From a virus (Duplodnaviria; Heunggongvirae; Uroviricota; Caudoviricetes), in the IMG/VR virus record IMGVR_UViG_2602041568_000010: 6,776 bases of DNA; one strand, given 5' to 3'. The translations under genes were made by a program, and so were the position numbers. How positions within the stretch are numbered: position 1 is the stretch's first letter; each line of letters starts with the position of its first letter. This document shows positions 1 through 6,776 of the stretch, piece by piece. Under the pieces are notes generated by a model that did not search any database, had not been told where the DNA came from, and saw only the letters and a list, made by a program, of their open reading frames with translations.

Positions 1-2611
<2,611 letters not shown>

Positions 2612-2637
<26 letters not shown>

Positions 2638-3157
2638 TCAGCAACCCCGGTATCAGTTCATCCAGCGCGGCTGCTTTGTTCATGGCTTTGATGATATCCC
2701 GTTTCAGGAAATCAACATGTCGGTTTTCCAGTTCCGGAAAACGCCGCTGCACCGACAGGGGGATCCCGTCGAGAATACTGGCAATTTCACCTGCGATCCG
2801 CGACAGCACGAAAGTACAGAATGCGGTTTCCACCACTTCAGCGGAGTCTCTGGCATTTTTCAGCTCCTGTGCGTCGGCCTGCGCACGCGTAAGTCGATGG
2901 CGTTCGTACTCAATAGTCCCTGGCTGGAGATCTGTCTCGCTGGCCTGCCGCAGTTCTTCAACTTCCCGGCGCAGCTTTTCGTTCTCAATTTCAGCATCCC
3001 TTTCGGCATACCATCTTATAACGGCGGCAGAGTCATAAAGCACCTCATTACCCTTGCCACCGCCTCGCAGAACGGGCATTCCCTGTTCCTGCCAGTTCTG
3101 AATGGTACGGATACTCGCACCGAAAATGTCAGCCAGCTGCTTTTTGTTGACTTCCAT
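2612..3157 (-). CDS. nu1: Terminase small subunit Nu1 (181 aa)
   Basis: ORF-track protein MEVNKKQLADIFGASIRTIQNWQEQGMPVLRGGGKGNEVLYDSAAVIRWYAERDAEIENEKLRREVEELRQ... is recognisable as lambda Nu1 with a few substitutions. Start context GTGGAATGAACA-ATG matches lambda. Sits immediately beside cosB. Confidence 0.95.
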
Positions 3158-3176
3158 TGTTCATTCCACGGCCAAA

Positions 3177-3300
3177 AACAGAGAAAGGAAACGACAGAGG
3201 CCCAAAAGCTCGTTTTCAGCACCTGTCGTTTCCTTTCTTTTCAGGGGGTATTTTAAATAAAAACATTAAGTTACGACGAAGAAGAACGGAAACGCCTTAA
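3177..3300. promoter_or_regulatory. cosB: terminase (Nu1) binding region with R1, R2, IHF site I1 and R3
   Basis: Three copies of the Nu1-binding R-element core CGTTTCC-TTTCT: R1 about 3179-3199 (cagagaaaggaaacgacagag), R2 about 3221-3242 (acctgtcgtttcctttctttt), R3 about 3279-3297 (gaagaacggaaacgcctta), with an AT-rich bendable segment (3247-3278) between R2 and R3 where lambda has the IHF site. Order and spacing from cosN match lambda, with several base differences. Confidence 0.8.
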
Positions 3301-3334
3301 ACCGGAAAATTTTCATAAATAGCGAAAACCCGCG

Positions 3335-3346
3335 AGGTCGCCGCCC
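3335..3346. other. cosN cohesive-end sequence (12 nt, reverse complement of lambda GGGCGGCGACCT)
   Basis: Plus strand reads aggtcgccgccc at 3335-3346, flanked by cgcgaggtcgccgccccgtaacctgtcgg, which is the reverse complement of the lambda cos junction ...CCGACAGGTTACG|GGGCGGCGACCTCGCG.... Confidence 0.88.
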
Positions 3347-3354
3347 CGTAACCT

Positions 3355-3376
3355 GTCGGATCGCCGGAAAGGACCC
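3355..3376. other. cosQ (packaging termination element), approximate
   Basis: Position (about 10-30 bp on the right-end side of cosN) and sequence tcggatcgccggaaaggaccc correspond to the lambda right-end segment GGGTCCTTTCCGGTGATCCGA where cosQ maps, as I recall. Exact boundaries uncertain. Confidence 0.45.
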
Positions 3377-3382
3377 GCAAAA

Positions 3383-3397
3383 TGATAATAATTATCA
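3383..3397. promoter_or_regulatory. Perfect 7-1-7 inverted repeat TGATAAT-a-ATTATCA (Fur-box-like operator candidate)
   Basis: Read directly: tgataataattatca is a perfect palindrome and matches the 7-1-7 Fur-box core TGATAATnATTATCA at 14/14 positions. It lies between cosQ and the plus-strand 77-aa gene. Function not established. Confidence 0.35.
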
Positions 3398-3545
3398 TCT
3401 ATATGTCACAACGTGCATCTACGCCATCAAACCACGTCAAATAATCAATTATGACGCAGGTATCGTATTAATTGATCTGCATCAACTTAACGTAAAAACA
3501 ACTTCAGACAATACAAATCAGCGACACTGAATACGGGGCAACCTC

Positions 3546-3779
3546 ATGTCAACGAAGAACAAAACCCGCAGAACAACAACCCGCAACATCCGCTTTCCTA
3601 ACCAAATGATTGAACAAATTAACATCGCTCTTGAGCAAAAAGGGTCCGGGAATTTCTCAGCCTGGGTCATTGAAGCCTGCCGCCGGAGACTGTGCTCAGA
3701 AAAAAGAGTTTCTTCTGAAGCAAACAAAGAAAAGAGTGACATTACTGAATTGCTCAGAAAACAGGTCAGACCAGATTGA
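3546..3779 (+). CDS. Small basic protein, 77 aa, putative ribbon-helix-helix-like DNA binder; YnfO/YlcI-like conserved lambdoid right-end ORF
   Basis: ORF-track protein MSTKNKTRRTTTRNIRFPNQMIEQINIALEQKGSGNFSAWVIEACRRRL.... Basic N-terminus, then strand-helix-loop-helix pattern (RNIRFPNQ / MIEQINIALEQ / KGSGN / FSAWVIEACRRRL) typical of RHH folds. Position and length match my memory of Qin ynfO and the lambda right-end ORF. Transcribed antisense to the late operon. Confidence 0.7.
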   Translation: MSTKNKTRRTTTRNIRFPNQMIEQINIALEQKGSGNFSAWVIEACRRRLCSEKRVSSEANKEKSDITELLRKQVRPD

Positions 3780-3836
3780 AGCAATTTAGATAATCGTGCA
3801 GACTACGCCCCCTCATATCACATGGAAGGTTTATCT

Positions 3837-4247
3837 ATGGATCAGGTAGTCATTTTTAAACAAATATTTGATAAAGTTCGAAACGATTTAAACTATCAAT
3901 GGTTTTATTCTGAGCTAAAACGTCACAATGTCTCACATTACATTTACTATTTAGCCACAGAGAATGTTCATATTGTATTAAAAAATGATAATACAGTGTT
4001 ATTAAAGGGCCTAAAAAACATTGTGTCTGTCAAATTTTCAAAGGATAGGCATCTTATAGAAACGACCTCTAATAAGCTGAAATCCAGAGAGATCACATTT
4101 CAGGAATACAGAAGAAACCTTGCTAAAGCAGGAGTTTTTCGGTGGGTTACAAATATCCACGAACAAAAAAGATATTACTATACCTTTGATAATTCATTAC
4201 TATTTACTGAAAGCATCCAGAAAACTACACAGATCTTACCACGCTAA
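3837..4247 (+). CDS. Hypothetical protein, 136 aa, YdfO-like (DUF1398-like) conserved lambdoid right-end ORF
   Basis: Part of ORF 3822..4247. I place the start at ATG 3837 ([18 protein letters not shown]...) because GGAAGG sits 7 nt upstream. Synteny (immediately after the 77-aa gene, near cos) and size match the Qin ydfO / lambda putative envelope protein position. Family assignment is from memory and not verified. Confidence 0.65.
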
Positions 4248-4255
4248 ACCATAAC

Positions 4256-4284
4256 GTCCGGCTTCTCTCACTCCTGAGCCGGAC
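4256..4284 (+). terminator. Hairpin 9 nt after the stop of the 136-aa gene (possible terminator)
   Basis: Perfect 8-bp stem GTCCGGCT / AGCCGGAC with a 13-nt loop, followed by tgcattggtttaataaaaa. The T-tract is weak, so intrinsic termination is uncertain. Confidence 0.3.
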
Positions 4285-4348
4285 TGCATTGGTTTAATAA
4301 AAACCATCAACAATTGTGATTTAGATATTCGGAACCATTCAAATATAA

Positions 4349-4369
4349 CAAAACCCCGTAAAAACGAGG
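4349..4369 (-). terminator. Rho-independent terminator candidate downstream of gnsB
   Basis: Minus-strand RNA CCUCGU-UUUU-ACGGGG (6-bp stem including one G-U pair, UUUU loop) followed by UUUUG UUAUAUUUG, about 30 nt after the gnsB stop. Confidence 0.45.
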
Positions 4370-4398
4370 TTTATGGATAAATTTTATTATTGAATACA

Positions 4399-4572
4399 TC
4401 AGATTAAATTAATCTTGACATCATAGCTTTCAAGACCCGTCATTTTTTCCCGTGCGGTAAACTGAATACTGGTAACTTCTTTCCCGGTCTTTTTCTTAAG
4501 TTCAATAATTTTTTTTGTTATATATTCAGAAATATCTGCTTCTGCTTTTGTTTTTAAGTTTTCAATATTCAT
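4399..4572 (-). CDS. gnsB: GnsB (Gns family small protein, 57 aa)
   Basis: Not in the ORF track (under 60 aa). My codon-by-codon translation of the minus strand gives (M)MNIENLKTKAEADISEYITKKIIELKKKTGKEVTSIQFTAREKMTGLESYDVKINLI-stop, recognisable as GnsA/GnsB family. SD AAGAGGA precedes tandem ATGs at 4575 and 4572; spacing favours 4572. Confidence 0.85.
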   Translation of the reverse strand: MNIENLKTKAEADISEYITKKIIELKKKTGKEVTSIQFTAREKMTGLESYDVKINLI

Positions 4573-4743
4573 CATTTCCTCTTTTAGTCTGTTATGACTT
4601 TCCAGTTACACAGTAAGTCGATTATATGGTGCAAACGTGTAAAAGATAAGATGAAACATCGCAATAATCAACATACGATAGTCTAAATTTTACACAAACA
4701 GACAAAGAGAATTTTCCTGAATTATCAATGCAATAGCATCAAA

Positions 4744-4974
4744 TCAACTCAAGAGCCTTATTGCTGCTTCCAGAATTTCTTCTGAAGTAACATGTCGATC
4801 CGCGGCTACATAAATGACTTTATGATCTCCGGTCAGAGATGGAAACCCTGCGGCCATTACAGTAAGGTGTGTTTTTTCGCCATTTGGATATTCACGCATG
4901 ATGGTGTTAACTCCAGTCATCGCTGGCACTACCACTGCTGGTTCAGAGTTAAAAAAAACTATGATTTTTTTCAT
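4744..4974 (-). CDS. Hypothetical protein, 76 aa (YmcE/YnfN-position ORF immediately upstream of gnsB)
   Basis: Inside ORF-track 4744..5016 (which begins at a TTG). I prefer the ATG at 4974: MKKIIVFFNSEPAVVVPAMTGVNTIMREYPNGEKTHLTVMAAGFPSLTGDHKVIYVAADRHVTSEEILEAAIRLLS. Composition looks like a globular protein, and a 230-nt ORF in this AT-rich stretch is unlikely by chance. Translation signals are weak. Family not recognised. Confidence 0.45.
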   Translation of the reverse strand: MKKIIVFFNSEPAVVVPAMTGVNTIMREYPNGEKTHLTVMAAGFPSLTGDHKVIYVAADRHVTSEEILEAAIRLLS

Positions 4975-5018
4975 GATGTTACCGTAGTATGTGAGTATCC
5001 ATCGAATAGACACCAAGC

Positions 5019-5039
5019 AAAAAAGCTCCCGAAGGAGCC
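5019..5039 (-). terminator. Rho-independent terminator (UUCG tetraloop hairpin plus U6)
   Basis: Minus-strand RNA GGCUCC-UUCG-GGAGC followed by UUUUUUGC: GC-rich stem, UUCG tetraloop, six U. Lies downstream of cspI and the small ORF, and upstream of the 76-aa ORF. Confidence 0.75.
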
Positions 5040-5046
5040 TTCATTT

Positions 5047-5157
5047 TCACTTTTTTAAATCCAACGACAGACGGCTGGCATTTAAGTATTGTGAAATATT
5101 ATCAAATGTAATCATCATTGATTTACAAAAGATACATTTTGCCCCGAAAGGATTCAT
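5047..5157 (-). CDS. Candidate small ORF, 36 aa (MNPFGAKCIFCKSMMITFDNISQYLNASRLSLDLKK); possibly YnfN-like, or merely cspI 3' UTR
   Basis: ATG at 5157 to TGA at 5047-5049, ending 7 nt before the strong terminator. No convincing SD. K-12 Qin has a small gene (ynfN) between cspI and gnsB, but I cannot confirm sequence identity. Confidence 0.25.
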   Translation of the reverse strand: MNPFGAKCIFCKSMMITFDNISQYLNASRLSLDLKK

Positions 5158-5245
5158 GTCAGAAACATCAAAAGATGATGTTCTATACTGGGAACCATGA
5201 CAACACGGGCATCTAAAGTGAATATGGTTTGTAATATTGTCTACC

Positions 5246-5458
5246 TCAAAGCGCCACTACATGAACAGCGGCAGGACCTTTAGGTCCGTTCTCAATACCA
5301 AATTCAACTTCCTGATTCTCAGTTAATGTTTTGAAATCGTTGCTCTGAATTGCTGAGAAATGGACAAACACATCTTTGCTGCCATCTTTCGGCGTGATGA
5401 AACCAAAACCTTTTTCAGGGTTAAACCATTTCACTAAACCAGTCATTTTGTTAGACAT
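5246..5458 (-). CDS. cspI: Cold-shock protein, CspA family (CspI-like), 70 aa
   Basis: ORF-track protein [70 protein letters not shown] carries the RNP1 (KGFGFI) and RNP2 (VFVHF) motifs of cold-shock domains. SD context AAGGTAATAATT-ATG closely resembles cspA. Confidence 0.93.
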
Positions 5459-5638
5459 AATTATTACCTTTTGAAGAAATTAGCCCTTGGGCAGAATGGT
5501 CCGAAAAAAAATATCAGAGAGAAAAACCAACAAGGAAATCTCAAGAGGTACAAATAATAAAATTATAACAATGACTGCTTCAGATAAATTTGTAACAAAC
5601 CAGAACACCATTAACGCATGATTAACCACCCATAGCAA
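5459..5638 (-). promoter_or_regulatory. cspI promoter candidate and long cspA-like 5' UTR
   Basis: Minus strand: -35 TTGCTA (5633-5638), 17-nt spacer, -10 GTTAAT (5610-5615), resembling the cspA promoter (TTGCAT / CTTAAT as I recall). Predicted leader about 145 nt, beginning GGUGUUCUGGUUUGUUACA... (cold-box-like). Confidence 0.4.
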
Positions 5639-5820
5639 GGATTACTTTTGTAAAGAAAAACACAGCAATGAAAGAATAGCTTTATTTATTAATAAAACGT
5701 GTCATTCTGATTAAGACCTTTTATCTTACCCTTAAGATTTCAGGAATTTTGGCTCATGGAAGAGTCCTTTTTATTTAAATTTTACATTCCGCGATGTAAA
5801 TGTTCCGATTTAATATTACC

Positions 5821-6776
<956 letters not shown>

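Follow-up and report, generated by a model that had tools for sequence, protein, structure and literature searches.

A Fur-box palindrome abutting cosQ in lambda-type cos sites, a candidate host Fur operator of the cos module

Lambda cos is among the best-studied DNA sites in biology, and a host DNA-binding protein already has a conserved place within it, IHF site I1 in cosB, where the DNA is bent for the binding of TerS at packaging initiation, a role that has been demonstrated. On the termination side lies cosQ (GGGTCCT), which the packaging motor meets just before cosN and whose 7-bp definition, reportedly that of Wieczorek and Feiss 2001, fits the depositors' annotation of phage 434. The operators of the metal-sensing repressor Fur form a second group of well-described sites, the classical E. 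coli Fur boxes such as those of gpmA, cirA and fepA-fes, which are written either as the 19-bp GATAATGATAATCATTATC or as overlapping 7-1-7 units. A phage-borne Fur operator is found at the stx1 promoter of Stx1 phages such as prophage Sp15 in strain Sakai, where the box overlaps a defined toxin promoter and has a known phenotype. Literature searches turned up no account of the near-ideal Fur box that abuts cosQ in lambda (48452–48466). In the main text of one source of Fur binding data (Gao et al. 2023, PMC10164565) there is no word of phages or prophages, and peaks at cos therefore stand unremarked in supplementary tables, under nohA, nohB or unnamed terminase genes.

The DNA analysed here (the window) is a stretch of 6,776 nucleotides from a virus of the Caudoviricetes (IMG/VR record IMGVR_UViG_2602041568_000010). 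It is a segment of a lambda-type prophage or phage, reversed relative to the lambda map orientation, with PhiR42_1 (ECOR13) as its top phage match at 99.2% identity, and among 5426 complete E. coli genomes 4608 have the same cos-to-ylcI region, K-12 with its DLP12 and Qin prophages being one of them. The features of the window are collected in Table 1. Between Nu1 and cosQ lie cosB and then cosN, the 12-base sequence of which is identical to the lambda left end, and the start of Nu1 is about 225 bp beyond the palindrome (the dyad) that is the subject of this work, on the other side of cos. Past the DUF1398 gene come gnsB, ynfN, a csp gene, Rz and R. The large terminase subunit gpA reads as two ORFs because runs of N interrupt the sequence; these runs, at 420–448 and 2456–2483, are masked sequence or assembly gaps where longer stretches are present in PhiR42_1, and a gpA frameshift was rejected as an artefact of them. 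When the window was scanned against Rfam together with two related loci, the cspA thermoregulator was the only hit, far from the dyad; this full-length match of 112.8 bits at 5219–5604 on the minus strand covers the DNA upstream of and across the prophage cold-shock gene (5246–5458).

Table 1. Coordinates of features around cos in the window
Feature	Position	Strand	Basis or remark
gpA large terminase subunit, two ORFs	764–2437 and 2407–2637	-	split by run of N
Nu1 small terminase subunit	2612–3157	-	Phage_Nu1, E=2.4e-101
cosN 12-base cohesive-end sequence, GGGCGGCGACCT on minus strand	3335–3346	-	sequence match
cosQ packaging-termination subsite, GGGTCCT on minus (AGGACCC on plus)	3370–3376	-	agrees with 434 annotation
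perfect 7-1-7 dyad TGATAATaATTATCA, Fur operator core	3383–3397	.	pattern match
extended Fur box (upstream A-run conserved)	3378–3399	+	consensus matches
sigma-70-like promoter match GTGACA-16-TATCAT, candidate	3382–3409	-	10/12 match
77-aa DUF3950 (YlcI/YnfO family) gene, reading away from cos	3546–3779	+	Pfam DUF3950, E=2.5e-21
DUF1398 (YbcV/YdfO family) gene	3822–4247	+	same orientation as DUF3950 gene

An earlier note on this DNA had described a perfect 15-bp palindrome of the 7-1-7 Fur type beside cosQ, and that description stands. The sequence TGATAATaATTATCA is found exactly at 3383–3397, with A3390 as its centre and aggacccgcaaaaTGATAATaATTATCAtctatatg as its surroundings, and it agrees with the 7-1-7 Fur core at 14 of 14 positions. 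The pattern TGATAATNATTATCA, allowing up to two mismatches, occurs once in the window compared with 0.03 occurrences expected from 200 dinucleotide shuffles. The longer consensus sequences are also matched, since 3378–3396 (CAAAATGATAATAATTATC) agrees at 16 of 19 positions with the E. coli Fur box, and 3381–3399 agrees at 18 of 19 with the symmetric (Vibrio) Fur consensus AATGATAATAATTATCATT, a 19-mer that is strongly bound in EMSA by AsFur, the Fur protein of Aliivibrio salmonicida (PMC7536154), and from which the extended site differs by one terminal base. In a 71-kb background of E. coli and prophage loci, scores of at least 16/19 belong only to the known gpmA Fur box and to other cos dyads. 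If a Fur box is recognised by its match to the 19-bp consensus, by an inverted repeat of the 7-1-7 type or by three or more NATWAT hexamers, the dyad is a Fur box by sequence, and it behaves as one in vivo at those homologous copies for which Fur peaks are listed (see below).

The spacing given in the earlier note also proved accurate. The dyad starts 7 bases past the last base of cosQ, leaving a gap of 6 bp, and 148 bp separate its far end from the start codon of the 77-aa ORF, for which about 150 bp had been given. The placement relative to cosQ is supported by the deposited annotation of phage 434 (cosQ 24–30, dyad 37–51, 6 bp further on) and by lambda (NC_001416; dyad 48452–48466, GGGTCCT 48473–48479). 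The palindrome is outside the 7-bp cosQ; a position inside cosQ would, by the terms of the earlier note, have refuted its proposal. An IHF site at the dyad was considered and rejected, as no match to WATCAANNNNTTR with up to one mismatch overlaps 3383–3397.

Close relatives are 96% identical over the whole intergenic region and by themselves therefore carry little information, and so lambda-type cos sites were sampled from IMG/VR using a cosN-side 17-mer that excludes both cosQ and the dyad. This yielded 142 occurrences and 67 distinct 90-mers, which were grouped by the sequence beyond the dyad zone into 20 contexts, a dyad being called at 11 or more of the 14 positions of the 7-1-7 core. A Fur-type dyad is present 3–8 bp after cosQ (the commonest gap being 6 bp) in 13 of these 20 unrelated downstream contexts, compared with a mean of 0.23 contexts for 2000 composition-matched permuted palindromes. 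By this conservation check, of the kind that the earlier note had proposed for lambdoid cos regions, the palindrome is no chance match of AT-rich sequence. The distribution of 7-1-7 scores over the 20 contexts is bimodal, with values of at least 11 or at most 7. In a non-redundant set of sequences anchored on the dyad, the arms carry 1.5–2.0 bits per position versus 0.1–0.6 bits in the cosN–cosQ spacer and the downstream DNA, although this set was chosen on the motif and the context count is therefore the cleaner statistic. The Fur-specific positions are kept (G2, A3, A5, T11, T13 and A15, together with C14 in 22 of 23 sequences) while the adjoining cosN–cosQ spacer diverges freely. In a scan of GTDB, cosQ with an adjoining dyad turned up in Escherichia, Shigella, E. 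albertii, Kosakonia, Serratia and Buttiauxella, with two perfect boxes 26 bp apart in a Buttiauxella prophage and three Fur-box-like sites within 140 bp of cosQ in a Serratia prophage. At the level of sequence, these comparisons demonstrate selection on the dyad at 3–8 bp from cosQ, with the conserved positions being those of a Fur box. The dyad is missing in seven of the 20 contexts, as in the cos of strain 48, and hence it is dispensable. Five of the seven have the canonical AGGACCC cosQ, and in one such context a terminator-like hairpin occupies the dyad position.

Three further observations can be added. The 150 bp between the dyad and the start of the DUF3950 gene (3398–3545) are almost invariant among the window, 434, DLP12, Qin and PhiR42_1, and are largely kept in a phage 21-type prophage (89% identical overall). 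Such conservation is unusual in non-coding DNA, and the stretch may serve as a long leader or as a promoter, or may encode a small RNA. The IMG/VR contigs L013, L021, L023, L037, L047, L049 and L076 contain two inverted, back-to-back lambda-type cos sites 530–870 bp apart (for example, L021 4186–4733), in which the cosB sides face each other across an AT-rich spacer with no convincing ORFs. Neither cos of these pairs has a Fur dyad, and one has a terminator-like hairpin directly after cosQ; such pairs may be satellite or PICI junctions. Sequence of the lambda right end was also present in assemblies assigned to Colwellia, Streptomyces, relatives of Bacillus, Flavobacterium, Nanosynbacter MAGs and others (L138–L176), in many cases on contigs of 3.5 kb or at the ends of contigs of 48.5 kb, and this looks like contamination by lambda control DNA.

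Which of its neighbors the dyad belongs to can be read from the mosaic joints. Homology of the window to Stx1a phages and to the prophages of LF82 and CFT073 stops precisely at 3397, where the dyad ends, and homology to another prophage, which has no dyad, ends right after cosQ. The gene after the dyad differs by context. The lambda and phage 21 types have DUF3950 there, the CFT073/LF82 context has the gene of a small secreted protein with a TonB_C lipoprotein nearby, and one IMG/VR context (L017) has a cytochrome b561 gene directly after the dyad; in the Sp15 context Rz/Rz1 read toward cos, as do unrelated ORFs in several others. At least eight contexts have the dyad beside cosQ and no DUF3950 gene at all, and the dyad occurs with differing small terminases that share cosQ, namely Nu1 and the 158-aa Sp15 type. 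Since it persists with cos where DUF3950 is absent or replaced, the dyad travels with cos and not with the 77-aa gene. In all of the contexts that have it, the dyad abuts cosQ, on the side where late transcription and the packaging motor arrive, and lies upstream of the small terminase gene. On this comparative evidence the dyad, optional yet conserved, belongs on the cosQ side of lambda-type cos and can be assigned to the cos/terminase module.

Several properties of the neighboring DNA can be recorded here. In the LF82 and CFT073 loci (L006 1625–2640 and L009 455–1170), genes for a small Cys-rich secreted protein and a TonB_C-domain lipoprotein adjoin a strongly Fur-bound dyad, and the cargo genes beside the Fur-type dyad in these contexts and in L017 are iron- or heme-related. 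Some 200 nt of conserved non-coding sequence (ccaccatcgcaccgga...cggtaaaccccggtgtgtatcgtttttgattatccccgcacact...), with no Rfam match, follow Rz/Rz1 in several prophages and sometimes directly adjoin the dyad (L005 1700–1900, L132 1690–1880, L020, L008 and L007). The DUF3950 (YlcI/YnfO) ORF is unannotated in the lambda RefSeq entry NC_001416 (about 48110–48304, complement), where lambdap79, on the other strand, is the sole gene listed at 47600–48502.

Binding by Fur could be assessed in published ChIP data. The dyad of one CFT073 prophage, TGATAATTATTCTCG at 1424694–1424708, is 8 bp from its GGGTCCT and is overlapped by Fur ChIP-exo peak P53 (1424699–1424711), which is seen under iron-replete conditions only and has the terminase operon on one side and a small divergent transcription unit on the other (Gao et al. 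2023, PMC10164565, Dataset 2). An independent ChIP-seq study of Fur in CFT073 reports a summit at 1424721 with a height of 283, the values for acnA and adk being 315 and 143, and a weaker summit at 3046729 with a height of 20.55 (Banerjee et al. 2020, PMC7157518, Table S5A). The weaker one falls inside the dyad (3046725–3046739) of a second CFT073 prophage, where ggacccgaaaaaTGATAATAATTATCAtctacat is followed by a ylcI-family gene and where both the 15-mer and the type of context are those of the window. In Sakai, the iron-replete peak P90 (2918933–45) is assigned to the Sp15 terminase operon (PMC10164565), and after a shift of +124 bp it falls on TGATAATGGTTATCA, 6 bp past the AGGACCC of the Sp15 cos. 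This shift is deduced from the dataset being in older coordinates, and the same shift puts the stx1 and cirA peaks on their Fur boxes. The other Fur peaks in Sakai prophages, P34, P50 and P86, were considered as cos dyads and rejected because they are not in cos regions. By these peak lists, Fur occupies homologous dyads in both CFT073 and Sakai in vivo, in an iron-dependent manner.

The situation differs in K-12, whose regions nohD-ylcI (DLP12) and nohA-ynfO (Qin) are nearly identical to that of the window. The ChIP-exo lists of MG1655 and W3110, searched by coordinates and locus tags, contain no Fur peak at the perfect dyads of DLP12 (NC_000913.3 580594–580608, the same 15-mer as in the window) and Qin (1636593–1636607), and the BL21(DE3) list contains none at the cos of lambda-DE3, although these lists are curated and a peak missing from them counts only weakly as evidence. 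The copies in DLP12 and Qin can be told apart at about 10 of 60 bp, so that 31-nt reads should map uniquely. The imperfect gpmA box (13/14) is bound in MG1655, W3110, Sakai and CFT073 whereas the perfect K-12 cos dyads have no listed peak, and occupancy must therefore depend on context. We infer that it is strong in the potB-type prophage of CFT073 and in Sakai Sp15, and weak or undetectable in the lambda/DLP12-type context, which is that of the window.

Among the published expression data for delta-fur, derepression is recorded in CFT073 for genes to either side of the dyad (log2 1.3–2.9), with values of 2.95 for C_RS26755, 2.33 for C_RS07340, 2.13 for C_RS07370 and 1.34 for the large terminase subunit, and in Sakai the Sp15 terminase-operon genes ECs2961–2963, including that of the large subunit, are derepressed with log2 values of 1.0–1.6 (PMC10164565, Dataset 4). 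These values have the same sign as those of fepE, fecI and tonB and so represent derepression in delta-fur, which fits repression or a roadblock at cos. The effect on terminase genes could also be indirect, through more spontaneous prophage induction, and that in Sp15 could arise by read-through from the Fur-regulated stx1 promoter. In MG1655 delta-fur the genes listed from beside the dyads (ybcV, ybcW and nohD; nohQ and ydfO) show no response, and in W3110 delta-fur ynfO, ydfO, ybcV, ybcW and nohD are significantly down, with a non-significant drop in ylcI. The W3110 values are sharp (ynfO −5.1, ybcW −5.3, ybcV −3.7, ydfO −2.0 and appY −4.1, with the his operon also down; PMC10164565, Dataset 3), and such drops in DLP12 and Qin, unseen in MG1655, may be a strain or mutant artefact. 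The genes nohA and nohB appear only as ChIP peaks and not among the regulated genes in the other study (Banerjee et al., PMC7157518). The suggestion in the earlier note that the site could put the cos-proximal moron genes under iron control is consequently unsupported for the 77-aa gene in this context, as the dyad persists where DUF3950 is lacking, the DLP12 and Qin copies have no listed peak, and flanking genes are not derepressed in K-12. For the opposite direction there is a candidate promoter, GTGACA-16-TATCAT, which points toward cosQ, cosN and Nu1 and whose −10 hexamer and spacer are covered by the dyad. In lambda this match has decayed, and the CFT073 and Sp15 contexts do not have it; it is not conserved, and so it remains only a candidate and promoter occlusion cannot be the general mechanism.

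The explanation we favor, which taken jointly in all of its parts has in our estimation an even chance of being right, is that the palindrome is a genuine host Fur operator of the cos module that limits transcription across cos. In an iron-sufficient lysogen, dimers of Fur-Fe2+ would bind the dyad, and the bound Fur would block RNA polymerase either by occluding a promoter or as a roadblock, such that transcription starting at or crossing the cos boundary would be damped. Transcription of the terminase and head operon would be affected, as would that of an outward-facing cargo gene (moron) where one abuts the box. The main alternative, which we regard as unlikely, is that the dyad is an accessory site for packaging, at which Fur or another protein, standing in the way of the translocating terminase 6 bp before cosQ, slows or positions it and thereby aids the cosQ-dependent nicking of cosN, or protects or organises the right DNA end; the first of these roles would have its parallel in IHF at I1 in cosB. 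Such a role is in keeping with a dyad that always abuts cosQ (gap 3–8 bp) no matter which gene comes next or how that gene is oriented, that remains with cos across mosaic joints, that is found with both small terminases sharing cosQ (Nu1 and the 158-aa Sp15 type), and that in Sp15, Buttiauxella and Serratia has a neighbor reading toward cos, which leaves no outward gene to regulate. Moreover, cosQ mutations are reportedly suppressed by slow-packaging portal and terminase mutants, as Wieczorek, Didion and Feiss are said to have found in 2002, and a roadblock could therefore help termination. The cos fragments used in the Feiss laboratory (lambda 48442/48446 to 182) include the dyad, so that the contributions of dyad and cosQ are unseparated there. 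However, seven of the 20 contexts do without a dyad, five of them with a canonical cosQ, the variable gap contradicts a fixed geometry with cosQ, and in cosQ mutagenesis only 7 bp are said to be critical.

It is also doubtful that the dyad has no selected Fur function, that is, that an AT-rich dyad is kept by its linkage to cosQ or by a constraint on DNA structure and that Fur binding is incidental to the resemblance. The weak or absent occupancy in K-12, in BL21(DE3) and at the lambda-type copy in CFT073, the inconsistent effect on expression, and the many ChIP peaks in the same datasets that have no linked regulation would all be expected if this were so, but the Fur-specific positions are kept where the cosN–cosQ spacer diverges freely, the box is duplicated in Buttiauxella and triplicated in Serratia, and the contexts have either a good box or none. 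The dyad might instead be the operator of a phage protein, such as DUF3950 itself, a suspected ribbon-helix-helix autorepressor, given that a dyad-symmetric site stands 148 bp upstream of that gene and that the intervening 150 bp are almost invariant among lambda, 434, DLP12 and Qin. This would be highly improbable for a dyad that has the sequence of the Fur consensus, on which Fur ChIP peaks are centered, and that is beside cosQ in at least eight contexts lacking a DUF3950 gene, and the DUF3950-protein operator was rejected because the dyad persists in phages without the gene. Least probable of all, to the point of being scarcely credible, is that the palindrome is part of cosQ itself. The two are within 6 bp of one another and are conserved together, yet cosQ is annotated and defined as a separate 7-bp element, the length of the gap varies between 3 and 8 bp, and cos regions with an intact cosQ and no dyad contradict it.

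The wider proposal that Fur is an unrecognised host factor of lambda-type cos, acting either on the packaging motor or DNA end as a speed bump that aids termination at cosQ, or by gating transcription of the terminase operon, is put forward tentatively and with more doubt than belief. If it is true, virion production or the leakage of prophage late genes would be coupled to iron status in lambdoid phages of the Enterobacteriaceae. With a transcriptional role, iron sensing would take part in controlling the terminase and head genes of prophages, as well as cargo genes close to cos such as the cytochrome b561 gene and that of the small secreted protein next to the TonB-like lipoprotein. With a role in packaging, the dyad would be the second site for a host factor in cos and would open a new route to understanding how cosQ stops the motor. 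That imperfect copies are bound and perfect copies are not also makes the cos dyads instructive on how Fur occupancy depends on context.

Compared with the systems that are already described, the cos dyad resembles the classical E. coli Fur boxes in its sequence (14/14 and 16/19) and in the iron-replete-specific binding at homologous dyads, where the strength of the CFT073 peak is comparable to those of acnA and adk. It differs from them in that it lies over no recognisable conserved promoter, being situated instead at a packaging site and traveling with cosQ, and in that perfect copies in K-12 have no listed occupancy whereas gpmA is bound at 13/14. The Fur operator of the stx1 promoter is also phage-borne and bound under iron-replete conditions, and in Sakai it is in the very same prophage (stx1 P91, cos dyad P90), but the cos dyad, unlike the stx1 box, has no assigned promoter or phenotype. 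With IHF site I1 the dyad shares the property of being a site for a host DNA-binding protein that is conserved inside cos, but I1 functions at initiation, whereas the dyad is on the termination side and is the site of a metal-sensing repressor. Finally, cosQ is the immediate neighbor of the dyad, is conserved together with it and is met by the same motor, and differs from it as a separate element that is present in nearly every cos sampled, while the dyad is optional (13 of 20 contexts). For a Fur box, the location at cos is both unexpected and conserved.

Follow-up and report, generated by a model that had tools for sequence, protein, structure and literature searches.

ynfO and ydfO, two separable genes beside the cos site of a Qin-type lambdoid prophage

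Results

Two named E. coli genes lie antisense to the late operon

The window, by which we mean the whole 6,776-nucleotide stretch of phage DNA that was analyzed, contains two real open reading frames (ORF list: 3546-3779 and 3837-4247); the lysis and terminase genes are encoded on the other strand. The locus is ynfO plus ydfO of a Qin-type lambda-like E. coli prophage; both genes have been named before, their function is uncharacterised, and finding them here is a re-discovery of two already known E. coli 'y-genes'. The genes of the locus are arranged as follows:

764-2437, minus strand: A
2612-3157, minus strand: Nu1
3546-3779, plus strand: ynfO, 77 aa, YlcI/YnfO family (DUF3950), on the structure model a probable ribbon-helix-helix (RHH) DNA-binding protein
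3837-4247, plus strand: ydfO, 136 aa, DUF1398, solved structure 2HH8
4399-4575, minus strand: gnsB, convergent with ydfO
minus strand: cspI and ynfN, neighbours of gnsB
5821-6318, minus strand: Rz
6315-6731, minus strand: R

Since the flanking genes are on the minus strand and cosN and cosQ lie at 3335-3346 and 3370-3376, ynfO and ydfO point away from cos and are antisense to the late transcript. This is the placement given by an earlier, sequence-only reading of this DNA (both genes on one strand, with R, Rz, Nu1 and A on the other), which had also described ORFs of 77 and 136 aa separated by 57 nt and called them YnfO/YdfO-like. The sizes and the gap are borne out by the ORF list and the choice of start codons, and the identification by Pfam, NCBIfam, the match to 2HH8 and genome annotations. 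Its statement that the homologues have no assigned function agrees with the y-ome paper, where ynfO and ydfO are both listed as uncharacterised (PMC11551758). No Rfam RNA family was matched in 3150-4750, and a cspA thermoregulator was the sole real match within the window.

The ynfO-ydfO DNA occurs at a minimum of 99% identity, annotated as ynfO/ydfO, in ~1,000 complete E. coli genomes, and also in the isolated, active phage PhiR42_1. Its K-12 counterparts are ynfO (b4533) and ydfO (b1549) of Qin, with 99.7-99.9% DNA identity over 1.5 kb and shared neighbours on both sides (nohA/Nu1 and gnsB-ynfN-cspI). Whereas K-12 Qin is truncated after nohA, the Nu1-A terminase and the head genes are intact here, as in PhiR42_1.

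At the right end of lambda and DLP12, the corresponding order is ylcI, ybcW, ybcV (lambdap78) and bor, with the lambda ylcI-like ORF unannotated in NC_001416. Lambda YlcI and YnfO are identical in residues 1-50 save for K6R, and YbcV is 79% identical to YdfO, with a shared upstream block that includes GGTCAGACC. The two arrangements differ in the interval between the genes, which spans ~630 bp including ybcW in lambda/DLP12, with bor downstream, but only ~70 bp in the Qin type, with gnsB downstream, and in the tail of the first protein, which is longer in the Qin type (77 aa, compared with 64 aa for lambda YlcI). The comparison with the lambda bor slot that had been drawn earlier holds in that the slot is the same; however, lambda carries homologues of both genes there as well, followed by bor.

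The interval between cos and ynfO is highly conserved

Four features were located between Nu1 and ynfO:

3335-3346: cosN cohesive-end sequence AGGTCGCCGCCC, an exact match, marking the packaging site between Nu1 and ynfO
3370-3376: cosQ heptamer AGGACCC (GGGTCCT on the late strand), invariant in the alignment
3382-3398: perfect palindrome ATGATAAT-A-ATTATCAT
3444-3476: inverted repeat ATCAATTATGACG / CGTATTAATTGAT, a candidate operator 70-100 bp 5' of ynfO

The cosN sequence, ~200 bp from the ynfO start, aligns with lambda, DLP12 and 2H10 (the linear 434 record begins just past cosN), and the heptamer at 3370-3376 is the element that the phage 434 record labels cosQ. The ~200 bp from cosQ to the ynfO start codon are ~97% identical among lambda, 434, DLP12, Qin and 2H10, and no covariation was usable for the inverted repeat at 3444-3476 because the region is so nearly identical (~97%) in lambda, 434, DLP12 and 2H10. 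Upstream of ynfO, the plus strand gave no good match to the sigma-70 consensus. The sole good promoter-like site of the region, a consensus match running from 3409 to 3382 on the minus strand (GTGACA-16-TATCAT), is overlapped by the palindrome at 3382-3398 and directed at cos and Nu1.

YnfO is probably a ribbon-helix-helix protein

YnfO matched Pfam DUF3950 (PF13132) with an E-value of 2.5e-21 and 75.7 bits, well above the cut-off of 25, which places it in this family; it further matched NCBIfam NF041551 (YlcI_YnfO_N; 36.7 bits, cut-off 30) and PHROG 949 (1.4e-33). The family alignment has the invariant core I-R-F ... F-S-x-W-V ... C, and DUF3950 genes are under purifying selection, with dN/dS of 0.17-0.30 when those of lambda, 434 or Qin are compared with BP-4795. 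In YnfO the conserved core comprises residues 1-50; the tail that begins near residue 50 is a junction product and unlike that of lambda YlcI (64 aa).

The AF2 monomer model of YnfO shows an extended N-terminus followed by helices at 19-32 and from 37 onwards, which reproduces the strand-helix-turn-helix layout of RHH proteins (K-x-I-R-F-P, helix 19-32, turn G-S-G-N, helix from 37). In a Foldseek search with this model, RHH proteins made up ~45 of the 50 best matches, every one with E > 2. A CopG-family chain (9kkd) was the second match of the YnfO profile search, in register, at E = 0.38; RHH_6 was matched by one of 19 DUF3950 family members (E = 0.09); and an alignment with Arc was in register, NIRFP against NLRWP, with an hhalign P of 0.011 and a probability of 3.8%. 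No RHH match of YnfO was statistically significant by Foldseek, profile search or hhalign.

YnfO is phage-encoded and of similar size to the Arc/Mnt/CopG repressors, with which it shares a short basic N-terminus, an alternating strand (N-I-R-F-P, compared with N-L-R-W-P in Arc) and the succession of helix, G-x-x-N turn and helix. It departs from Arc in a long variable C-terminal helix/tail that lies outside the minimal Arc fold, and in having no significant RHH family match. The earlier description of the 77-aa protein as RHH-like is thus upheld by the AF2 fold and by the ~45 of 50 Foldseek matches, though none of these is significant, and the modelled structure suggests that YnfO is probably an RHH DNA-binding protein.

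ydfO carries its own conserved upstream block

For ydfO we prefer the start at 3837, because GGAAGG lies 7 nt upstream of it and RefSeq uses it; an alternative start at 3822 would give 141 aa. YdfO matched the full length of Pfam DUF1398 (PF07166; HMM positions 1-119 of 119, E = 1.7e-46, 157.5 bits, cut-off 22) and is identical at 140 of 141 residues to PDB 2HH8, a structural-genomics entry. The gene is under purifying selection (dN/dS 0.18-0.22 for ydfO against ybcV) and differs in composition from its surroundings, with a GC content of 31.6% compared with 53-54% in Nu1 and A and 44-54% in the flanks overall. YdfO had no match to a signal or membrane domain in Pfam, and its AF2 model reached a pLDDT of 48 and hence gives no fold-based clue to its activity. 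A likeness to parafibromin (phmmer, E = 0.014) faded to 0.7-0.9 with a profile and was attributed to chance.

The following features surround ydfO:

3764-3772: PdhR-type box core GGTCAGACC, a palindrome at the 3' end of ynfO, where the conserved ydfO/ybcV upstream block begins
3765-3794, plus strand: candidate ydfO promoter by consensus match (GTCAGA, 18 nt, GATAAT)
4256-4284, plus strand: GC-rich hairpin just 3' of the ydfO stop codon (-21.7 kcal/mol, z = -3.7), with no U tract
4351-4372, minus strand: terminator-like hairpin 3' of the convergent gnsB, the right boundary of the cassette

Homology between Qin and lambda/DLP12 restarts precisely at AGGTCAGACC and continues to the ydfO/ybcV ATG. 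PdhR SELEX sites have been reported at the GGTCAGACC position in both Qin and DLP12, and ybcV mRNA was 10-fold lower in a pdhR mutant (PMC7660256). The two genes had been supposed to need one cosQ-proximal promoter; as ydfO has its own conserved upstream block, a single promoter for both is not required. Downstream, the hairpin at 4256-4284 is a possible terminator or RNA-stabilising stem.

We also considered YnfO as the binder of GGTCAGACC and rejected it: the palindrome accompanies ydfO/ybcV even where YnfO is absent (locus L172), and is missing from 434 and BP-4795, both of which have YnfO-like genes. Since the box travels with ydfO and not with ynfO, a regulatory link between YnfO and ydfO is without support, and we claim none.

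Published data report that ionic liquid induces ydfO 12- to 116-fold, and YdfO overexpression is cited as raising oxidative-stress resistance (PMC4077768). In TraDIS, ydfO was among the genes with few insertions (PMC5821084), a scarcity for which H-NS occlusion or the ambiguous mapping to its paralogues may not be the whole cause. In the open-access literature on lambda expression, we found no TSS or ribosome-profiling reports covering the counterpart of the ynfO-ydfO region, and for ynfO neither TSS nor protein-level data turned up.

The two genes occur without each other

In a tblastn search, 155 phage records had a YnfO-like gene and 43 a YdfO-like gene, and among 80 IMG/VR loci with a DUF3950 gene, ~20 of them satellites, YdfO lay downstream in 17. 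Phage 434 has the order cosQ, DUF3950 and bor, with no DUF1398, and BP-4795 has Rz, DUF3950 and HNH-TerS-TerL, with no YdfO relative; PICI-like satellites and Stx phages other than BP-4795 likewise have YnfO relatives unaccompanied by YdfO. YdfO and the palindrome GGTCAGACC occur in turn without YnfO in L172, and DUF1398 stands alone in K-12 (ycgX, adjoining bluR), in Klebsiella (adjoining yedEF) and in Salmonella (adjoining sopE2). Distant DUF1398 members came solely from tblastn against plasmids; scans of genome contigs and IMG/VR returned solely near-identical Escherichia copies and lambda spike-in contamination.

Even where both genes are present they need not be adjacent, and ybcW, encoded on the other strand, separates the ylcI-like gene from ybcV in both lambda and DLP12. 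ydfO has the patchy distribution of a moron, being absent from 434, BP-4795 and L236 and present in Qin, lambda and L172. The proposal of a two-gene module is therefore only partly right, as the genes are separable and the module is not obligate. Among the close Escherichia lambdoid prophages, a YdfO-like gene is mostly preceded by a YnfO-like one, and this frequent pairing means that some functional coupling may exist.

DUF3950 genes occupy a constant position in phages and satellites

In lambdoid phages of either terminase type and in PICI-like satellites, the DUF3950 gene is the lone gene on its own strand. On one side it diverges from the start of an operon for packaging (Nu1-A or HNH-TerS-TerL) or replication (icd-primase); on the other, it converges with the operon upstream (the lysis genes in phages, int-alpA in satellites). 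It also borders a variable slot of AT-rich accessory genes. Satellite hotspots resemble the phage locus in that two conserved operons enclose a variable, AT-rich slot for cargo with DUF3950 at its edge, but differ in their flanks, int-alpA and icd-primase, and in their cargo. For example, satellite slots beside DUF3950 hold an HNH-effector-like protein (PDC-M68A, 5e-28), an LmuA-like protein (1.2e-11) and a DUF2971 protein, and there was no DUF1398 in the satellite slots examined. Operator-like repeats lie 5' of satellite DUF3950 genes, such as two copies of TGGTACGTACCA flanking TATAAT. Moreover, satellites encode a protein in which DUF3950 is fused to the N-terminal DNA-binding domain of a TerS, and this domain copy shares 64% identity with the TerS of the neighbouring prophage.

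Discussion

Our preferred reading, to which we give slightly better than even credence, is that a stand-alone small regulator (ynfO) and an independent moron (ydfO) lie side by side as two accessory units. ynfO would be the conserved 'anchor' of the slot, encoding a small RHH protein of the narrow YlcI/YnfO family, which we infer to be a sequence-specific transcriptional regulator and most likely an autorepressor with putative targets in the shared control region. ydfO would be an AT-rich moron in which an upstream block, containing the PdhR-type palindrome as well as a -10-like hexamer, precedes a Shine-Dalgarno sequence, the DUF1398 ORF and, last, a hairpin. In the lysogen its transcription probably starts from a predicted promoter of its own under host control, by PdhR and probably by H-NS-type silencing, and the antisense late transcript would shut it down in lytic growth. 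YdfO itself may be a soluble protein with a phenotype that benefits host or prophage, and would be dispensable for virion production.

The lambda morons bor and lom resemble ydfO in several respects: they share the slot between lysis genes and cos, the antisense orientation to the late transcript, low GC, variable presence and lytic dispensability. Bor, however, is a lipoprotein with a serum-resistance phenotype, and YdfO has no signal or membrane features. In classical work, expression in the lysogen is ascribed to cI, rexAB, lom and bor alone (PMC7067206).

The layout of the locus, a small RHH-like protein 57 nt 5' of a larger one on the same strand, could fit a type II toxin-antitoxin or abortive-infection pair, with YdfO as the toxin and YnfO as an autorepressing RHH antitoxin that neutralises it. 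RHH antitoxins (ParD, MazE, KacA, HicB, VapB) are indeed frequent among the Foldseek neighbours of YnfO, and the genes mostly co-occur in close Escherichia lambdoid prophages. This argument fails on co-occurrence, however, since each gene is common without the other, and the 57-nt adjacency is confined to the Qin type, the pair being split by ybcW in lambda and DLP12. Furthermore, the C-terminal tail of YnfO, corresponding to the toxin-binding part of antitoxins, varies as a junction product independently of the downstream gene, and ydfO/ybcV, with an upstream block of its own, does not form a single tightly coupled operon with ynfO. YdfO matches no toxin family in Pfam or NCBIfam and no PADLOC model, was produced for 2HH8, and on overexpression is cited as protective against oxidative stress, not toxic (PMC4077768), the literature consulted containing no report of toxicity; TraDIS flags ydfO and not ynfO, the reverse of what a toxin-antitoxin pair would lead one to expect (PMC5821084). 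We regard such a pair as highly improbable. YdfO as a structural protein of the virion is almost certainly a mistaken reading. It goes back to the PHROG 413 label 'head and packaging: head protein' and to RefSeq/GenBank phage records with the names 'head protein' or 'putative envelope protein' (the latter for lambda lambdap78), but these are propagated names behind which we traced no experiment. ydfO and the late operon are on opposite strands, many lambdoid phages have no YdfO, DUF1398 has chromosomal paralogues outside prophages, lambdap78 scored as non-essential in lambda by CRISPRi (PMC10695390), and ybcV::Kan lambda recombinants are viable (PMC3945230).

A role of ydfO as anti-phage cargo, providing superinfection exclusion or defence from a DUF3950-flanked hotspot, is unlikely in our judgement, even though the gene is antisense to late genes, AT-rich and variably present, the signature of an accessory locus (PMC7067206), and defence-type domains lie beside DUF3950 in PICI-like satellites. 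Loss of ydfO in one spontaneous phage-resistant APEC mutant (PMC8711792) is weak support and ambiguous in direction. On the other side, no PADLOC-DB v2 model was matched at E <= 1 by YdfO or YnfO, nor by GnsB or YnfN, the satellite cargo is mostly on the strand opposite to the DUF3950 gene, and DUF1398 paralogues lie in non-phage chromosomal contexts (ycgX, Klebsiella, Salmonella), which suggests a general cellular role. It is also quite improbable that YnfO acts on DNA packaging or the cos region, as an accessory or interfering factor and not as an ordinary transcription factor. The phage DUF3950 gene is never more than a few hundred bp from the packaging end with either terminase type, lambda, 434, DLP12, Qin and 2H10 share ~97% identity in the cosQ-ynfO region, and the satellite fusion brings in a TerS DNA-binding domain. 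Yet the satellite DUF3950 gene adjoins icd-primase and not the satellite TerS, and ynfO is antisense to the late operon that encodes the packaging proteins. Cosmids and lambda vectors are packaged, a process for which the ynfO/cos-flank region is not known to be needed, which likewise counts against a packaging role.

Returning to the reading of ynfO as a stand-alone regulator, a broader version of it is that DUF3950 (YnfO/YlcI) is an unrecognised conserved RHH regulator of lambdoid phages and satellites, controlling the packaging/replication-operon boundary or the accessory hotspot; this is speculative, and we put it forward as a doubtful proposal. If it is true, the regulator could be a point of helper-satellite cross-talk, and the satellite DUF3950-TerS fusion would be a packaging-interference factor. 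The right end of the lambda virion genome enters the cell first, and the inward-reading ynfO at this end could be among the first genes expressed on infection.

These results imply that the ynfO-ydfO pair should not be handled as a toxin-antitoxin or other obligate module, and that the labels 'head protein' and 'envelope protein' on DUF1398 in phage annotation are unsupported. The small ynfO gene looks like the more interesting half of the locus, as the topological position of DUF3950 is strikingly constant in lambda, Stx phages and satellites, beside a slot that exchanges accessory and defence-like genes. If the proposed role of YnfO as a regulator is true, the best-studied phage would gain a regulatory element at its late-operon/cos boundary, and there would be a handle on the interaction between satellites and their helpers.

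Two known prophage genes beside cos

The window is the cos region of a lambda-like prophage, in reverse orientation, with the features listed here.

Features of the cos region
764-2437, minus: terminase A (W is likewise on the minus strand)
2612-3157, minus: Nu1
3335-3346: cosN (AGGTCGCCGCCC)
3370-3376: cosQ
3382-3398: perfect palindrome ATGATAAT-A-ATTATCAT, conserved in lambda, 434 and DLP12
3382-3409, minus: sigma-70-like site GTGACA-16-TATCAT, 10/12 matches
3444-3476: 13-nt inverted repeat
3546-3779, plus: ynfO, 77 aa
3764-3772: perfect palindrome GGTCAGACC, start of the ydfO upstream block
3789, plus: candidate ydfO promoter, by consensus only (-10-like GATAAT, with GTCAGA 18 nt upstream)
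3822/3837-4247, plus: ydfO, 141/136 aa
4399-4575, minus: gnsB (Pfam 'GnsA/GnsB toxin', 3.3e-35)
4744-4974, minus: ynfN
5246-5458, minus: cspI
5821-6318, minus: Rz with embedded Rz1
6315-6731, minus: lysozyme R

As the sequence-only reading had proposed, ynfO and ydfO are transcribed away from cos, antisense to the late transcript. The 57-nt spacer between them also holds, because GGAAGG, read from the sequence, lies 7 nt upstream of the ATG at 3837 and the 136-aa form is the RefSeq annotation. The late-strand cargo adjoining the pair comprises gnsB, ynfN and cspI, with the whole 4.25-5.5 kb region AT-rich; within 5219-5604 (minus), cspI has a full-length thermoregulator of the cspA type ahead of it (Rfam RF01766, 112.8 bits). 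Runs of N at 420-448 (29 bases) and 2456-2483 (28) break the portal and terminase A frames and look like masking rather than biology.

YnfO matched Pfam DUF3950 (2.5e-21), NCBIfam YlcI_YnfO_N (36.7 bits, cut-off 30) and PHROG 949, and YdfO matched Pfam DUF1398 over its full length (1.7e-46) and is identical at 140/141 positions to PDB 2HH8 ('hypothetical protein ydfO'). About 1,025 complete E. coli genomes share the 1.5-kb segment 3200-4700 at a minimum of 99% identity, with ynfO, ydfO and gnsB annotated on it, and the isolated phage PhiR42_1 has it at 99.7%. Purifying selection acts on both genes: dN/dS is 0.18-0.22 between ydfO and ybcV, and 0.17-0.30 when the DUF3950 gene of lambda, 434 or Qin is compared with that of BP-4795. 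The family matches, the identity to 2HH8, the genome copies and the purifying selection thus confirm the pair as real, named y-genes of prophage Qin, at a locus already known and annotated, and the earlier YnfO/YdfO-like naming as correct. Both appear in the y-ome survey of uncharacterised y-genes (PMC11551758), in line with the earlier statement that their homologues have no assigned function.

YnfO is predicted to be ribbon-helix-helix-like

The YnfO family is a narrow one: clustered at 50% identity, a set of 1.84 billion proteins yields 119 representatives, and many of these are error-ridden lambda control reads; genuine members share an invariant core, I-R-F ... F-S-x-W-V ... C. In an AF2 model built from a 19-sequence alignment (pLDDT 72.6), residues 13-18 are extended and 19-32 helical, followed by a G-S-G-N turn and, starting at residue 37, a second, long helix. 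Around 45 of the model's top 50 Foldseek matches in the PDB were ribbon-helix-helix (RHH) proteins (ParD, StnY/CopG, Arc, NikR, KacA, MazE, CopA, MatP, HicB), all weak, with none better than E = 2. A CopG-family chain ranked second in a profile search, in register (E = 0.38), and hhalign paired N-I-R-F-P of YnfO with N-L-R-W-P of Arc (P = 0.011). On the model, the Foldseek list, the CopG match and the Arc alignment, we accept the earlier 'RHH-like' as the best structural reading of YnfO, as a predicted fold.

Counterparts in lambda, DLP12 and 434

The pair had been placed in the slot where lambda carries bor. The gene is indeed there, but the order from cos in lambda and DLP12 is a ylcI-type gene (64 aa), ybcW (opposite strand), ybcV and bor. 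YbcV of lambda (lambdap78) is 79% identical to YdfO, and residues 1-50 of YnfO and lambda YlcI are the same except for K6R. The 200 bp from cosQ to the start codon are ~97% identical among lambda, 434, DLP12, 2H10 and the window. The interval from ynfO/ylcI to ydfO/ybcV is ~70 bp in the Qin type and ~630 bp, including ybcW, in the lambda type. NC_001416 and J02459 have no CDS annotated over the ylcI homologue at complement ~48133-48261 (match-table rows H95, H92); in newer lambda and 434 records it is labelled hypothetical or DUF3950.

Lambda control DNA, either a ~3.5-kb right-end amplicon or the whole 48.5-kb genome, has entered the databases as contigs or 'plasmids' attributed to unrelated organisms (loci L099-L128; match-table rows H129-H139, H162-H173), among them CP136411 (Arcanobacterium hippocoleae 'plasmid unnamed1', 3566 bp), CP127227 (Xanthomonas arboricola, 3560 bp), CP101708 (Synechocystis, 3581 bp) and NZ_CP068597 (Paenibacillus sonchi, 48499 bp). 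These deposits make the host range of YlcI and YbcV look wider than it is and fill protein databases with frameshifted variants.

ynfO and ydfO occur independently

A tblastn search of 50,697 phage records found YnfO-like genes in 155 and YdfO-like genes in 43. Phage 434 has cosQ, DUF3950, a bor-like gene and Rz, and in BP-4795 and many Stx phages Rz is followed by DUF3950 and HNH-TerS-TerL, a packaging system unlike Nu1-A; both arrangements lack DUF1398. Among 80 IMG/VR loci bearing a DUF3950 gene, YdfO lay downstream in 17, while ~40 were lambdoid phages without it and ~20 were PICI-like satellites. Conversely, in locus L172 YdfO accompanies a different small terminase and a ybcW-like gene, without YnfO-like sequence; K-12 ycgX, a 44% identical DUF1398 gene, adjoins bluR; and DUF1398 genes 33-35% identical lie next to yedEF in Klebsiella and sopE2 in Salmonella, in neighbourhoods where phage genes or DUF3950 were not found.

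Upstream of ydfO and ybcV, the alignment of Qin and lambda types shows homology restarting exactly at AGGTCAGACCAGATTGAAGC and extending to the start codon, so the ydfO cassette has its own ~75-bp upstream block. The 77-aa YnfO ends in ~25 residues that are a junction product. The two genes do not form an obligate module, and the earlier proposal of one functional unit is not supported; their identity and separability are effectively certain.

The ydfO cassette has the properties of a moron

The palindrome GGTCAGACC belongs with ydfO rather than ynfO: it is also present in L172, which lacks YnfO, and is absent from 434 and BP-4795, both with YnfO-like genes. Genomic SELEX placed PdhR at this site in both Qin and DLP12, and ybcV mRNA fell 10-fold in a pdhR mutant (PMC7660256). 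Published data show that ydfO and ybcV transcripts answer to stresses and prophage regulators: ionic liquid induced ydfO 12- to 116-fold (PMC4077768), and ydfO/ybcV transcripts are differentially expressed under DicC overexpression and rise with lambda/DE3 derepression and following DNase intoxication. ydfO has a GC content of 31.6%, where ynfO has 44% and Nu1 and A have 53-54%; a stable hairpin (z = -3.7) lies 3' of its stop codon, and a terminator-like hairpin lies at the end of the convergent gnsB. The homologue is dispensable in lambda, where CRISPRi scored lambdap78 non-essential (PMC10695390) and ybcV::Kan recombinants are viable (PMC3945230). These are moron properties.

In a TraDIS study, ydfO had a low insertion index and is non-essential in Keio, on a list that also includes antitoxins and several AT-rich genes acquired horizontally (PMC5821084). 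Since such genes share the list and close paralogues of ydfO exist, occlusion by H-NS or ambiguous mapping of reads would be a plausible, trivial cause. The AF2 model of YdfO was unreliable (pLDDT 48) and gave no basis for a fold search, and a PADLOC search with YdfO returned no match. A marginal similarity to parafibromin disappeared once a profile was used.

Constant placement of the DUF3950 gene across phages and satellites

In all contexts, the DUF3950 gene stands alone on its strand, pointing away from the beginning of one operon and towards the end of a second: between the lysis genes and cos with Nu1-A or HNH-TerS-TerL in phages, and between int-alpA and icd-primase in satellites. Operator-like repeats lie directly upstream of several satellite copies, with two TGGTACGTACCA copies flanking TATAAT immediately before the start codon in L089 (4545-4590), three or four GTTTAACAC-type motifs in L215 (~3330-3458) and two or three GGTGTTAGTACAC copies in L214 (~2850-2958). 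In the window, the only good promoter-like site near cos is the minus-strand site at 3382-3409, which overlaps the palindrome at 3382-3398 and is directed through cos into Nu1. This palindrome and the 13-nt inverted repeat at 3444-3476 lie in the region that corresponds to the one with the satellite repeats; upstream of ynfO, no good plus-strand promoter was found.

The slot 3' of the gene varies. Phages carry there ydfO, or ybcW, ybcV and bor, or bor alone, or nothing. In satellites L216-L235, the slot from DUF3950 (~4001-4180) to alpA-int is sometimes empty; otherwise, ~200-1700 bp downstream of the gene, it contains AT-rich cargo (33-36% GC) that varies and in part bears defence-type domains, including a 363-aa protein whose HNH effector domain matches PADLOC PDC-M68A (5e-28), a 302-aa LmuA-like protein (1.2e-11) and a 273-aa DUF2971 protein. 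The slot looks like a defence hotspot.

In satellite L088/L089, the 120-aa protein P0323 (5001-5363, plus) fuses DUF3950 to a copy of the DNA-binding domain that TerS (Terminase_2) has at its N-terminus. The copy is 64% identical to the adjacent prophage TerS and 53% to the satellite's own, and the fusion protein is a candidate packaging-interference or redirecting factor. This satellite appears to sit within the packaging region of a resident prophage, because its integrase immediately adjoins a 93-aa ORF and TerS of a BP-4795-like prophage (5641-7881), beyond which lie HNH, DUF3950 and Rz.

A proposed pair of juxtaposed accessory units

We lean towards a locus of two juxtaposed accessory units, a stand-alone RHH regulator, ynfO, and an independent moron, ydfO. 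YnfO would be a small regulator marking the boundary before the packaging operon, and ydfO would be under host regulation; DNA binding by YnfO, its targets and the promoters of the locus are what we infer. Defence or exclusion cargo is an unlikely identity for ydfO, although it would fit with the two-unit explanation, and a packaging-related role for YnfO is decidedly doubtful. The layout had also been likened to that of toxin-antitoxin systems, but the pair fails both the co-occurrence and the operon test, ydfO having its own upstream block, and such a system is very improbable. For YdfO as a virion protein speak its labels, 'head protein' for DUF1398 in PHROG 413, copied in RefSeq phage records, and 'putative envelope protein' in older ones; neither fits, as the strand, dispensability and distribution of the DUF1398 gene disagree, and we give this reading almost no credence.

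The better lead at this locus is the constant place of the DUF3950 gene in phages and satellites.

Follow-up and report, generated by a model that had tools for sequence, protein, structure and literature searches.

The locus raises the question of whether a 76-codon open reading frame (ORF) lying directly upstream of gnsB forms a toxin-antitoxin-like pair with it, as a first-pass annotation had suggested by comparison with ymcE-gnsA, or whether the two genes are neighbors of a different kind. The window (the whole 6,776-nt stretch of DNA that was analyzed) showed the arrangement described there: the ORF occupies positions 4744–4974 of the minus strand (ATG at 4974; TGA stop at 4744–4746), it lies upstream of a GnsA/B paralog, the coordinates place both genes on the same strand, 168 nt apart, and the setting is a prophage, specifically a lambdoid one of the Qin/mEp460 type.

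The ORF is the intact form of a known E. coli prophage gene, ynfN. Its protein is 100% identical to RefSeq YnfN (WP_000720962.1), identical DNA in other genomes is annotated in RefSeq as ynfN (231 nt), and the phrog_3425 profile matches the protein over positions 1–76 of 76 (7.2e-54), and all of the YnfN motifs are present: an N-terminal M-K-K-[VI]-x-V-F-F-N, E-Y-P-N-G-E-K, and S-L-T-G-D-H, each made up of columns that vary little or not at all in the family alignments. The earlier description of a protein of unrecognized family does not hold given these matches, nor does the suggestion of a gene fragment; another alternative offered there, a YnfN relative, was essentially right, since the ORF is the intact, 76-aa version of YnfN. 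No model in Pfam or NCBIfam matched YnfN, and PADLOC defense models gave no match for ynfN, gnsB, ynfQ, ydfO, or ynfO. ynfN is an ordinary, already annotated gene, given as 76 aa in RefSeq and as 51 aa in K-12.

The shorter K-12 form is explained by a single nucleotide. In an alignment of 1401 nt, the window and K-12 MG1655 differ only at a homopolymer in ynfN codons 6–8 (4951–4958, minus strand), which is T8 in the window (A8 on the plus strand) and T7 in K-12. Because T7 in place of T8 shifts the frame, K-12 ynfN (b1551, Qin prophage) is annotated as a 51-aa protein starting at Met26, with the frame broken upstream; in the ynfN genes of other genera, Met26 is not conserved and the N-terminus is. 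The K-12 reference ynfN is thus a homopolymer-frameshifted allele of the same gene, with the same neighbors (cspI, ynfQ, ynfR, and gnsB), and its annotated start is a frameshift artifact, whereas the allele in the window is T8 and intact. In K-12, the one genome in which the neighbor of the T7 allele was checked, gnsB is intact and identical to that of the window. Among about 80 prophage contigs from IMG/VR, the homopolymer was T8 in 66, T7 in 12, and T9 in one. In complete E. coli genomes, exact matches numbered 1043 for T8 and, over an 89-nt segment with gnsB outside it, 418 for T7 (K-12 included), such that the frameshifted allele makes up ∼27% of the complete genomes with the segment (418 of about 1570); selection on ynfN within E. 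coli may therefore be weak.

Homologs of ynfN were found at loci in 46 species from about 20 genera, with 36–79% identity, and 43 of the 46 species loci encode a full-length protein of 74–78 aa with an ATG start, in which M1, K3, V6, F7, F8, and N9 are near-invariant in alignments. Ratios of dN/dS were about 0.14–0.16, at 0.14 over the full ORF and 0.16 within codons 1–25, and the 76-aa form is a real gene under purifying selection along its full 76 codons. In a set of 1.84 billion representatives, this small family accounts for 45 clusters at E ≤ 0.001, of which 28 reach E ≤ 1e-10, and the full-length members each have a single domain and a length of about 75 aa. An AlphaFold2 model (pLDDT 86.4, pTM 0.73) predicted a five-stranded sheet and a C-terminal helix, with strand 1 at residues 2–7, and the model had no structural relative among the folds searched. 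These features are best explained if YnfN is a small soluble protein of an orphan family restricted to Enterobacteriaceae.

Three annotated genes precede ynfN on the minus strand. The first gene of the unit, cspI (5246–5458; Pfam CSD, 1.6e-31), carries a cspA-type thermoregulator spanning its 5′UTR and coding region (5219–5604, minus strand), which matched Rfam RF01766 over model positions 1–428 of 428 (112.8 bits, with the gathering score at 78; E = 4.8e-29). The second, ynfQ (5047–5235), encodes a 62-aa CxxC small cold-shock protein of the YmcF-like family (Pfam PF23641, 6.9e-32); it starts at an ATT codon 10 nt past the cspI stop and has a GAGG Shine-Dalgarno. An intrinsic terminator (5019–5041, minus strand; GGCUCC-UUCG-GGAGC followed by U6) begins 7 nt past the ynfQ stop and folds at −23.3 kcal/mol (z = −2.9). 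A hairpin and T-run occupy the position right past the ynfQ stop in 18 species loci, with differing stem sequences, and the hairpin in the window is homologous to that after K-12 ymcF (0 of 500 shuffles reached the score). Lying across the hairpin is the third gene, ynfR (4979–5044), a 21-aa small ORF for which strong cold-shock induction of YnfR-SPA has been reported (PMC6001520); 4 nt separate its stop codon from the ynfN ATG. The weak translation signals that had been ascribed to ynfN were confirmed, with no AGGAGG and only ACGGTAACATC ahead of the ATG, and can be attributed to the position of this start codon 4 nt past the ynfR stop codon. In other genera, a GGAG Shine-Dalgarno precedes ynfN, and the ynfR ORF was found only in Escherichia loci; thus, ynfR-ynfN coupling cannot be a general mechanism.

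Published expression data place ynfN with the csp genes. In K-12 during long-term stationary phase, log2 fold changes of cspI (2.61, 5.82, 3.76, and 2.01) and ynfN (2.01, 5.59, 3.92, and 2.16) were similar (PMC7406224), and a cspI deletion mutant is outcompeted in that phase (PMC7406224). After AZT treatment, cspI, ynfQ, and ynfN were induced 6.5-, 5.9-, and 5.8-fold, respectively, and they depended on SspA by factors of 38, 42, and 51 (PMC11228462). In LF82/Tritos RNA-seq, log2 fpkm ranged from 9.0 to 12.7 for cspI, 4.8 to 8.4 for ynfN (computed on a short 156-nt annotation and reflecting RNA rather than protein), and 7.6 to 12.3 for gnsB. The ynfN RNA tracked cspI RNA at an 8- to 25-fold lower level, consistent with the terminator just past ynfQ, and was about 5-fold over the prophage background. 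No direct detection of YnfN protein was found in the literature, and Weaver 2019 makes no mention of the genes at this locus. The gnsB RNA exceeded ynfN RNA by 2.5- to 70-fold and was uncorrelated with either cspI or ynfN, which argues that gnsB has its own promoter, located within the spacer or a short distance before it.

The gnsB assignment itself was upheld by both Pfam and the existing annotation. From its first ATG, gnsB (4399–4575, minus strand) encodes 58 aa and is preceded by a strong Shine-Dalgarno, AAGAGGAAA; RefSeq instead uses the second ATG (4572), and the gap to ynfN is then 171 nt. The product matches Pfam PF08178 GnsAB_toxin over positions 1–54 of 54 (3.3e-35) and the GnsA crystal structures 4XO1/4XO2 (6e-20), and the gene is followed by an intrinsic terminator (4351–4372, minus strand) with a 9-bp stem and a T-rich tail. 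The 168-nt spacer between ynfN and gnsB (4576–4743, minus strand) must hold or follow the gnsB promoter; it had no Rfam match. A perfect TATAAT had been pointed out in this spacer, and the hexamer is indeed present (4621–4626, minus strand), although only at chance frequency, with two copies in the window against 3.2 ± 2.0 expected. As the gnsB −10 element it was not preferred, having no usable −35 at 16–18 nt and being absent from the homologous Citrobacter spacers. The candidate gnsB promoter suggested by the sequence is instead a block at 4643–4671 (minus strand) composed of TTGATT (4671–4666), 17 nt, and TATCTT (4648–4643), with both hexamers and their spacing kept in the ynfN-gnsB spacers of Escherichia and Citrobacter. 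The first half of the block also occurs upstream of K-12 gnsA, at borderline significance (8 of 500 shuffles reached the score).

Gene order was compared across the species loci. A csp or ymcF/ynfQ gene lies upstream on the same strand as ynfN in 41 of 46, whereas gnsB lies downstream in only 17, a count on which tblastn and HMM searches agree, and the remaining 29 species have ynfN with no GnsA/B gene within 3 kb; in 13 of these 29 loci, a terminator occurs ≤110 nt past the ynfN stop. Three ynfN-gnsB loci (L040, L045, and L047) have no csp gene upstream, and terminators separate ynfN from gnsB in five (L009, L012, L013, L045, and L047). Adjacency in 17 of 46 loci, including three without csp, exceeds random expectation, and some functional link between the two genes may exist. 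The same cassette is carried by the functional phages Tritos, mEp460_ev081, and 2H10, and the YnfN protein is identical in active phages. In Qin/mEp460-type lambdoid phages and prophages, it is located between the lysis genes and cos/terminase, the position after Rz and before terminase that is typical of lambdoid phage morons such as lambda bor, and it resembles morons further in that its expression from the prophage does not depend on the lytic program (PMC9928086). Unlike bor-type morons, it carries no virulence or exclusion gene but cold-shock genes and an RNA thermosensor of the cspA type.

Taken together, cspI, ynfQ, ynfR, and ynfN probably form a cold-shock moron cassette in which ynfN is the distal cistron, with gnsB as a separate unit and no toxin-antitoxin module. 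Transcription would start at the cspI cold-shock promoter and run through the cspA-type thermosensor leader, and most transcripts would end at the UUCG-loop terminator just past ynfQ. A minority may read through when a ribosome ending ynfQ or translating ynfR covers the hairpin's 5′ arm; antitermination is a known activity of Csp proteins. The start of ynfN, which lacks a Shine-Dalgarno, would then be served in this prophage by termination-reinitiation from ynfR, and gnsB would be expressed from its own promoter in the spacer, with its own strong Shine-Dalgarno and its own terminator.

The toxin-antitoxin reading has to be weighed against this cassette, together with a possible homology to YmcE. 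YmcE (Sfa; PF15939) is encoded in a paralogous chromosomal csp cassette, cspG-ymcF-ymcE-gnsA, likewise by a same-strand ORF of 76 codons flanked by one gene of the ymcF type and one gns gene, and a forced MAFFT alignment of the two proteins contains short in-frame matches (FFN and LT). It was thus conceivable that ynfN is a diverged ymcE homolog, or ymcE a decayed copy of ynfN, with both loci holding the same gene pair, but this is extremely improbable. BLASTP of YnfN against YmcE returned nothing at E ≤ 100; YnfN had no Pfam match to PF15939 YmcE_antitoxin at E ≤ 1, whereas YmcE itself scores 1.6e-56, and no NCBIfam match, the YmcE model there being NF007379. The proposal of a diverged YmcE relative thus failed on alignment, and the "same position" claimed for the two genes has no equivalent in the DNA, in which the ynfN coding sequence does not align to the cspG locus: against the ymcF-gnsA interval it scored no better than shuffles (16 of 500 reached its score), and in a second local alignment, with a z of about 2.5, the best shuffle outscored the real sequence. 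What the cspG locus does share with the ynfQ-gnsB interval of the Qin locus is the terminator hairpin (0 of 500 shuffles) and, at borderline significance, the spacer block (8 of 500), such that the hairpin is the sole significant match. Since the coding sequence alignment was not significant, ymcE as a decayed ynfN was rejected. The two genes also differ in their surroundings: ymcE has overlaps of 26 nt with ymcF and 11 nt with gnsA, but ynfN starts 4 nt after ynfR, which separates it from ynfQ, and ends 168 nt before gnsB; furthermore, YmcE is confined to Escherichia and Shigella, whereas YnfN occurs in many genera. The ymcE ORF in fact overlies DNA that matches the non-coding Qin terminator and, borderline, the gns-upstream spacer block.

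That YnfN and GnsB might form a toxin-antitoxin-like pair in their own right, YnfN neutralizing GnsB in the service of prophage stabilization or of stress and persistence, is suggested by two small adjacent genes on one strand with the supposed antitoxin upstream, by the filing of GnsA/B as a toxin family (Pfam PF08178 and the PGAP name), by the listing of ymcE-gnsA among type II modules (PMC8484670, PMC6265476), by the increase in persisters on gnsA or gnsB overexpression (bioRxiv 10.1101/310961), and by the recurrent ynfN-gnsB adjacency, including the three loci without csp. Modules such as relBE and yefM-yoeB likewise consist of two small adjacent same-strand genes on a mobile element, with the downstream one labeled a toxin. 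However, the ynfN-gnsB pair departs from them in the properties expected of type II modules, namely a single operon, strict co-occurrence, an antitoxin fold, and intolerance of antitoxin loss. The genes are 168 nt apart, with a terminator between them in some genera, the RNA of the supposed toxin is in large excess and varies independently, and the predicted YnfN fold is not of an antitoxin type (RHH, HTH, AbrB, Phd/YefM, and similar). The 29 species in which ynfN has no GnsA/B gene nearby speak against an obligate partnership, as does the distribution in E. coli, with gnsA in 5415 of 5426 genomes, in none of which ynfN lies beside it, and ynfN in only about 1570–2150. Natural loss alleles of the supposed antitoxin are tolerated: the K-12 T7 allele removes residues 1–25 (strands 1–3) next to an intact gnsB, though a 51-aa C-terminal fragment could remain, and the 418 complete genomes share T7 over the 89-nt segment. 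Moreover, gnsA and gnsB overexpressed from ASKA plasmids act as multicopy suppressors that rescue growth instead of stopping it (bioRxiv 10.1101/2024.03.27.586906). With YnfN showing no similarity to YmcE or PF15939 either, the toxin-antitoxin interpretation is not supported, and we consider it very improbable. A milder version, in which YnfN is a non-essential modulator, made from the cold-shock operon, of GnsA/GnsB-type regulators of lipid composition, i.e., a loose and non-addictive partner with its dose set by a translation-sensitive terminator, is compatible with the recurrent ynfN-gns adjacency and the orphan fold, yet we hold it to be quite unlikely as well; were it true, a ribosome on the end of ynfQ or on ynfR would cover the hairpin and RNA polymerase would continue into ynfN. 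A final possibility is that E. coli retains ynfN only as a decaying relic, a barely expressed prophage passenger close to a pseudogene and without current function. The frequency of the T7 frameshift in both prophage contigs (12 of 80) and complete genomes (418 of about 1570), the location of ynfN behind a terminator with RNA 8- to 25-fold below that of cspI, the missing Shine-Dalgarno, and the ability of K-12 to manage without full-length YnfN would all fit such a history, but T8 remains the majority allele (1043 genomes), the protein is unchanged in active phages, purifying selection across genera includes the N-terminus, the predicted fold is confident, and ynfN RNA is still well above the prophage background, making a relic unlikely.

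YnfN most likely serves as an accessory protein under cold or stationary-phase stress and is dispensable in E. coli, and work on YnfN in K-12 concerns a truncated product without three of the five predicted strands. The "YmcE antitoxin" label applies to an Escherichia-only ORF lying over a conserved terminator and, at borderline significance, perhaps a gns-upstream block, and the case for regarding GnsA/B as toxins is weaker for it. The association of ynfN with gnsB is best explained if the two are neighbors in a modular cold-shock and membrane-fluidity cassette, csp-ymcF/ynfQ-(ynfN)-(gns), in which ynfN would belong with the csp unit and gns would be transcribed separately.

The window covers part of an E. 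coli lambdoid prophage of the Qin/mEp460 type (99.3-99.6% identity to many chromosomes). It carries the terminase large subunit gene (764-2437) and nohA, for the terminase small subunit (2612-3157), both on the minus strand, ynfO (DUF3950) and ydfO (DUF1398) on the plus strand, and, again on the minus strand, gnsB (4399-4575), a 76-codon ORF (4744-4974), the ynfR sORF (4979-5044), ynfQ (5047-5235), and cspI (5246-5458). In Rfam, the cspI leader and gene matched the cspA-type thermoregulator at full length (5219-5604, minus strand; 112.8 bits versus a gathering score of 78). The Rz-like gene rzpQ (5821-6318) and the lysozyme gene rrrQ come next in coordinate order; a 90-codon ORF with a lipoprotein-like LTSC motif (5871-6143, minus strand), nested in rzpQ in another frame, corresponds to the K-12-annotated rzoQ (Rz1-type). 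Parts of the portal/terminase region are masked by two N runs, 420-448 (29 bases) and 2456-2483 (28 bases), which give X stretches in ORF translations.

The ORF, spacer, gnsB, and TATAAT hexamer described by the first-pass annotation were each found in place, but the ORF, said there to be of unrecognised family, is ynfN. Many complete E. coli genomes contain the surrounding 951 nt at 100% identity; RefSeq labels the 231-nt gene in them "ynfN: protein YnfN" (WP_000720962.1), and the protein matched PHROG 3425 over all 76 positions (7e-54); Pfam and NCBIfam contained no model for it. The gene is already known and annotated. Residues 26-76 matched PHROG 4911, corresponding to the 51-aa K-12 form. 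From cspI to gnsB (1401 nt), the window and K-12 MG1655 differ by one base: the homopolymer at 4951-4958 is T8 in the window and T7 in K-12. Because T7 breaks the upstream reading frame, curators chose the longest remaining ATG ORF, 51 aa from Met26. The MG1655 reference ynfN (b1551, 51 aa) is the frameshifted T7 allele (about 4159-4165 of L002, the K-12 ynfN locus), in which the true start codon would yield only a 14-aa peptide, MKKIIVFLTLNQQW. Of 80 IMG/VR prophage contigs encoding an identical GnsB, 66 carried T8, 12 T7, and one T9. A 90-nt ynfN segment was present in 1570 of 5426 complete E. coli genomes, with exact matches to the T8 query in 1043 and to the K-12 T7 query in 418, many of the latter being K-12 derivatives. 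This allele spread indicates that the homopolymer is a mutational hot spot and that loss of full-length YnfN is tolerated.

Several lines of evidence identify the 76-aa form as the real gene. With one genome scanned per species, 46 ynfN loci were recovered (36 to 100% identity), essentially all from Enterobacteriaceae genera, including Escherichia, Shigella, Citrobacter, Raoultella, Klebsiella, Kluyvera, Scandinavium, Enterobacter, Phytobacter, Trabulsiella, Yokenella, Siccibacter, and Silvania; in 43 of the 46, the ORF starts with ATG and runs for 74-78 codons. The N-terminal M-K-K-[VI]-x-V-F-F-N was nearly invariant, whereas at Met26, the annotated K-12 start, other genera have Glu, Thr, Ile, or Leu. 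Median pairwise dN/dS was 0.14 for the whole ORF and 0.16 for both codons 1-25 and codons 26-76. The AlphaFold2 model, built from a 15-sequence alignment, was confident (pLDDT 86.4, pTM 0.73), with predicted strands at 2-7, 14-18, 24-28, 34-45, and 51-58 and a helix at 64-75; on this model, the K-12 product would be without strands 1-3. Searching 1.84 billion cluster representatives with a profile returned only 45 clusters at E<=0.001 (28 at E<=1e-10), and the full-length clusters were single-domain proteins of about 75 aa. Two contigs with other taxon labels, L004 (JAGZPX010000007.1, "Veillonella parvula MAG"; 100% identity to E. coli) and L031 (CACSKA010000011.1, "Chryseobacterium sp. 18061"), held enterobacterial csp-ynfQ-ynfN cassettes that look like binning or assembly contamination.

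Spacing among the four cistrons from cspI to ynfN is tight: the ynfQ ATT start lies 10 nt past the cspI stop behind a GAGG Shine-Dalgarno, the ynfR ATG 2 nt past the ynfQ stop, and the ynfN ATG 4 nt past the ynfR stop. The annotated starts of ynfQ (5233-5235) and its paralogue ymcF (2685 in L003, the K-12 cspG-ymcF-ymcE-gnsA locus) are both ATT, 10 nt past the csp stop behind GAGG/AAGG; an ATG-based ORF listing therefore gives only a shorter, 36-aa ORF for ynfQ (5047-5157). Seven nucleotides after the ynfQ stop begins a hairpin, GGCUCC-UUCG-GGAGC followed by U6 (-23.3 kcal/mol, z = -2.9). A hairpin with a T-run occupies the same place in 18 loci (Escherichia, Citrobacter, Raoultella, Klebsiella, Trabulsiella) with differing stems, which suggests that structure, not sequence, is conserved. 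The ynfR frame, read across this hairpin, is present in Escherichia only, and in other genera ynfN is preceded by a GGAG Shine-Dalgarno. YnfR-SPA is strongly cold-shock-induced (PMC6001520), so ribosomes do pass over the hairpin region.

Three published RNA-seq tables (PMC7406224, PMC11228462, PMC9928086 S4) backed this architecture. In long-term stationary-phase K-12, log2 fold changes were 2.61/5.82/3.76/2.01 for cspI and 2.01/5.59/3.92/2.16 for ynfN (PMC7406224); cspI, ynfQ, and ynfN were induced 6.5-, 5.9-, and 5.8-fold by AZT and were 38-, 42-, and 51-fold SspA-dependent (PMC11228462). Prophage Tritos of AIEC LF82 encodes an identical 76-aa protein, and across five conditions log2 fpkm was 9.0-12.7 for cspI, 4.8-8.4 for ynfN (over its 156-nt annotation), and 7.6-12.3 for gnsB (PMC9928086 S4 table). 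There, ynfN RNA tracked cspI at 8-25-fold lower abundance, in keeping with partial termination at the hairpin, whereas gnsB RNA exceeded ynfN by 2.5-70-fold (16-70-fold in DMEM) and did not track cspI (gnsB 12.2 and cspI 9.0 after 6 h in DMEM; 11.2 and 12.6 after 1 h in macrophages). Thus, gnsB must be transcribed from a promoter of its own that lies beyond most of ynfN. Product labels in Table 1/S1 Table of PMC9928086 appear shifted by one row relative to its S4 Table (LF82 1610202-1610702): to go by coordinates and length, the 174-nt gnsB is the gene entered as "LF82_0907 YnfN, 27-fold above background", and ynfN is the 156-nt LF82_3578, called "cold-shock protein".

The best conserved candidate for this promoter is TTGATT (4671-4666), 17 nt, and TATCTT (4648-4643), an arrangement (4643-4671, minus strand) common to Escherichia and Citrobacter ynfN-gnsB spacers. 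The wider block TTGAT[TA]ATTG...CTTTC...TATC[TG]T lies upstream of gnsB in both genera (spacers of loci L009-L015), and part of it occurs upstream of K-12 gnsA within the ymcE ORF (L003, about 2948-2968); it could be the gns promoter or a regulatory site. The TATAAT that the first-pass annotation had singled out is present at 4621-4626 and is a possible promoter element, but it occurs at chance frequency (two copies in the window, 3.2 expected), was not listed by the promoter scan, has no acceptable -35 16-18 nt upstream, and is not conserved in homologous Citrobacter spacers.

Over the 46 species loci, csp and/or ymcF/ynfQ lay upstream of ynfN on the same strand in 41 (ynfQ in 35-36), and a GnsA/B gene, scored by tblastn and by a family-built HMM with agreeing counts, lay within 3 kb in 17 (Escherichia, Shigella, Citrobacter, and three others). 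Of the 29 gns-less loci, 13 had a clear intrinsic terminator no more than 110 nt past the ynfN stop, so ynfN closes the unit there. Of 5426 E. coli genomes, 5415 had gnsA together with ymcE and no ynfN beside them, and ynfN-gns adjacency also occurred in three loci without csp (L040, L045, L047). Adjacency is commoner than chance, yet not obligatory either way. Six loci (L020, L022, L025, L032, L035, L044; Kluyvera, Scandinavium, Enterobacter, and some Citrobacter) have ynfN behind ymcF and resemble the chromosomal cspH-cspG locus of E. coli in their divergent cspH-like and cspG-like genes, but the cspG-ymcF gap is 650-800 nt and gns is absent. In Raoultella and Klebsiella (L018, L021, L023, L024), a conserved 70-aa ORF, MITHPEVRRWASVML..., replaces gnsB about 140-360 nt past ynfN.

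The identity and conservation of ynfN are established, and expression data back the architecture; how it works we infer. ynfN is the last, weakly expressed cistron of a cold-shock moron, cspI-ynfQ-ynfR-ynfN, and would be reached by terminator read-through. Since the terminator abuts the ynfQ stop, a ribosome terminating there, or one translating ynfR, would cover the 5′ arm of the hairpin; in Escherichia, ynfN translation would be coupled to ynfR, and gnsB would form an independent neighbouring unit. By association, our best guess is that YnfN plays an accessory part in cold or stationary-phase stress.

The first-pass annotation had instead suggested a YmcE-GnsA-like toxin-antitoxin pair, with the ORF perhaps a diverged YmcE/YnfN relative. 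Reviews and tools citing Yamaguchi 2011 and Wei 2015 do list ymcE-gnsA as a type II module (PMC8484670; PMC6265476), and one preprint reports that overexpressed gnsA and gnsB raise persister counts (bioRxiv 10.1101/310961); overexpressed gnsA and gnsB are also multicopy suppressors that rescue growth (bioRxiv 10.1101/2024.03.27.586906), and the literature basis for the label is thin. For ynfN-gnsB, each feature testable from sequence or RNA failed. YnfN has no homology to the supposed antitoxin: BLASTP against K-12 YmcE gave no alignment at E<=100, and Pfam PF15939 ("YmcE_antitoxin"), which YmcE matched at 1.6e-56, was unmatched by YnfN. The two genes are not a single operon, RNA of the "toxin" gnsB is in large excess, strict co-occurrence is absent, and the predicted YnfN fold is not antitoxin-like. 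K-12 itself has a natural ynfN frameshift beside intact gnsB, and 418 complete genomes, many of them K-12 derivatives, carry this T7 allele.

Comparison of cspG-ymcF-ymcE-gnsA with cspI-ynfQ-ynfR-ynfN-gnsB revealed DNA homology over ymcF/ynfQ and gnsA/gnsB and, between these, two common stretches: the terminator hairpin just past the ymcF/ynfQ stop (score reached by 0/500 shuffles) and, borderline, the gns-upstream spacer block TGTTGATTATTG..CTTTC (8/500). The ynfN coding sequence had no significant counterpart in the cspG locus (16/500); ynfN is thus an extra Qin segment absent from that locus. On this alignment, the ymcE ORF overlies DNA matching the Qin non-coding terminator and, less certainly, may also cover the spacer block. 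YnfR KAPSGAFL resembles YmcE residues 11-20, RLPRGAFF, because the same conserved hairpin is translated; in ynfR (4979-5044) and the N-terminal part of YmcE, the hairpin (5019-5041; L003 2848-2900) is read in the same frame (APSGAF versus LPRGAF). YmcE homologues were found in Escherichia and Shigella only, a far narrower range than that of YnfN or GnsA/B. This restriction, together with the position of ymcE over a terminator, casts doubt on YmcE as a conserved "antitoxin".
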